Origin: a bacterium | GTDB taxonomy: Bacteria; Zhuqueibacterota; Zhuqueibacteria; Oceanimicrobiales; Oceanimicrobiaceae | Direction: 5' to 3' | DNA length: 64,000 bases | NCBI GenBank assembly: GCA_046757165.1 | Contig: JBHHXT010000002.1 | Span: forward strand, 1 to 64,000 | Shown here: positions 1-64,000 of the stretch, piece after piece | Layout of the letters: every line of letters begins with the position of its first letter | Position numbering within the stretch: the stretch's first letter is position 1 | Notes under the pieces: generated by a model | What the model saw: the letters and a program-made list of their open reading frames with translations, nothing else | What the model was told of the DNA's origin: nothing | Database searches by the model: none | Made by a program: the position numbers and the translations under genes

Positions 1-411
1 ACTATTACAACCACCCTAGTCAAGCGTCTAGGAGGACATATGTCCTTATTTGAGGTAGCACAGGTTCTTGTGGAGCGCGACTCCTTTCTGATTCGAGTGG
101 CATGAGGCGTCGGCGCATTGGAAGAACCACTTTTCTCTTGCGGTCGGTAACAGAGTTATTTATCTTTTGATATCAGATTGTTCCCACTGTACCACAGCAT
201 GACATCCAGCGGATCACGATCTCCAAAAGAGGTAGTGTCAAAAGTAATGAAAAAAGGGAGGCTTTGCTGAAAGAAGTAGCTTTAGAGTTAATGGCCGAGA
301 CATGGGAATGCGTTTGTAAGGCATGGTATTACCGGTAGCACATGAGGGAAAGAGCGAGATGCTTCAGACGCTGAAAGCGTCACACAACACAGCTTTTTCC
401 ACAGAACGCTG

Positions 412-567
412 ATGGCTGAGCAAATCATTAAGCGGATCTTGTTCGTCTTTTGTGGTCTCACCACGATTTATGTCTTGTTGTCGCGCTGGCTAATTGACAG
501 ATACGTGTTGCCGGATATCACAAATGCCAACAGGGCTGATAGTGACCATGACGAAAGTATTGGATAA
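412..567 (+). CDS. putative 51-aa single-pass membrane protein (below ORF-track cut-off)
   Basis: ATG 412 to TAA 567 reads MAEQIIKRILFVFCGLTTIYVLLSRWLIDRYVLPDITNANRADSDHDESIG, with one hydrophobic stretch. It overlaps the start of the next gene by 20 nt. Confidence 0.35.
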   Translation: MAEQIIKRILFVFCGLTTIYVLLSRWLIDRYVLPDITNANRADSDHDESIG

Positions 568-1591
568 GGTCACCCTATGGCGGCCGCCCAAATCCCTGCT
601 TTTGCGTGCTCATGAAAGGAATGTGACGGCACTCACAATCGAGGATAAGTTAATCATCATCGACCCGGGCGTTGCGTTTTGGCAACGCGATTTGCTCCGG
701 CACTTCCCCGGAATCGATGAAATCTGGCTGACGCATGCGCATCCGGACCATTGTGCGACCGTCTGCAACCTGCAATCGCAGGCTGGGTGCAAGCTTTTTT
801 GTTCCGGGCATGAAAAGTACGTCGTCCAAAATCCTGCGAGCTTCTTGAGGCAAGAATACAAAGCAGCCGGTTCGTTCAAGGACGAGATTTTTCCGCGCTG
901 TCTGCAACCTTTGGCTTCGGTGATTCAACATGCCATCTACGGCAATTGGCCGCCTGCAAAGGTGGATGCGACCTTCGAAACGCTGGGCATGAACCGGTAC
1001 GGCGTTCAAGTGCTCAAATTGCCGGGGCACACCGAAGGAGCTGTCGGCTTTTGCCTCTCCGACGGGGACCTCAGAATCTTGCTGATCGGTGACCTGATGC
1101 AAACGCGGGCCGGCAGCGAAGCTGTTTTGGCCATCAACCTGCCGCGCTCCAATCTCGACCAGGCCATGTCCTCGCTCAAAACCATCAAGTCCATGCGACC
1201 GGACATTCTGGTTCCGGCCCACGGAGAATTCCTGCGAGGCGCCGACGCCATCGCTGCGGCTATCGAAAAAGTCATGGAGAACTATCAGGCTTACGGTGAC
1301 AGGATTCTGCAGTTTATCGAAACCAGGCAGGAAATCCCGTCTTTGGCTCAAATCGCCAAAAGCGTGGTTTTTCCCTGGCCACCAAACTACACCGCGGCTT
1401 TTACGCAAAGAAGAGCGCTTGTACTTGCCGTGCTGAAATCTCTTTGCCGCCAGGGCAGAGTCTCCCCTGGCGTAAAGGGTTTGGAAAGAGTCAACACGGT
1501 ACTCGGGCAAAATGAATCGATCGCCACCGAAGGACGACGAAAGCACCGAGAGGCACCGAAATCTTTCTTTGTTTCTTACGGCCTTCGGTGA
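548..1591 (+). CDS. MBL-fold metallo-hydrolase
   Basis: THAHPDH (HxHxDH), PGHT, IGD and PAHG motifs. Start taken at ATG 548 (ORF open from 494). The last ~20 codons run through a repeat element. Confidence 0.85.
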   Translation: MTKVLDKVTLWRPPKSLLLRAHERNVTALTIEDKLIIIDPGVAFWQRDLLRHFPGIDEIWLTHAHPDHCATVCNLQSQAGCKLFCSGHEKYVVQNPASFLRQEYKAAGSFKDEIFPRCLQPLASVIQHAIYGNWPPAKVDATFETLGMNRYGVQVLKLPGHTEGAVGFCLSDGDLRILLIGDLMQTRAGSEAVLAINLPRSNLDQAMSSLKTIKSMRPDILVPAHGEFLRGADAIAAAIEKVMENYQAYGDRILQFIETRQEIPSLAQIAKSVVFPWPPNYTAAFTQRRALVLAVLKSLCRQGRVSPGVKGLERVNTVLGQNESIATEGRRKHREAPKSFFVSYGLR

Positions 1592-1620
1592 AACTCGGTG
1601 GTTTCGGTGAATTTCTGTGG
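1524..1620. repeat. inverted array of CACCGA / TCGGTG units (about 9-10 nt period)
   Basis: CACCGA at 1525, 1544 and 1554; TCGGTG three times at 1585-1609, followed by TCTGTGG. Forms a long imperfect hairpin. Confidence 0.75.
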
Positions 1621-1653
1621 GTTCAAATATTTTTGGGTAACCTCGACGAACGG

Positions 1654-2490
1654 ATGGACGATGTGAACGACATTCTGGAGATGTACGACAAAGGCGTGGA
1701 TAAGGAAGATATGCGCCTCGAACGCCACCAGATCGAGCGCGACGTCACTTTGCGCTTTTTCGAGGACTACCTTCCCGCTGACGCCAGGGTGTTGGAAATC
1801 GGCGCGGCAACCGGCATCTATACCGCATGTCTCGCCAAAAGAGGCCATACGGTCACCGCGGTTGATTTCTCGGAAAGCCTGCTCGAGAAATGCAAACAAC
1901 GATTGACATCTGCCGCGCTTCTGGACAAAGTCCGCTTCCTTGTCGCCGACGCCCGGGATCTTTCCGGGATCCCAAAGGACGCTTTCGACGTTGTCTTGCT
2001 CATGGGGCCGCTGTATCACCTGATTTCCCGGGAAGACAGGGTGCGTGCCCTGCGGGAAGCGTACGAGCGCCTGAAGCCGGGCGGTTTGATTTTCTCCGCG
2101 CTCATCAGCCGGTACGGCATTCTCGGCCAGCTCCTCGTCAGCCACCCTGAGTGGATCGAAAACCAGGAAGATGTTCGGTCTGTTATGACTCTGGGCAAAA
2201 ACCACGAGAATGCGCCCAAAGGCGGCTTTCGCGGCTACTACTGCACCGTAGCTGAGGTGACGCCGCTGCACGAATCCGCCGGTTTCGAAAAAATCGTTTT
2301 GGCGGGTGTCGAGCCGGCGATTTCGGCCCATGACGAAAGTTACAATCGCTTGCATGGGAAACAACGCCAACTCTGGCTCGACCTATTATATGAAGTCAGC
2401 ACAGAGGCCTCGATCATCGCCTCGTCGCGACATTTACTCTTCATCGGCAAAAAGACGGCAAAACAGGAAAGGGGCGTGGAGAACAAATGA
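1654..2490 (+). CDS. class I SAM-dependent methyltransferase
   Basis: VLEIGAATG motif I, VDFS, DARDLS and FDVVLLMGPLYHL. ATG 1654 is the likely start. Confidence 0.9.
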   Translation: MDDVNDILEMYDKGVDKEDMRLERHQIERDVTLRFFEDYLPADARVLEIGAATGIYTACLAKRGHTVTAVDFSESLLEKCKQRLTSAALLDKVRFLVADARDLSGIPKDAFDVVLLMGPLYHLISREDRVRALREAYERLKPGGLIFSALISRYGILGQLLVSHPEWIENQEDVRSVMTLGKNHENAPKGGFRGYYCTVAEVTPLHESAGFEKIVLAGVEPAISAHDESYNRLHGKQRQLWLDLLYEVSTEASIIASSRHLLFIGKKTAKQERGVENK

Positions 2491-3248
2491 AAGAACCGTA
2501 TTATCGAGATGGCAAACATTACGACAACCAGCATGCGCATTTGACTGCGGACATCGCATTCTATGTCGAGCAAGCACAGCAATTCGGGCAACCGGTTTTG
2601 GAGCTGGCTTGCGGAACGGGCAGAATTACGATTCCAATCGCACGGCAGGGTCTTGAAATCTCCGGCATCGATCTGTCGGAAACCATGCTGGCGCGAGCAA
2701 AGGATAAGACGGGAGAAGCATACCCCGTCACCTGGCACCACGGAGACATGCGCACATTCGATCTCGGGCGAAAATTCAATCTGATCTTTCTGCCCTTCAA
2801 CTCCGTCGCGCATCTATATGACCTGCAGAGTATCCAGGCTTGCTTTGCATCGGTCAGAAATCACCTGGCTGATAACGGTCGATTCATTTTGGATTTTTTC
2901 AACCCGGATCTGACGATTCTCACACGAGTCGATGAAGCACCCCGCCTGGTTTCCAAATATCCCGATCCGGATTCGGGGAATACGGTCGTCATCACAGAAA
3001 CCCATCGTTATGACAAGGCGACCCAAATCAACCATATTATCTGGCGTCGCACAATTGGCGACAAAACCCTTACCGAAGAGCTCAACATGCGCATTTTCTA
3101 CCCGCAGGAATTAGAGGCGTTGCTGCTTTATAATGGCCTTATCATCGAAGACAAGTATGGCGACTTCGACAAATCGCCGTTTACATCTGCGTCTCCAAAG
3201 CAGATTTGCGTTTGTCGACGAACCAGACCCCGAGAGGCGCACTCATGA
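2487..3248 (+). CDS. class I SAM-dependent methyltransferase
   Basis: VLELACGTGR, GIDLSETML and GDMRTF. ATGA overlap with the upstream gene. Confidence 0.92.
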   Translation: MKEPYYRDGKHYDNQHAHLTADIAFYVEQAQQFGQPVLELACGTGRITIPIARQGLEISGIDLSETMLARAKDKTGEAYPVTWHHGDMRTFDLGRKFNLIFLPFNSVAHLYDLQSIQACFASVRNHLADNGRFILDFFNPDLTILTRVDEAPRLVSKYPDPDSGNTVVITETHRYDKATQINHIIWRRTIGDKTLTEELNMRIFYPQELEALLLYNGLIIEDKYGDFDKSPFTSASPKQICVCRRTRPREAHS

Positions 3249-4144
3249 CTTCTCATTACAAACACCTGCTCGATCAAATCGCCGTCAATGGAGAGAATAC
3301 GGCAAAGTGGAGCGCAGCCGCGAAGGAATATTTTCAGACATTCATTCATGCCGAACCCATCCTGAAACATTTTTCTGATAACATCACAATCGTTCTGCAC
3401 GGCTCGACGACACAAAATATCGATGATGCGCACTCTGATCTGGATTTCTGGCTGGTGCTCGATGACCCCGAGTCCCAAAAATATAGATCGATCAGTGAAC
3501 AGAATTTCATTCCGGTTGAAATCAACAGCAAAAAAGGCCACCTCAATCCCTTGCGTATCAGCCACCTCGATAGATGCTTCGACAACGAAATCGACATGGT
3601 CCTGATCAACGAACTCATCTCATCCATCGTGATTGTTGACAAAAAGAATGCCTTTCAGAAATATCAAAAACTCGCAGCACAGCCCCTGAACGATTCGGTG
3701 AGACACGCGTATTTCTTCAATAATTACGTCGAGATGCGCGCCTCTCACCGCAGTTGCGACAACCCGATGGAAAGGGGTGACCGGTTTGCCGTATTGTTCA
3801 GCGCCATGCAGACCATCCGGTACGCACTCCGGGCGGCGTTTGTTTTGGATCGAGTTCCTTATCCGTATGAGAAGTGGCTCTGTGTACAAGCCAACTTTCA
3901 CGAAACGCCAAAGTCCTTGCTCGAAAATGTGGACAAGATCATCACCGAAATGCAAACCAACCCGGCTGCCCTGCTCGGCCCGGAGAAGGAGAACAGGATA
4001 AGCCAGGAGTTGAGAGCCATCAGGGCGAAGCTCAGTGCGAAGGCGAAGCAGTCCGGCATCGATGCGCTTTGGCTGGAGAAATGGTGGCGCTATGTCGACA
4101 GGTCGAGGGAGATCATTGCGGAGGTCAGGTGGGCTGACGGGTGA
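3245..4144 (+). CDS. Pol-beta-type nucleotidyltransferase domain protein (DUF4037-like C-terminus)
   Basis: LHGS-x9-SDLD signature and a C-terminal PYPYEKWL. ATGA-coupled start at 3245. Confidence 0.7.
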   Translation: MTSHYKHLLDQIAVNGENTAKWSAAAKEYFQTFIHAEPILKHFSDNITIVLHGSTTQNIDDAHSDLDFWLVLDDPESQKYRSISEQNFIPVEINSKKGHLNPLRISHLDRCFDNEIDMVLINELISSIVIVDKKNAFQKYQKLAAQPLNDSVRHAYFFNNYVEMRASHRSCDNPMERGDRFAVLFSAMQTIRYALRAAFVLDRVPYPYEKWLCVQANFHETPKSLLENVDKIITEMQTNPAALLGPEKENRISQELRAIRAKLSAKAKQSGIDALWLEKWWRYVDRSREIIAEVRWADG

Positions 4145-4647
4145 AAAAGCAACAAGAGCAAGTCCGCACAATTACAGGACATGACATCACATTAAGAGAA
4201 ATGGCCGAAAATGACATACCTCGAGTCAGTGAGGTTCTTTGTACGTGTTATCGTTGGCTGGCAGAGCGAGAGGGATTTTCTCATGAGGAGCTTAAGAGTC
4301 TCATCAAAATGCGAGGTTCAGTAGAAACGGTACGTAAAGAATCAACGTATGAGCTCTATCTCGTCGCGTGCAAAGATCAAACGATTGCGGGAATGGTGTC
4401 GGTGAAAGAAAACGAGATCACCAAACTCTATGTCGATCCGGCGCATTTTCGGCAAGGTGTTGGGGGGACACTATTCCGCGCCGCAGAACGAAATATCATC
4501 GAAAACAAATATTCGGAGATAAGGCTGGTTGCCATCGGTGAAACGCCGATTCCTTTTTACGAAGCGATGGGAATGTCCGTCGTCGGCTACAAACGGGGGC
4601 ATTCCGGTCGAAAAGTGGCGATCATGAAAAAACTGTTCAAGGGATGA
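4141..4647 (+). CDS. GNAT family N-acetyltransferase
   Basis: LYVDPAHFRQGVG acetyl-CoA motif A and FYEAMG motif B. GTGA overlap with the upstream gene. Confidence 0.9.
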   Translation: MKKQQEQVRTITGHDITLREMAENDIPRVSEVLCTCYRWLAEREGFSHEELKSLIKMRGSVETVRKESTYELYLVACKDQTIAGMVSVKENEITKLYVDPAHFRQGVGGTLFRAAERNIIENKYSEIRLVAIGETPIPFYEAMGMSVVGYKRGHSGRKVAIMKKLFKG

Positions 4648-4720
4648 ATGTCAAATGATGTCGTGACATCTAACTTTTGGCGCAACGCCAAGGACCTCCG
4701 CCTTAAGGGAAACGCAAAAA

Positions 4721-5488
4721 ATGGCTCAATACCTGGACTACGCAGAGTATTATGACCTCGACCACAACACGCAGGTCGATGTCGAATTCTATCTCGATTA
4801 TGCCCGGCAGTGCGGCTCGCCCATTCTGGAGCTGGCGTGCGGGACAGGGCGATTGACGATTCCGCTGGCAGAGGCCGGGCATGAAATCTACGGCGTGGAT
4901 TTCTCCGAGAACATGCTGGCGCTCTGCCGGGGTAAGATCGAAGGGAACAACCTGGTCGAGCGCATTCATCTGTTTTGCGACAACATGACCCGCTTTGACT
5001 TGCCGCGAAAGGACTTCACCCTAGTTTTTATCCCCGTACGCTCGTTCATGCACCTGTTTACCCAGTCAGACCAGCTTGCCTGTTTACGGCGAGCATTCGA
5101 GCACCTCCGGCCAGGCGGCCTTTTCATCGTCGACGTCTATGCTCCCGCGTTCTCCGTATTGGCGCAAGAGCCGGATGGATCGTTTCGAAAAAGAGGCGCT
5201 TTCGAACTGCCCAATGGCCACTCCGTTATACGCAAGGATCGCTTTGTGAAGAATGATCCTGTCAAACAAATCCAGCATGTCGAAATCCGGTTCGAAGAAA
5301 CCGATGGGACCGGCGCGCTGGTGCGAGAACGAATCGTGCCGATGGACACGCGCTACACCTTTCGCTACGAGCTGCAACTGCTGCTCGAGCGCGTTGGTTT
5401 CGAGCTTGTCGATGTTTTTGGAGATTATGACAAGAGTACGTATGACGGAAGTGGGGAAATCATCATGGTGGCACGGCGACCTTTATAG
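4721..5488 (+). CDS. class I SAM-dependent methyltransferase (paralogue of 2487..3248)
   Basis: ILELACGTGR and GVDFSENML; similar overall layout to the 2487 protein. Confidence 0.92.
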   Translation: MAQYLDYAEYYDLDHNTQVDVEFYLDYARQCGSPILELACGTGRLTIPLAEAGHEIYGVDFSENMLALCRGKIEGNNLVERIHLFCDNMTRFDLPRKDFTLVFIPVRSFMHLFTQSDQLACLRRAFEHLRPGGLFIVDVYAPAFSVLAQEPDGSFRKRGAFELPNGHSVIRKDRFVKNDPVKQIQHVEIRFEETDGTGALVRERIVPMDTRYTFRYELQLLLERVGFELVDVFGDYDKSTYDGSGEIIMVARRPL

Positions 5489-5531
5489 TATTACAAATGA
5501 AAGTTTGCATTTTATTGCAAAGAAATCTCAG

Positions 5532-5681
5532 ACGGATTTAACGGATCGGAACGGATTGGACTCAATCATTATTCACGCAAAGTGTCGAAGTCAGTGGAAT
5601 GGGGATCGTATCGCTCATGATTTTTTGGCTTTCAACCAAAATCAGATCCGTGTAAATCCTTTCTATCCGTTAAATCCGCGT
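5532..5681. repeat. inverted array of ACGGAT / ATCCGT units (about 9-nt period)
   Basis: Perfect 14-bp inverted repeat CGGATTTAACGGAT 5533-5546 / ATCCGTTAAATCCG 5665-5678, with 3-4 units per arm. Confidence 0.8.
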
Positions 5682-5737
5682 TCCATTCACTTGCAGCTTT
5701 GCTGCATTGGAGATTAAGGCGCAAAGAGAGGTACCGA

Positions 5738-5893
5738 ATGGCAGAACAAAGTAATTTCAAATGTCTCAGATGCGGGCACGACTACGTGGCCGAGTACACG
5801 CCGAAAGTTGTCGAAGAGAGAACCTGCCCAAAATGTGGCAGCAACAGTGTCAGGCGAGTGAAACATCGGCCCGCCACCGGTGAGACCGGTTAG
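5738..5893 (+). CDS. small zinc-ribbon protein (FmdB/rubredoxin-like)
   Basis: CLRC...CPKC, with a GAGAGG Shine-Dalgarno before ATG 5738. Confidence 0.75.
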   Translation: MAEQSNFKCLRCGHDYVAEYTPKVVEERTCPKCGSNSVRRVKHRPATGETG

Positions 5894-5912
5894 TCAGAAG
5901 ACATCGATAAAC

Positions 5913-6290
5913 ATGTACGAACTTCTGGACACGTTCTTTTTCCTTTTTCACACCAGCGTCATCTTGTTCAACTTGTTTGGCTGGCTGTGGCGGAAAACGC
6001 GCAAAGCAAACCTGATTCTGCTTTCTCTGACTGCGCTTTCCTGGTTCGGCCTGGGAATATGGTACGGTATCGGATACTGCCCGTGCACAGACTGGCACTG
6101 GCAGGTGCGGAGAAAGCTTGGCTTGCAGGACATGCCGAATTCATACATAAAGTTCCTGGTTGACAATGCCACCGGACTCGATGTGGATGCAGAGCTGGTG
6201 GATGTTCTCACCGCCAGCTTGTTCTTTTGCGCCGTGCTGGCCTCGGTCCATGCCAATTTGAGGGATTGGAAAAGATCGCGGCAGCGATAA
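5913..6290 (+). CDS. DUF2784-like membrane protein
   Basis: FHTSVILFNLFGW...GYCPCTDWHW...SYIKFL and three hydrophobic segments. Confidence 0.7.
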   Translation: MYELLDTFFFLFHTSVILFNLFGWLWRKTRKANLILLSLTALSWFGLGIWYGIGYCPCTDWHWQVRRKLGLQDMPNSYIKFLVDNATGLDVDAELVDVLTASLFFCAVLASVHANLRDWKRSRQR

Positions 6291-6300
6291 GGTGAAGCGC

Positions 6301-7335
6301 TCATCGCTCCACCCTTCCGGAGCCAGACCCTTGCATCAGCTTCTTCACCTCTTCAACACCGACATGGTTGAAATCGCCGGGGATGGTTTGTTTCAGGCAG
6401 GAGGCGGCAACCGCGAATTCGACGGCGTCCCGGGTGTTCATTTCTGTGATCAGGCCATAGATGAGTCCGCCGGCGAAAGCATCGCCGCCGCCGACCCGGT
6501 CGACGATTTGAATGTCGTATCGCTTGGTGCGATAGGGCTGGCTGCAATCTTTCTCATCCACCAGGAGCGCACTCCAGCCATTCCGGGAGGCGGAATAGCT
6601 CTCACGCAGTGTGATCGCAACCGCGTCAAACGCATACTCTTTCTTCAATTGCTCGGCGAGCCGAAAGTAGGCGTTCTCATCCAACTGCGCTGATTCGACA
6701 TCCGAGGTCGCTGTTTTGTGTCCCAGACTCTTTTCAGCATCCTCTTCGTTCGCGATGCAGACGTTGACGTCCTCCATCAACGGTTGCATAAAGGCTTGCG
6801 CCTCACGCTCTGTCCAGAGCTTCTTTCTGAAATTCAGATCGCAGCTCACGGTGACACCGGCGGCCTGGGCAGCCCGACAGGCGGCGGCGACGCACTCGCG
6901 CGAACGCTCGCCCAGAGCCGGCGTGATCCCGGTCCAGTGGAACCACATGGCGCCTTCGAACACCCGCGCCCAGTCGACCTCATCTTTGCGCATTTGACTC
7001 ACTGCCGAGGCAGCGCGGTCATAAATGACTTTTGAGGGCCGCTGGCTGGCGCCGGTTTCCAGAAAATAGATGCCGATGCGCTCGCCACCGCGCACGATGC
7101 ATTCATCTCTGACGCCAAACCGGCGCAGGTGGTTGACGGCGGCCTGGCCAATTTCGTGCGGCGGAAGTTTGGTGACAAAGAAACTGTCCAGCCCGTAATT
7201 GGCTAAAGAGACCGCCACGTTGGCCTCCCCTCCACCGTAGGTTGCCTGGTAGCTCCGGGCCTGCACAAACCGGCTGTATTCGGGTGTGGACAGCCGCAGC
7301 ATGATTTCCCCGAAGGTGACGACTTTTTTGCTCAT
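6301..7335 (-). CDS. kdgK: 2-dehydro-3-deoxygluconokinase (PfkB family)
   Basis: FGEIMLRL, GGGEANVA and DRVGGGDAF; adjacent to eda and uxaB. Confidence 0.92.
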   Translation of the reverse strand: MSKKVVTFGEIMLRLSTPEYSRFVQARSYQATYGGGEANVAVSLANYGLDSFFVTKLPPHEIGQAAVNHLRRFGVRDECIVRGGERIGIYFLETGASQRPSKVIYDRAASAVSQMRKDEVDWARVFEGAMWFHWTGITPALGERSRECVAAACRAAQAAGVTVSCDLNFRKKLWTEREAQAFMQPLMEDVNVCIANEEDAEKSLGHKTATSDVESAQLDENAYFRLAEQLKKEYAFDAVAITLRESYSASRNGWSALLVDEKDCSQPYRTKRYDIQIVDRVGGGDAFAGGLIYGLITEMNTRDAVEFAVAASCLKQTIPGDFNHVGVEEVKKLMQGSGSGRVER

Positions 7336-7366
7336 GTGACCCTCCCGTGGGCAAGACGTAACGACT

Positions 7367-7538
7367 CAGATGTTTAGACTGTAGGCTATTAGGCTGTTAG
7401 GTTTTGCGCAATGCTCTCATCAACGCGCCTAAAACCTTTTCTTGCTTGATAGATGTTCAATGCCAATTCGTCTGCTAACTCAAAATATCGAGGTTTCGTA
7501 TGATTTCTCATCGATTCTTCCTACAGCCTATCTACCTG
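7367..7538 (-). mobile_element. TAGGCTG/CAGCCTA-repeat element carrying a deleted four-helix-bundle gene
   Basis: Imperfect terminal inverted repeats (CAGGTAGATAGGCTG ... CAGTCTAAACATCTG on the minus strand). Its ends match the element at 8198-8265. Confidence 0.65.
7389..7511 (-). pseudogene. internally deleted four-helix-bundle (23S rRNA IVP / bAvd-like) gene
   Basis: Frame 1 reads MRNHTKPRYFELADELALNIYQARKGF, like the family N-terminus. A shifted frame reads EKVLGALMRALRKT-stop, like the family C-terminus. The middle is missing. Confidence 0.7.
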
Positions 7539-8177
7539 CATAGTTACGGCAAGGCTCTGTTTCAAAATTCTGGCATTCTCGGTCAGGACTTCAAACCGTT
7601 CCTCTGCGATGGCCTTTTTGTCGAGCAGTGCGCTGCCGACGCCGACGGCGCACGCGCCGGCCTTGATCCACTCCCCCGCGTTCGTGAGCGAGACACCACC
7701 CGTGGGCATGAGCTTGAGGTGCGGCATGGGCGCTTTCACGGCCTTGAAGAATGCCATGCCAACGACATCTGCCGGAAAGACCTTCACGATGTCGGCACCA
7801 GACTCGTGCGCGGCGAGAATCTCAGTCGGGGTAAAGGCGCCGGGCATGGCCGGAATATCGTAGCTGTGCGCCGTTTTGATGATCTCTGGCTTGAAAACGG
7901 GACTGACGACATATTGCGCCCCGGCCTCGATGGCCCGGCGTGCGGTCTCCGCGTCCAGAACAGAGCCCACCCCCACCTGAATGGTGTCGCCCATGGAGCG
8001 GGCGATTTCCTCGATGACCATCAGAGCGTTCGGTGTGGTCATGGTGATTTCAATGGCTGAAATGCCGCCCTTGTGAATCGCCTGCGCGACTTTGCGCAGC
8101 TTGCTGGAATCACTCATTCGGATGACAGCGATGGCGCCCCCTTCGATCAATGTCTGAACCATTTCATCTCTTGGCAC
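7521..8177 (-). CDS. eda: KDPG/KHG aldolase
   Basis: IEITMTTP, GVGSVLD, TPTEI, VKVFPA and MPTGGV. GTG start at 8177 after a GAGGAG Shine-Dalgarno. Confidence 0.95.
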   Translation of the reverse strand: MPRDEMVQTLIEGGAIAVIRMSDSSKLRKVAQAIHKGGISAIEITMTTPNALMVIEEIARSMGDTIQVGVGSVLDAETARRAIEAGAQYVVSPVFKPEIIKTAHSYDIPAMPGAFTPTEILAAHESGADIVKVFPADVVGMAFFKAVKAPMPHLKLMPTGGVSLTNAGEWIKAGACAVGVGSALLDKKAIAEERFEVLTENARILKQSLAVTMQVDRL

Positions 8178-8197
8178 GGTCTTTCTCCTCAATAAAC

Positions 8198-8265
8198 CAG
8201 GTGTTTAGGCTGTAAGGTTTTGCGCGATTCTTCCTACAGCCTAAAAGCCTACAGCCTATCTACCT
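8198..8265 (-). repeat. empty copy of the TAGGCTG/CAGCCTA element
   Basis: Minus strand reads AGGTAGATAGGCTGTAGGCTTTTAGGCTGTAGGAAGAATCG-CGCAAAACCTTACAGCCTAAACACCTG. Both ends match 7367-7538 but there is no cargo. Confidence 0.8.
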
Positions 8266-9792
8266 TTTCTGGCGCAGCGCGCGTTCAACACCCTCGGAAA
8301 TCATTTCATTCAGATTGTTAGCTACGACTTCAACAAATCCGGGCAGGTGCGCCAGATCCGAGCCCCACAGTGTCACGTTGCTGCAGATGGATTCCACAAA
8401 CGCGTGAATGGACTCCCGGCGCTGCGCGTCGACCTCCCGCCACTTGTGGTAGAAATACGCCGCCTGGCTGTCGTTGATCGGGTAGATTTCGTCACCGCGC
8501 TGACCAGAGAAGGAGTCGTTGTCTTCGGCAATGGCCCGCATGAACAGAAGATACGCGGCAAAACCAAAGCAGATCTGGAGCGGCGCCTCGCCGAATTTTT
8601 CATAGTATTTTTCAATCGTGGGCACGACCCTGAGCCGCAATTTCGAGGTCGACTCAAAGGTAATGTCCAAGAGTGCATGGCGCAAGTATGGATTCCGGAA
8701 CCGGTCCAGCACGGAATCGATATAGTCCGCGACTACCCTCTTTCCCATGTCCAGCGTGCGGCCGATCTCCTGCCTCATCACGCTTTCGACCCATTCCGAG
8801 GTCAGCGGATGGGTCATCATGTCGATGACATACCGGTTGCCCACCAGCCACGCCAGGGGGACAGAGACGGTGTGCGTCCCGTTCAAGAGCCGGAGCTTGC
8901 GTTCGCGGTAAGCGGTGATGTCCGGCGCGATCAAGATGGCGGGGTTGGCGTCGCAGAAGGACAACCGTTTGCGCACGGCGGCGTCCCCTTCAATCGCCCA
9001 CAAGCTGTAGATTTCGGCCGTGAGCAGAAGATCGTCCTGGTATCCAAGCTCCTCATACAGAGCACCGAGCTGTTCCGCAGCGGGCTTTCCGGGTACGATC
9101 CGGTCGACGAGCGTGTTGCAGAACCGGTTTGCAGATTCGAGCCAGGCGACAAACTCCTGTTCGAGCCGCCACTGGTCTGCCAGTCGCAGCACGATCTCTC
9201 TCAACGTTGCGCCGTTGTCGGTGATCAGCTCACATGGCAGGATGAGCAAACCTCTATCCTCTGCGCCAGAAAAGGTCTTGAACCGGTGATACAGCACCGC
9301 GGTCAACTTGCCTGGGAAGGAGCGCGGCGGCGTGAAGTGCAACCGGTCTTCAGGGTCGTGCCGAATCCCCACCTCTGTGGTGTTGGAAATGATGATCTCG
9401 ATTTCAGGTTGTTCAGCACATTCCAGCACCTGGCGCCAGCTCTCCTGCGCCACAATCGCCCGGCTGATCGCGGATGAAAGAATAACCTCCTGCACGGGCT
9501 TTCCTTGCTGTACCCCCTGAACACAAACCGTATACAGCCCATCCTGATCGTTCAAACCGGCCCACCGCCTGGAGCTCGTTGACTGCACAACGACAATGCG
9601 TCCGTTGAATCTGCCCCTTCGATTGGCTTGGTCGACGAAAACGTCGGCAAAAGCACGCAGAAACCCACCCGCGCCGAACTGTAAGATCTTCTCAGGCAGA
9701 TCGAATGTCTCAACTTTCGGCAGATCAATGTTCGCGGTCGCTGGCTGTGGCTGCGACAAGAACGCCTTGTTCAGCTTTGGATAATTCCTCAT
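8260..9792 (-). CDS. uxaB: tagaturonate reductase (altronate oxidoreductase)
   Basis: ILQFGAGGFLRAF, ISNTTEVG, SFPGKLT, LPCELI, TLVDRIVPG and KLRLLNGTHT. ATG 9792 is the likely start. Confidence 0.93.
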   Translation of the reverse strand: MRNYPKLNKAFLSQPQPATANIDLPKVETFDLPEKILQFGAGGFLRAFADVFVDQANRRGRFNGRIVVVQSTSSRRWAGLNDQDGLYTVCVQGVQQGKPVQEVILSSAISRAIVAQESWRQVLECAEQPEIEIIISNTTEVGIRHDPEDRLHFTPPRSFPGKLTAVLYHRFKTFSGAEDRGLLILPCELITDNGATLREIVLRLADQWRLEQEFVAWLESANRFCNTLVDRIVPGKPAAEQLGALYEELGYQDDLLLTAEIYSLWAIEGDAAVRKRLSFCDANPAILIAPDITAYRERKLRLLNGTHTVSVPLAWLVGNRYVIDMMTHPLTSEWVESVMRQEIGRTLDMGKRVVADYIDSVLDRFRNPYLRHALLDITFESTSKLRLRVVPTIEKYYEKFGEAPLQICFGFAAYLLFMRAIAEDNDSFSGQRGDEIYPINDSQAAYFYHKWREVDAQRRESIHAFVESICSNVTLWGSDLAHLPGFVEVVANNLNEMISEGVERALRQKR

Positions 9793-9854
9793 TTGGGATA
9801 ACTCTTGTTTTTCATCGCCTGAGAATCCGGTCGGAACGTCTCGCTGCAAAAAAA

Positions 9855-9903
9855 GTCATGTGGCGCTTCGCGCCGTCATTTGCCCTGCGGGCGTCATTTG
9901 GTC
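9855..9903. repeat. GTCAT(G/T)TG units alternating with mini-hairpins
   Basis: GTCATGTG-GCGCTTCGCGCC-GTCATTTG-CCCTGCGGGC-GTCATTTG-GTC. Confidence 0.55.
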
Positions 9904-10084
9904 CTTGAAATCAAAGGAAAAATAACAATCGGAGAGACTAATTCAAGGGAAATTCTTACTTTGGTGCGGAGTTATGTTTCCTGGCAAGATTTGGCCTGAA
10001 CAGATAAGGCGGGATGTTGGATCGGGCTTGAATTAATTGTCTCCCCCCAAAATGGGCGGACATTCAGGTGCGAGAAAAAAAACC

Positions 10085-10112
10085 TTGACATTGTCGTAAT
10101 TTTCCCTATATT
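10085..10112 (+). promoter_or_regulatory. sigma70-type promoter of the trp/aro supraoperon
   Basis: TTGACA 10085-10090, 16-nt spacer, TATATT 10107-10112. Confidence 0.75.
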
Positions 10113-10147
10113 TCACCGTTGATCGAAACACGGAGCAGAGATTCGAA

Positions 10148-10240
10148 ATGAACGTAAACGTTTCCACAAAATATTATGGGTTCTGGCACTGGCACTATTA
10201 TGCCAGTAGTGGGAAGGATACGTTCGCTTCGTCAAGATAG
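10148..10240 (+). CDS. aromatic amino acid operon leader peptide (TrpL-like, 30 aa)
   Basis: MNVNVSTKYYGFWHWHYYASSGKDTFASSR-stop; lies between the promoter and the attenuator hairpin. Confidence 0.85.
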   Translation: MNVNVSTKYYGFWHWHYYASSGKDTFASSR

Positions 10241-10275
10241 CAAACAAGAAATTCGAAACCGTCCAAACCCACTAC
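10188..10275 (+). promoter_or_regulatory. attenuator protector and antiterminator helices
   Basis: Protector ACTGGCA 10188-10194 / TGCCAGT 10201-10207. Antiterminator GTAGTGGG 10206-10213 / CCCACTAC 10268-10275. Confidence 0.8.
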
Positions 10276-10304
10276 ATGAAACTATGTAGTGGGTTTTTTA
10301 TTTT
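10265..10304 (+). terminator. attenuator intrinsic terminator
   Basis: AAACCCACTACAT 10265-10277 / ATGTAGTGGGTTT 10284-10296, followed by TTTATTTT immediately before trpE. Confidence 0.9.
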
Positions 10305-10313
10305 GTGCACCTT

Positions 10314-11780
10314 ATGAACCTGACCGAATTCAAAAACCTCGCCAAACAGGGCAACGTCATTCCGGTCTACGCCACTTACCTGGCGGATCTGCTGACGCCT
10401 GTTTCGGCGTTCATGCGTTTGCAGAAATATTCCAACCGCGCGTTCTTACTCGAGAGCGTCGAAGGCGGTGAGAAGACCGCGCGCTTTTCCTTCCTGGGCT
10501 GTGACCCGTTTCTCACGCTGTCGGTTGCAAGCGGACGCATCGAGTGTGAGGAAAACGGACAGAAGGTCGTGGTTGCGGGCACGATCTTCGACTATTTGAG
10601 AGAGTTGTTCAGCAAATACCGGGCGGTGCGGCCGGCAGGATTGCCGCGCTTTACCGGCGGCGCGGTCGGCTACTTCGGCTACGAAACCGTGCGTTATGTC
10701 GAGCACATCCCGGTGCCGGACAAAATCGAGCCGCACGTCCCGGAGGCCGTGGTCATGTTGTGTGACACAGTGCTCGCGTTCGACCACTTGCTGCACCAGA
10801 TCTACATTATCAAGAATGTGATTTTGGATGAGCGTTCCCGCTCTCTGGAGGAGGAATATCAGCACGCCATGGCCAGGATTGAATCGCTCGAGCGGGCGCT
10901 GGATGAGGAGATTGCCTGCAGTTGCAGCCCGGCTCTGAGCGAGCAGCCGGTCCTGTCTAACTTCAGCCGCGCGCGATTCTGCCGGGCGGTGGTGAAAGCG
11001 AAGGCGTACATCACCAAAGGGGACATCTTCCAGGTGGTGCTGTCGCAGAGGTTCAGGAAAGACGTGGCCGTGCCGCCGTTCGATATTTACCGTGCGTTGC
11101 GCGTGATCAATCCCTCTCCCTATCTCTATTTCCTGAAAATGGACGATCTGGCGATCATCGGGTCCTCACCGGAGCTGCTAGTGCGGGTGGAAAACCGGCA
11201 GGTAGAGGTGCGGCCGATCGCCGGAACACGCCGGCGCGGCCAGGACGAAGCGGAGGACAAAAGCTTGATGGATGAGCTGCGCCAGGACGAGAAGGAGATC
11301 GCCGAGCATGTCATGCTGGTGGACCTGGGACGCAACGATGTGGGCCGGGTGAGCCAGTACGGCTCCGTGGCGGTGACGGAATTCATGACCGTGGAAAAAT
11401 ACTCCCATGTGATGCACCTGGTCTCGGACGTACAGGGGAGACTGAAACCGGAGCTGGGGGCCATCGAGGCCTTGCAGGCCTGTTTTCCAGCCGGCACCGT
11501 CTCCGGCGCGCCGAAAATCCGCGCCATGGAAATCATCGCCGAGCTGGAGCCGGAGCAGCGCGGCGTCTACGCAGGGGCGCTTGGCTATCTCGATTTCTCC
11601 GGCAACCTGGACACGTGTATCGCCATCCGCACGATCGTCATGGCGGGGAAAACCGCCTATTTCCAGGCCGGCGCAGGCATCGTCGCAGACTCGGTACCCG
11701 AGCGCGAGTTCCAGGAGACCCTGGAGAAGGCGGCGGCTCTGCGAGCGGCCCTCGAGTTTGCCGAAAGGGGGCTGCGATGA
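10314..11780 (+). CDS. trpE: anthranilate synthase component I
   Basis: FLLESVEGGE, GDIFQVVLSQRF, NPSPY, PIAGTR, AEHVMLVDLGRND and PAGTVSGAPK. Start ATG 10314 (alternative GTG 10305). Confidence 0.96.
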   Translation: MNLTEFKNLAKQGNVIPVYATYLADLLTPVSAFMRLQKYSNRAFLLESVEGGEKTARFSFLGCDPFLTLSVASGRIECEENGQKVVVAGTIFDYLRELFSKYRAVRPAGLPRFTGGAVGYFGYETVRYVEHIPVPDKIEPHVPEAVVMLCDTVLAFDHLLHQIYIIKNVILDERSRSLEEEYQHAMARIESLERALDEEIACSCSPALSEQPVLSNFSRARFCRAVVKAKAYITKGDIFQVVLSQRFRKDVAVPPFDIYRALRVINPSPYLYFLKMDDLAIIGSSPELLVRVENRQVEVRPIAGTRRRGQDEAEDKSLMDELRQDEKEIAEHVMLVDLGRNDVGRVSQYGSVAVTEFMTVEKYSHVMHLVSDVQGRLKPELGAIEALQACFPAGTVSGAPKIRAMEIIAELEPEQRGVYAGALGYLDFSGNLDTCIAIRTIVMAGKTAYFQAGAGIVADSVPEREFQETLEKAAALRAALEFAERGLR

Positions 11781-12352
11781 TGCTGGTGCTCGACAACTAC
11801 GACTCGTTTACCTTCAACCTGGTGCAGTATCTGGGCGAGCTGGGGGCCGAGGTGCAAACATTTCGCAACGACGAGATCGACCTCGAGCAGGTCAAGCGGT
11901 TGAATCCGGCAGGGGTGGTCATCTCCCCCGGGCCGGGCCGGCCGGAAAACGCTGGCATTTCAGTGCCGCTGATACGTGAGCTGGGGTCCGAAACGCCGAT
12001 CCTCGGCGTCTGTCTCGGACATCAGGCACTTGGACAGGCGTTTGGCGGCAGAATCATCTCAGCGCCAAAGCTCATGCACGGCAAGACGTCACAGGTTTAT
12101 CACCGCAATGGCGAGCTGTTTTCCGGCGTGTCCAATCCCTTTGTCGCAACCCGCTATCACTCGTTGATTGTCGAGCGCCAAACCCTGCCAATTGAGCTGC
12201 AGATCATTGCTGAAGCGGAAGATGAGATCATAATGGGTCTGCAGCACAAGCGGTTGCCCCTGTTTGGCGTGCAGTTTCACCCGGAATCCATCTTGACTTC
12301 CGAGGGGAAGGCAATTTTGAACAATTTCCTGGAAATCTGCGGAGAAAAATGA
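11777..12352 (+). CDS. trpG: anthranilate synthase component II (glutamine amidotransferase)
   Basis: DNYDSFTFNL, SPGPG, GVCLGHQ and QFHPES. ATGA overlap with trpE. Confidence 0.96.
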   Translation: MMLVLDNYDSFTFNLVQYLGELGAEVQTFRNDEIDLEQVKRLNPAGVVISPGPGRPENAGISVPLIRELGSETPILGVCLGHQALGQAFGGRIISAPKLMHGKTSQVYHRNGELFSGVSNPFVATRYHSLIVERQTLPIELQIIAEAEDEIIMGLQHKRLPLFGVQFHPESILTSEGKAILNNFLEICGEK

Positions 12353-12362
12353 GGACAGAGCC

Positions 12363-13379
12363 ATGATGCAGGAAATCATTCGAACGGTTATCGCCGGAGA
12401 ACATCTGACGCGCGAACAAGCCTATCGGGTCATGAACACCATCATGACGGGAGAAGCGACTCCGGCACAAATTGCTGCGTTCCTGGTCGCGGAAAAGCTG
12501 AAAGGGGAGACCTACCAGGAGGTGGCGGGTTTTGCCACGGCCATGCGCGAGAAAGCGACGCCCGTTTCCATCAGCCGGCGCAACGCGGTGGACATCGTCG
12601 GTACCGGCGGCGACGGCGCAAATACGTTCAACATTTCGACGGTCGCGGCCTTTGTCATGGCGGCCGCCGGCGTTCCCGTTGCCAAACACGGCAATCGCTC
12701 CGTCTCGAGCAAATGCGGCAGTGCCGACGTGCTGGAGCTGCTGGGCGTCAGAATAGACCTGAGCGCCAGTCAGATTGGCCGGTGTGTCGATGAAGTGGGA
12801 ATCGGGTTCTTGTTTGCGCCAGGTTTGCACAAGGCGATGAAGCACGCAATGGCGCCCAGGAAAGAGGTCGGCGTGCGCACGGTCTTCAATATTCTCGGCC
12901 CGGTCACCAATCCTGCTGGTGTCCGGCGGCAGGTGGTCGGGGTCTTCGACCGGGTGACAGCAAGACTGGTGGCTGAGGTCTTTCGTGAGCTCGGTGCGGA
13001 CCATATTTTCGTGGTTCACAGCGAGGATGGCCTCGATGAGGTCTCGGTGCACGCGCCGACTCTGGTTTTTGAAGTCAAGAAAAATCAGATTCAGGAAAAA
13101 CAGGTTGTTCCGGAGGACTTCGGCCTGAAAACGGCGACGGCCGCAGAAGCCCTGGGAGGTCACCCGGAGAAAAATACGCAAGTGGCGCGTGAGGTGTTGA
13201 GCGGGCAGGGAGGCGTCGCCCGTGATTTTGTCGTGGCCAATGCGGCTTGTGGCCTGGTTGTCGGAGCCGTGGTGCAGGATTTTCAGCAGGGTGCCAGAAT
13301 GGCCGCGGAAGCCATCGACTCCGGTGCGGCAATGGCAAAGCTGCAGGCGTTGAAAGAGCTGACGCACAGTTTTGTGTAA
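12363..13379 (+). CDS. trpD: anthranilate phosphoribosyltransferase
   Basis: DIVGTGGDG, FNIST, KHGNRSVSSKCGSADVL and DGLDE. Confidence 0.97.
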   Translation: MMQEIIRTVIAGEHLTREQAYRVMNTIMTGEATPAQIAAFLVAEKLKGETYQEVAGFATAMREKATPVSISRRNAVDIVGTGGDGANTFNISTVAAFVMAAAGVPVAKHGNRSVSSKCGSADVLELLGVRIDLSASQIGRCVDEVGIGFLFAPGLHKAMKHAMAPRKEVGVRTVFNILGPVTNPAGVRRQVVGVFDRVTARLVAEVFRELGADHIFVVHSEDGLDEVSVHAPTLVFEVKKNQIQEKQVVPEDFGLKTATAAEALGGHPEKNTQVAREVLSGQGGVARDFVVANAACGLVVGAVVQDFQQGARMAAEAIDSGAAMAKLQALKELTHSFV

Positions 13380-13466
13380 TGCGGTGAACATTCTTGGGAC
13401 GCCGAACCGGGGCGGACCGGTGTTCAAGCTTCAGCTTGCGGGGCGGTTGGGACACCGCAGTCTAAA

Positions 13467-13495
13467 CCTTGCGAAGGTTCGAAACCTTCGCAAGG
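13467..13495. repeat. REP-like perfect palindrome
   Basis: CCTTGCGAAGGTT-CGA-AACCTTCGCAAGG (13-bp stem). Confidence 0.75.
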
Positions 13496-13612
13496 GTGCT
13501 CGGTCACTTCCAGGAAAAGCTCTGCTTTTCTGGCACACAAAACCACGCCTGGCGTGGACATCGCTATAGCGTGAACACTCTCATTCTAAACACAGCTACA
13601 TGACTGAACTAA

Positions 13613-13760
13613 GTACTGGTTTTCATAAATTCGACGACATATCGCCTCACGCAAAGCCGCAAGGTCCGCAGATAGATGAAGGTCAAAAACAAACAAACTC
13701 TGGGCGCCCGGCGTCTTTGCGTGAGATTAAATACGTAATAGTGTTTACGAATTCCTGTAC
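13613..13760. mobile_element. MITE-like element with TAA target duplication and a nested CGCAAAG inverted repeat
   Basis: Ends GTACTGGTTTTCATAAA / TTTACGAATTCCTGTAC, with TAA on both sides. Internal CTCACGCAAAG 13646-13656 / CTTTGCGTGAG 13715-13725. Confidence 0.55.
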
Positions 13761-13850
13761 TAAGGTTTGTGGAAACTCCAAGAAGAATCAGCGTTCAACT
13801 GCGCAAATCGGCGTGCGATTTTTGTTTTGCAACAGCCTGAGATTGAAATC

Positions 13851-14645
13851 GTGAGCATCTTAGACGAGATCATTCTGAACAAAAGGCGAGAGGTGGCTGC
13901 GCAGCAAAGACGGGTGCCTATTTCGCGCCTGTTTGAGCGTGCGGGTGAGTGGTCAAAGCCGGTCCCTTTTGGCGCAGCTTTGAAGCGGTGCGAAAGCGTG
14001 GCGATCATCGCAGAGATCAAAAGAGCCTCTCCGTCTGCGGGCAGGATTCGGGAGGCGTTTGAGCCGGTAGAAATCGCAGAGAGTTATAAGGCCAACGGCG
14101 CCACCGCACTCTCCGTCCTGACAGATGAGAAGTACTTCGAAGGCAAGCTCGAATATCTGCGCAGCGTGCGCCAAAAGGTGTCCCTGCCGGTGTTGCGCAA
14201 GGATTTCATGGTCGACCCCTACCAGGTGGTGCAAGCGCACGCATACGGCGCCGACGCCATCTTGCTGATCATGAGCGTTGTGGCGCGCAGTCAATTTGCC
14301 GAGCTTATGGCCGCAGCCGAAGAATGCACGCTCGACTGCCTGGTGGAGGTGCACAATTTCAAGGAGCTGGAGCGGGCGCTGAGCGACGAGGCCAGCCTGA
14401 TCGGCATCAACAACCGCGATTTGTCGAACTTCACCGTGGATTTACGCACCACCGAAAAGCTCATCGAAATCATTCCACCACACGCCGTGGTGGTTTCGGA
14501 GAGCGGCATCAAAACCCCTGCTGAAGTCGAGCGCCTGAGCCGGGCAGGCATCGACGCCGTCCTCATCGGCGAAACGCTGATGCGGCAGGAAGACGTCGGT
14601 GAGGCCTTGCGGGAATTCACAGGAGTCCCGAAATGCTCAAGGTGA
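13851..14645 (+). CDS. trpC: indole-3-glycerol phosphate synthase
   Basis: IIAEIKRASPSAG, LSVLTDEKYF, LRKDF, GINNRDL and VSESGI. GTG 13851 is the likely start. Confidence 0.96.
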   Translation: MSILDEIILNKRREVAAQQRRVPISRLFERAGEWSKPVPFGAALKRCESVAIIAEIKRASPSAGRIREAFEPVEIAESYKANGATALSVLTDEKYFEGKLEYLRSVRQKVSLPVLRKDFMVDPYQVVQAHAYGADAILLIMSVVARSQFAELMAAAEECTLDCLVEVHNFKELERALSDEASLIGINNRDLSNFTVDLRTTEKLIEIIPPHAVVVSESGIKTPAEVERLSRAGIDAVLIGETLMRQEDVGEALREFTGVPKCSR

Positions 14646-15445
14646 AGGTGTGCGGCATCACCCGTCCAGATGATGCCCGCCTGGCCTGCGACCTGGGCGC
14701 GGATGCGATTGGATTTATTTTCTACCCAAAGAGTCCACGCTACATTTCGGTGGCCGGGGCGGCGGGCATCGTCGCACATCTGCCCGCAGAGGTCACGAAA
14801 GTCGGCGTGTTTGTCAACGAGACCGTAGAGACGATCAGAAAAACATGCGCCGCACTTGCACTCGACCTGGCGCAACTGCACGGCGATGAAACGACAGAAT
14901 ACTGTGTCAAACTAGGGCTTCCTTATATCAAAGTCTTTCGTGTTGATCATGAGTTTGATGTCGAGGTTTTGCGCAGATGGAGAGAAGAGACCACCCCAAG
15001 TCCGAGCATGGGTTGCCACTCACGGACCAAGAAAGCAGGGAAACCCGCGGGCGTCTCTGCTGGCGGCCAGCAGCAAGGTCACCTTGTTGTCGCACCCGGG
15101 CGCGTGCCCGTGGACCAATCCGATGCAGGATATCAGGAACCGGGGCTTTTGCCGGGACGTTCAGACCTTCTGTACAAGGGATTCTTACTGGACACGTTTC
15201 AGAAGGGGCAGTATGGCGGGACGGGCAAGACATTCAACTGGGAGCTCGCGCGACGGGCGAAAGGATATGGACCTATCATCCTCTCTGGTGGTCTATCGCC
15301 GGAGAATGTGGGCGAAGCCGTGCGGTCAGTGGCGCCGGATGCCGTGGATGTCTGTAGCAGTGTCGAGGCATCGCCCGGCAGAAAGGACGATATGAAGTTG
15401 AGAGCATTCTTTAACGAAATTGTGAGAATCAGGCAGACCGTATGA
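14633..15445 (+). CDS. trpF: phosphoribosylanthranilate isomerase with a ~60-aa internal insertion
   Basis: [32 protein letters not shown] and VDVCSSVE. Confidence 0.93.
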
Positions 15446-16650
15446 AAAAGAACGACGACTACGCACATCTGCCAGACCCAAATGGCTACTACGGCGAGTA
15501 TGGCGGAAAATTCGTGCCCGAGGTGCTTGTGCCCGCGATCAACGAGCTTGAAGCAGCGTACGCGAAAGCACGTCAGGACGTGGATTTTCAGGCGGAGCTG
15601 GAGAGCATACTGTGCGAATACTCCGGACGGCCGACGCCGCTCACCTTCGCCACGCGCCTGAGTGAGCATCTGGGCGGTGCGCGAATCTTTCTGAAGCGGG
15701 AGGATTTGAACCATACAGGCGCACACAAGATCAACAACGCGGTCGGGCAGATTCTGCTGGCCCGGCGGATGGGCAAAGCGCGCATCATCGCGGAAACCGG
15801 GGCCGGGCAGCATGGTGTGGCCACCGCAACAGTGGCAGCCAGGTTTGGCATGAAGTGCGTCGTCTACATGGGGGAGGAGGACATGCGCCGGCAGGCCCTC
15901 AACGTGTTTCGTATGCGCTTGTTGGGCGCAGATGTCGTGACGGTGACATCCGGCAGCCGCACGTTGAAAGATGCCATCAATGAGGCGATTCGCGACTGGG
16001 TAAGCAATGTGCAGGACACGTTTTATCTCATCGGCTCGGTGGTTGGGCCGCACCCTTACCCGATGATTGTACGCGATTTCCAGGCCGTGATCGGGCGGGA
16101 GACCCGGCGCCAATTTCTCCAACGGAAAGGCAAACTGCCCAACTGGGTCGTCGCCTGTGTTGGTGGTGGCAGCAACGCGATCGGCATGTTCCATTCGTTT
16201 CTTGGGGACGAAAATGTGAAGTTGGTCGGGGTCGAAGCCGGTGGACGGGGTTTGGCAAGCGGCAAGCATGCTGCCTCTCTCACCGCCGGTACACAAGGCG
16301 TGCTGCACGGCGCCTTCAGTTATTTGTTGCAGAACGAAGCGGGACAGGTGCAGGAAGCGCATTCCGTGTCTGCGGGTCTGGATTATCCAGGAGTCGGGCC
16401 GGAGCACAGCTTCTTGAAAGATCGCGGTCGTGTCGAGTACCTGGAGGTGACCGACGACGAGGCTCTGGAAGCGTTTGCGCTGCTTTCGCGCACCGAAGGC
16501 ATCATCCCGGCGCTGGAGAGCTCGCACGCCATTGCGCAGGTGATGAAGCTGGCGCCAGGACTCCCTTCGGACCAGACCATGGTGATTTGCCTGTCAGGCC
16601 GGGGAGATAAGGATGTTGAGGGGGTGCAAGACGTGAAATGTGAGACGTGA
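15442..16650 (+). CDS. trpB: tryptophan synthase beta chain
   Basis: [30 protein letters not shown] and [13 protein letters not shown]. Confidence 0.98.
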
Positions 16651-16670
16651 CCGGGGGTTGCAAAGGAATC

Positions 16671-16806
16671 GAAAAGCAAAAAAGTGAAATAGTAAAATGA
16701 CAAACCGAAAATCAAAAATTGCGTTCAGGGTGCCTACCTGCATCTGTTTTGAATTTTCATTTGTCATTTTCCATTATTTTCCATTTTTATTTTTGATTTT
16801 TTCATT
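16671..16806. repeat. A-rich / T-rich inverted periodic repeat element between trpB and trpA
   Basis: AAAATGACAAA 16694-16704 / TTTGTCATTTT 16760-16770, and AAAATCAAAAAT 16708-16719 / ATTTTTGATTTT 16789-16800. Confidence 0.7.
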
Positions 16807-16845
16807 GACGAGAGTTGCGAGCAATCCCGATATGGAGCTGAAGTC

Positions 16846-17649
16846 GTGAACAGACTTCTTGAATTATTCGAGCGGAACCGGCGTGAAGGGAAGAAACTAC
16901 TGTCGATATTCGTGACCGCCGGATACCCGGTTTTGCAGGGCACGCCGGACCTGGTGTGCACGCTGGAGCAGGCCGGGGCCGATTTCGTCGAGCTTGGCCT
17001 GCCGTTTTCAGACCCCATCGCAGACGGCCCGACCATTCAGGAGTCCTCGACCCGCGCGCTCGAGAATGGCATGACGCTCTCTCTTGCTTTGCGCCAGGTA
17101 AGGGAAATACGGGAGCGCAGCAACATGCCGATCTTGATGATGGGTTACTTCAATCCCCTGTTCAGATATGGGCTCGATCGGCTGGTGACAGACGCGGAGG
17201 CGGCGGGAGTGGACGGCTTTATCATTCCCGACCTGCTGCCTGAAGATTATTCCCGCTTCGAGCATGCCTTCAGCGGCCGCAACATCGGTGTCAACTTTCT
17301 GGTTTCGCCGAACACCGCGCACGCACGCATTCAAACGGTGGACAGATTGACCGACGCTTTCATTTACTGTGTTTCCGTCACCGGGGTCACCGGGACGCGC
17401 CGTGGCGTACCGGCGGGGCTGATCGAATTTCTGGCAGGGATGAAAGAGTCTGTAGTGCACCCGGTCCTGGTCGGGTTTGGCATTTCAAACGGCGAGGACG
17501 CGGCTACTCTCGCACGCCATTGCGATGGCGTCATCGTCGGAAGTGCCGTCATCAAAATACTTTCACAGCCTGGCGAAATGGCAAAAAAATACGAATTGGT
17601 GAGCCAGTTTGTAGGTCAGTTAAAGGAGTCGTTGAAAGGAGTTGAATGA
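16846..17649 (+). CDS. trpA: tryptophan synthase alpha chain
   Basis: ELGLPFSDPIADGPTIQ, YCVSVTGVTG, VGFGIS and DGVIVGSA. Confidence 0.97.
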   Translation: MNRLLELFERNRREGKKLLSIFVTAGYPVLQGTPDLVCTLEQAGADFVELGLPFSDPIADGPTIQESSTRALENGMTLSLALRQVREIRERSNMPILMMGYFNPLFRYGLDRLVTDAEAAGVDGFIIPDLLPEDYSRFEHAFSGRNIGVNFLVSPNTAHARIQTVDRLTDAFIYCVSVTGVTGTRRGVPAGLIEFLAGMKESVVHPVLVGFGISNGEDAATLARHCDGVIVGSAVIKILSQPGEMAKKYELVSQFVGQLKESLKGVE

Positions 17650-17927
17650 TGGATATTGAAGATTGGCGTCGCCGCATCGATGAAATCGACATGGAGCTTT
17701 TACATTTGCTCAACAAGCGGGCAGAATATTCCATTGCTATCGGCGATATCAAGCACGAAGAAAAACTTCCAATTTACTCTCCAGAGCGGGAGAGATGGAT
17801 CCTGGAACGAGTGCTGGAACAAAATCCAGGGCCATTAACTCGAGATGGGGTTCGGCGCATCTTTGAACGTATCATCGACGAATCCCGCAAGCTTGAAAAA
17901 GACGAATGTGCAAAAAAGGAGGAGTAA
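17646..17927 (+). CDS. stand-alone chorismate mutase (AroQ class, CM_2)
   Basis: WRRRIDEIDMELLHLLNKRA...IGDIK...PIYSPERE...IFERIIDESR. Confidence 0.92.
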   Translation: MMDIEDWRRRIDEIDMELLHLLNKRAEYSIAIGDIKHEEKLPIYSPERERWILERVLEQNPGPLTRDGVRRIFERIIDESRKLEKDECAKKEE

Positions 17928-17933
17928 GCAAAA

Positions 17934-18947
17934 ATGGTGGTCGTAATGGAAAAAGACGCGAGCGAAGATAACATTCAAAAGGTCATCGCTCGGCTGACGG
18001 AAATGAACTTCGATGTGCATCGCTCGACTGGCGTGAACCAGACGGTGCTGGGCGCGGTCGGAGACAAGCGTGGCTTGGACCCGCGTACGCTGGAAGTCAT
18101 GACAGATGTGTACAAAGTTGTGCCGATCACTGAGCCGTATAAATTGGCCAGCCGCACCTTCCAGCCGCGCGATACGAGAATCAAGGTCAAGGGTGTCACC
18201 ATCGGGGGGAAGAAGCTGGTGATGATGGCGGGCCCGTGCTCGGTAGAAGGCCGCGACCAGATTCTCGAGATTGCCGAGATCGTCCGGAAAGGAGGGGCCA
18301 GCGTATTGCGCGGCGGGGCATTCAAGCCACGCACCTCGCCATACAGCTTTCAGGGACTTGGCGAGAAGGGGCTGCAACACCTGGCGGAAGCCGGGCGTGA
18401 GACGGGCATGGTCACGGTCTCAGAAGTGATGGAAAGCGCCCATATCCCGCTGCTGCTGGAATATGTCGACATCCTGCAGGTCGGGGCACGCAATATGCAG
18501 AATTTTTCCTTGTTGCGAGACCTCGGCAAGATTCGCAAGCCTGTGTTGCTCAAGCGAGGCATGTCCGCAACCGTGGAGGAGTGGCTCATGGCGGCGGAAT
18601 ACATCATGGCCGGCGGTAATTACGATGTCATCCTGTGCGAGCGCGGCATCCGCACCTTCGAGAAGTATACTCGCAACACGCTCGACATTTCCGCGATTCC
18701 CGTGGTGAAGAAATTGAGCCACCTGCCCATCATCGCGGATCCGAGTCATGCCACGGGCCGGCGGGATAAGGTCACGCCGATGGCGCGGGCCGCGATTGCT
18801 GCCGGCACCGACGGCTTGCTGGTGGAAGTGCACCAGAATCCGGAGCAAGCGTTGTCGGACGGGGCCCAGTCCCTCTACCCGCAGCAGTTTGAGCAGCTCA
18901 TGCAGGAATTACTCATCATTGCCAGGGCCGTGGGCAAGTCGTGGTGA
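17934..18947 (+). CDS. aroF: DAHP synthase (class I-beta, N-terminal regulatory ferredoxin/ACT-like domain)
   Basis: AGPCSVE, GGAFKPRTSPYSFQG, QVGARNMQNF, LCERGIRTFE and DPSHATG. Confidence 0.96.
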   Translation: MVVVMEKDASEDNIQKVIARLTEMNFDVHRSTGVNQTVLGAVGDKRGLDPRTLEVMTDVYKVVPITEPYKLASRTFQPRDTRIKVKGVTIGGKKLVMMAGPCSVEGRDQILEIAEIVRKGGASVLRGGAFKPRTSPYSFQGLGEKGLQHLAEAGRETGMVTVSEVMESAHIPLLLEYVDILQVGARNMQNFSLLRDLGKIRKPVLLKRGMSATVEEWLMAAEYIMAGGNYDVILCERGIRTFEKYTRNTLDISAIPVVKKLSHLPIIADPSHATGRRDKVTPMARAAIAAGTDGLLVEVHQNPEQALSDGAQSLYPQQFEQLMQELLIIARAVGKSW

Positions 18948-19107
18948 TTTGTTGTTGAGTTTTTGCCACTTCATGCTTATTATTGACTCGAGTTTCACAG
19001 CTACCGGGTGTTTTTACTGAGTTCTTTTTGAGCTGAAGGCACGTAAGATTATGAAATGGTAGACCTATAACGTAGGAGTAGATTCTTCTATCATTTAAAC
19101 ATGGAAT

Positions 19108-20145
19108 GTGCTAAATTCACAACCGGCAAAAGAGAACAGTTTCACAATGATTGACCTAAAATACTATTTCCGGTCAAATGTAGTTGAATCCCTACGACGT
19201 CGTTTTTTGGACGTGAACGGCTTTGACAATGCAAACAAGCTTGCGGCCGATATTTGTGGTATTAGAGACTTTTTCCATCAAGAAGAATACTACTCGACTT
19301 TCCTCGAACTTCTTGGTTATCAATCACTTTCTATCCCAGACGAAAACAGGCGCGAATATGGAGACTTTCAAACACCAGATGTTCTAACAAATGCAGTATG
19401 TTCCTATTTGAAATCACACATCAATCCAAAAGTGCTTGTCGAACCAACGTTTGGCAAAGGTTCTTTCCTCACTTCTGCTTTAAGACAGTTCAGTCAATTG
19501 GAATCTGTTCTTGGCGTCGAAATTCACGAACGGTATGTATGGCATTCCAAATTCAAGATTCTGGAATTCTTTATTGAGAATCCAAACACCAACAAACCCT
19601 CAATTTATTTACACCACGCAGATGTCTTTGATGTTGATTGGACGATGGTGCATCAAAGTTCTGATGAAGAAATCCTGGTCATGGGAAACCCTCCCTGGGT
19701 TTCGTCCTGACGATGCTAAGAGAGTTCAGCCACTTGCACGGAAACATGGCGATGCTCTTGAAAAAATCTGTGACAAAAAACCTGGTATATGACCTTAGAA
19801 AAACCAAACACAAGATATCCGAATTAAGATCATTCAGCTTTGACGCAAAACAATATTTTGGCGCGTCTGTTGAAGCGGCACTTTTTACGTGTAGTTTTAA
19901 TCGCCCAAATTCAGAGTACATTTGTTCGGTCTATGATTTCTCACAACCTACAGTTATTGAAAAGACCTTTGGCTGGATGCACGATAAGTTTATTTCTGAC
20001 ATAGAGCTTTATCGAATTGACTCTGAATTTGATGAAAAATCTAACAAATCGGCTGCACGCGAACTTCGACTACAGTGATTGGGAAGAATTCTTGTCTACG
20101 ATGAAAAGTAAGACACGTCATCGAGCCCAACTTGCTTTATTCTAA
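19108..20145 (+). pseudogene. fragmented N6-adenine-type DNA methyltransferase in an AT-rich insert
   Basis: YGDFQTP, VEPTFGKGSF (motif I) and GNPPWV (motif IV), then a stop at 19710. Second fragment 19713-20078. A third-frame tail 20041-20145 ends QLALF. Confidence 0.75.
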
Positions 20146-20258
20146 GCGCGCTTGGTCTACCGTTGCCTCAATCTGAAGCAAGTTCCGTGCTTTCACAACG
20201 TCCTGTGCTCTTTCACTTTCGCGCAGGTAATGCTATCGATATTTGGAATCGGTTCAAG

Positions 20259-21356
20259 GTGAGGTTCAAGAAAATTGCAATTGTCGGGTTGGGCCTGATC
20301 GGCGGGTCTCTTGCCGCTGCGTTCAAACGCAAAGGGCTGGCCGTGTCCATCGTGGGCATCGACACCGAGCCGGTCCTGGCCAAAGGTCTGCGACAGGGCC
20401 TTATCGATGAAGCGTATGTGCTCGAGGAGATGGCGCCTGGCGTGGCGGCAGCAGATCTGATCATTCTGGCTGCGCCCATCACCGGAATTGTCGAGACCAT
20501 CGGCAGGGTTCGAGAGTGGGTTCCGCCCGGTGTCCTGATCACCGATGTCGGCAGCACCAAGGTGCAAATCGTTCAGGCCGCGCAGAAGCTTCTGCCAGCC
20601 GGCGTCTATTTTCTTGGCGGCCACCCGATGGCTGGTGCCGAGCGCGGGGGCGTGGAAAACGCGGATGGGTTTCTGTTTGAAAATGCGATCTATGTTTTGA
20701 CCGAGGCGCAGCCGCTGCCACGGGCGCTCAAAGAGCGCTTCATCGAGCTGGTTGAACGCATCGGGGCAAAGTCTGTTTTTTTGACCGCAAAGGCGCACGA
20801 CGAAATCGCCGCGGTTGTGAGTCACCTGCCGCAGCTTCTGGCCGTCACTTTGATGAACTTTGCTGCCGGGCACAATCAGGAGAATTCAGCCTATTTGAAA
20901 TTGGCCGCCGGTGGCTTTCGCGACATGACGCGTGTAGCTTCCAGCCCCTTCGATATCTGGAGGGATATTCTGGCAAGCAATCGTGAAAATGTGCTGGCGA
21001 CCATTGACCGGTTCCTCGTGGCCTTGCGCGAGATGCGGGATTCGCTCGCTGAGCAGCGGCTGGAGCCGGTGTTTGTTGAGGCCGCTCGCAACCGGCTCGC
21101 GATTCCGAAAGACACGCGCGGCTTTGTGCGGCCGCATTTCGATCTCTACGTGATCGTCGAAGATAAACCCGGCGTGATCGCCGCGATTGCCAACGCCCTG
21201 GGGCCGGAGGGGATCAACATCAAGGATATTGAAGTCGTCAAAGTCCGCGAAGGCGAAGGCGGAACCATCCGCCTCGCGTTTGAGACAGAGCGAGAGCGAA
21301 CGAACGCCATGGCGCTCTTGCACAAGATTGGTTTCTACACGCAGCGAAGGAGTTGA
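20259..21356 (+). CDS. tyrA: prephenate dehydrogenase with C-terminal ACT domain
   Basis: IVGLGLIGGS, TDVGSTK, GGHPMAG, HDEIAAVVSHLPQ, GGFRDMTRVASS and EDKPGVIA. GTG 20259 is the likely start. Confidence 0.94.
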   Translation: MRFKKIAIVGLGLIGGSLAAAFKRKGLAVSIVGIDTEPVLAKGLRQGLIDEAYVLEEMAPGVAAADLIILAAPITGIVETIGRVREWVPPGVLITDVGSTKVQIVQAAQKLLPAGVYFLGGHPMAGAERGGVENADGFLFENAIYVLTEAQPLPRALKERFIELVERIGAKSVFLTAKAHDEIAAVVSHLPQLLAVTLMNFAAGHNQENSAYLKLAAGGFRDMTRVASSPFDIWRDILASNRENVLATIDRFLVALREMRDSLAEQRLEPVFVEAARNRLAIPKDTRGFVRPHFDLYVIVEDKPGVIAAIANALGPEGINIKDIEVVKVREGEGGTIRLAFETERERTNAMALLHKIGFYTQRRS

Positions 21357-21366
21357 GGCAAGCAAA

Positions 21367-22668
21367 ATGATAAAAATCGTGGCTCCGGCCGACCGAATTT
21401 CCGGCGCTATCGACCTGCCCGGCGACAAGTCCATCTCGCACCGGGCGCTGATGATTTCAGCAATCGCGGAGGGCGAGAGCCATATCGAGAATCTGAGCAG
21501 CGGGCTGGATGTGCAGAGCACGCTGCGTTGTTTGCTGAATCTCGGTGTCGAGATCGAGCGCCACGGCCAGCATACGATTGTGCACGGGCGCGGCTTGACG
21601 GGCCTCACGGCTCCGGAAAGAACCCTGGACGTCGGCAACTCTGGCACGACCCTGCGGCTTTTGTCCGGCGTGGTGGCCGGACAGCCTTTTCTCAGCCGGC
21701 TCAGCGGCGATGAGTCCATTCGATCTCGACCCATGTCGCGCATCGTGATTCCGCTGCGGCAGATGGGAGCCGAGGTCTCTGCGTTGAAGGATGAATTTGC
21801 TCCGCTCACCATCAAAGGCGGGAATTTGCGGCCCATCAACTATGTCATGCCGGTGGCCAGTGCTCAGGTCAAGTCGTGTGTCCTGCTGGCTGGCCTGTTC
21901 GCCGACGGCAGGACGACCCTGCAGGAGCCGGCCCTGACGCGCGACCACACCGAGCTCATGCTGGTCAAATACGGCGCCTCGGTGCAAAAAGAAGGTAGCA
22001 GCATCTCGGTCAGCGGCCCGGCGGTTTTGCAGGGACAAGCCGTTTTCGTTCCCGGCGATTTGTCTGCGGCTGCCTATTTTATCGCAGCGGCCATCCTGGT
22101 CAAGGATTCAGATATCTTGATCAAGAACGTCGGCATCAACCCCACACGCCAGGCTTTTTTGTCTCTATTGTGCGACTTGGGGGCGAATCTCGATCTCATC
22201 AACGTGCGGACGGTCGGCAGTGAGCTGATGGCCGACCTCTACGTCCGAAGCTCAGCGCTCAGGGCGGTGAGCGTCTCCGGCGCGATCATCCCGCAGATCA
22301 TCGATGAAATCCCGATTCTTGCCGTTCTGGCGACGCAGGCGGAGGGACGGACGACCATCGATGACGCCCTGGAGTTGCGCTTCAAAGAATCTGACCGGCT
22401 GCGCAGCATCGCTTTCAATTTGGAACGGATGGGGGGCAAGGTCACGGAGAAAAAAGATGGCCTTACTATCGATGGTCCGGTTGCGCTCAAACCCGCTGAA
22501 ATCGAGTGCTTCGGGGACCACCGCATCGCCATGTCTTTGGCTGTGGCGGCCCTGGTCGCAGGCGGCGCATGTAAACTCAGCGGCGCAGAATGCGTGGATG
22601 TCAGCAATCCGGGATTCTTTCAGACGCTTGAAGAGCTGACCTCCACTTCGAGCCGTGAAGTACGATGA
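21367..22668 (+). CDS. aroA: EPSP synthase
   Basis: PGDKSISHRAL, GNSGTT, ASAQVKS, RDHTE, KESDR and DHRIAM. ATG 21367. Confidence 0.97.
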   Translation: MIKIVAPADRISGAIDLPGDKSISHRALMISAIAEGESHIENLSSGLDVQSTLRCLLNLGVEIERHGQHTIVHGRGLTGLTAPERTLDVGNSGTTLRLLSGVVAGQPFLSRLSGDESIRSRPMSRIVIPLRQMGAEVSALKDEFAPLTIKGGNLRPINYVMPVASAQVKSCVLLAGLFADGRTTLQEPALTRDHTELMLVKYGASVQKEGSSISVSGPAVLQGQAVFVPGDLSAAAYFIAAAILVKDSDILIKNVGINPTRQAFLSLLCDLGANLDLINVRTVGSELMADLYVRSSALRAVSVSGAIIPQIIDEIPILAVLATQAEGRTTIDDALELRFKESDRLRSIAFNLERMGGKVTEKKDGLTIDGPVALKPAEIECFGDHRIAMSLAVAALVAGGACKLSGAECVDVSNPGFFQTLEELTSTSSREVR

Positions 22669-23525
22669 TTAGGCTTGCGGTTGTTGGAAACCCACTCTCT
22701 CATTCTTTGTCTCCGGTGCTGCACCAGCATCTTCTGGAGCAAATCGGCCTGGAGGGGAAGTATGAAAAACGGCAGGTAGAAGCGAACGCCCTGTTGCCGA
22801 CCCTGCAGGAGATGAAGCACGAGGGGTACCTGGGCTTTAACGTGACCATCCCGTTCAAGCAAAGTATCCTGGTTCATCTTGACCAGGTCGAGGATGCGGC
22901 CAGACGGATCAACGCGGTCAACACGGTGCGGATTGCCGGGAAGATGTGCTCGGGAATCAACACGGATGCCAGCGGCTTTGTGCGAGCGTTGGAGTACCGG
23001 GGCGTAGAAATCGAGCAGGCGTCGGCTGTGGTTCTCGGGGCTGGCGGTGCGGCGCGCGCGGTCGTCTTTAGCCTGATACACAATGGGATTGCCGAGCTGA
23101 CGCTGCTCAGTCGCACACTCAGCACCGCCAGCGCCCTGGTTCACGAGGTGCAGCAGCGTTTGGAATTTGACGCCATTCAGGTAAAGGCGTGGGCCGACGC
23201 CGAAATAAGCCGGCAGGCACGGTCCAGCCAGATCCTCATCAACACGACTCCGGTTGGCATGTGGCCCCATGTTGACAGCTCTCCCTTTGCCTTTGACTTT
23301 GATGCACGGGGGTTGACGGTTGTGGATCTGGTTTACAATCCACTGACGACTCGCTTCCTGCAAGCTGCCCGGGCCGCAGGCGCCAGGACGGTGGACGGAC
23401 TTGACATGTTTATTTTTCAGGGTGTCGAGGCGTTGCAATTCTGGCTGCAAGAAATTTTGGATTTTGATTATCGTGAGTTGCGCACTTTTTTGATCGAAAA
23501 ATTGGCGGCCTATGGCAAGCGTTAG
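22665..23525 (+). CDS. aroE: shikimate dehydrogenase
   Basis: HSLSP, NVTIPFK, AVNT, NTD, LGAGGAARA and DLVYNP. Confidence 0.96.
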   Translation: MIRLAVVGNPLSHSLSPVLHQHLLEQIGLEGKYEKRQVEANALLPTLQEMKHEGYLGFNVTIPFKQSILVHLDQVEDAARRINAVNTVRIAGKMCSGINTDASGFVRALEYRGVEIEQASAVVLGAGGAARAVVFSLIHNGIAELTLLSRTLSTASALVHEVQQRLEFDAIQVKAWADAEISRQARSSQILINTTPVGMWPHVDSSPFAFDFDARGLTVVDLVYNPLTTRFLQAARAAGARTVDGLDMFIFQGVEALQFWLQEILDFDYRELRTFLIEKLAAYGKR

Positions 23526-24705
23526 ATTTCTGACAAGCGGTGAATCGCACGGGCAGGCGTTGCTTGCGATTGTCGAAGGCATTCCTGCTGGTTTGCCCCT
23601 GAGCGAGGAGGACATTTTCACAGATCTTCATCGCCGGCAGATGGGGCACGGCCGTGGCGGGCGTATGAAAATAGAGCAAGACCGGGCCAGGATTCTCTCG
23701 GGTGTGCGTTTTGGCAAGACGCTCGGAAGTCCTGTCGCCATGCTCATCGAGAACAAAGACTGGCAGAATTGGCAGACCAAGATGTCGGTCGAGGAAATCG
23801 ACGAGGGCGTGAAGCCTGTTGTCGTGCCGCGGCCTGGCCATGCAGACTACGCTGGCGCGGTGAAATATGGTCACCAGGACATTCGCAACGTTTTGGAGCG
23901 TGCAAGTGCACGCGAGACAGCCATGCGCGTGGCGGCAGGCGCGGTCGCAAAAAAGCTTTTGCAGGCGTTCGCCATCCAAATCGTCAGCCATGTTGTACAA
24001 ATCTACTCGGCCCGCCACCCCTTTTCGGTGGCAAGTCTGGGGCGGGAGGTTGATTTGGCGTTTGAACTCGAACAAATCAGCGAGCTGGCCGACCAGTCGA
24101 GTGTGCGCTGTCTGGACGAGAGCGTGGCGCGCGAGATGGTGGCACAAATCGAGACGGCGAAACAAAATCGCGATACCGTTGGGGGCGTATTCGAGGTTGT
24201 GGCCTTGAACCTTCCCGTCGGTCTGGGAAGCCATACGCAGTGGGACCGCAAACTGGACGCGCGCATCGCCGGAGCGATGATGAGTATCCCGGCGATGAAG
24301 GGCGTGGAGATCGGCCTCGGCTTTGAGGCGGCTGCCAGATGGGGTGCTGAGGTACACGACCCGATCTACTACGACGCCACCAGCGCCGCGTACTATCGCT
24401 CCCGCAACCATGCCGGCGGGCTGGAAGGCGGCATCACAAACGGCATGCCCCTGGTCGTGCGGGTTGCGATGAAGCCGATCTCCACCCTGATGAAGCCGCT
24501 GGACTCGGTCAACATGCAAACGAAAAAGAAGACCGCCGCCCACATCGAGCGCAGCGATATCTGTGCAGTGCCCGCCGCCTCGGTCATCGGTGAGTCCATT
24601 CTTGCCCTCGTGCTGGCGGATGCGTTTCTGGAAAAATTTGGCGGAGATTCCCTGGCGGAGATCTCTGAGCGATATGAATCCTGGCAGCAAGCCGCAGGCA
24701 AATAA
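23512..24705 (+). CDS. aroC: chorismate synthase
   Basis: TSGESHG, PRPGHAD, ERASARETA, NHAGGLEGGITNG and ERSD. Confidence 0.97.
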   Translation: MASVRFLTSGESHGQALLAIVEGIPAGLPLSEEDIFTDLHRRQMGHGRGGRMKIEQDRARILSGVRFGKTLGSPVAMLIENKDWQNWQTKMSVEEIDEGVKPVVVPRPGHADYAGAVKYGHQDIRNVLERASARETAMRVAAGAVAKKLLQAFAIQIVSHVVQIYSARHPFSVASLGREVDLAFELEQISELADQSSVRCLDESVAREMVAQIETAKQNRDTVGGVFEVVALNLPVGLGSHTQWDRKLDARIAGAMMSIPAMKGVEIGLGFEAAARWGAEVHDPIYYDATSAAYYRSRNHAGGLEGGITNGMPLVVRVAMKPISTLMKPLDSVNMQTKKKTAAHIERSDICAVPAASVIGESILALVLADAFLEKFGGDSLAEISERYESWQQAAGK

Positions 24706-25219
24706 AGGCAACATTTATCTGGTCGGCTTCATGGGAGCCGGCAAAACCACCGTTGGCAGGTTGCTGGCGCGAAAGCTCGACCGCCCGTTTTTCGATCTGG
24801 ACGCACTGATCGAAGCCTCCGCAAAGCTGTCTATTCGCGATATATTTAGAACCAAAGGGGAGTCACACTTCAGAGCGCTCGAGTCGCAAATCCTGGTTGA
24901 GGTCGCAGAAAGCGAACAGGCCGTAGTGGCCACCGGTGGGGGCGTGGTGATGTCGCGGGGCAATCGGCACGTCATGCAAACGACCGGATTCACGGTGTAT
25001 CTCAACTGGCCGTGCGCCGTGCTGATTGCGAGAATCATGAATGATTCCCGCCGACCGCTGGTTGTGAACATGGCCAAATCGACGCGCGCAAGCCAGCTCG
25101 AGGAGTTGTTGGGACAAAGAAAACCCTACTATGAGATGTCCGCTTGCCGGATTGACTGTCGACCCGGGATGAGTGCCGGGGACATCGTCAATCGCATCTT
25201 AGCGGTTGTGTTGGCATAA
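24674..25219 (+). CDS. aroK: shikimate kinase
   Basis: GFMGAGKTT P-loop, FRALE, ATGGG and RPL. ATG 24674 is the likely start. Confidence 0.94.
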   Translation: MNPGSKPQANKGNIYLVGFMGAGKTTVGRLLARKLDRPFFDLDALIEASAKLSIRDIFRTKGESHFRALESQILVEVAESEQAVVATGGGVVMSRGNRHVMQTTGFTVYLNWPCAVLIARIMNDSRRPLVVNMAKSTRASQLEELLGQRKPYYEMSACRIDCRPGMSAGDIVNRILAVVLA

Positions 25220-25226
25220 CTGTGAC

Positions 25227-25276
25227 TTCAAAGACGGTCAGACCTGATCCAACACGGTCTGCGACCGTGTTTTGAA
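25227..25276. repeat. imperfect hairpin after aroK (REP-like or terminator-like)
   Basis: TTCAAAGACGGTCAGACC ... GGTCTGCGACCGTGTTTTGAA. Confidence 0.5.
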
Positions 25277-25501
25277 AACACATGGGCCAAACTCGGAAAG
25301 AGCCATGTCTTATCGCGAGGGTCACGAAGACAGGAACGAGTTCTTCGAAATGACGTTTTGTGTGCTATCGTAATCTCTTTAAGTTCAACTGCTTGAACCA
25401 ATGAAACAAACAACAGGTATCTGGCTTTCTCTTCGCGTTCTTTGCGACTTCGCGGTGAATGAATTATTCAGGTTAGCCAAAACAGCAACGCGCGATCGCT
25501 T

Positions 25502-26362
25502 ATGAAGAAAATTATCGTTTTGCATGGCCCCAATTTGAATCTCCTCGGGGAACGCGAGCCCGAAATCTACGGTCAGATGACCCTGGACGAGGTCAATTCT
25601 GAAATCAAAACAGTTGCCCACGACCTGGGCCTGGAAGTGAAATGTTTTCAATCAAACTCGGAAGGCGCCCTGATTGATTTTCTGCATGACCATCGCCGCT
25701 GGGCAGATGGCGCCGTGATCAATCCAGGCGCCCTGACGCACTACAGTTATGCCCTGCGCGACGCCATCGCCTCGGTCAATATGCCAACGGTTGAGGTGCA
25801 TCTTTCCAACATTCATGAGCGGGAAGCGTTTAGAAAACATTCGGTCGTGCGTGATGTCTGTGTGGAGCAGATCGTGGGATTGGGCCCTCGAGGCTATCTG
25901 CGCGCGTTGGAGCACCTCGTCGGCCGTTTCGTTTTGTCACAGTTAGACGAGATTTGTGCAAACGCCTCTGATCGCGATGCGGCGCTCCGGCAAGCAGTGC
26001 AGCTCCTCAAGGCAAGCGTTCCCAAGTACACCTGGGTTGGCATCTATCTCGTGGAAGGAGATGAGCTGGTCTTGCACAACTATATCGGCCGGCCGACCCC
26101 GCACGAAAGAATTCCGGTTGGCAAAGGGATTTGTGGTGCCGCCGTTGCCCAACAAGCCTCGGTTATCGTAGCCGACGTGAGCGCCGACCAGCGCTATTTA
26201 GCGTGCAGCCTCGAAACGCAATCTGAAATTGTGGTCCCGGTCTTTGCCGGGGAGCGTGTGGTAGCGGAAATAGACATCGATAGTGACTTCAAAGATAGTT
26301 TCAGCGACAGCGACAAAGAGCTGATCGAGGGCTGCGCAGACATTTTGGGGCGGTTATTCTGA
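25502..26362 (+). CDS. aroQ: type II 3-dehydroquinate dehydratase fused to an fRMsr/MsrC-type GAF domain
   Basis: HGPNLNLLGEREPEIYG, INPGALTHYS and EVHLSNIHERE; then WVGIY, GKGICG, YLACSLETQSEIVVP and EIDIDS. Confidence 0.92.
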   Translation: MKKIIVLHGPNLNLLGEREPEIYGQMTLDEVNSEIKTVAHDLGLEVKCFQSNSEGALIDFLHDHRRWADGAVINPGALTHYSYALRDAIASVNMPTVEVHLSNIHEREAFRKHSVVRDVCVEQIVGLGPRGYLRALEHLVGRFVLSQLDEICANASDRDAALRQAVQLLKASVPKYTWVGIYLVEGDELVLHNYIGRPTPHERIPVGKGICGAAVAQQASVIVADVSADQRYLACSLETQSEIVVPVFAGERVVAEIDIDSDFKDSFSDSDKELIEGCADILGRLF

Positions 26363-26397
26363 GCGTTTCGGTCTGACAGAATTACGCACCGGGCGCT

Positions 26398-26503
26398 CCT
26401 GTGTCAGAAGAATTGCCTTGTTGCGTCATCCACCATCTACGACCTGCAAGCACGACCTCCATAAGTTCCATAAAATCAAGACGAAGGTTTCTTCTGACAC
26501 AGG
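26398..26503. mobile_element. 106-bp MITE-like element
   Basis: Perfect 15-bp terminal inverted repeats CCTGTGTCAGAAGAA 26398-26412 / TTCTTCTGACACAGG 26489-26503. Confidence 0.6.
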
Positions 26504-26579
26504 TGGAATAAAAGTTGCTTTTGTCCCCATAAGTTTTTATTTTTTGACGAAATGACAGAACATAAAAAGGCCTGAGACC

Positions 26580-29009
26580 ATGTACCACGACCCTATACAC
26601 AAGCTCGAAACGGAAGATAGTGTCGAGCCGCCAGTGGAGAAAAACGGCGCCAGCGATGAAACCGAACAGCGACCGGTTGATTTCACCATCCCGCAAGTTT
26701 TGCCGGTCCTTCCGTTGAGAAACACGGTTGTTTTTCCGCAGCAAATCATTCCGATTTCCGTTGGCCGGGAGAAATCGGTCAAGCTCATCGAAGAAGCCCT
26801 GGCAGAGAGTAAGCTCATCACCCTGGTTGCCCAGAGGGATGGCAAAGTTGAAAATCCGCAGCCAGATGATTTGTTCCGCTGGGGCACCATCGGATCCATC
26901 ATGAAGGTGTTCAAAATGCCTGACGGCACGCAAAGTGTCATGGTGCAGGGACTGAGCCGGGCAAGAATTATCAATTTCACTCGCATTGAGCCTTTTTTCA
27001 AGGGGCTGGTTCAGCCAGAGAAAGAGACCGTGACAGAAGGAGTCGATGTCGATGCGCTGCTCGGCAATGTCCGCACCTTGTTTGAAAAAATCGTCAGCCT
27101 GGCGCCGTATTTGACGCCGGAGCACGTCATGCTTGTCGCGAACACGGACTCTCCCGGTCGGCTTGCCGACTTGATTGTGTGGAATCTAAACATCGCCACC
27201 GTTGAAAAACAGGCCATTCTCGAGCTCGTGGATATCAAAGGAAGGTTGGAGAAGCTCAACTATATCTTGACGAAGGAATTGCAAATACTCGAGCTGGGAA
27301 GCAAGATACAGTCGGAGGTGCAGGGCGAGATCAACAAGACGCAGCGCGAATACTATTTGCGCGAACAGCTCAAGGCGATCCAGAAAGAGCTGGGTGAGGG
27401 CGAAGATGAGCGCACCATGGAGATCAACGAGCTGCGGCAAAAGATCAAAGAAGCCAAAATGCCGAAGGAAGTGAGTGAAGTGGCTTTCAAGGAGCTGGAC
27501 CGTCTGTCCAAAATGCCGCCCGCGGCGGCTGAATACACGGTTGCCAGAACCTATCTGGACTGGCTCATCGAGCTGCCCTGGAATGTCAGTACACAGGACA
27601 ATCTCGATGTTGCCGCAGCCAGGAGCGTGCTCGACCAGGACCACTATGACCTCGAGAAGGTCAAGAACAGAATTCTCGAATACCTGGCCGTAAGACAACT
27701 GAAAAAAGACATGAAAGGGCCGATTTTGTGCTTTGTCGGCCCACCAGGAGTCGGGAAGACTTCGTTGGGCAAATCGATTGCGCGGGCACTGGGGCGGAAG
27801 TTTATGCGAATGTCTCTCGGAGGCATGCGCGACGAGGCGGAAATACGCGGACACCGCAGGACGTACATCGGCGCTTTGCCGGGCCGTATCGTTCAGGGGC
27901 TGAAGAAGGTCGGCTCGAACAACCCCGTGTTTATGCTGGATGAGATCGACAAAGTTGGCCAGGATTTTCGTGGCGATCCCTCGTCCGCCTTGCTCGAGGT
28001 TCTGGATCCGGAGCAGAATTTCGATTTTTCCGACCATTACCTCGAGGTGGCGTTTGACCTTTCGAAAGTAATGTTCATCGCCACGGCGAATCTCGCCGAT
28101 CCAATCATCCCGGCGTTGAGGGATCGCATGGAGATTATCGAGCTGCCCGGCTACACGGAACAGGAGAAACTCAACATCGCAAAAACCTATTTGATTCCGA
28201 AGCAGCGGGATGAGCATGGCCTGCAAGAGTCGCTCATACAATTCGAGGATGAGGCTATCAAAACCATCATTCACTCCTACACAAAAGAAGCCGGTGTTCG
28301 CAACCTGGAGCGGGAAATCGCTTCGGTTTGCCGCGGTGTGGCGCGGGACGTCGTCGAGGGGGAAACCGACAGCAAGACCATCACTGCAGATGGGTTGAAA
28401 CGCTACCTGGGGGCGATCAAATTCTTTTCCGAGGTGGCGGAGCGCACCTCCAGGTCCGGCGTGGCCACCGGGCTGGCCTGGACACCGGCCGGCGGTGACA
28501 TCCTTTTCGTTGAGGCGACCAAAATGCCGGGTACCGGACAGCTCATCTTGACCGGCTCGTTGGGCGACGTCATGAAGGAATCTGCCAGGGCCGCTTTGAG
28601 CTACATTCGCTCGAAGGCCAGCGATTTGAATATCTCAAATGAGCTGTTCAAGAAGTTCGACATTCACATTCATGTCCCCGCCGGAGCGATTCCAAAAGAT
28701 GGTCCCTCTGCCGGGATTACGCTTTTCACGGCACTCCTGTCGCTGCTGACCAATCGCCAGGTAAAGAACGACATGGCGATGACCGGGGAGATCACGCTCA
28801 GAGGGCTGGTCCTGCCGGTGGGCGGCATAAAGGAAAAGGTGCTGGCGGCGCACAGGGCGGGCATCAAGAAGGTCTTGCTGCCCGAGAAGAACAAAACGGA
28901 CTATGAAGACATCCCGGAATCCATCCGCGACGAACTCGAGATCGTTTTCGTTAGTGAGGTCGAAGGCGTCATTCAAATGGCTCTCAAGGAATTGTCTCAA
29001 CAGAAGTAA
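26580..29009 (+). CDS. lon: ATP-dependent Lon protease
   Basis: LON N-domain, GPPGVGKTS Walker A, LDEIDK, PKDGPSAG catalytic Ser and GGIKEK. Confidence 0.98.
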   Translation: MYHDPIHKLETEDSVEPPVEKNGASDETEQRPVDFTIPQVLPVLPLRNTVVFPQQIIPISVGREKSVKLIEEALAESKLITLVAQRDGKVENPQPDDLFRWGTIGSIMKVFKMPDGTQSVMVQGLSRARIINFTRIEPFFKGLVQPEKETVTEGVDVDALLGNVRTLFEKIVSLAPYLTPEHVMLVANTDSPGRLADLIVWNLNIATVEKQAILELVDIKGRLEKLNYILTKELQILELGSKIQSEVQGEINKTQREYYLREQLKAIQKELGEGEDERTMEINELRQKIKEAKMPKEVSEVAFKELDRLSKMPPAAAEYTVARTYLDWLIELPWNVSTQDNLDVAAARSVLDQDHYDLEKVKNRILEYLAVRQLKKDMKGPILCFVGPPGVGKTSLGKSIARALGRKFMRMSLGGMRDEAEIRGHRRTYIGALPGRIVQGLKKVGSNNPVFMLDEIDKVGQDFRGDPSSALLEVLDPEQNFDFSDHYLEVAFDLSKVMFIATANLADPIIPALRDRMEIIELPGYTEQEKLNIAKTYLIPKQRDEHGLQESLIQFEDEAIKTIIHSYTKEAGVRNLEREIASVCRGVARDVVEGETDSKTITADGLKRYLGAIKFFSEVAERTSRSGVATGLAWTPAGGDILFVEATKMPGTGQLILTGSLGDVMKESARAALSYIRSKASDLNISNELFKKFDIHIHVPAGAIPKDGPSAGITLFTALLSLLTNRQVKNDMAMTGEITLRGLVLPVGGIKEKVLAAHRAGIKKVLLPEKNKTDYEDIPESIRDELEIVFVSEVEGVIQMALKELSQQK

Positions 29010-29136
29010 GCTGCATCAAGAAAATACACTTTTTGAAGAGGATGAAGCGTCAGGCAGGGGGAACGAAAGGAGCATAATAATCAATAAAACAAGTGGTTAG
29101 AGAATTATCAAGGACTACGGCTGGCTGGCACAGAGT

Positions 29137-29724
29137 TTGAATGACTCTGAGTCTCAAAAGTTAATTTTTTTTAAAGAGCGGCTACGAGGGGTCCTTGATA
29201 TGAAAGAACTGCTATACTTTTCCACTTCCGATCTAATGATCCAAGTCTCTTACAAAAAGGACTTGAATTCCATCCATTATTTCTCCCACCGAGAGCTCTC
29301 CTTCGGCGAGCGGGTTGTTGTTGAACAATATCTGCTCACCAACGTTGCGGTCAAGACAGAGTACTATAAAAAACATCCCGCTATGCTCAACTACATTGGC
29401 GTCAATAGCAAGCTGGTCAAGGACTTGAATCAGTTTCATCTCAAGAGTACCATGGACAATTTGAAGGAAAAAGAGCAAAAAGTCGACGACTCGGTCAAGC
29501 ATCTCATCTCTGAATCCATGGCCAATTACTACTTTGAGCAGATTGGCAATACCATCCTGGAAATCAGGCAGATCGTCAAGGATGCTGACGAGATAGACTC
29601 GTTGCTTCAAGCCGGCAAGAAACTGCACGAACTCTTACAGGCATACAACGTGCACTCGGGAAAAAGGATCACCCTTGACCAGATCTTGCCGTGTGATCTG
29701 CAATCTTATTTCAAACAAGCATAG
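29137..29724 (+). CDS. hypothetical protein (195 aa, predicted mostly helical)
   Basis: Clean ORF filling the gap after lon with a TTG start; no recognisable motif. Confidence 0.7.
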   Translation: MNDSESQKLIFFKERLRGVLDMKELLYFSTSDLMIQVSYKKDLNSIHYFSHRELSFGERVVVEQYLLTNVAVKTEYYKKHPAMLNYIGVNSKLVKDLNQFHLKSTMDNLKEKEQKVDDSVKHLISESMANYYFEQIGNTILEIRQIVKDADEIDSLLQAGKKLHELLQAYNVHSGKRITLDQILPCDLQSYFKQA

Positions 29725-29760
29725 AAACAGCCTGATTTATTATTTGTAGGAGTAACATCA

Positions 29761-31035
29761 ATGAACAGAATGATTATTACAATCGCAATTGCTTTGCTCA
29801 GCATGGCCCATAGCGCGCTCTTTGCGCAGGCAGGAGCAAGCAAGATCGGTATCGGATTGAACGTTGGCGGACAGCGTATCTTTGGCGACCGTCCGGAGGA
29901 GTTGTTCGGAGTCGGCGGCGAAGGGGTCATCTCATACCGTATCTTACCCTTCGCGGACCTGGCCCTGGCGCTGGGCTACAGCCAGCTCAAGTACAACTTT
30001 GTCCCCGGTACCGGAACAAGCACGACTGACCTGATCAATGCAGACTTGAAAGCAAACCTGGAAATCATGTCTTCAGGCCTTTTTCGGCCTTTCGTTACGC
30101 TCGGCCTGGGCATCGCCAATTATAAAATGAGAAGCTCCACCTCTGGACGCGTGAACGATGGCGTGTTTTTTGGCGGCGGGGGCTTTAGATTATTTATGAA
30201 TCCAATCTTTGATTTGTATGCAAGCGCAGATTACCGCTTTACCACCGGGGATACCTTTGATAGCAACACGAAGGAAGGTACGGCCAACGATGGATATTTG
30301 AGCATCCGTACCGGGATGACTTATTATCTCGGCGGCGGCCGCAGGAAGGAACCGCAAGTGATTGCAGACGAACGGGCCCCCTTCATTGAACTGCAAGAAG
30401 ACCCGTACGCCGAGGATTCTTACTCCCAGGAGGACCCGTACTCCCCAAATGAGACCCGGCCGTCAAGCTCTCGTGAGACAAAAAATATGGAAGAGTATGT
30501 AAGATTGAAATCCCGCGTGGACCAGCTCGTCGGCAACGTGGATTCAAGGGAAAAGGAGATCACAGACTTGAACAGAGAGCTGCGCAACCGTAAAGGCCAG
30601 CTTTCCACCTTGCAGAATGAGGCGACAAGAAAACCACCCAGGCAGATTCGCAGTCGGTCGTCGATGTCAGGCTTTGCTGACATTTATCAAGAAGCGTTGA
30701 CCAATTTGTACAATAAGAGTTATTCTGAGGCGATTTCGCTTTTCAGGCTGCTGTTGCAGCAGTACGCGCATCACAGTCTCGCTGGCAACTGCCAGTTCTG
30801 GATAGGCAAGAGTTACTATGCCATGAACCGGTACACTGAGGCGGTCGACGAGTTCTACAAGGTACTCAGTTTTGAACGCTCGTTGAAAAAGGACGACGCC
30901 TTGTTCTATTTAGGCAGAGCCTATCTCAAGTTGGGGTCGGGGGACCAGGCCCGCGAAACATTCACGCGTTTAATGCGAGATTATCCGACGAGTGAATTCG
31001 TTGAGCAAGCCAGAACCCATATGACAAGACCGTAA
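29761..31035 (+). CDS. outer-membrane beta-barrel fused to coiled coil and TPR (CpoB/YbgF-like) domain
   Basis: Signal peptide, amphipathic beta strands ending GMTYYLG, acidic linker, coiled coil, then YQEAL...AGNCQFWIGKSYY...KKDDALFYLG...DYPTS. Confidence 0.75.
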   Translation: MNRMIITIAIALLSMAHSALFAQAGASKIGIGLNVGGQRIFGDRPEELFGVGGEGVISYRILPFADLALALGYSQLKYNFVPGTGTSTTDLINADLKANLEIMSSGLFRPFVTLGLGIANYKMRSSTSGRVNDGVFFGGGGFRLFMNPIFDLYASADYRFTTGDTFDSNTKEGTANDGYLSIRTGMTYYLGGGRRKEPQVIADERAPFIELQEDPYAEDSYSQEDPYSPNETRPSSSRETKNMEEYVRLKSRVDQLVGNVDSREKEITDLNRELRNRKGQLSTLQNEATRKPPRQIRSRSSMSGFADIYQEALTNLYNKSYSEAISLFRLLLQQYAHHSLAGNCQFWIGKSYYAMNRYTEAVDEFYKVLSFERSLKKDDALFYLGRAYLKLGSGDQARETFTRLMRDYPTSEFVEQARTHMTRP

Positions 31036-31043
31036 GCTTCAAT

Positions 31044-31252
31044 ACCCCCATCCTCATGCGTGGATAGGGTAGAGGACCAGGTGTCGAGACGTCTGGCCGA
31101 AAAGTCCTATCAGCTCGGCGAATGCCGGGGTCTCCTCGAGTGATGTACCTGGCGAGGAGATTCCGGCACCGGGCAGGAATGGCCTGCACGCCACTCTTCA
31201 CCAGACTTTGATAGAGGCGTTCGAACCATCTCCCCCTAGGAGTCAAAGCTCT
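31044..31252 (+). ncRNA. candidate structured RNA (unidentified)
   Basis: Five or more stems in a GC-rich intergenic stretch, including a 16-bp stem 31123-31138 / 31153-31168. G-U pairs favour the plus strand. Confidence 0.35.
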
Positions 31253-31282
31253 GCCGTAGTTTGGTGATCTACCTTATTTGTC

Positions 31283-31311
31283 TTGATTTTTACAATTACT
31301 TTTAATAAAAT
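31283..31311 (+). promoter_or_regulatory. putative sigma70-type promoter
   Basis: TTGATT-17-TAAAAT in an AT-rich tract. Confidence 0.5.
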
Positions 31312-31366
31312 TAATAGATATTAACTTTCAACTGTCCTCTTCTTACTTCAGAATCGGAGTCTGCCA

Positions 31367-33364
31367 ATGACGGACCTGGCTGTGCTCATAGCTGGTACCA
31401 GCAGTTCTTACCTTGAAATATCAAGGAAGATGCTCAAGTTCCACTACGAGCAATGTGATGTCGACTTTGCACATTCGGGCAAAGAATGTATAGACAAAGC
31501 GACCTCAAAAGAGTATGAGCTGATTCTATTCGACTATGAGCTCGGGGATCAGACCGGGCTGGAGATCATCGATGAGTTGAACGAGCGTGGGGTAAAGTCT
31601 CCGCTCATCATGTTGATCGAGGAGGGGGACGAAATCAAGGCTGTGCAAGCCATTGAGAAGGGCGCTGCCGACTATATTTTGAAAGTCCGAGGGTATTTGA
31701 CAGCGCTGCCGTTCACCATCCGCTCTATTCTGGCAGAAAAGAATATTGCTTTAGAGACCGAAAGCAAGAACTGTTTCGAAAGCGCACCGGAAGTCATCTC
31801 CAGGACTGAGGGGTATTTTATTCTGGACCGCAAAGGACGCATCCTGTCTGCCAATCTCGACATTCAGAAACTTACGAACTTCTCTGAGGATGAGCTTCTC
31901 GAGCTGACGATCGCAGACTTACTTCCCAAGGACCAGGAAAAGTCGTTTTTTGATTGGCTCAATTCTGTTGCGGCAAACGGCCATTCCGGCAAGGCTCTCA
32001 GAACAGAGATTTTCAACAAGGAAGGAGAACGCATTGCGCTCGAGATCATTTTTACCGCCATCAAAGATGAATTTCAGAATGTCCTGAGTTACCGCGGTAG
32101 AATTGCGAAGAAAAATGGCGAGATATCGTCAAGAATATCGTCGACGTTGATGATTGATCAACTTGAAATGGTCAACCAGATTTCGCAGATCGTCACAACC
32201 GGATATGATGAGCCTCTCAGCATTTTTCTGGAGAGAATCGCCGAAAGCGTGTGCCAGATTTTTCGTTTTCGCCGCTCAACTCTTGCCTTGCTCGACAAGC
32301 GGAAGAATTTTTTCATCAAACAGGCAATGGTTGGCTACTCCTCTTTTCCAGTGACGGATGACCGAAGTATCGAGGTCCCCCAGGAGGTCATCACGCGCGT
32401 CTTTTTCGACCGCTTTCGCGTTCGGGTGCTCTACTACAACCAGGACCATCGTGACACGGCTCATTATCTGAACTCAAAATATCCGGAACGCCGAAGACAA
32501 AAAAGACGGCCACCGTCGCAGTGGCACGACCGGGACCTGGTTTTGGTGAATCTGATGAACCGGGATGGCACCACGTTTGGCTATATCTCCCTGGACAGGC
32601 CTGTCCCCGACCACTTCCCGGCACGAGACACGTTTCATAATCTTGAATTATATGGCCAGCTTGTATCGTTTGCGATTGAAAACTACTACCAATTCTCCAC
32701 CCTCGAGCAGCGTTCCCGACGAATGAAGCAGATACTGGTCACGAGCAACATTTTCAAGCTTCATCTTTCCCTCAATGAGCTGCTCAAGGAGGTGGTTTGG
32801 TCGATTAGATTTTCTCTGAATTTCAATCTCGTTGCTCTTGGCTTGATCAGCAAACGCAGCGGGCATTTGGAAATGAAGGCCATCGCCTGTGAAGACAAGG
32901 TCAAGCGCGCACAGCTCGCCGAGCTCAATTTCCCGCTCAAGCCGCTCTCGCAGTTGATGCGTGCCGAGTATAGCTACGGCAAATCCTATTTTGTCGTGAA
33001 GGAAGAGCCGGTGGTCAAGACGTTCAAGCACATCTATCATGGCCCGAAGTCAGACGGCACACTGAATGGCCACTGGCCGATATGTGGCCTGTTGCTGGTT
33101 CCGATCAAATCCAGGGAAGGCAAAATCATTGGGGTCTTGATGGCTGATGATCCGGCGAACAACAAGCTGCCGGGGCGGGATGTGGTCGATACGTTGGAGA
33201 TCATGGCGAATCAGATTGCTGTTGCCATAGACAATCGCGTTTTGTATGTCCAGGCGCAGCAGAAGCAGCGCGAAGGTGAACGCAAAGCAGAAAGAACCGA
33301 CATGCTTTCCGGTTATGTGCCCACAGGCGTCAAGCGACGCTTTGTTGACCGGTTTTTCAAGTAA
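31367..33364 (+). CDS. REC-PAS-GAF-GAF signalling protein without an output domain
   Basis: Receiver (LILFDYELG, GAADYILK), PAS (ILDRKGRILSAN) and two GAF-like domains (ending NQIAVAIDN), followed by a short tail. Confidence 0.8.
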   Translation: MTDLAVLIAGTSSSYLEISRKMLKFHYEQCDVDFAHSGKECIDKATSKEYELILFDYELGDQTGLEIIDELNERGVKSPLIMLIEEGDEIKAVQAIEKGAADYILKVRGYLTALPFTIRSILAEKNIALETESKNCFESAPEVISRTEGYFILDRKGRILSANLDIQKLTNFSEDELLELTIADLLPKDQEKSFFDWLNSVAANGHSGKALRTEIFNKEGERIALEIIFTAIKDEFQNVLSYRGRIAKKNGEISSRISSTLMIDQLEMVNQISQIVTTGYDEPLSIFLERIAESVCQIFRFRRSTLALLDKRKNFFIKQAMVGYSSFPVTDDRSIEVPQEVITRVFFDRFRVRVLYYNQDHRDTAHYLNSKYPERRRQKRRPPSQWHDRDLVLVNLMNRDGTTFGYISLDRPVPDHFPARDTFHNLELYGQLVSFAIENYYQFSTLEQRSRRMKQILVTSNIFKLHLSLNELLKEVVWSIRFSLNFNLVALGLISKRSGHLEMKAIACEDKVKRAQLAELNFPLKPLSQLMRAEYSYGKSYFVVKEEPVVKTFKHIYHGPKSDGTLNGHWPICGLLLVPIKSREGKIIGVLMADDPANNKLPGRDVVDTLEIMANQIAVAIDNRVLYVQAQQKQREGERKAERTDMLSGYVPTGVKRRFVDRFFK

Positions 33365-33545
33365 ATATCACGCCTCTCTTTAATAATATTTGCTCTTACA
33401 ATTTCCTCTAGTCTGACAATTTATCTTGATTTCAAGTGTACAATTGTTTAGTTTGAATTTTGGGATTTTTTTTCCTTTCTCTTTGTAGCAATTGAATACA
33501 AGTTCGACTCGTCACTGACAATCCCATGAATGAGAGGAGTGATTC

Positions 33546-34808
33546 ATTACACGTCGTACAGCTCTTTTGATCCTGTTGAGCTGCCTGAGTATCAGGTGTG
33601 CTGACCGTGACAGAGCAAATCCGCTAGATCCGAGAAATCCTGATACCTTTGGAAAACCGACCGGACTGATGGTTAGTTCAAGTCGGGATACGGTTTTTCT
33701 GCGCTGGGAGAGAATTAGATTGACGGACGTGATCGGTGTCCGACTATATCGCATGGCTGCTTTTGAGGCGGGTTTTCGCCAGTTGGCTCAACTGCCGCCA
33801 GAAGCGAGCAGGTTTGATGATGTCAACGTTGAGGCGGGAGTCGAGTATGCCTACCAAATCACCGCAATGGGCGCCGACTTTGAGAGCATGCGCTCAGATA
33901 CCGTGCGGGTCGAGCCGGGGCCGACCTTTAATTGGGTGGCAGAAAACCCGGGTGCCTCAAACCGCTTACTCAAGCTGACCCACGATAGCAGGCACGTCAT
34001 GACGGGAACGAGTGGATTCTTGACCATCATTGACATCGAGCCGAACCTCAGAAATGGCCAGGTCTGGGTCATCGATTTTATCACCCCGGGGTTGGGCCAG
34101 GTGATCAGAGTTTCAGCCAGGGGTCAGGTCGTGCTACCGTTCCTCAATCTTGCCGGGCCGCGAGACGCCGCAATTGTACTCGAGACCGGCAGCCTGTGGG
34201 TGGCTAATGCGCATGACAGCTCAGTGGTCAAACTCAACGTGGATGGCGAGATGCTTTTTTCAGAACGGAATTTCATCCGTCCTGTCTCTGTGGCTGTGGA
34301 CCAGCGTACAGGAGCGTGTTGGGTAGCAGATGGCGGACGAAACGAAGTTGTCAGACTTGGCCCGGATGGCTCGGAGAGACTCGTCTCTGCTGTCGCGTTT
34401 CAAGCCGTCGCGGGGCTGGCGACAAATTCCGCCGACGGCTCGGTCTGGGTCTCGGACAAAACCCGGGTGCTCAAACTTGATGACAGAGGCGAGCCATTGC
34501 TCGAGATCGCAAACGATTTCACTGACGCCCGCAAATTAGCCGTCAATGATAGCACAGGTGCGGTATGGATGATCAACTGGAATCCCTCGACCGTGAGCAA
34601 ATTCCGTCCGGATGGGCAAAAAGCTTTTGAACTGCCGGGATTCAACCGGCCAGCAGACCTGGCCATCAACCTGTTCGATGATAGTTGCCTGGTCGCAGAT
34701 ACTGAGAACCACCGTTTGGTCAAGATCTCATCCGAGGGCCAGCAAGTCAGCGTGGTTCAGAAATTGACGTTTCCAAGCGCTGTCGCGGTCCAGAACGAGA
34801 TGGATTAG
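33546..34808 (+). CDS. FN3 + NHL/beta-propeller (lipo)protein
   Basis: Lipoprotein-like N-terminus (...IRC-ADRDRANPLDP), an FN3-like segment and repeated PxxVAVD...WVAD units. Start is ATT 33546 or TTG 33567. Confidence 0.75.
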   Translation: MTRRTALLILLSCLSIRCADRDRANPLDPRNPDTFGKPTGLMVSSSRDTVFLRWERIRLTDVIGVRLYRMAAFEAGFRQLAQLPPEASRFDDVNVEAGVEYAYQITAMGADFESMRSDTVRVEPGPTFNWVAENPGASNRLLKLTHDSRHVMTGTSGFLTIIDIEPNLRNGQVWVIDFITPGLGQVIRVSARGQVVLPFLNLAGPRDAAIVLETGSLWVANAHDSSVVKLNVDGEMLFSERNFIRPVSVAVDQRTGACWVADGGRNEVVRLGPDGSERLVSAVAFQAVAGLATNSADGSVWVSDKTRVLKLDDRGEPLLEIANDFTDARKLAVNDSTGAVWMINWNPSTVSKFRPDGQKAFELPGFNRPADLAINLFDDSCLVADTENHRLVKISSEGQQVSVVQKLTFPSAVAVQNEMD

Positions 34809-34972
34809 AGCGACTTCAAGTGAACGAGAGTGAATCATTTGTGGGGTTATGCCGTACAGTCGTTCTGAAAGTGGCCCTGAGATTTGTTCATGACCATAAA
34901 GGTTCCGAAGCTGCATCCAGAGATACGGGAGGCCCAAATTGAATATGAGCTTATTTCTTAAAGGAGGAGTTC

Positions 34973-35323
34973 ATGGAAGGGTTTGAAGTTAGAAAAAATG
35001 AGAATGGTGCCATAACGATTCTGAGTCTCAAGGGCTACTTAGACGCGCACACGGCGCCGACTCTCGAGTCTGCTTTTCAAGAGTTAGTCGACGAAAAGAA
35101 ATACAAAATCGTGGTCAATTTTGCAGATCTGAATTACATCAGCAGCGCTGGCCTGGGCGTTTTCATGGGCTTTATTGAAGATATTCGCAAGAATGGTGGC
35201 GACATCAAGCTGAGCAGTATGAAGCCAAAAATCTTCAGAGTATTTGACCTGCTTGGCTTCCCAACGCTCTATGATATTCTGGACGAAGAGGAAAAGGCGG
35301 TTAATAAATTCAACAAAACCTGA
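34973..35323 (+). CDS. STAS anti-sigma factor antagonist (RsbV/SpoIIAA type)
   Basis: GYLDAHTAP and LNYISSAGLG phosphoacceptor motif; AAGGAGG Shine-Dalgarno. Confidence 0.93.
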   Translation: MEGFEVRKNENGAITILSLKGYLDAHTAPTLESAFQELVDEKKYKIVVNFADLNYISSAGLGVFMGFIEDIRKNGGDIKLSSMKPKIFRVFDLLGFPTLYDILDEEEKAVNKFNKT

Positions 35324-35383
35324 TGAGTGATTTCGTGCTGAGTCAAAACAACCAGAATACTCATAAACAGCCGGGCTAAGAAG

Positions 35384-35824
35384 GTGGTGAAGGTTTTGCC
35401 TAAGACGAAAAAAAAATATCAACTAAAGATACCGAGCCAGTCGGATAATCTTGTCCTGATCCGAGAGTTGGTCAGCAGGGTAGCAGAGCAAGTCGGGTTT
35501 GACCATGACGAAGCCAGCAAGATCGAGCTGGCGGTGGACGAAGCTTGCACGAATGTGATCAAACACGCCTATGGCAACAATTCGAACGAAATCATCGATG
35601 TCATGATTAAGATAGACAAGAAGAAACTCATCATCATTGTTTCGGATCGAGGAAAAGGGTTTGACCCGGATGACGTTGGGATGCCGGATTTGACCGAATC
35701 CATGAAACACGGCCGCAAAGGAGGTCTCGGGATTTGTTTGATCAAGACTTTGATGGACAAAGTGGATTTCCAAATGAAACCGGGATCCAAGAACCAGGTT
35801 AGAATGGTCAAGTATCTCAACTGA
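35384..35824 (+). CDS. RsbW-type serine kinase / anti-sigma factor (HATPase_c_2)
   Basis: ELAVDEACTNVIKHAY, DRGKGFD and GGLGICLI. Confidence 0.92.
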   Translation: MVKVLPKTKKKYQLKIPSQSDNLVLIRELVSRVAEQVGFDHDEASKIELAVDEACTNVIKHAYGNNSNEIIDVMIKIDKKKLIIIVSDRGKGFDPDDVGMPDLTESMKHGRKGGLGICLIKTLMDKVDFQMKPGSKNQVRMVKYLN

Positions 35825-35831
35825 GAGATTA

Positions 35832-37556
35832 GTGGACAAAAACTTAAGAGAAAAGTACGAGCTCCAAGCCCTTTTTGATCTGAGCAAAGCGCTCAACTCC
35901 TCCCTCAATCTCAAAACCATTCTCGACACAATCTTACTGACGCCGATGGGCAAGTTGTTGATCGCCAGAGGTTTGGTTTTCATTGCCAGGGGTGAGCGTG
36001 CATTCATGATCGAGACGCTGAAGGGGCTTCCCAAATCAATCCTCGGCAAGGTCATTGAAATCGATGAGTTTCCACAGGGACCCTGCTCTGTCAAAGAGTT
36101 ACCTCCTACGCCCTGGCAGGCATTCTTGTTCAGGGAGGGCGTCGAGCTGGTTATTCCGATTTTGCACGATGGCAAGGAACTGGGGATGATTGGTTTCGGC
36201 AATAAAATCCTTGACAGCGGGTTCACCGATTCAGAGCTGGACTACCTGCACTCTTTGTCCAATATTGCTGCCACAGCCGTGCAGAACGGCATCATTTTTC
36301 AGGAGCTGCATGAGGCGAATCGAAAGCTCGAGAAGAAAGTGCAGGAGCTCAACACGCTGTCGGAAATCGTCAAGGAGCTGAATGCCACCCTTTCGACCCT
36401 GGAAAGCGAGAAGGTGGTCAACTTGCTGGCGTATTCGATCATGGGCGAGATGATGGTGAACCGCTGTCTGATCTTCCTCGCAGACGAAGACAGCATGACG
36501 TTGTTTTTGAACAAAGGCCTGTCCTCCAAGCAAGTGGATGGCCTCCTGAACGACGATGTGATCATGAAGGAGCTGCGCGATCTCGAGCAGCCGGTGCAGG
36601 TGTGTGAACATCCTGAACCCGCCATCAGCACCAGGTTCGGCGAGGTGGCACTGTCGGTGCTCATCCCGATGAGGATTGAGAACAAATCAAAAGGTGTCAT
36701 CGTGCTCGGCGACAAGATTACAAAGCAGCCATTTGTTAAAGATGACCTGGATTTTTTGTCCATTCTCGGAAGCTGGTCCATGATTTCCATCGAGACGGCG
36801 AGACTGATTGAACAAGAGATCGAGAAGCAAAAGCTCGAGGAGGAGCTCCGGATTGCGAGCCGCATGCAGCGACAGCTTTTGCCCGCAAGCTGTCCCAAAA
36901 TTGAGACCGTCCAGGTCGCTGCGGTCAATCACCCGTCGCGCCAGGTCGGCGGCGACTATTACGACTGCATCAAGCTGAGCGACAACGAATACCTGTTTTG
37001 CATTGCTGACGTGTCAGGAAAAGGCACGCCGGCCGCCCTATTGATGTCGAATTTACAGGCCAGCCTGCGAGCCATGGTCAGGAGTGGGCTGGTCTTGAGC
37101 GAAATCGTGCAGCGCATCAACGGCATCATTTATGATAACACGGCGCCGGATAAGTTCATCACGGCGTTTTTTGGGATTCTCAAAGTCATGGAGCGAAGGT
37201 TCACCTCGGTCAACGCCGGACACAACCCGCCCTATCTCTTTCACAAGGATGCCTCGTTCCAAACGCTCGAGCAAGGAGGCCTGATTCTGGGCATGATGCA
37301 CACTGTCGAGTATGAATTCGAAACGGTGCAATTGCACTCAGGCGATAGTTTGATCATGTTCACCGATGGCGTGTCAGAGGCAATGAACGCCGAAGGAGAG
37401 GAGTTTCACGAGCACCGTATCGAAAAGTGTGTGACAGAGAGTCTCCACGCTTCTGCTGATGAGATTCTCAGACATATCATCAATTCCGTGGCGGATTTTT
37501 CAGCAGGAGAACCCCAGGCCGATGACATAACGGTCCTGACGATCAAGATGATCTAG
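35832..37556 (+). CDS. GAF-GAF-PP2C (SpoIIE/RsbU-type) phosphatase
   Basis: Two GAF-like domains, then VGGDYYD, IADVSGKG, NAGH, FTDGVSE and DDIT. Confidence 0.92.
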   Translation: MDKNLREKYELQALFDLSKALNSSLNLKTILDTILLTPMGKLLIARGLVFIARGERAFMIETLKGLPKSILGKVIEIDEFPQGPCSVKELPPTPWQAFLFREGVELVIPILHDGKELGMIGFGNKILDSGFTDSELDYLHSLSNIAATAVQNGIIFQELHEANRKLEKKVQELNTLSEIVKELNATLSTLESEKVVNLLAYSIMGEMMVNRCLIFLADEDSMTLFLNKGLSSKQVDGLLNDDVIMKELRDLEQPVQVCEHPEPAISTRFGEVALSVLIPMRIENKSKGVIVLGDKITKQPFVKDDLDFLSILGSWSMISIETARLIEQEIEKQKLEEELRIASRMQRQLLPASCPKIETVQVAAVNHPSRQVGGDYYDCIKLSDNEYLFCIADVSGKGTPAALLMSNLQASLRAMVRSGLVLSEIVQRINGIIYDNTAPDKFITAFFGILKVMERRFTSVNAGHNPPYLFHKDASFQTLEQGGLILGMMHTVEYEFETVQLHSGDSLIMFTDGVSEAMNAEGEEFHEHRIEKCVTESLHASADEILRHIINSVADFSAGEPQADDITVLTIKMI

Positions 37557-37632
37557 ATTTGACGCAGAGAATCCCAGCCCTGCCACGCCCAGTCACCGCT
37601 GGATAGAGACGAAAAGGCACACCGCGATTCGA

Positions 37633-38934
37633 ATGAGTCTGTCGCTGGACAACCCTGAAAATCTCAAGAGAGATATATCTTCCTCCGGTCTCTCAGCTCT
37701 GGTTCTGAACGGGTTGATTGGCGCCGGCATTTTCGCGCTGCCATCGGCGGTGGCCAGTCGGACAGGAGAGTTCAGCCCCTTCATGTATATCATTTGCGGA
37801 TTGATGGTCCTGCCGGTGGTGCTCTCTTTTAGTGAAGCCGCGCGTTTTTTTGACGGAACGGGCGGCCCGGTGTTGTATGCCAAAACCGCCTTTGGGTCCA
37901 TAGTCGGGTTTCAAACCGGTTGGTTGCTCTACATCGGCCGCGTCACGGCCCTGGCTGCAAACTCAAACAAATTGGTCGACTATGCTGCTCTGCTCTGGCC
38001 CTGGCTTGGCGAGGGGGTCGGCCGCACCTTGACCATCGTTGCCATTTTTCTCTTGTTTGCGGCAGTCAATGTGGTTGGCGTCCGGCGCGGAGCTGAAGCG
38101 ACGAATCTGCTAACAATTCTGAAATTGACACCTTTGTTATTGTTTATTGGCTTCGGAATTTCTTATATTAGACCGGCACAACTGGTGGCTTTTTCGCCGC
38201 CCTCTTATGACAGCGTTGCGGACACCATGTTGTTGGTGGTGTATGCGTTTGTTGGATTCGAGGGCGCGGTGGTGCCAGCCGGAGAGGCCCGGGCGCCAAA
38301 GAACGACATGCCCAGGGCACTGCTGGTCACACTCGGTTTTACGACATGTCTGTACGTGCTGGTTCAGACGGTGTGTGTTGCTGTGTTGCCTGGATTGGCG
38401 GAAACGAAAACCCCGTTGGCTGACGTCGCGAGAGTCATGACTGGCCAGGCCGGCACCTGGATTATGACTTGCGCCGCGATTGCTTCCATCGCGGGCAATC
38501 TCTCTGCCATTGTTCTGACAGCTCCCCGAATGACTTATGCGATGGCTCAGGACAACGCCTTGCCGGCGTGGTTCGGCAGCACGCACAAACGATACAAAAC
38601 GCCAGCCGGGTCCATTCTTTTCCTGGCAGCACTGGGACTTGCCCTGGCTGTTTCTGGAACGTTCGTGCTGCTGGCCATCATGAGCACGCTGACGCGGATG
38701 CTCGGGTACATGGTTTGCCTTGCCGCCGTCCCTGGAATCAAGAAGGCATTTTCTCGCGGTGGGGTCATTCGCCCTGGATGGCGGAGTTTCCTCATTCCCG
38801 GTTCAGGGTTTCTGCTCTGCCTGTGGCTGGCGGCATACGCAAATCTGTACGCGTGGTTAATGACCGGGGCGTTTGTCGGATTAGGATTTGTGCTCTACGC
38901 TACCTCACGCCGGGCCTCGGTGGGAGGTGCTTGA
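37633..38934 (+). CDS. APC-family amino acid permease
   Basis: IGAGIFALP and YAFVGFE; about 12 hydrophobic segments. Confidence 0.9.
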   Translation: MSLSLDNPENLKRDISSSGLSALVLNGLIGAGIFALPSAVASRTGEFSPFMYIICGLMVLPVVLSFSEAARFFDGTGGPVLYAKTAFGSIVGFQTGWLLYIGRVTALAANSNKLVDYAALLWPWLGEGVGRTLTIVAIFLLFAAVNVVGVRRGAEATNLLTILKLTPLLLFIGFGISYIRPAQLVAFSPPSYDSVADTMLLVVYAFVGFEGAVVPAGEARAPKNDMPRALLVTLGFTTCLYVLVQTVCVAVLPGLAETKTPLADVARVMTGQAGTWIMTCAAIASIAGNLSAIVLTAPRMTYAMAQDNALPAWFGSTHKRYKTPAGSILFLAALGLALAVSGTFVLLAIMSTLTRMLGYMVCLAAVPGIKKAFSRGGVIRPGWRSFLIPGSGFLLCLWLAAYANLYAWLMTGAFVGLGFVLYATSRRASVGGA

Positions 38935-38986
38935 GAAGCGTTTGGATAATGATGATTTCAGCGACACTTAGTTTTTTCTGGAGCAG

Positions 38987-40132
38987 ATGGCGAACATATT
39001 AGTCGTTGATGACGAAAAATCAATTACCTACTTACTGTCGGAGGTGCTCAGAAAGGACGGCCATTTCGTCAAGACACTCTCTGACGGCAAGCTAGTTGGT
39101 GAAGATCTCGAGAAACAGGATTACGATTTGGTGGTGTCAGACCTCCATATGAAGGAGGTGGGCGGAATCGAAGTGCTCAAGACCGTCAAGAAAAAGGATG
39201 AGAATACTGAGGTTCTGATCCTCACCGGCCATGGTACGATTTCTACGGCAGTCGAGGCCATGAAACTGAGCGCTTTCGAGTTTCTGACCAAGCCAATCGA
39301 CATGGAGGAGTTCCGCCTCAAGGTGCAAAAGGCGTTAGAGCGGCGCAGCTTCAAGCTCAAGATTGAGAAGCAGCAGAAAGAGATCCGAGAACAGCAGGAG
39401 ATGATTCGTAAAGACCTGCAGCTCGCGGAGCAAGTACAAAGAAGTCTGGTGCCTCGATCTCTGCGTCTGCCTCAAATCGACGTTAGCGTCAAGCACATGC
39501 CCATGATTGGGGTCGGAGGGGACTTCGCTGATATCTATTACGACGGCCTCGAGAACGTCTATCTCACGCTGATTGACGTCACGGGGCATGGGATTACCGC
39601 GGCCCTGTTGGTCAACCGCATTTGCAGCGAAATCCGCAACCTGGTGCGCGAACAACGCCGGCCGGCCTCCATACTCTATACCGTCAACAATTTTATTTTC
39701 GACGCTTTTGATGGCATGGCGATGTTCCTGACCATGTTCTGTGGGGTTCTGAATCTGCGGAAAAGGACATTTACCTATGCCGGTAGTGCTCATCCTGCGG
39801 TTATCCTCTGGCAAAACCATGCCCAAAAATTCACAAAGTTGGAATCTCAGAACATCATCATCGGTTATGAAAAGCGGGAAGAAAACCGATTTAAACAAGA
39901 CAGCATCAGAATCTATCCGAATGACAAGATCTTGATGTACACTGACGGCATTATTGAAGCCGAAGACGAGCGCGGCAAGCAGTTGGGGATCAATGGATTT
40001 CTCGATTTTTTTAGATCGAGCATCAACACCTCGACGGATGAAATCATCGAGCGCATCCTGGATGGGATTTATGATTTTAGCCCGAATCCGATCAAAGACG
40101 ATGTATACCTCATTCTTGCTGGCTTGAAGTGA
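38987..40132 (+). CDS. response regulator with PP2C phosphatase output (REC-SpoIIE)
   Basis: ILVVDDE, VSDLHM and LTKP, then VGGDF, IDVTGHG, YTDG and DD. Confidence 0.92.
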   Translation: MANILVVDDEKSITYLLSEVLRKDGHFVKTLSDGKLVGEDLEKQDYDLVVSDLHMKEVGGIEVLKTVKKKDENTEVLILTGHGTISTAVEAMKLSAFEFLTKPIDMEEFRLKVQKALERRSFKLKIEKQQKEIREQQEMIRKDLQLAEQVQRSLVPRSLRLPQIDVSVKHMPMIGVGGDFADIYYDGLENVYLTLIDVTGHGITAALLVNRICSEIRNLVREQRRPASILYTVNNFIFDAFDGMAMFLTMFCGVLNLRKRTFTYAGSAHPAVILWQNHAQKFTKLESQNIIIGYEKREENRFKQDSIRIYPNDKILMYTDGIIEAEDERGKQLGINGFLDFFRSSINTSTDEIIERILDGIYDFSPNPIKDDVYLILAGLK

Positions 40133-40147
40133 GGCACGTTTCGAGAC

Positions 40148-41047
40148 ATGGATGATAGAACACCGAACATAACCGCACCTCATGAGACAGTTGCACGGAG
40201 TCAGGGCCCGAGGTTTCTCAGTCGGCTGAGAAGTGACAACCCGAAGTTGAATGGTTACCTCTTCATCGCGACATGTGTGACCACTTTCTTAACTGGCTAT
40301 GCGGGTAAGGCGTCATGGCAGGATGGACTCTGGTATAGTGGCGGTATCATGTCAATTCTGATTGCTCACGAAATGGGCCATTACCTGATGTGCAGAAGAT
40401 ACAAAATCAAAGCGACGTTGCCCTATTTCCTCCCTTTTATTCCGGCGTTCAATCCGTTTGGCACGCTCGGCGCGGTCATCAAGATGGAATCGGTCATTCC
40501 AAACCGCAAAGCGCTCTTTGATGTTGCTGTGGCCGGGCCCCTGGCAGGTCTGGCCCTGACGATCCCGGCGCTTTATTTTGGCATTCAATTTTCAGAGGTT
40601 GTGGAGGTTTCAACCATCAACTCGTCGGGAGTGTGGTACCTCGGCGAATCCTTGTTGTATACAAAAATATCGGACTGGGCGGTAGGCGCATTGCCTGAGA
40701 ACAAAGACATCCTGCTTCATCCACTGGCGTTCGCCGGCTGGGCAGGGCTTTTTGTTACCGCCCTGAACCTGCTTCCGATCGGACAACTAGATGGCGGCCA
40801 CGTCATTTATGCGCTCGTCGGAAGAAACCATGGTTTTGTTGCCAAGGCCGCGCTGGTGGCTTTCGGCTATATTGCCATCTTCCAGTATCGAGGCTGGGCC
40901 TTGTTTCTCATTCTCCTGATCTGGTTCGGGCATCGCCATCCGCCCACTCTGGACGAGACCCCTGTCGACCGAAAAAGAAAAATCATCGGCGTTTTGACGA
41001 TGATTGTTTTCTTTCTTTCATTTACACCGGAACCTTTCAAGTTCTGA
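40148..41047 (+). CDS. site-2 protease (peptidase M50)
   Basis: HEMGH, AGPLAG and NLLPIGQLDGGH. Confidence 0.93.
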   Translation: MDDRTPNITAPHETVARSQGPRFLSRLRSDNPKLNGYLFIATCVTTFLTGYAGKASWQDGLWYSGGIMSILIAHEMGHYLMCRRYKIKATLPYFLPFIPAFNPFGTLGAVIKMESVIPNRKALFDVAVAGPLAGLALTIPALYFGIQFSEVVEVSTINSSGVWYLGESLLYTKISDWAVGALPENKDILLHPLAFAGWAGLFVTALNLLPIGQLDGGHVIYALVGRNHGFVAKAALVAFGYIAIFQYRGWALFLILLIWFGHRHPPTLDETPVDRKRKIIGVLTMIVFFLSFTPEPFKF

Positions 41048-41165
41048 GCATTATACTTAGTACTTAATATATTCCTGACAAGAGTGTTGGATATGTCTGC
41101 GGGGGTTCTTATATTCGCTAAACGTTGACCGCCCCTGCTTCTAGAGAGATTACCACTAGAGAGAG

Positions 41166-42158
41166 ATGACCATGAACTTCGAATTTCCGGATTCCGTTGA
41201 GCTCGCAAAGCTGCCGACACCGATCGATTTGCTAGAACGACTTTCCAACAGTTTGGAGGGTCCCAGGATTTATGTGAAGCGTGACGATGAAACCGGAATT
41301 GCAGTCACCGGCAACAAAGTCAGAAAACTCGAATTCTTGCTGGCTGAGGCACTCGCGCGGGGATGCGACACCGTGATTACGTGCGGTGGCTATCAATCCA
41401 ATCACGCCAGAACAACCGCCGTGGTGGCCGCGAGATTGGGTCTAAAATGCCACCTGGTGTTGAGAAATGGCCTGAGTGCATCCATGGACGGCAATCTTTT
41501 TATCGACCGGTTGGTAGGCGCAGAGATACAGTATGTGTCACCGGAAGAATACATGCGAATCGATGATGTGATGCAACAGGTCGCAAGAGATGTAAAGTCG
41601 AGTGGCAACAAATCTTACATCATCCCCGAAGGCGGGTCAAACGAAATCGGCGCGCTCGGATACTTGAAAGCCGCCAGGGAGATCGCCGAGCAATTGCGCG
41701 CGATGAAACTGAAGATACACCACATCATTGTGCCGCTCGGGTCGGGTGGGACACAAGCCGGGCTGCTGCTGGGCAAGTACTTGTTTGATTTGCCCGCACG
41801 GATACATGGTATCAATGTGTGTGATGACAAGGCCTACTTCGTCAGCAAAATACACAAACTGCTGCAACGGATAGAGCGGCGCTTTAATATGGATATTCAG
41901 ATTGGCAAGGAAGAGATTCGTGTTATCGATGGCTACGTCGGGAAAGGCTACGGCTTGAGCAGTCAGGAGGAGATCGATCTCATCAAGCAAATAGCCAAAA
42001 TGGAAGGGGTCATTTTGGATCCGGTGTACACGGGAAAAGCCATGTTTGGCTTGTTGGACCAGGTGAAGAAAGGGGGATTCACAGCGGACGAGAACATTTT
42101 GTTCATCCATACTGGCGGCATTTTCGGACTTTTTCCAAAGAGAACCTTGTTTTTTTAG
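41166..42158 (+). CDS. D-cysteine desulfhydrase family PLP enzyme
   Basis: KRDD, GNKVRKLE and QSNH. LDPVYTGK and HTGG are desulfhydrase-type rather than ACC-deaminase-type residues. Confidence 0.88.
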   Translation: MTMNFEFPDSVELAKLPTPIDLLERLSNSLEGPRIYVKRDDETGIAVTGNKVRKLEFLLAEALARGCDTVITCGGYQSNHARTTAVVAARLGLKCHLVLRNGLSASMDGNLFIDRLVGAEIQYVSPEEYMRIDDVMQQVARDVKSSGNKSYIIPEGGSNEIGALGYLKAAREIAEQLRAMKLKIHHIIVPLGSGGTQAGLLLGKYLFDLPARIHGINVCDDKAYFVSKIHKLLQRIERRFNMDIQIGKEEIRVIDGYVGKGYGLSSQEEIDLIKQIAKMEGVILDPVYTGKAMFGLLDQVKKGGFTADENILFIHTGGIFGLFPKRTLFF

Positions 42159-42222
42159 CCTGGATCATTCCTGACGCTCTTGGCCTAAACCTTGCGAACT
42201 CTGTGTCCAGTTCCGGCTTGGG

Positions 42223-42957
42223 CTAAATCAAGAGCCTCCCACCATCCACAGCGATCACCTCCCCCGTAATGTAGTCGCTTCCCTGGATCAGAAAAAGAAT
42301 CGTGCTGAGGACATCCCGGGGCGAGCCGATTCTTTTCAGCAGAGTCGCCTGCCGGATGGCCTCTTTGTCGGCCTGCGAGGCATTCTCTGCCATGAGGACC
42401 GTACCTGAGGCCACGGCGTTGACTTGAATCTGAGGCGCCAACGCCTTCGCCAGCCCCTTCGTTATCGCAATCAAACCGGCCTTGGTTGTGCAATAGGGAA
42501 TGAAATCTGGCCAGGGCAAGATTCCTGCAACGTCGGTGATGTTGATGATCTTGCCAGCGTTTTGCTCGAGCATGTGCCGCGCCGCCAACGTGGCACAGAA
42601 GTACGCCGCCTTCAGATTGACCGCGAACAACTCATCCCACTGCTCTTCGGTTGTGTCCAACACCGGTGTCTTGAAATAGAGGGCCGCATTGTTGATCAGA
42701 ACGTCGATTCGCTTGAATTCTTCATAACACGCCTCCAGAACACGTTCGATCTGATGAAAGTGTGAGAGGTCGCCCTGAATCAGAAACGCCTCCTGGCCGG
42801 CGGCGCGAATCCTGGCCAGGGTCTCATGCGCGCCATCTGCTGACTGGTTGTAATGGATGGCGACTTTGGCGCCCTTCTTTGCCAGCCCCAGTGAAATGGC
42901 CTGACCGACACGATGGGCACCCCCCGTGACCAGCACAACCTTCCCGCTAAGATCCAT
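42223..42957 (-). CDS. SDR oxidoreductase, pteridine reductase / FolM-like
   Basis: TGGAHRVG, INNAA, YCTTK and VDGG. Confidence 0.85.
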   Translation of the reverse strand: MDLSGKVVLVTGGAHRVGQAISLGLAKKGAKVAIHYNQSADGAHETLARIRAAGQEAFLIQGDLSHFHQIERVLEACYEEFKRIDVLINNAALYFKTPVLDTTEEQWDELFAVNLKAAYFCATLAARHMLEQNAGKIINITDVAGILPWPDFIPYCTTKAGLIAITKGLAKALAPQIQVNAVASGTVLMAENASQADKEAIRQATLLKRIGSPRDVLSTILFLIQGSDYITGEVIAVDGGRLLI

Positions 42958-42965
42958 TCACCGCC

Positions 42966-43283
42966 TCAAGTCAGCCCGTTTGTTTGCAAGGTGTCTCCGG
43001 CGGCGTATTCGATCTCCAGGACAGTGTTCTTCAGCCGGTTGGCCAGGTCCTTTCTATCATCGACCAGGATGTTGGTCACAACACGGTCGGCGAAGTTTCT
43101 TATCTCATCATGGCATTTTTTGATCAGCGCCATGACCTCGTCCCACTCCCCTTCAATGATGGTTCCCATAGAAGTCAACTGATAGTGCAGCTCACTTTTA
43201 TCGATGATTCCGGCAACCCTGGCCTGCAGCTCCTTTGTTTCCTCGCCTGTGCCGACAGGCGTTACGGAGACCTGAACAAGCAT
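42966..43283 (-). CDS. MTH1187/YqgV-family thiamine-binding protein
   Basis: SVTPVG, YQLTSMGTIIEGEWDEV and DDRKD. Confidence 0.88.
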   Translation of the reverse strand: MLVQVSVTPVGTGEETKELQARVAGIIDKSELHYQLTSMGTIIEGEWDEVMALIKKCHDEIRNFADRVVTNILVDDRKDLANRLKNTVLEIEYAAGDTLQTNGLT

Positions 43284-43337
43284 TTCAAAATCCTTATATA
43301 AGTTACTAAAATTAATACCATTTAGGCAACGAGCGAA

Positions 43338-43365
43338 AATATATGAAAAATTGTGAGAATGTCAA
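43338..43365 (-). promoter_or_regulatory. putative sigma70-type promoter (leftward)
   Basis: Minus strand TTGACA-16-TATATT. Confidence 0.55.
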
Positions 43366-43397
43366 GCCAAAAAATCGTCACGCCAGCAATTAAAATA

Positions 43398-43426
43398 TTG
43401 ACATTCCACGGACGAATTTATATATT
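43398..43426 (+). promoter_or_regulatory. putative sigma70-type promoter (rightward)
   Basis: TTGACA-17-TATATT. Confidence 0.65.
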
Positions 43427-43661
43427 GTTTTTTCGTCTACCTGTCGAAATTCCGGTTTGTCGTGATGGTGAGGAGGGGAAATGAATCCGAGACATCAGTT
43501 GCAGCGGCGAAGTCAACGACTCTTGTCAACGGAGGTGTCACCGCAGTCGTTCTGGCTGAATTCCGGCACCGGAACATAAGATCATTCAACATGAGACTCA
43601 GTGTGCGTGAAAGAGTTCGACTCTTTGTTCGATCAAAGGCAGCAACCTGGCTGGGCAGCGG

Positions 43662-44387
43662 GTGAGGAAGGATGCGATATACGACTACTGGCATGAATCA
43701 CGCGGATTTCCGCATAGCGTAGTTCTTGTAACACCGCTTTGGATTCTCTATGAAGTTACAGCCTTCCGCTTGAACCACGGCCTGGACGGAAGCCTGAGGA
43801 CCGGCGTCGATTACCTGATCCGAATATGCTGGAGTGAGTTGAGGCTACCGCTGGAGCTCTCCGTTTGTTTGCCTGCCAGTTTTCTTTTGCTCTTTTTTTC
43901 CAGGAAAACCAACAGAACAAAAATCGTAACCGTGAGGCCGGTGTTTTTTGCTGTGATGGTTCTGGAAAGTCTGTTTCACGCTGCTGTCTTTGGATGGGTT
44001 GTTGGGACTGCCATGAACCTGTTTTTGACGCAAACGTCAATTCATGTCAATTCATCCAACGTGGCAGCGCTGGTCATCAATCTGGGCTCCGGTGTATTTG
44101 AAGAGTTGGTCTTTCGGGTGCTCTTGCTGGTATCGGTGGTCTACTTGCTCAGGAGCATCACAAACAGAAGGACACTCATTTATGTCGTTGCGGTTGCTCT
44201 TAGTTCCGTGTTGTTTTCTCTGTTTCACTATCTGGAGATTTTCAAGGAAGTCTTCGAGTGGCGTTCCTTCTTTTTCCGTTGTCTGGCGGGCGCAGCATTT
44301 TCGATTCTGTTCATTTTGCGAGGCTATGGTATCACGGCCTACGTACATTCTTTTTATAATGTATTTCTCATGTTCAGGGCAAGTTGA
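43662..44387 (+). CDS. CPBP (Abi/CAAX) intramembrane glutamic endopeptidase
   Basis: FEELVFR, FSLFH and VHSFYN motifs; multiple TM segments. Confidence 0.85.
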   Translation: MRKDAIYDYWHESRGFPHSVVLVTPLWILYEVTAFRLNHGLDGSLRTGVDYLIRICWSELRLPLELSVCLPASFLLLFFSRKTNRTKIVTVRPVFFAVMVLESLFHAAVFGWVVGTAMNLFLTQTSIHVNSSNVAALVINLGSGVFEELVFRVLLLVSVVYLLRSITNRRTLIYVVAVALSSVLFSLFHYLEIFKEVFEWRSFFFRCLAGAAFSILFILRGYGITAYVHSFYNVFLMFRAS

Positions 44388-44396
44388 TCCCGAGCC

Positions 44397-45431
44397 ATGA
44401 CCGGACGAACTTCACGCATGCTCCTGCTCGGGGGCGTTTTGAGCATTCTACTTGTGCTTTTTGGATGGATTCTTTTTTCCCCGGTCGTCACGGGCGATGA
44501 GCAAACCAGGCATGCTGTCGAGATTCAGCGCGGGTTGTCATTCGATCGTATTATGCAATTACTCAGGATTGAAGACATCATCCAACACGATTTCAAGCCG
44601 CGGTTCGTCGCTCGCGTCCTCGGGCTACGTTCCAAACTGAAAGCCGGCAGGTACGAGCTCGAGGGGGGGCTTTCAAGTTATCGATTGCTGCGCAAATTGG
44701 TGGCGGGTGAGGTAACCAACATCACCGTCACGATTCCTGAAGGGTTGCAATCGCGTCAAATCGCTGCGCTGCTGGCAAAGGAGGTGGGGTTGGATTCTGC
44801 AAGTTTTGTGGCTCTCGTCAATGATGTGGAATTTACCAGCCAGCTCGGGGTCCAGGCCACGAGTTTGGAGGGGTTCTTGTTCCCGAACACGTATCGGTTG
44901 CCCTTCGGAATAACGCCGCAGCGCGTGATTCGTCTCCTGGTGCACGAATTTCACAGACAGTTTAACGATTCCCTGCGCTCCCGTGCGCTGCAAGGCAAGT
45001 ACTCTTTGCTGGAGCTTGTCACGCTGGCTTCCATTATTGAAGGCGAAGCAGTGATAGACTCCGAGCGCCCGATAATTTCCGCGGTCTATCGAAACAGGTT
45101 GAGGAGAGGCATGCGGCTTCAGGCCGACCCGACGATTCAGTACATTGTCAACGACGGCCCCCGGCGGTTGCTCAAGAAAGACCTGGCGATAGATTCACCG
45201 TACAACACGTACAAGTATTCAGGCTTGCCTCCCGGGCCTATCAACAACCCGGGGCTGGCTTCCCTGATGGCAAGCTTCAATCCAGCAAAGGTCGGGTACC
45301 TTTATTTTGTCGCCAACGGCGATGGTTCGCATACATTTTCTAAAACCCTGACAGAGCATCTGCGTGCCAAGGCCAAATTTGACCGTTATCGGCGTGATGT
45401 CAGCAGAGCGAAACGGGGCAAAAAGCGATAA
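44397..45431 (+). CDS. mltG: endolytic transglycosylase
   Basis: VTIPEG, LEGFLFPNTY, TLASIIEGE, LQADPT, SPYNTY and GLPPGPI. Confidence 0.95.
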   Translation: MTGRTSRMLLLGGVLSILLVLFGWILFSPVVTGDEQTRHAVEIQRGLSFDRIMQLLRIEDIIQHDFKPRFVARVLGLRSKLKAGRYELEGGLSSYRLLRKLVAGEVTNITVTIPEGLQSRQIAALLAKEVGLDSASFVALVNDVEFTSQLGVQATSLEGFLFPNTYRLPFGITPQRVIRLLVHEFHRQFNDSLRSRALQGKYSLLELVTLASIIEGEAVIDSERPIISAVYRNRLRRGMRLQADPTIQYIVNDGPRRLLKKDLAIDSPYNTYKYSGLPPGPINNPGLASLMASFNPAKVGYLYFVANGDGSHTFSKTLTEHLRAKAKFDRYRRDVSRAKRGKKR

Positions 45432-45434
45432 CTC

Positions 45435-47651
45435 ATGAGGAAGTCGATGGAGGAGGGAAAGCGTCACTTGTTAGACGACCTGAACGGCGTGCAGCGTGCC
45501 GCGGTTCAGCATATTGACGGCCCGGTGCTGATCCATGCCGGCGCCGGCAGCGGCAAAACGCGCGTCTTGACCTATCGCGTGGTCCATCTGATTGAAAATG
45601 TGGGGGTGAAGCCGTGGGAAATTCTGGCTGTGACCTTCACCAACAAGGCCGCCAGTGAGATGAAACAACGCATTCTCGACCTCTCGAGTGGCTTCGGCAA
45701 AGAGATCTGGATTGGGACCTTCCACTCTGTCTGTGCCAGGATTCTGAGAAGGGAAGGCGATAAACTCGGGTACGGCAGGAATTTCTTGATCTTCGACCGT
45801 GACGACCAGATGCGATTTATCAAGTATGTGATGAAGGAATATTATATTTCTGAGAAACAATATTCCCCTGAGACCATCCTGTCCTGTATCAATGGGGCCA
45901 AAAGCACCTTCGTGACCCCGAGCCAGTACGAGTCAATCGCCAGAGCCCCTTTTGAAAAGACAGCAGCCCTGGTCTATTCCCAATATCAGAGGCTGATGAA
46001 AGAGAACAACACCATGGATTTTGACGACTTGCTGGTCAACACCATCCTGGTGTTTCAAAAGCAGCCCGAGGTATTGGAGCACTATCAAAACAAGTTCAAG
46101 CACGTCCTGGTGGATGAATATCAGGACACCAACCATACGCAGTACTTACTACTCAACAAACTGGCCGCAAAACATAAGAATTTGTGCGTCGTCGGAGATG
46201 ATGACCAATCCATCTATCGTTGGCGGGGTGCTGACATCAAGAACATCTTGAACATTGAAAAGGACTATCCGGGTTGCAAAGTTTATCGCCTGGAGCAAAA
46301 CTATCGTTCGACCAAGCATATCTTGCACGTCGCCAACTCTGTGGTGCAAAAGAATCTACAGAGAAGAGAGAAGGCACTCTGGACCGACAACCAGAATGGG
46401 GAGAAGGTCACTCTGGTTGACCTGGATGATCATATTTCTGAAGCGCTTTATATCGTCACGTCTATCAAGGATGAGCTTCATCGAAATACACGCAATTTCA
46501 ACCATTTCGTTGTCTTGTACCGAACAAACGCACAGTCGAGAGTTATCGAAGAGACGTTGCGGACCGCGGGAATTCCGTATGTCATTGTCGGAGGCGTGCG
46601 CTTCTATGAGCGCAAGGAGATTAAAGACGTGTTGGCCTACCTCCGCCTGGTCTGCAACCCGAAAGATTCCATTAGCTTCAAACGCGTTGTCAATTTGCCA
46701 CTGAGAGGAATTGGGGAGTCATCGGTGAATCGACTGGCTGCGTACGCGAAGAAAGAAGGAGTTTCCCTGCTTGAAGCCGCCGGTCGCGTGGAAGAGATTA
46801 CGACCATTGCTCCGCGCATCAGAAAAAACATTCTTGATTTCTATCGCCTGATCGACAAGTATGCGACGCTGAGAAGCGAATTCTCGCCCGGAGAATTGGC
46901 GCGTGCCGTGGTTGATGAGATCGGCATTCTCAGAACGTTCAAAGAGATAGCAACCGAGAAATCTTTGGGCCGGGCAGAGAACGTTCGCGAGCTGCTTTCC
47001 GCCGTCGCTAACTATGCCAAGCGAAACAAAACAAAGCGCCTGGAAGACTTCCTCGAGGAGGTCACCTTGATCTCGGATATTGATAGCTGGGATGACAGGT
47101 CAAACGCCATCACGTTGATGACCTTGCATAGCGCGAAAGGACTCGAATTTCCGGTGGTCTACATCACGGGCCTGGAAGAGGGACTTTTCCCGCTGAGCCG
47201 CACCCTTACAAGCGATGACGAGCTGGAGGAAGAACGCCGCCTGTTCTACGTCGGCGCAACACGTGCGAAAGAAAAACTGTTCTTGACCTGGGCCGCGCGG
47301 CGATTGAAATTTGGCGAGTATTATCAAAATTTGCCGTCAAGGTTCCTCAAGGAAATCAACCATGATTTCCTCGTGCGCCACAATCTGACAAGCGGGGCTG
47401 AAACATCTGAACGGCAGCCCCGCAAGTCTACGCATGCCAGGGCGGCGGATGTGACATTGACCTACGATGACTTCTCCCGGGACTTACCACCATTGTATGT
47501 CGGCTGCGAAGTGAAACATCCGAGGTTTGGTATCGGTAAGGTCATCAGCAGACAGGGGGAGGGGGAAAATATGAAAATCACGGTGAAATTTTATCAGGCT
47601 GGCGAGAAGCGATTGCTGGTCAAGTATGCCAACCTCGAGAGAACATATTAG
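45435..47651 (+). CDS. uvrD: UvrD/PcrA ATP-dependent DNA helicase
   Basis: AGAGSGKT, VDEYQDTN, GDDDQSIY, LEQNYRS, HSAKGLEF and EERRLFYVGATRA, plus a C-terminal Tudor-like domain. Confidence 0.95.
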   Translation: MRKSMEEGKRHLLDDLNGVQRAAVQHIDGPVLIHAGAGSGKTRVLTYRVVHLIENVGVKPWEILAVTFTNKAASEMKQRILDLSSGFGKEIWIGTFHSVCARILRREGDKLGYGRNFLIFDRDDQMRFIKYVMKEYYISEKQYSPETILSCINGAKSTFVTPSQYESIARAPFEKTAALVYSQYQRLMKENNTMDFDDLLVNTILVFQKQPEVLEHYQNKFKHVLVDEYQDTNHTQYLLLNKLAAKHKNLCVVGDDDQSIYRWRGADIKNILNIEKDYPGCKVYRLEQNYRSTKHILHVANSVVQKNLQRREKALWTDNQNGEKVTLVDLDDHISEALYIVTSIKDELHRNTRNFNHFVVLYRTNAQSRVIEETLRTAGIPYVIVGGVRFYERKEIKDVLAYLRLVCNPKDSISFKRVVNLPLRGIGESSVNRLAAYAKKEGVSLLEAAGRVEEITTIAPRIRKNILDFYRLIDKYATLRSEFSPGELARAVVDEIGILRTFKEIATEKSLGRAENVRELLSAVANYAKRNKTKRLEDFLEEVTLISDIDSWDDRSNAITLMTLHSAKGLEFPVVYITGLEEGLFPLSRTLTSDDELEEERRLFYVGATRAKEKLFLTWAARRLKFGEYYQNLPSRFLKEINHDFLVRHNLTSGAETSERQPRKSTHARAADVTLTYDDFSRDLPPLYVGCEVKHPRFGIGKVISRQGEGENMKITVKFYQAGEKRLLVKYANLERTY

Positions 47652-47664
47652 TGTGGACGGACTC

Positions 47665-50600
47665 ATGGAAGCCATCAAGAACATCGTTTTCACCCTGCTT
47701 ATCCTCAGCGCAGGCAATCCGAAGGCGGTCTGGACCCAAATAACGAACCCTGAAAGAGAATTTCTCTTTGCGCAGAAATTGTATGAAGACCAGCTATTTT
47801 CACTTGCAAGCCAGCAGTTTGAAGCGTTCGCAAATAGATTTCCGAACAGTGAGCATGCAGACGACGCGCTCTTCCTGAGCGGCGAATCATACTACGCAAT
47901 TTCAGATTTCAACAATGGGTTTGAAGTGCTGAAAGAGCTGGAGCTGTCTTACCCGCAATCCACCTATCTGCCTCGGGCAAGATTTCTACTGGCACGGTGT
48001 CAACTGGGCTTGCAGGATTTTGCCGCCGCCGGTGAGCTGTTCAAGAGAGTGGCCTACTTTCATCCGCAAAGCGACGTGACCGCTGCTGCGCTCCTCGAGG
48101 CTGGCCGGGCGTTCAAGAGATCGAACGATTTGCAGGCAGCCCTCACGGCGCTTGTGCAGCTCACCAGAGATTACCCTGATTCCCCACAAAGGATCGAAGC
48201 GGACCTCGAGATTGTCGACGCCTTCGTGGCGAACGGTGACTTGTCGGAAGCAGTGGCCCGAATCGATGGTATCCTGCGAGTATTCGGCCCGGATATCAAA
48301 GACCCGCGGGTCTATTGGATGCGGGGTCAGATATTCGAGAAATTAGGGCAAACCCAGGAGGCGGAAGCCATCTATCTGAAGCTCGCTCAGGACTTTGACA
48401 CGAGCCCGCAGGCCCGTCTGGCGAATTACCGCCTGGCAGAAATTTACCAGAAAAAAGGCGACTATGAAAGAGCGCTTCAGCAGTACGATCTCTTCTTGAG
48501 CGTCGAGACGGATGCCACACTGAAAGCCAGCGCGTATTTGAGAAAGGGCGATCTGCTTTTCGACACCCGGAACTATGAGGCGGCTCTGAGCCACTACCGG
48601 CAGGCCGACAGTCTCGGAGCAGCGAGCCATCGCCAGGAGATCTCGTTCAAGCGTGCGCAAGCTCTGCTGGCCTTGCATGATCTCGAGGCTGCCGCGACCA
48701 CCCTGCAGGGCATGGTCGAGAACAGCGTCCGTGCTGCGGATGAACTTGAAGCGGAGAGGAGAGGCGACGACACGAGTGATTTTGTCGAAGCGGCCTATTG
48801 CGCCCTGATCGAAACACGGGTCGAATTGGGCCAGCCCCGGAGCGCTCTCAGGCGCATCAAAGAGTATGAGGTGAACTTCCCTGCCGGTAGCAAGCTCGAG
48901 TGGATGGCCTTTCAGACCGCGGCGATTCTCGAAGCAGAGCTGCATGATTTCACCCGAGCGCAACGCGCGTATGAGAGATTCATGGAGGTGTACCCGGGTA
49001 GCCCGATGGTCGATGAAGCCCAATTTGGTCTGGCGCAATGCTATCTCAGACTCAGGGAGTACAGGTTAGCTCAGCATGAATTCGATAAGTATCTCCGCCG
49101 TTATCCGGGTGGGGATACTTATGAGGCGGCCGCGGCCAGGCAAGAAATCATCGAAGAAACCGTCAACCCTGGCTCTGGCACTGAGCTGCGGGAGGTTTCG
49201 GTTTTGCTCGCTCAAATTGCACGCAATGAAAAGCCGAGGAGTCTGGAGTTCGAGTTGGGAAAAATCTATCTAAAAACAAAAAATTATGAACAGGCAATCG
49301 CGACGTGCAAAGCGATTCTTGCCAACAACGACAATGATGACATTCGGGCGGACGTCTACTACATCCTCGGCAAGTCCTATTTCCAGGCTGCCGAAAGAGC
49401 AAAATTACATGAGGATTCAGTGCTGACCCGGACATATTATGATAGCGCTGCCATCAGCCTGAGGTTTGCCAGCGAAATCCTGCCGGACCATGCTGAGGCG
49501 GAAGAGTTGGCCTATCTTCAGGCGAGAGCAAGGCTGGCAACACAAGACAGCGCTGCGAGACAGGAGAGGTTGCAGCGATTGCTGGCATGGCCCTTGAAGT
49601 TTCCCGGGGGAAAACATCTCGACTTCGCCTGGTTAGAAATCGCCGAGCACCATTTCAGAACCGCCAACGAAAACGACACCACCGGACTTGATTCCGCCCG
49701 GATCTACTACGATCGCATCCTGAGCGAGAAGCCAACGAGCGCCCTGGCAGAGAAGGCGATGTTCGGCCGCGTGCTTTGTTCCAGCCGCCTGGAGGCCGAT
49801 TCGGTTTCTCTGGCGCAAATTGACACGTTTACGGCGCACTACCCACGCAGCCATTTTGTGCCTCAGCTTCTGCTGGTGAGAGCAGAGATAAATCGTAGAG
49901 CAGGCGACCTGGCAGCCGCCCGCCGCGACCTGGGCCGGGTGCATGCCGAGTATTTCTATTCGCCGCAGGCGCAAGAGGCAAAACGAAGACTAGCTGAGCT
50001 GGAATTCGAGGCCGGGGATTTTCGATCCGCGCTTGACCTTTACAATCGCATCGAGCTTGATCTGCTGGGAGCGGGACATGCTGCCCCCGACACGGATGCC
50101 GGCATCGTGCCATTCAGGCAGGCCATGGCGCTTGAAAGACTCGGACTTCATTCGCACGCCCTCAGACGCTACCTGAAGTTCATAGATAGGCAGCCGCAAA
50201 GTCCCGAGGCGGTGCAGGCGAGAATGGCGATCGCACGAATCGCAGAACAACAGGGCAATCTCACGTTTGCGATGCAGTTTTACGAACGGATTCTTGCCCA
50301 AAGCACGACGGACGACGACAAGTATGCCGCAAATATGGCCATCGGTGACCTGCTCTTTAAGCAAAGATCCTACCAGGACGCCCTCGCTCACTACACAGCG
50401 GCACGGGCTGCGACACTCGAGCCCGCCAGACAGAGACGAGCGGAAAGTCAGGTGATCCGGTGCAAATACAAGATGCGGCAATTTGCCGCCGCCGATGCGG
50501 ATGTTAAACAGTTCAAAAAGAGATTTGAAGGCACGGCTCAGGAGGAGGCGCAGTTCTTGTTAGAAAAGGCCAACGCATACAAGACTAACAAGAACTTTGA

Positions 50601-51411
50601 GTTCGCGAGAAAGGCTTTCAAGAAGTTGAAAAAGGATTACAAGAACACGGAGTGGGCCGCTCAGGGAGAGTTCGGGCTTGGGGCCGTCGATTTGATCACC
50701 AATCACACCGAGGAGGCGCTCGAGATTCTTACGGATATCCCGTTACGCTATCCGGATAGTGCGGTGACTCCCCTGGCCTATTTCAACCTGGGGGACTTTT
50801 ATTACAAATCGCAACAGGTCGAAAACGCGATTCATGCCTTCAAGAAGACGCTCGAGCATCAAAAAGCGGGCGAATACCATTCAAAGGCGCTGCTTTATTT
50901 GATCGATTGCTACCGTGATGCGAGTCTCTGGGATCAGGCCATTGCCAGGACACGCGAGTACTTGCGCAAATACCCGGAGTCGGAGCACGCGTTTCGCAAG
51001 AAGATCGATTTGGCGCAGCTCCTGATGAAAGTGAAAGAATACAACCGGGCGATAGACCAGCTCGAGTTGTTGCTCCCCTATGCCCCTGATGAGTTTGAGG
51101 CGGAGATTCAATTCTACATTGCGCAATGTTACAAAGAGATGGGCGATTTCACGCGCGCGACCGCTGAATTTCTAAAAGTCAAATACTTGACCCAGCCGTC
51201 GAAGTTGCCATGGCACGTCACCGCGTTGTTCGAAACCGGCAGGTGTTTCTTGAAATTGAAAGAAGTCGAGCAAGCGAAGAAGATATTCCGGAGGATTGTG
51301 AGAGAGCAGGGGACCGGGAGCAATTTTGGCCGGTTCGCCGTCAAACAGTTGCAGGAGCTCGAAAGCAACCACACCGCCACTTCTTCCAACGGAGATCTTC
51401 CGCCACGGTAG
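47665..51411 (+). CDS. large exported TPR-repeat protein
   Basis: Signal-like N-terminus from ATG 47665 and many BamD/CpoB-like TPR units with YPxS turns. Confidence 0.88.
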   Translation: MEAIKNIVFTLLILSAGNPKAVWTQITNPEREFLFAQKLYEDQLFSLASQQFEAFANRFPNSEHADDALFLSGESYYAISDFNNGFEVLKELELSYPQSTYLPRARFLLARCQLGLQDFAAAGELFKRVAYFHPQSDVTAAALLEAGRAFKRSNDLQAALTALVQLTRDYPDSPQRIEADLEIVDAFVANGDLSEAVARIDGILRVFGPDIKDPRVYWMRGQIFEKLGQTQEAEAIYLKLAQDFDTSPQARLANYRLAEIYQKKGDYERALQQYDLFLSVETDATLKASAYLRKGDLLFDTRNYEAALSHYRQADSLGAASHRQEISFKRAQALLALHDLEAAATTLQGMVENSVRAADELEAERRGDDTSDFVEAAYCALIETRVELGQPRSALRRIKEYEVNFPAGSKLEWMAFQTAAILEAELHDFTRAQRAYERFMEVYPGSPMVDEAQFGLAQCYLRLREYRLAQHEFDKYLRRYPGGDTYEAAAARQEIIEETVNPGSGTELREVSVLLAQIARNEKPRSLEFELGKIYLKTKNYEQAIATCKAILANNDNDDIRADVYYILGKSYFQAAERAKLHEDSVLTRTYYDSAAISLRFASEILPDHAEAEELAYLQARARLATQDSAARQERLQRLLAWPLKFPGGKHLDFAWLEIAEHHFRTANENDTTGLDSARIYYDRILSEKPTSALAEKAMFGRVLCSSRLEADSVSLAQIDTFTAHYPRSHFVPQLLLVRAEINRRAGDLAAARRDLGRVHAEYFYSPQAQEAKRRLAELEFEAGDFRSALDLYNRIELDLLGAGHAAPDTDAGIVPFRQAMALERLGLHSHALRRYLKFIDRQPQSPEAVQARMAIARIAEQQGNLTFAMQFYERILAQSTTDDDKYAANMAIGDLLFKQRSYQDALAHYTAARAATLEPARQRRAESQVIRCKYKMRQFAAADADVKQFKKRFEGTAQEEAQFLLEKANAYKTNKNFEFARKAFKKLKKDYKNTEWAAQGEFGLGAVDLITNHTEEALEILTDIPLRYPDSAVTPLAYFNLGDFYYKSQQVENAIHAFKKTLEHQKAGEYHSKALLYLIDCYRDASLWDQAIARTREYLRKYPESEHAFRKKIDLAQLLMKVKEYNRAIDQLELLLPYAPDEFEAEIQFYIAQCYKEMGDFTRATAEFLKVKYLTQPSKLPWHVTALFETGRCFLKLKEVEQAKKIFRRIVREQGTGSNFGRFAVKQLQELESNHTATSSNGDLPPR

Positions 51412-51435
51412 CGCCGTGAGATGGAGAATTGACCG

Positions 51436-51777
51436 TTAGATGTGATTGTAACCCGCCCGTTGAGCTGACCAAATAGATAACGACTCTCTAAACCTTCTCG
51501 TAAGGTCGTCATTATGAGTTGAAATATACTCACTGAACTCAGTAAAACCTATTATATCTTTTCCATCACCAAAGGGTTGAAGATATACAACCTTACAATC
51601 ACATTCTCCTGGTCGAACGGATATTGAAGGAATGTATTTGCTGATTCCGACAAATGAATCCGAGTCGGCAATTTCATGGATTTGTGGCGGAACTCTGACC
51701 AATCCTATTTTTTCGAGTAGCCTAAGAAGATGATAGTACTTCCTTTTTGAGCTGGTGACGTGAAATATTTTGACCAA
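51436..51777 (-). pseudogene. AT-rich gene fragment, probably the 3' part of a foreign gene
   Basis: 113-codon ORF in a low-GC patch, antisense to its neighbours. The stop lies in ATCTAAC followed by an attC-like hairpin. Confidence 0.4.
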
Positions 51778-51905
51778 CCCTGTAAGAACTTCAGAAAAGA
51801 GAAGATAAATTCAGACGCATTTTCAGTAGATTCTTTATTTGCCGAAAAACGGAATAAATTCTCTCTATCGCAGTATTATGTGTCAGGACTTAATCGTTAT
51901 CATTT

Positions 51906-52517
51906 ATGCTCCAAAGCCGTGCAAAGATGGATTCTACCAGGGACAAAGATGTATTGAGGTACGTCGAAAAAACGCTGGCGGGTGATTCGAGAGCTTTTGA
52001 ACGCATCATCAGCAGGTATCAAAAACGTGTTTACTTCACGATTTTGCAAATGGTGATGAACCATGAAGACGCCAACGATGTGGTGCAAGATACCTTCATC
52101 AAGGCGTACACCAAACTCAGTACTTTTGATGAGAAATATCCATTTTACCCGTGGTTGTACCGGATCGCCGTCAACACGGCTCTCAATCATCAAAAGAAAA
52201 AAGCCCGTTCGCGCGCCCTGTCTCTCGATGATTTGGATAACAACAACCATCATGCTGAGCTGGCCGAGTCGCCTCAGCAAATAGACAACATGGAGGGAAA
52301 TGAGCTGGTTCACAAGTTGCGGGAAGCGTTGGACAGGATACCTTATGAACAGCGAACGGTTTTTGTTTTGAGAGTAAATGAAGGGTTGAGTTACCAGGAG
52401 ATTAGCGACACGCTTGAAATTTCCATTGGCACTGTCATGTCCCGGTTGTCACGTGCACGCGAGAAACTAAAAAGCCTTTTACAGGCCTACCTGGAGACCA
52501 AAGATATAGAGGTTTAA
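51906..52517 (+). CDS. ECF sigma-70 factor
   Basis: DANDVVQDTFIKAY, WLYRIAVN and LSYQEIS...GTVMSRLSRAR. Confidence 0.95.
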   Translation: MLQSRAKMDSTRDKDVLRYVEKTLAGDSRAFERIISRYQKRVYFTILQMVMNHEDANDVVQDTFIKAYTKLSTFDEKYPFYPWLYRIAVNTALNHQKKKARSRALSLDDLDNNNHHAELAESPQQIDNMEGNELVHKLREALDRIPYEQRTVFVLRVNEGLSYQEISDTLEISIGTVMSRLSRAREKLKSLLQAYLETKDIEV

Positions 52518-52520
52518 GCC

Positions 52521-53645
52521 ATGAACTCTTGTCTGTACAAATCCAAGTTAGAGCCATATTTGGATCAGGCACTGTCTGTAAAGGAAATGGAAGAGGTTGC
52601 GGACCATTTCAATGATTGTCCACACTGCCTGCCCGAACTGCAGCGCCTGACTCACTGTGACTCTCTGTTCCGGCGCAATGTCGACGCGCTTTATCCGCTG
52701 CCCCCGGACGATTACTGGGAGACTCTTCCCCGGGTCGTGATGGGACGATTGGGACTGGGGCGCGAAAGATTCACTCTGCAGACGTTTCTGCAACAAACCA
52801 CGAAGCTGTTCCACGTCAGGATTTTCCAAGTGGGTTTCGCGGGCGCGGTTGTCGCCATGGTTCTTTTTCTGGCCTTGCGACAATCTGAAGTGGGGCGGTC
52901 CAAGATCCTCGCTACCGCCGCAGGGCCGGGACAGGAGGAATCGACGATTTCCGGACTCGGCCACGACGCTCCACCGGAAAGCAGCGCTGCGCCCGGCGCT
53001 GAAATGGACGAATCTTCAAAGCACGCTGACCTCGAGCGGACGGTAGCCGTGCTTGCTGAAAACGAGTCGCAGACGGTCCCGCCAGACAGAGGAATCCCTG
53101 GCGGCAAGATTCGTTTTGAGCCTCCGGCCGAGATACCCGCTCGAGGATTGTTGACCATTTCTCCAACGCAGCAGGGCGAACTCGCGCCACAGCCGAATCC
53201 GGAGTTTCTGCTCACAGGTATCGATGAAGACGATGTCTCTAGTGACGATGTCACACTCAGGCCCACAATAGCGGCGAGGGGAGGGACGGTCAGCGGGTCT
53301 GCAACGGAGATAGACGTTCCCGGCCCGTCACTGAAGTTCACCGAAGAGCAGAGCGATTTCGCGGAGACTTTGTGGATTGTACAGGAAAGCGTAACGCTCA
53401 GAGAGAAGAAGAGCATTTGGCTGTCCTACATCGCACGTGAAAAAAACAGCACCTACCGCGCGATGGGCGTCTACAATCTCGCAGTTGTCCTGGCCAAAAT
53501 CGCCGGGAACACCAAAGATCCGGATGAGGCGAAGGAAGCTATTGAATTCTTCGAAAAGTATGGTTCGTCGTTGCGGCAGCAAATGGGTGACAAGAGATAC
53601 GAGATGAAGCTTCGTGCCTTGCAACTCATCTATGACTACAATTAA
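52521..53645 (+). CDS. zinc-finger (ZAS, zf-HC2) transmembrane anti-sigma factor
   Basis: HFNDCPHC (HxxxCxxC), one TM segment, a long low-complexity linker and a helical C-terminal domain. Starts 3 nt after the sigma gene. Confidence 0.85.
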   Translation: MNSCLYKSKLEPYLDQALSVKEMEEVADHFNDCPHCLPELQRLTHCDSLFRRNVDALYPLPPDDYWETLPRVVMGRLGLGRERFTLQTFLQQTTKLFHVRIFQVGFAGAVVAMVLFLALRQSEVGRSKILATAAGPGQEESTISGLGHDAPPESSAAPGAEMDESSKHADLERTVAVLAENESQTVPPDRGIPGGKIRFEPPAEIPARGLLTISPTQQGELAPQPNPEFLLTGIDEDDVSSDDVTLRPTIAARGGTVSGSATEIDVPGPSLKFTEEQSDFAETLWIVQESVTLREKKSIWLSYIAREKNSTYRAMGVYNLAVVLAKIAGNTKDPDEAKEAIEFFEKYGSSLRQQMGDKRYEMKLRALQLIYDYN

Positions 53646-53708
53646 CTGTTGAAATGTTCCTCGGGGGGGGAATGGAGTCTTTGAATCCTGTTTGATTAGA
53701 GAAGTCTG

Positions 53709-55916
53709 ATGTCAACTATTCGATGGGGAGCAGGTTTTTTCTTTCTTTTTCTATTGCTGGGCTGGTCAAATCAAAGGGTAGGTGCGCAGGGATTTGTCAC
53801 CCCGTTTGAGCAGGCGGATGTCCTTCCCACGCTCGAGCGGCAGGATATCGATATTTTCATCAGCAACGACATTGCTGAGATTACGGTGCGGGAGACCTAC
53901 TTCAATCCGCACAACCGTGACATTCAGGGGTATTATAATTACTCCTTGCCGTCTGGAGCAGAGACTTACGATCTCGAGCTGACCATAAAGCAGGCTGCCT
54001 TCAAGGGCGATGTCCTGAAGGAGGAGATGGCAAATGCGGTCTATCTGGACGCTTTTCGCCAGAGACATGAGCATGGATTTCTCGAGATGGTCGGCAATGA
54101 GCTTTTCCGTGCCCGCATGTATCCCATCTTTACGCGCGGGAGGCAGGCGATAACACTTACGTACAAGCAAAAACTGCATCAGGACAACGGGCTCGTCAGG
54201 CTGGTCCATCCATTGCGGTGTAGCTCGGGCCCGGAGGTTGCGACCTCTTCCATCCTGTCGGAAAACCAGGCCTATGTGTCCATCGAATCGAGGCTACTGC
54301 CGGCTGGAACAAGTTTCACCCCGATACCGGCGACGGCCACCAGGCAAAACATCTCAGTGGAATTGTCCTGCGATGTTGCCATCAAGAATGTTTATTCGCC
54401 CAGCCATGATATTGAGATCGATCGCCGGGGGGAACATTCAGCCCAAATCACTTACACCGGTCGCCAATTCGAGAACAGAAAACGCTTCGTGCTCTACTAC
54501 GGCCTCACGAATGCCGAGGTTGGCGTCGACGTGTTGACTCACCGCGTGAGCACTTCCGAAGACGGCTATTTTATGGTTTTGTTGACGCCCAGGACGGACA
54601 TTCCTGGCTTCAAGGCCAGCAAGAATCTCGTCTATGTTTTGGATGCTTCGGCAAGCATGAAGGGGGAGAAAATCAAGCAAGTCAAGTCTGCCCTGAGGTA
54701 CTGCATCACCAGCCTGAACAAGGATGACTACTTTAATGTGATTGTCTTCAGCACGGAGTCAAGAATCTTCAAGAAGGAGCTGGTGAGGGCTTCGGAATTT
54801 CGGCAGGAGGCGGTTGAGTTCATCAATCAAATCGCGGCCGGTGGCGGAACAAACATCAACGAAGCACTGCTAACGGCTCTCAATCTGAAAGGTGGCAACG
54901 GCGGGCCTCGCCGCATCGTTTTTGTGACCGATGGCAGGCCAACCGTCGGCGTGACCGACGTCTCCGCAATCCGCAGGAATGTCAGGACGCTGAATCGTCG
55001 AGGATACAGTGTCCACAGTTTTGGCCTTGGCTACGAAATCGATACCAGCTTATTGGATGGACTCGCCTATGACAACGGCGGCACCAGCGACTATGTCGAG
55101 CATGCCGAAGAGATCGAAACACGAATTGTTGACTTTTATCGCAGCACGAAGACCCCCGTTGTTGGTTCGATCGAATTGGACTTTGGCGAAATTGACGTGC
55201 ACGAGATGTATCCGGAAGGGGTGTACCAACTCTTTGAAGGAGTTCAACTGAGTTTGCTGGGACGGTACAAAGGAGTCGGACCGACAACGTTGACCGTGAC
55301 CTGCCGTGGCCACAACGACCAAACGCTTCGCCTCATGGTTCCAATTACCTTTGAGAGCGAAAATAGTGAAAACGCTTTCTTGCCACGGCTGTGGCTCAGC
55401 CGGAGAATCGGATTCTTGTTAGAGGAGATCCGTTTCAATGAGCACGCAGAGGCATACAGGGTGACCTATGAGACGCTAAGCCGCAAAAATGCCGGTTTTC
55501 CGGGCTGGTCTGGCTATGCAAATATTCTTCGTTCGCCTATGATTGAAGAGGCTGAAAAAAACAGTACGGGTGAAAAGGCAGTCAGAGAGAGTAAGCTTCT
55601 GAGACGATTAAAAGAAGCTGAAATTGTCAGTCCGGGCAGCAAACGCACAATTCGGTACGTGGGCGGAAAGCTGTTCCACTGGAACAACGAGGGGTACTGG
55701 GTCGAAAGTGGGGTCGAGCTGGACCGGAAGGCTCTCAATATCAAATATGGCAGTGACGCGTATTTTGCCCTCCTCAATTTCTACAACGAAGCCGCGCTCT
55801 ATCTTGCCCTGGGCGAAAAAGTGTATTTTAGACTTTACAAGAGTTTCATAAGAATTGATGAACATGGATTGGACGAGATTAGTAAGACAGAATTAAGGGA
55901 GATTTTGTCGTACTAA
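53709..55916 (+). CDS. exported VIT + vWA domain protein
   Basis: Signal peptide, VIT-like N-terminus and MIDAS motifs DASAS, GGTN and FVTDG. Confidence 0.88.
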   Translation: MSTIRWGAGFFFLFLLLGWSNQRVGAQGFVTPFEQADVLPTLERQDIDIFISNDIAEITVRETYFNPHNRDIQGYYNYSLPSGAETYDLELTIKQAAFKGDVLKEEMANAVYLDAFRQRHEHGFLEMVGNELFRARMYPIFTRGRQAITLTYKQKLHQDNGLVRLVHPLRCSSGPEVATSSILSENQAYVSIESRLLPAGTSFTPIPATATRQNISVELSCDVAIKNVYSPSHDIEIDRRGEHSAQITYTGRQFENRKRFVLYYGLTNAEVGVDVLTHRVSTSEDGYFMVLLTPRTDIPGFKASKNLVYVLDASASMKGEKIKQVKSALRYCITSLNKDDYFNVIVFSTESRIFKKELVRASEFRQEAVEFINQIAAGGGTNINEALLTALNLKGGNGGPRRIVFVTDGRPTVGVTDVSAIRRNVRTLNRRGYSVHSFGLGYEIDTSLLDGLAYDNGGTSDYVEHAEEIETRIVDFYRSTKTPVVGSIELDFGEIDVHEMYPEGVYQLFEGVQLSLLGRYKGVGPTTLTVTCRGHNDQTLRLMVPITFESENSENAFLPRLWLSRRIGFLLEEIRFNEHAEAYRVTYETLSRKNAGFPGWSGYANILRSPMIEEAEKNSTGEKAVRESKLLRRLKEAEIVSPGSKRTIRYVGGKLFHWNNEGYWVESGVELDRKALNIKYGSDAYFALLNFYNEAALYLALGEKVYFRLYKSFIRIDEHGLDEISKTELREILSY

Positions 55917-55971
55917 CCTGAACTTTGTCGAAAAAATACAAGTTCCTCGTTAATCCCTCCTCCTTTTAGCC

Positions 55972-56011
55972 ATGAAAAAGCCGTGATAGCCATCGCGGCT
56001 TTTTCATTTTT
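55972..56011. terminator. intrinsic terminator (potentially bidirectional)
   Basis: ATGAAAAAGCCGTGAT-AGCC-ATCGCGGCTTTTTCAT followed by TTTT. Confidence 0.7.
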
Positions 56012-56073
56012 GCAGTTGATTTTGTGCGAATTTTTGAGTAAAGTACGTGCAAGACCTTCGGATGCTCAGAGAG

Positions 56074-56961
56074 ATGACCGTATACCACAACACGCCAGAC
56101 GCCCCGTCTGTGTGCATCGAAAAGAGCGTAGCCCTCGCGTTGGAAGAGGACCTCGCGCAGATCGGGGATTTGACCTCTCAGTCTCTCCTGGATTCAAAGG
56201 TGCGAGGCCGCGCGATCATTATTGCCAGGCAGGAGGGGGTGTTTGCCGGCGGCCAGGTCGCCAGGCGGGTATTCGAAAAACTCGACCCGCAACTGTCGGT
56301 TCGGTTGGCTGTCTCAGATGGCGACATCGTCAAGAAGGCGGAGCGGCTGTTGACCGTTGAAGGGAGTGTCGTCAGCATCTTGAGTGCGGAACGAACGGTC
56401 TTGAATTTTTTGCAGAGACTTTGCGGCGTGGCCACGTTGACAGCTCGCTTCGTTGGCAGGGTGGAGGGCACCGGAGCGACGATCCTGGATACGAGAAAAA
56501 CCACGCCCGGATTGCGATTGCTGGAAAAACACGCCGTGCGCATGGGGGGTGGGAAGAACCACAGAGTCGGGTTGTTCGACATGGTTTTGATCAAGGAGAA
56601 TCACATCCTGGCGGCAGGAGGGCTAACAAATGCTGTTCGCAAAATAACGGACAGTCTGAGTGAGAAAGAGGTGCAGGTGAAGATCGAGGTAGAGGTGTCA
56701 AATCCAGAGCAAGTCAGAGAAGCCCTGCGGCTGGCCATTGACCGTGTGATGCTCGACAACATGTCCCTCGAACAGATTCGGGAGGCAGTAAACATCATCG
56801 ATGGCAGAATTGAGACCGAGGTCTCCGGCGGCGTGACATTGGAAACCGTTCGACACATTGCTGAGACCGGCGTCGATTACATATCGGTCGGGGCGTTGAC
56901 GCACTCGGCACCGGCTTTGGATTTGTCTCTGCTCCTGACAGAAGGAAATGGGTCGGAATGA
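56074..56961 (+). CDS. nadC: quinolinate phosphoribosyltransferase
   Basis: AERTVLN, DTRKTTPG, NHR, IKENH, MLDN and SVGALTHS. Start uncertain (56047/56062/56074); a TTGATT-17-TAAAGT promoter at 56016-56044 favours a later start. Confidence 0.95.
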   Translation: MTVYHNTPDAPSVCIEKSVALALEEDLAQIGDLTSQSLLDSKVRGRAIIIARQEGVFAGGQVARRVFEKLDPQLSVRLAVSDGDIVKKAERLLTVEGSVVSILSAERTVLNFLQRLCGVATLTARFVGRVEGTGATILDTRKTTPGLRLLEKHAVRMGGGKNHRVGLFDMVLIKENHILAAGGLTNAVRKITDSLSEKEVQVKIEVEVSNPEQVREALRLAIDRVMLDNMSLEQIREAVNIIDGRIETEVSGGVTLETVRHIAETGVDYISVGALTHSAPALDLSLLLTEGNGSE

Positions 56962-57374
56962 TCAAAAAAATCGACCACATTGGAATCGCTGTTGCCGACC
57001 TCGAGGCGGCGATGAAAACGTATGAGCAGCTGACCGGCAAGGGCAGTGCTCACAAAGAGACCGTCGTAGAACAACAAGTCATTACTGCATTCGTTGCCGT
57101 CGGTGAAGTCCGACTTGAACTTTTGAAGGGCATCTCGCCGAACTCGATCATCTCGAGATTTGTGGAAAAAAGGGGGGAAGGCGTGCACCACATTTGCTTT
57201 GAGGTCGAAGACCTGGAGAAAACCAGAGTGGCCTTGACCGCTGCCGGCATGCAATTTGTCGAGAATGTTTCCAGCCGTGGTGCAGGGGGGAGTAAAGTGG
57301 CCTTTATCCATCCCAAAAGCACCAGCGGTGTTCTGGTGGAGTTAGTGGAATACCCGCAAGCCCCGCAAACGTAG
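56958..57374 (+). CDS. mce: methylmalonyl-CoA epimerase
   Basis: IDHIGIAV, GEGVHHICFEV and FIHPKSTSGVLVELVE. Confidence 0.92.
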   Translation: MIKKIDHIGIAVADLEAAMKTYEQLTGKGSAHKETVVEQQVITAFVAVGEVRLELLKGISPNSIISRFVEKRGEGVHHICFEVEDLEKTRVALTAAGMQFVENVSSRGAGGSKVAFIHPKSTSGVLVELVEYPQAPQT

Positions 57375-57375
57375 T

Positions 57376-59226
57376 ATGACGTCCCTAGCATCAGCGTCAC
57401 TGCAAAAAAAACTCGATACGCTTCCCAGGAATCCCGGGTGTTACTTGTTCAAAGATAGCAACCAGAGGATTATCTACATCGGCAAGGCCAAGGTGCTCCG
57501 GCATCGCGTGCGGTCGTATTTCCAGGGAGGGCGGCTGGAAGGACCGAAGTTGTACCGGCTGAAATCCAGGATTGCGGACCTCGAGACCATTGTGACCGAT
57601 ACCGAAATGGAAGCCTTGATCCTCGAGATGAATCTGATCAAGGAATATAAACCTCGCTACAATGTTAATTTAAAGGATGACAAAAGTTACCCCTATATTC
57701 GGGTCACTAACGAGCGTTTTCCGCGCATCTTTCCAACCAGAAAAATTGTTCAGGATGGGTCTCGCTATTTTGGGCCGTACACCGATGTCGGGGCCATGCG
57801 CACCCTGCTGAAATCCGTAAAACGGATATTTCCGGTGCGGAGCTGTAATTATGATCTCACGGAAGAAGCCGTCGCGTGCAAGAAACATAAACTCTGCCTC
57901 GATTATCATATCAAGAAATGTGATGGCCCGTGTGAGGATCTGGTGAGCGTGCAAGACTACGACAAAATGGTCAACCAGATTGTGGGGTTCATCAACGGAA
58001 AAAACAACCAGGTTGTCACCGAGCTAAAAGAGAAAATGCTCAATCTCTCGACAACACTACGATATGAACAGGCGGGCAGGGTTCGCGACCAAATCCGCTT
58101 CATCGAGAACTTTCAGTACAGGCAGAAAGTTGTCACAGACGAATTGACCGATCGCGACATCATCGCGCTTGCTATGGAAGATGCCGATGCCTGCGGCGTG
58201 GTCTTCAAAGTGCGCGACGGGAAGATTATAGGGCGACAGCATTTCTACCTGAACGGGGTGGAGGAGGAGCCCTTTGAGCACGTCGTTTCCGCTTTTGTCA
58301 AGCACTTCTATCTCAAATCCGAATTCGTTCCGCAGGAGATCTATCTCCCGGTCGCCATCCATGACGGTGAGGAGGTGCAGAGCTGGCTTTCAGAGAAACG
58401 CGGCAAGAAAGTCAAACTGGTGATTCCGCAAAGGGGACAAAAAGCCAAAATCGTTGAGATGGCTTTGCAGAACGCGAATTGGCTGCTCAACGAGTTACGA
58501 CTGCAGAAGGTGAAAGCGCGGGATGCCCTCGAGCATAACGTGAAAGCCTTGCAGAGGGACTTACGTCTGCGGCACCCCCCACGAAGAATCGAATGTTTTG
58601 ACATCTCGAACATCCAGGGCACGGACCCGGTCGCTTCAATGGTTACGTTCGTCAATGGCAAACCGAAAAAGAGCGACTACCGCAAATTCAAAATTCACGG
58701 CAAAGACACACCAGATGATTTTGCCATGATGGCTGAAGCCATTCGCAGACGGTATAGCGGATCGTTGACTGAAAAGATGGCGAACCCGGATTTGATTCTG
58801 GTCGATGGCGGCAAAGGACAACTGTCCACGGCGGTGGGGGTTCTGCGGGAATTGAGCCTCCATGACCAGCCGATCGCAGCACTGGCGAAGCGTTTGGATG
58901 AAGTCTTCATCCCCGGGTCACCTGACGCTCAAAACATCCCGAAGACCTCATCCGGTCTCAAGCTTCTGCAGCAGATTCGGGATGAGGCGCACCGGTTTGC
59001 CGTCACCTACCATCGCACGCTGCGAAAAAAGCGCACCCTGCAGTCCGAGCTTGATACCGTTGCTGGGGTCGGCCCTGCAAGGAGAACGGCTTTGCTGAAG
59101 TACTTTGGCTCAGTGAAGCAGATCAAAGAGGCGACCGTAGACGAGCTCGAGATGGTGGAGAGCATTCCGACAGAAATGGCCCGGAGAATCTGGGAGCATT
59201 TTCATATCCTGAAGAAACGAATATAG
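57376..59226 (+). CDS. uvrC: excinuclease ABC subunit C
   Basis: GIY-YIG (PGCY...IYIGKAK), IECFDISN, VDGGKGQ, IRDEAHRFA and a HhH tail. Confidence 0.97.
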   Translation: MTSLASASLQKKLDTLPRNPGCYLFKDSNQRIIYIGKAKVLRHRVRSYFQGGRLEGPKLYRLKSRIADLETIVTDTEMEALILEMNLIKEYKPRYNVNLKDDKSYPYIRVTNERFPRIFPTRKIVQDGSRYFGPYTDVGAMRTLLKSVKRIFPVRSCNYDLTEEAVACKKHKLCLDYHIKKCDGPCEDLVSVQDYDKMVNQIVGFINGKNNQVVTELKEKMLNLSTTLRYEQAGRVRDQIRFIENFQYRQKVVTDELTDRDIIALAMEDADACGVVFKVRDGKIIGRQHFYLNGVEEEPFEHVVSAFVKHFYLKSEFVPQEIYLPVAIHDGEEVQSWLSEKRGKKVKLVIPQRGQKAKIVEMALQNANWLLNELRLQKVKARDALEHNVKALQRDLRLRHPPRRIECFDISNIQGTDPVASMVTFVNGKPKKSDYRKFKIHGKDTPDDFAMMAEAIRRRYSGSLTEKMANPDLILVDGGKGQLSTAVGVLRELSLHDQPIAALAKRLDEVFIPGSPDAQNIPKTSSGLKLLQQIRDEAHRFAVTYHRTLRKKRTLQSELDTVAGVGPARRTALLKYFGSVKQIKEATVDELEMVESIPTEMARRIWEHFHILKKRI

Positions 59227-59250
59227 CAAGGGCCAGGGACACCACATACT

Positions 59251-60645
59251 ATGTCACACCGCCTCTTATTGTATCTGTCGATGCTCCTCATGCCGGCCTC
59301 GCTGTTCGCCTTGGGCGATAAAGATTATGACCCCACCACCCTGGTGTTTCCTTCCTTCTTGCACACGATGGGGATTCGAAAAGCCACAAAGATGCACTTG
59401 ATGATCTACACCCGAAACCGGGTAAAGGTCAGGAATCCGCAGGGCATCGCTGTCGTGCGTCTTACGAGCTGGGATGATCCCAACAAGAAGAAGGATGATG
59501 ACGAGGTGACCGGCTATGGCGTGAATGCCGGTGAAAACATCATCGTGTACAACAAATCGATGACCTCGCTCGGCTTTTACGGCAAGAATGAGACTGGCAT
59601 CAAGAAACTCAACCATCCGACTGGCATCACGGCGAATGCCCGCGGAGATGTCTACGTCGCCGACACCGGCAATCATCGAATTGTCCGGCTCTTCAACCCG
59701 AAGCAAGCGCTGAATTTCGTGCGGGCGATCGGAGGGAGGGGAGCGCTGCCAGGCCAGTTCATGGCACCGCAGGGGATTGCTATGGATTCCCACGATATGG
59801 TTTATGTGAGTGACACGGGCAACCAACGGATCCAGGTTCTGAGACCGGATGACCAGCTCCATCTCTGGTTCGGAGATCAGGGCGTCGAGGATGGGCAGTT
59901 GTGGCACCCAGCAGGTATCGCGGTCACCAACGGCAAAGAAAGGTGGTCTCACTTCAAGGATGCGTTCATCGTGGTGGTGGATTTGGATGGCAAGCGGCTG
60001 CAGAAGTTCACCCTCGACGGCATGTTTGTCCGCGGTGTGCGCCTGTCGGATTTGAAGCTTGACGAGGGCAGATTTGCCTACCTCGCCCTCGATTATTACA
60101 GTAACGTCTGGGTGACCGACACGGTCAACCACTGCATCCACAAATTTGACCGCGAGCTGAACTACCTGACCACCTTCGGGCGCAAAGGCCATGGGGACAA
60201 GGAATTTGACGAGCCGCGTGGCATGGCGATCTACAAACGATTTGGGCAGGTCTTTGTCGCAGAGAAAGAGTCAGCCCAATATTATTGGATTGGAACCGAC
60301 ATTCTCGATTTTGAGGCCAAACAGGATACAGTGGCCCGGTGGGTTGAGCTCAGTTTTTTTCTCACTGAACCTTCATATCTCACCTTGACGGTGCGGGATG
60401 AAAAAAACAAAGGAGAGATAACGGTTTTCAAACGGGCGAAGTTTTTCACCGGCCAACAATCTGTTTTGCTCGGCGGCAACTGGCAACGAATGAGCAGCTC
60501 AGGGACCCAACCTCACGACGGCAGCGGACCTGATTTGGAACCCATGAAGTCAGGACGATATCGCCTCGAGCTGAAGGTGGAACCGACCTATTCGTCAATC
60601 AACTATTTCGCCAAAAATGTTGAAACTTCACTAGCAATTCCTTAG
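59251..60645 (+). CDS. exported NHL-repeat protein
   Basis: Signal peptide, repeated PxGI...VYVADTGNHRI units and an Ig-like C-terminus. Confidence 0.85.
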   Translation: MSHRLLLYLSMLLMPASLFALGDKDYDPTTLVFPSFLHTMGIRKATKMHLMIYTRNRVKVRNPQGIAVVRLTSWDDPNKKKDDDEVTGYGVNAGENIIVYNKSMTSLGFYGKNETGIKKLNHPTGITANARGDVYVADTGNHRIVRLFNPKQALNFVRAIGGRGALPGQFMAPQGIAMDSHDMVYVSDTGNQRIQVLRPDDQLHLWFGDQGVEDGQLWHPAGIAVTNGKERWSHFKDAFIVVVDLDGKRLQKFTLDGMFVRGVRLSDLKLDEGRFAYLALDYYSNVWVTDTVNHCIHKFDRELNYLTTFGRKGHGDKEFDEPRGMAIYKRFGQVFVAEKESAQYYWIGTDILDFEAKQDTVARWVELSFFLTEPSYLTLTVRDEKNKGEITVFKRAKFFTGQQSVLLGGNWQRMSSSGTQPHDGSGPDLEPMKSGRYRLELKVEPTYSSINYFAKNVETSLAIP

Positions 60646-60654
60646 ATTTTTGTC

Positions 60655-62880
60655 ATGCCCGAGCCAGAAGTAAACCTCGAGTTAGCCAAAGACCACGGGT
60701 TGACGCAGGCAGAATATCAACGCATCCTGGAAATTTTGGGACGCACGCCAACCTTCACGGAGCTCGGTATTTTCTCGGTGATGTGGTCTGAGCATTGTAG
60801 TTACAAGAACTCCATCGCGATGCTGCGTAAGCTTCCCAGAGAGGGCCAGCATCTGCTTGTGAAAGCAGGCGAGGAGAACGCCGGCCTGATCGATATCGGG
60901 GATGGCCTCGCCGTGGCGTTCAAGATTGAAAGCCACAATCATCCCTCCGCAGTCGAGCCGTACCAGGGGGCCGCCACCGGCGTCGGCGGAATCCTGCGCG
61001 ACATTTTCAGCATGGGAGCGCGGCCCATTGCGGCGCTGAATTCTCTGAGATTCGGCAGCCTGGACGATGCCAGGGTGCGATATCTCTTCAATGGTGTGGT
61101 CAAAGGAATTGGAGATTATGGCAACTGTTTCGGTGTTCCGACCGTCGCGGGGGAGGTCTATTTTGACGAGAGCTACGAGGGCAATCCCCTGGTGAACTGC
61201 ATGGCGGTGGGCATTGTCAAGCATGGCCGCATCGCCAAAGCGATCGCCACAGACCCGGGGGCTGTGGTGATGCTGGTTGGCGCGTCGACAGGCCGGGACG
61301 GCATTCACGGCGCGACCTTCGCCTCTGAAGAAATCAGTGACGCCTCCGAGGAGCGTCGCCCGCAAGTGCAAGTGGGGGACCCGTTCACTGAAAAACTGTT
61401 ACTTGAAGCCTCTTTGGAGATGATCAAAAAGGGGCTCTTGATCGGAATTCAGGACATGGGCGCAGCCGGAATCACGTGTTCAACCAGCGAGATGACGGCA
61501 AAGGGCAACTGCGGCATGGTCGTTGATCTCGATCGCGTGTCAACGCGCGAAGCAGGGATGACGCCTTACGAGATTCTCCTTTCAGAGTCGCAAGAACGCA
61601 TGCTGGTGGTGGTGCAGAAAGGCAAGGAACAGGCGGTCAAGGCGACTTGTCACAAATGGGATTTGGCCTGCGAAGAGATCGGCAGGGTGGTCGAAGGAGC
61701 GAATCTGACGATCACCTGGAAAGGCGAAACCGTGGTTGACATTCCAGCCGGGACGCTCGTGTTGGGAGGAGGCGCCCCGGTCTACGAGCGCGAGAGCCGC
61801 AAACCAGCGTATCTTGACCGGCTGCATGCGTTGGACGTGGGCCGCCTGCCCGAACCCGACGACCATCTCGTGGTTCTGAAAAAGCTCCTGGCCTCGCCAA
61901 ACATTTCCAGCAAAGCCTGGGTGTTTCAGCAATACGACCACATGGTGCGTTCAAACACGGTCGTCCTTCCAGGCTCGGATGCCGCGGTGATTCGCATTAA
62001 GGGAACAAACCGTGCGCTGGCGATGAAGACAGATTGTAACGGAAGATACGTCTATCTCAACCCCAGAACAGGCGCCAGCATCGCCGTTGCCGAATCCGCA
62101 CGCAATGTGGTCTGCGCTGGCGCGAGACCCGTGGCGATTACCAATTGTCTCAACTTTGGCAATCCATACAAGCCTGAAATCTATTGGCAATTCAAAGAAG
62201 CCGTGCTGGGCATCGCAGCTGCATGCAACGCTTTGGGCACACCCGTCACAGGTGGCAACGTCAGCTTTTACAATGAAAACCCAAAAGGTGCGGTCTATCC
62301 GACGCCTGTCATCGGCATGCTTGGCGTGGTCGATGATATCAAACATGTGACCACGGCCTGGTTCAAAAGGGCAGGCCATGTCATCGTTCTGCTCGGACAA
62401 AACAAGGGCGAAATCGGAGCCAGTGAGTACCTCGCCGTGCAACATGACCAGGTTGGCGGCGCGTGTCCTTCGCTCGATCTGGACCTGGAGAAACGGCTAC
62501 AGACCTGCTGCCTGGCGGCAATCACGGCCGGTCTGCTCCAGTCGGCACATGACCTCTCGGAGGGCGGGATAGCCGTGGCCCTGGCTGAAAGCTGTTTTCT
62601 CGACCCAGAACGAAATTGGGGCGCCAAAGTCGAGCTGGCGATGACAGCGCGAAGCGATTTTGTCCTGTACGGAGAGGATCAATCTCGAATCCTGGTTTCG
62701 CTCGAACAAAAAGATGTGACCCGCCTGCAGGACCTGGCCAACGACCATGGAATCCGCATGACTATTCTCGGGCATGTGACAGAAGATAGTTCTCTACGCA
62801 TAAACAGGTTGGTAGAGGCCAGCGTGGAAGAGCTGGAATTCATCTACGGTCATGCAATACGATCGAAAATGGAGGGGTAG
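60655..62880 (+). CDS. purL: phosphoribosylformylglycinamidine synthase subunit PurL (small type)
   Basis: [33 protein letters not shown] and GGNVSFYN. Confidence 0.97.
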
Positions 62881-62922
62881 CACATCCGCTTCGTAACAAC
62901 TGCGTTCAACTGAGGAGGTACT

Positions 62923-64000
62923 TTGCAACCACGTTCGAAATCTGCACCCGACCCCATTCAAACGGTCTCAATCAATCAAGGAAAGCTGACGATTCAGGAC
63001 ATCGTCGATGTCGCACGCCACTTTGCTGGCGTCGAGCCCTTTCGGGGGCCTCGAAGAAAAAAAACTGAGAAAGTCAGACGTTTCGTGGAGGAACATTGGT
63101 TTAGCGATTCCGCGCCACCACGGTATGGATTCAACACCGGAATCGGCTCTTTGAAGAGTGTCCGGATCGCTCGCAACAAGATCGAGAAGTTTCAGGAACT
63201 TTACATCAAATCGCATTGCGTGGGAGTCGGCAGACCTTTGGATACTGAAATCGTTCGGGCGGCCATGTTACTGCAGGCAAATGCCCTGTCCAGGGGCTAT
63301 TCCGGAATCCGGCCGATCATCGTCGATAAACTGATTGAAATGCTCAACAAGAGAATCCATCCAGTTGTGCCCGAGCACGGCTCCCTGGGCGCCAGTGGCG
63401 ATCTCGCCCCACTTACTCACATCGCTTCTGTTCTGGTCGGGGAGGACGAGGCCGAGCTCTGGCAGGGCGAGCAGCGCATGCGGCTGAAAGATATCAAGGA
63501 TTCGAGTCAGGACTTGCACCTCGAGCTGGGCGGAGAGACGGTTGAGTTTCAACCGATTCGATTGCAGGGCAAGGAAGCCATCTCTTTGACGAATGCGACG
63601 ACCTTCATGTTGGCACTCGGCGTGTTGCTGACGCATGATGCAGAGATTCTGCTCAAGAGCGCCGACATCGCGGCCGCCCTCTCCCTGGAGGCTATGATGT
63701 GCAAAAAAGACGCTTTCTGCGAACCGCTGCACGACCTGCGAAACCAGACGGGGCAAATCAATACGGCGGCCAACCTGCGCAACTTGACCGACGGCAGTCA
63801 CCGAATGACGCCGGAGGCCCGGCAGGCTTATTTTGAAACCAGCACTGCCCGGCAGCTGAAGACAACCCTGTCCGGACAGGAAGACCAAGAGACAATTCAG
63901 TTGATAACCAGATACAAGGTGGAGCACGAATTCGAGAAGCACCGCGTGCAGGACGCTTATTCTCTGCGATGTGTACCACAAGTCCATGGCGCGTGCAAAG
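62923..64000 (+). CDS. hutH: histidine ammonia-lyase family protein (3' end beyond window)
   Basis: GAGGAGG Shine-Dalgarno then TTG 62923. YGFNTG, KSHCVG (HAL-type SH), GSLGASGDLAPL (MIO) and RVQDAYSLRCVPQVHG. Confidence 0.85.
   Translation, partial: MQPRSKSAPDPIQTVSINQGKLTIQDIVDVARHFAGVEPFRGPRRKKTEKVRRFVEEHWFSDSAPPRYGFNTGIGSLKSVRIARNKIEKFQELYIKSHCVGVGRPLDTEIVRAAMLLQANALSRGYSGIRPIIVDKLIEMLNKRIHPVVPEHGSLGASGDLAPLTHIASVLVGEDEAELWQGEQRMRLKDIKDSSQDLHLELGGETVEFQPIRLQGKEAISLTNATTFMLALGVLLTHDAEILLKSADIAAALSLEAMMCKKDAFCEPLHDLRNQTGQINTAANLRNLTDGSHRMTPEARQAYFETSTARQLKTTLSGQEDQETIQLITRYKVEHEFEKHRVQDAYSLRCVPQVHGACK

Follow-up and report, generated by a model that had tools for sequence, protein, structure and literature searches.

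Several described systems bear on the elements analysed here. Mobile insertion cassettes (MICs), such as MIC231 with its IS231 ends, are composed of two IS inverted repeats enclosing a passenger gene; they carry no transposase and are moved in trans (PMC6199540). Members of the ISBst12 group of the IS66 family are bounded by 12-bp termini of the GTAAC/GTGAC type, and 8-bp direct repeats flank ISDge4 of this group (PMC12898284). ORF-bearing 23S rRNA intervening sequences (IVSs) carry a PF05635-family protein gene inside an inverted-repeat stem (S23p of Coxiella; XCC0516, PDB 2GSC), and a transposon origin of these IVSs has been proposed as a hypothesis (PMC4990558). Avd of diversity-generating retroelements (DGRs) is a distant homologue of the same proteins (PMC10053308), and PMC8700078 and PMC5524665 do no more than list such genes. 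Finally, Beggiatoaceae contain TAACTGA heptamers which are intergenic, oriented with transcription, provide stops in three frames and are of unexplained origin (PMC4679880); the main text of that paper uses none of the terms S23, helix bundle and intervening.

We analysed a stretch of 64,000 nucleotides (the window; C2:1–64000) of a 6.09-Mb assembly of 531 contigs. Two elements in this window belong to a family whose complete form is a cassette of about 450 bp, in which a small four-helix-bundle gene lies between inverted arms of 7-base repeats and is bounded by 12-bp inverted termini. As in MICs and MITEs, there are two IS inverted repeats, a passenger gene and no transposase gene, and deleted derivatives multiply. 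Compared to the MICs of PMC6199540, the ends are of the IS66/ISBst12 type, the intact size (415–452 bp) is below the lower size of about 700 bp given there, and the gene carried, of the PF05635 family, has inverted heptamer arms of its own. The cassette differs from ISBst12-group elements in having no transposase inside. It shares with the ORF-bearing IVSs a PF05635 ORF inside an inverted-repeat stem, present in the window as remnants, but is found in a protein-coding operon (uxaB, eda, kdgK) and has IS66 termini and target duplications; an assignment as 23S rRNA IVS was rejected since the element is outside a 23S rRNA gene and has no Rfam match. A DGR part was likewise rejected: the Avd model NF033474 gave 23–33 bits against a cut-off of 80 bits, no reverse transcriptase lies in the cassette, and the sole one of the genome is on contig C362. 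The Beggiatoaceae heptamers are a different unit and form direct arrays. No published description of an IS66-ended four-helix-bundle cassette was found in searches of a mainly open-access body of papers. Our best reading is that the two elements are what remains, in MITE-like form, of a mobile insertion cassette of the IS66 family (ISBst12 group).

An earlier note on this DNA, made from the sequence alone, described two minus-strand elements (7367–7537 and 8198–8265) whose ends are inverted repeats of TAGGCTG/CAGCCTA heptamers, and the sequence reads as described. The ends given there for the first element, copy 1, had to be moved outward by about 10 bp on each side: copy 1 occupies 7358–7547 (190 bp, minus strand), with a GC content of 41% against 57–60% in the flanking genes. 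Its left terminal inverted repeat of the IS66/ISBst12 type (12 bp, 7536–7547, minus) and its right one (12 bp, 7358–7369, plus) each match, by eye, 10 of 12 positions of the left end of an IS66 element at locus L023 of a same-family genome. Outside these termini are the two copies of an 8-bp target duplication on the minus strand, the left one (7548–7555) inside the eda coding sequence and identical at 7 of 8 positions to the right one (7350–7357). Inside are a left heptamer arm (7512–7537, minus), which lacks one 15-nt unit and provides the present eda stop at 7521–7523, and a right arm (7367–7398, minus).

Between the arms, copy 1 carries two minus-strand remnants of one PF05635/TIGR02436 gene: 27 codons from the 5′ end (7431–7511), matching the longest copy of this genome, on contig C340, at 22/27 residues (a family match of 92% over 99 nt was also obtained), and, out of frame with these, 14 codons plus stop from the 3′ end (7397–7441), matching the intact copy L086 at 13/14. 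At the junction (7431–7441), about 245 nt are gone between two 10-nt microhomologies alike at 8 of 10 positions; the same junction occurs in three other copies. When the 2537 stop-to-stop segments of the window were searched with a profile built from 11 close homologues, the two fragments took the two best places (E 1e-8 for the N-terminal and 0.004 for the C-terminal fragment; next best segment 7.7). The N-terminal fragment alone, of about 27–28 residues, gave no PF05635 match in a direct Pfam scan. The profile nevertheless bears out the proposed assignment of the cargo to the 23S-IVP/four-helix-bundle family.

Copy 2 (8198–8265, minus strand, 68 bp) retains both arms and provides the uxaB stop (8260–8262). 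The earlier note regarded it as empty, with its two ends joined directly. Instead, 11 nt at 8215–8225 (minus) align to the last four-helix-bundle codons of the intact copy L038, so that copy 2 represents a deeper deletion and not an empty form; the reading of the two copies as two stages of decay stands. Terminal inverted repeats matching an autonomous IS and a target duplication of 8–9 bp are present at copy 1 and absent from copy 2. The termini of copy 1 are the best kept among 28 paired copies (9/10 and 9/10), those of copy 2 among the worst (3/10 and 4/10). Judged by its sequence, copy 1 qualifies as an IS66-derived MITE and would still be recognisable to a transposase, and copy 2 is likely dead as a mobile unit. 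Another dispersed repeat lies just upstream of uxaB at 9836–9905, with 93 matches on 71 contigs and about 100-fold contig depth; a similar repeat interrupts the four-helix-bundle gene on C340 at its 3′ end.

Both elements belong to one dispersed family, which counts about 91 loci across 81 contigs of this genome. These were merged from the ends kept by a filtered genome scan (72 left, 54 right, 2 ambiguous), in which a few left-end calls resemble right ends of a subfamily. When up to 2 mismatches are allowed, there are 63 occurrences of the left core and 50 of the right core, compared to 1 and 0 in a shuffled genome. The family thus has the many dispersed copies of a MIC or MITE, and no element is present at the orthologous sites examined. 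Cargo-bearing copies, a search for which the earlier note had suggested, were found here and elsewhere. In this genome the longest, on C340 (538 bp), contains a PF05635 gene (E 2e-30) interrupted at its 3′ end by another repeat, and no intact copy of this cassette family was found. Intact parent cassettes of 415–452 bp occur in relatives; each has a single passenger ORF of 118–120 amino acids and no transposase, and the two parent proteins scanned are TIGR02436/PF05635 members related to PDB 2GSC (E 2e-25). DNA matches to copy 1 were obtained in 7 of 20 same-family genomes and in none of 40 more distant ones. Outside loci are named as Desulfobacteraceae, Desantisbacteria and Deferribacteres, which suggests horizontal spread of the cassette; among 26 pattern matches in viral contigs no relative was confirmed.

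Conservation extends 10 nt outside the ends as first read, at the 72 left and 54 right ends, and fades outward. The consensus terminus of the cassette is a 12-bp sequence starting with GTAAC. It is identical, letter for letter, to the left end of the L023 element, a complete single-ORF IS66 (NF033517, 324 bits), and nearly identical to the termini of ISDge4, for which an 8-bp repeat is described (PMC12898284). These termini and the target duplication, both overlooked by the earlier note, point to the mover; the proposal made there of a transposase-less mobile unit is upheld.

All three strict terminus pairs of the genome, namely copy 1 and two pairs of a sister family, are flanked by a duplication at 7–8 of 8 positions, seen at length 8 only when lengths of 4–12 were tested. 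Looser pairs have one in 4 of 10 cases. The two family members among the duplication-bearing pairs are the copies keeping the terminal five bases at both ends. An exact left end was found at 31 outside loci; 10 have no right terminus in reach and 4 are duplicates, and 8 of the 17 distinct copies left show an 8-bp duplication of at least 7/8, compared to 0.7% of 272 cross-pair controls. Two more carry an exact 7-bp repeat, by eye. Further duplications were observed in relatives (9/9 at L037 and 6/8 at L101), and none at L081 and L086, two long outside copies with perfect termini, nor at the L023 IS itself. The test is weak when averaged over the 29 paired copies of this genome: a duplication at fixed offset occurs in only 2, with free offsets in 4 (control 4.2%; weak alone), and the mean match is 2.5 against 2.1 of 8, also weak, since most termini are eroded. 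At L045 (G007) and, in this genome, at C124:12150–12348, the left terminus is mostly gone and the 8-bp duplication is kept beside the arm; termini can therefore be deleted after insertion. The sister MITE family (C138:4833–4965 and C90:5407–5549, with duplications of 8/8 and 7/8) has the same 12-bp IS66-type termini around a palindromic interior unrelated to the cassette, and gave 31 BLAST matches on 16 contigs.

The host operon is on the minus strand: uxaB, encoding tagaturonate reductase (8260–9792; NF002969 above cut-off, start as given by a simple gene caller), eda, encoding KDPG/KHG aldolase (7521–8177; TIGR01182 above cut-off), and a kdgK-like PfkB sugar kinase gene (6301–7335; PF00294, with KDG kinases as best NCBIfam matches, below cut-offs). 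Removal by script of copy 1 and one repeat adds five codons to eda, whose TGA stop then overlaps the start of kdgK, as is typical of coupled genes. From this result, copy 1 entered 15 nt inside eda, upstream of the kdgK ribosome-binding site, and the last five eda codons were likely replaced by eight codons provided by the element. The stop codons of eda and uxaB do lie inside the elements, as the earlier note had it, but copy 1 does not sit exactly at the 3′ end of eda: it was inserted within the coding sequence. When the 68 nt of copy 2 are removed, uxaB meets a stop after two further codons, at the ribosome-binding site of eda. Comparison with relatives, also suggested there, showed the element to be absent at 8 of 8 same-family loci in which eda is followed by kdgK; these are from other genera and are not exact empty alleles, and the order uxaB-eda-kdgK is kept in one, L002. 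No exact empty-site joint was present among 15 listed of 24 metagenome joints, from contigs, which drop rare variants. In the same-family genome G018, a different heptamer-arm hairpin is located at the same eda-kdgK junction (L007:1115–1311). Transfer of eda as a composite transposon was rejected, as copy 1 is flanked by a duplication of its own and L002 shows synteny for uxaB-eda-kdgK.

A targeting of gene ends, as first proposed for these elements, is not supported, nor is it needed to explain their position. Within 33 nt, both element ends present a stop in every reading frame, and survival of insertions in gene tails is thus enough; copy 1 itself entered 15 nt before the old eda stop. By the calls of the simple gene caller, 29 of 42 co-oriented upstream genes end no more than 22 nt from the left core or inside it, and 17 of the 42 stop inside the arm or the nominal terminus. 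Selection against disruptive insertions likely accounts for this near-gene-end position. The elements are also co-oriented with host transcription at 42 of 59 left and 35 of 45 right ends, where about half would be expected. Transposition in trans accounts for neither this orientation bias nor the purifying selection on the gene described below.

Most copies have their own deletion. One deletion junction, which removes the gene start, is common to 9 of the 72 left ends, and 4 of the 9 share a second deletion. Broken copies have thus likely transposed, and an intact gene is not needed in cis. Erosion of left and right termini is uncorrelated (rho -0.03, n=28), and conservation is lower in the termini, at 62%, than in the unseeded inner arm, at 76%. 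The existence of two classes of copy in the genome was rejected, since erosion forms an outward gradient and affects the two ends independently. Copies often contain further repeats close to the right arm, as on C46, C61, C72, C124, C292, C311 and C340, so that cassette copies look like insertion hot spots.

We found no IS66 transposase domain in the 531-contig assembly, and the L023 transposase used as query gave no match there. Only a gutted classical IS66 element was found (C58:12975–13400), whose transposase gene is without its whole central part including the DDE domain. Repeats are often missing from assemblies. PF03050 is present in 7 of 20 same-family genomes, one of them with matching termini. 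As linked movers, RAYT, GxxExxY and reverse-transcriptase genes were rejected, none being flanked by this repeat, by eye. The single reverse transcriptase of the genome, on C362, resembles a group II intron ORF and lies beside a transposase-like ORF, also by eye. GxxExxY (PF13366) genes or remnants at C3:9506–9856, C241:4303–4437 and C117:11699–11842 are also bracketed by short inverted repeats, which are of another unit. At L032:2580–2658 (G013), an IS66-type terminus immediately followed by a run of another heptamer is found downstream of an IS66 transposase gene.

The passenger gene is under purifying selection, with dN/dS of 0.05–0.23 in all unsaturated pairs among the 11 close homologues. 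In a tree of 26 rows, from which the truncated L108 was left out, the 11 close genes group in one clade, with support of 99/97, and the 7 genes with termini, of which 2 have partial ones, do not (p-AU 0.033). A single origin of the IS66 ends is therefore not supported, and there was more than one loss or gain of termini. Heptamer arms without IS66 ends are found in most related genes: paired IS66 termini within 300 nt occur in none of four close homologues of other families, which have the same arms, and in none of 14 distant ones with other arms. The element is thus two-layered, with an older gene-plus-heptamer cassette inside ordinary IS66 ends.

Taken together, both elements are internally deleted remnants of the cassette of about 450 bp, which was probably moved in trans by an IS66-family (ISBst12-group) transposase. 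Such a transposase would insert the cassette nearly at random, leaving an 8-bp target duplication. Survival would be largely confined to copies in gene tails and in the gaps of operons, since the ends stop translation in three frames and spare the ribosome-binding site of the next gene. They would then decay by deletion at short repeats, the two termini eroding independently. For copy 2, which has neither termini nor duplication, this route is inferred from kinship only. Alternatively, the inner unit of gene and heptamer arms might be mobile by its own non-IS66 route, perhaps via the four-helix-bundle protein, the IS66 ends being a secondary vehicle and terminus-less copies such as copy 2 having come natively. 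The absence of paired termini from the close and distant homologues would fit, as would the pairing of flanking arms with a score of at least 25 in 24 of 27 cassettes tested, the presence of own repeat arms at 4 of 5 other PF05635 matches in the genome (by eye), the purifying selection on a gene of which this genome has no intact family copy found, and the uxaB stop placed at the eda ribosome-binding site by excision of copy 2. Nevertheless, there are no two classes of copy, a gene-broken derivative reached 9 loci, and the only reverse transcriptase found resembles a group II intron ORF. Moreover, the genes with termini do not group as one clade, so that the close copies without them may be products of terminus loss. 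We consider an own route improbable.

Still less probable is that the unit targets gene ends in operons and acts as an intervening sequence of mRNA, its hairpin being cut out by RNase III. The claim of the earlier note that both copies can fold as hairpins was confirmed (z -3.85 and -3.35), RNase III is encoded in the genome, 71–78% of copies are co-oriented with transcription, and in vitro RNase III cuts the Coxiella IVS, which bears the related S23p ORF (PMC4990558). However, any element with inverted ends folds, copy 1 was inserted inside the eda frame, Rfam gave no match for the elements, and the tests for selection at the RNA level were negative: G-U and A-C mismatches in the arms are equal (48 vs 48, no strand asymmetry), the sense strand folds better in only 17 of 31 copies, and no outer-stem covariation was detected within copies (p 0.46). 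RNase III cleavage could occur as a side effect. A spread as REP/REPIN-like repeats by an HUH (RAYT/Y1) transposase is very unlikely: the repeats are dispersed intergenic palindromes and the genome has three Y1_Tnp matches, but none of the three genes is flanked by this repeat, by eye, and the 8-bp duplications found disfavour it, duplications of this kind with terminal inverted repeats being a signature of DDE and not of HUH enzymes. That the two copies, 660 bp apart, result from a local duplication, the case named in the earlier note as refuting its reading, or from an assembly artefact can be practically dismissed. The family is spread over about 91 loci and 81 contigs, and each copy has sequence that the other lacks. 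With 91 loci per 4503 called genes, about 2 doubly flanked genes are expected by chance. Contigs from 4 runs of one hydrothermal-vent metagenome study, one of which may be the source of the assembly, span both copies with 0–2 differences.

The preferred reading, transposition in trans from IS66-type ends, makes the element appear to work like a mobile insertion cassette decaying into MITEs. Both are already known, and the IS66-ended four-helix-bundle version is the variant here, within limits: both window copies are decayed, and IS66 ends are missing from most of the gene family. We tentatively raise a broader possibility, which we hold to be rather unlikely, that the four-helix-bundle gene and its inverted arms of heptamers form an independent selfish mobile module, whose protein would bind to these arms and favour the insertion of its cassette into transcribed operons or the expression of the cassette there, the IS66-ended family being one lineage that borrows a DDE transposase. 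If true, this would explain the purifying selection on a decaying gene, the sense-strand bias, the 23S rRNA IVSs and bacterial heptamer repeats. The family bears on the origin of ORF-bearing rRNA IVSs and on the role of PF05635 proteins, for which it gives a concrete and testable vehicle: a 450-bp cassette, IS66 ends and a matching transposase in a same-family genome. For its host, the cassette rewrites gene ends, as in 17 of the 42 co-oriented upstream genes, and for the four-helix-bundle gene family it would likely show one route of spread.
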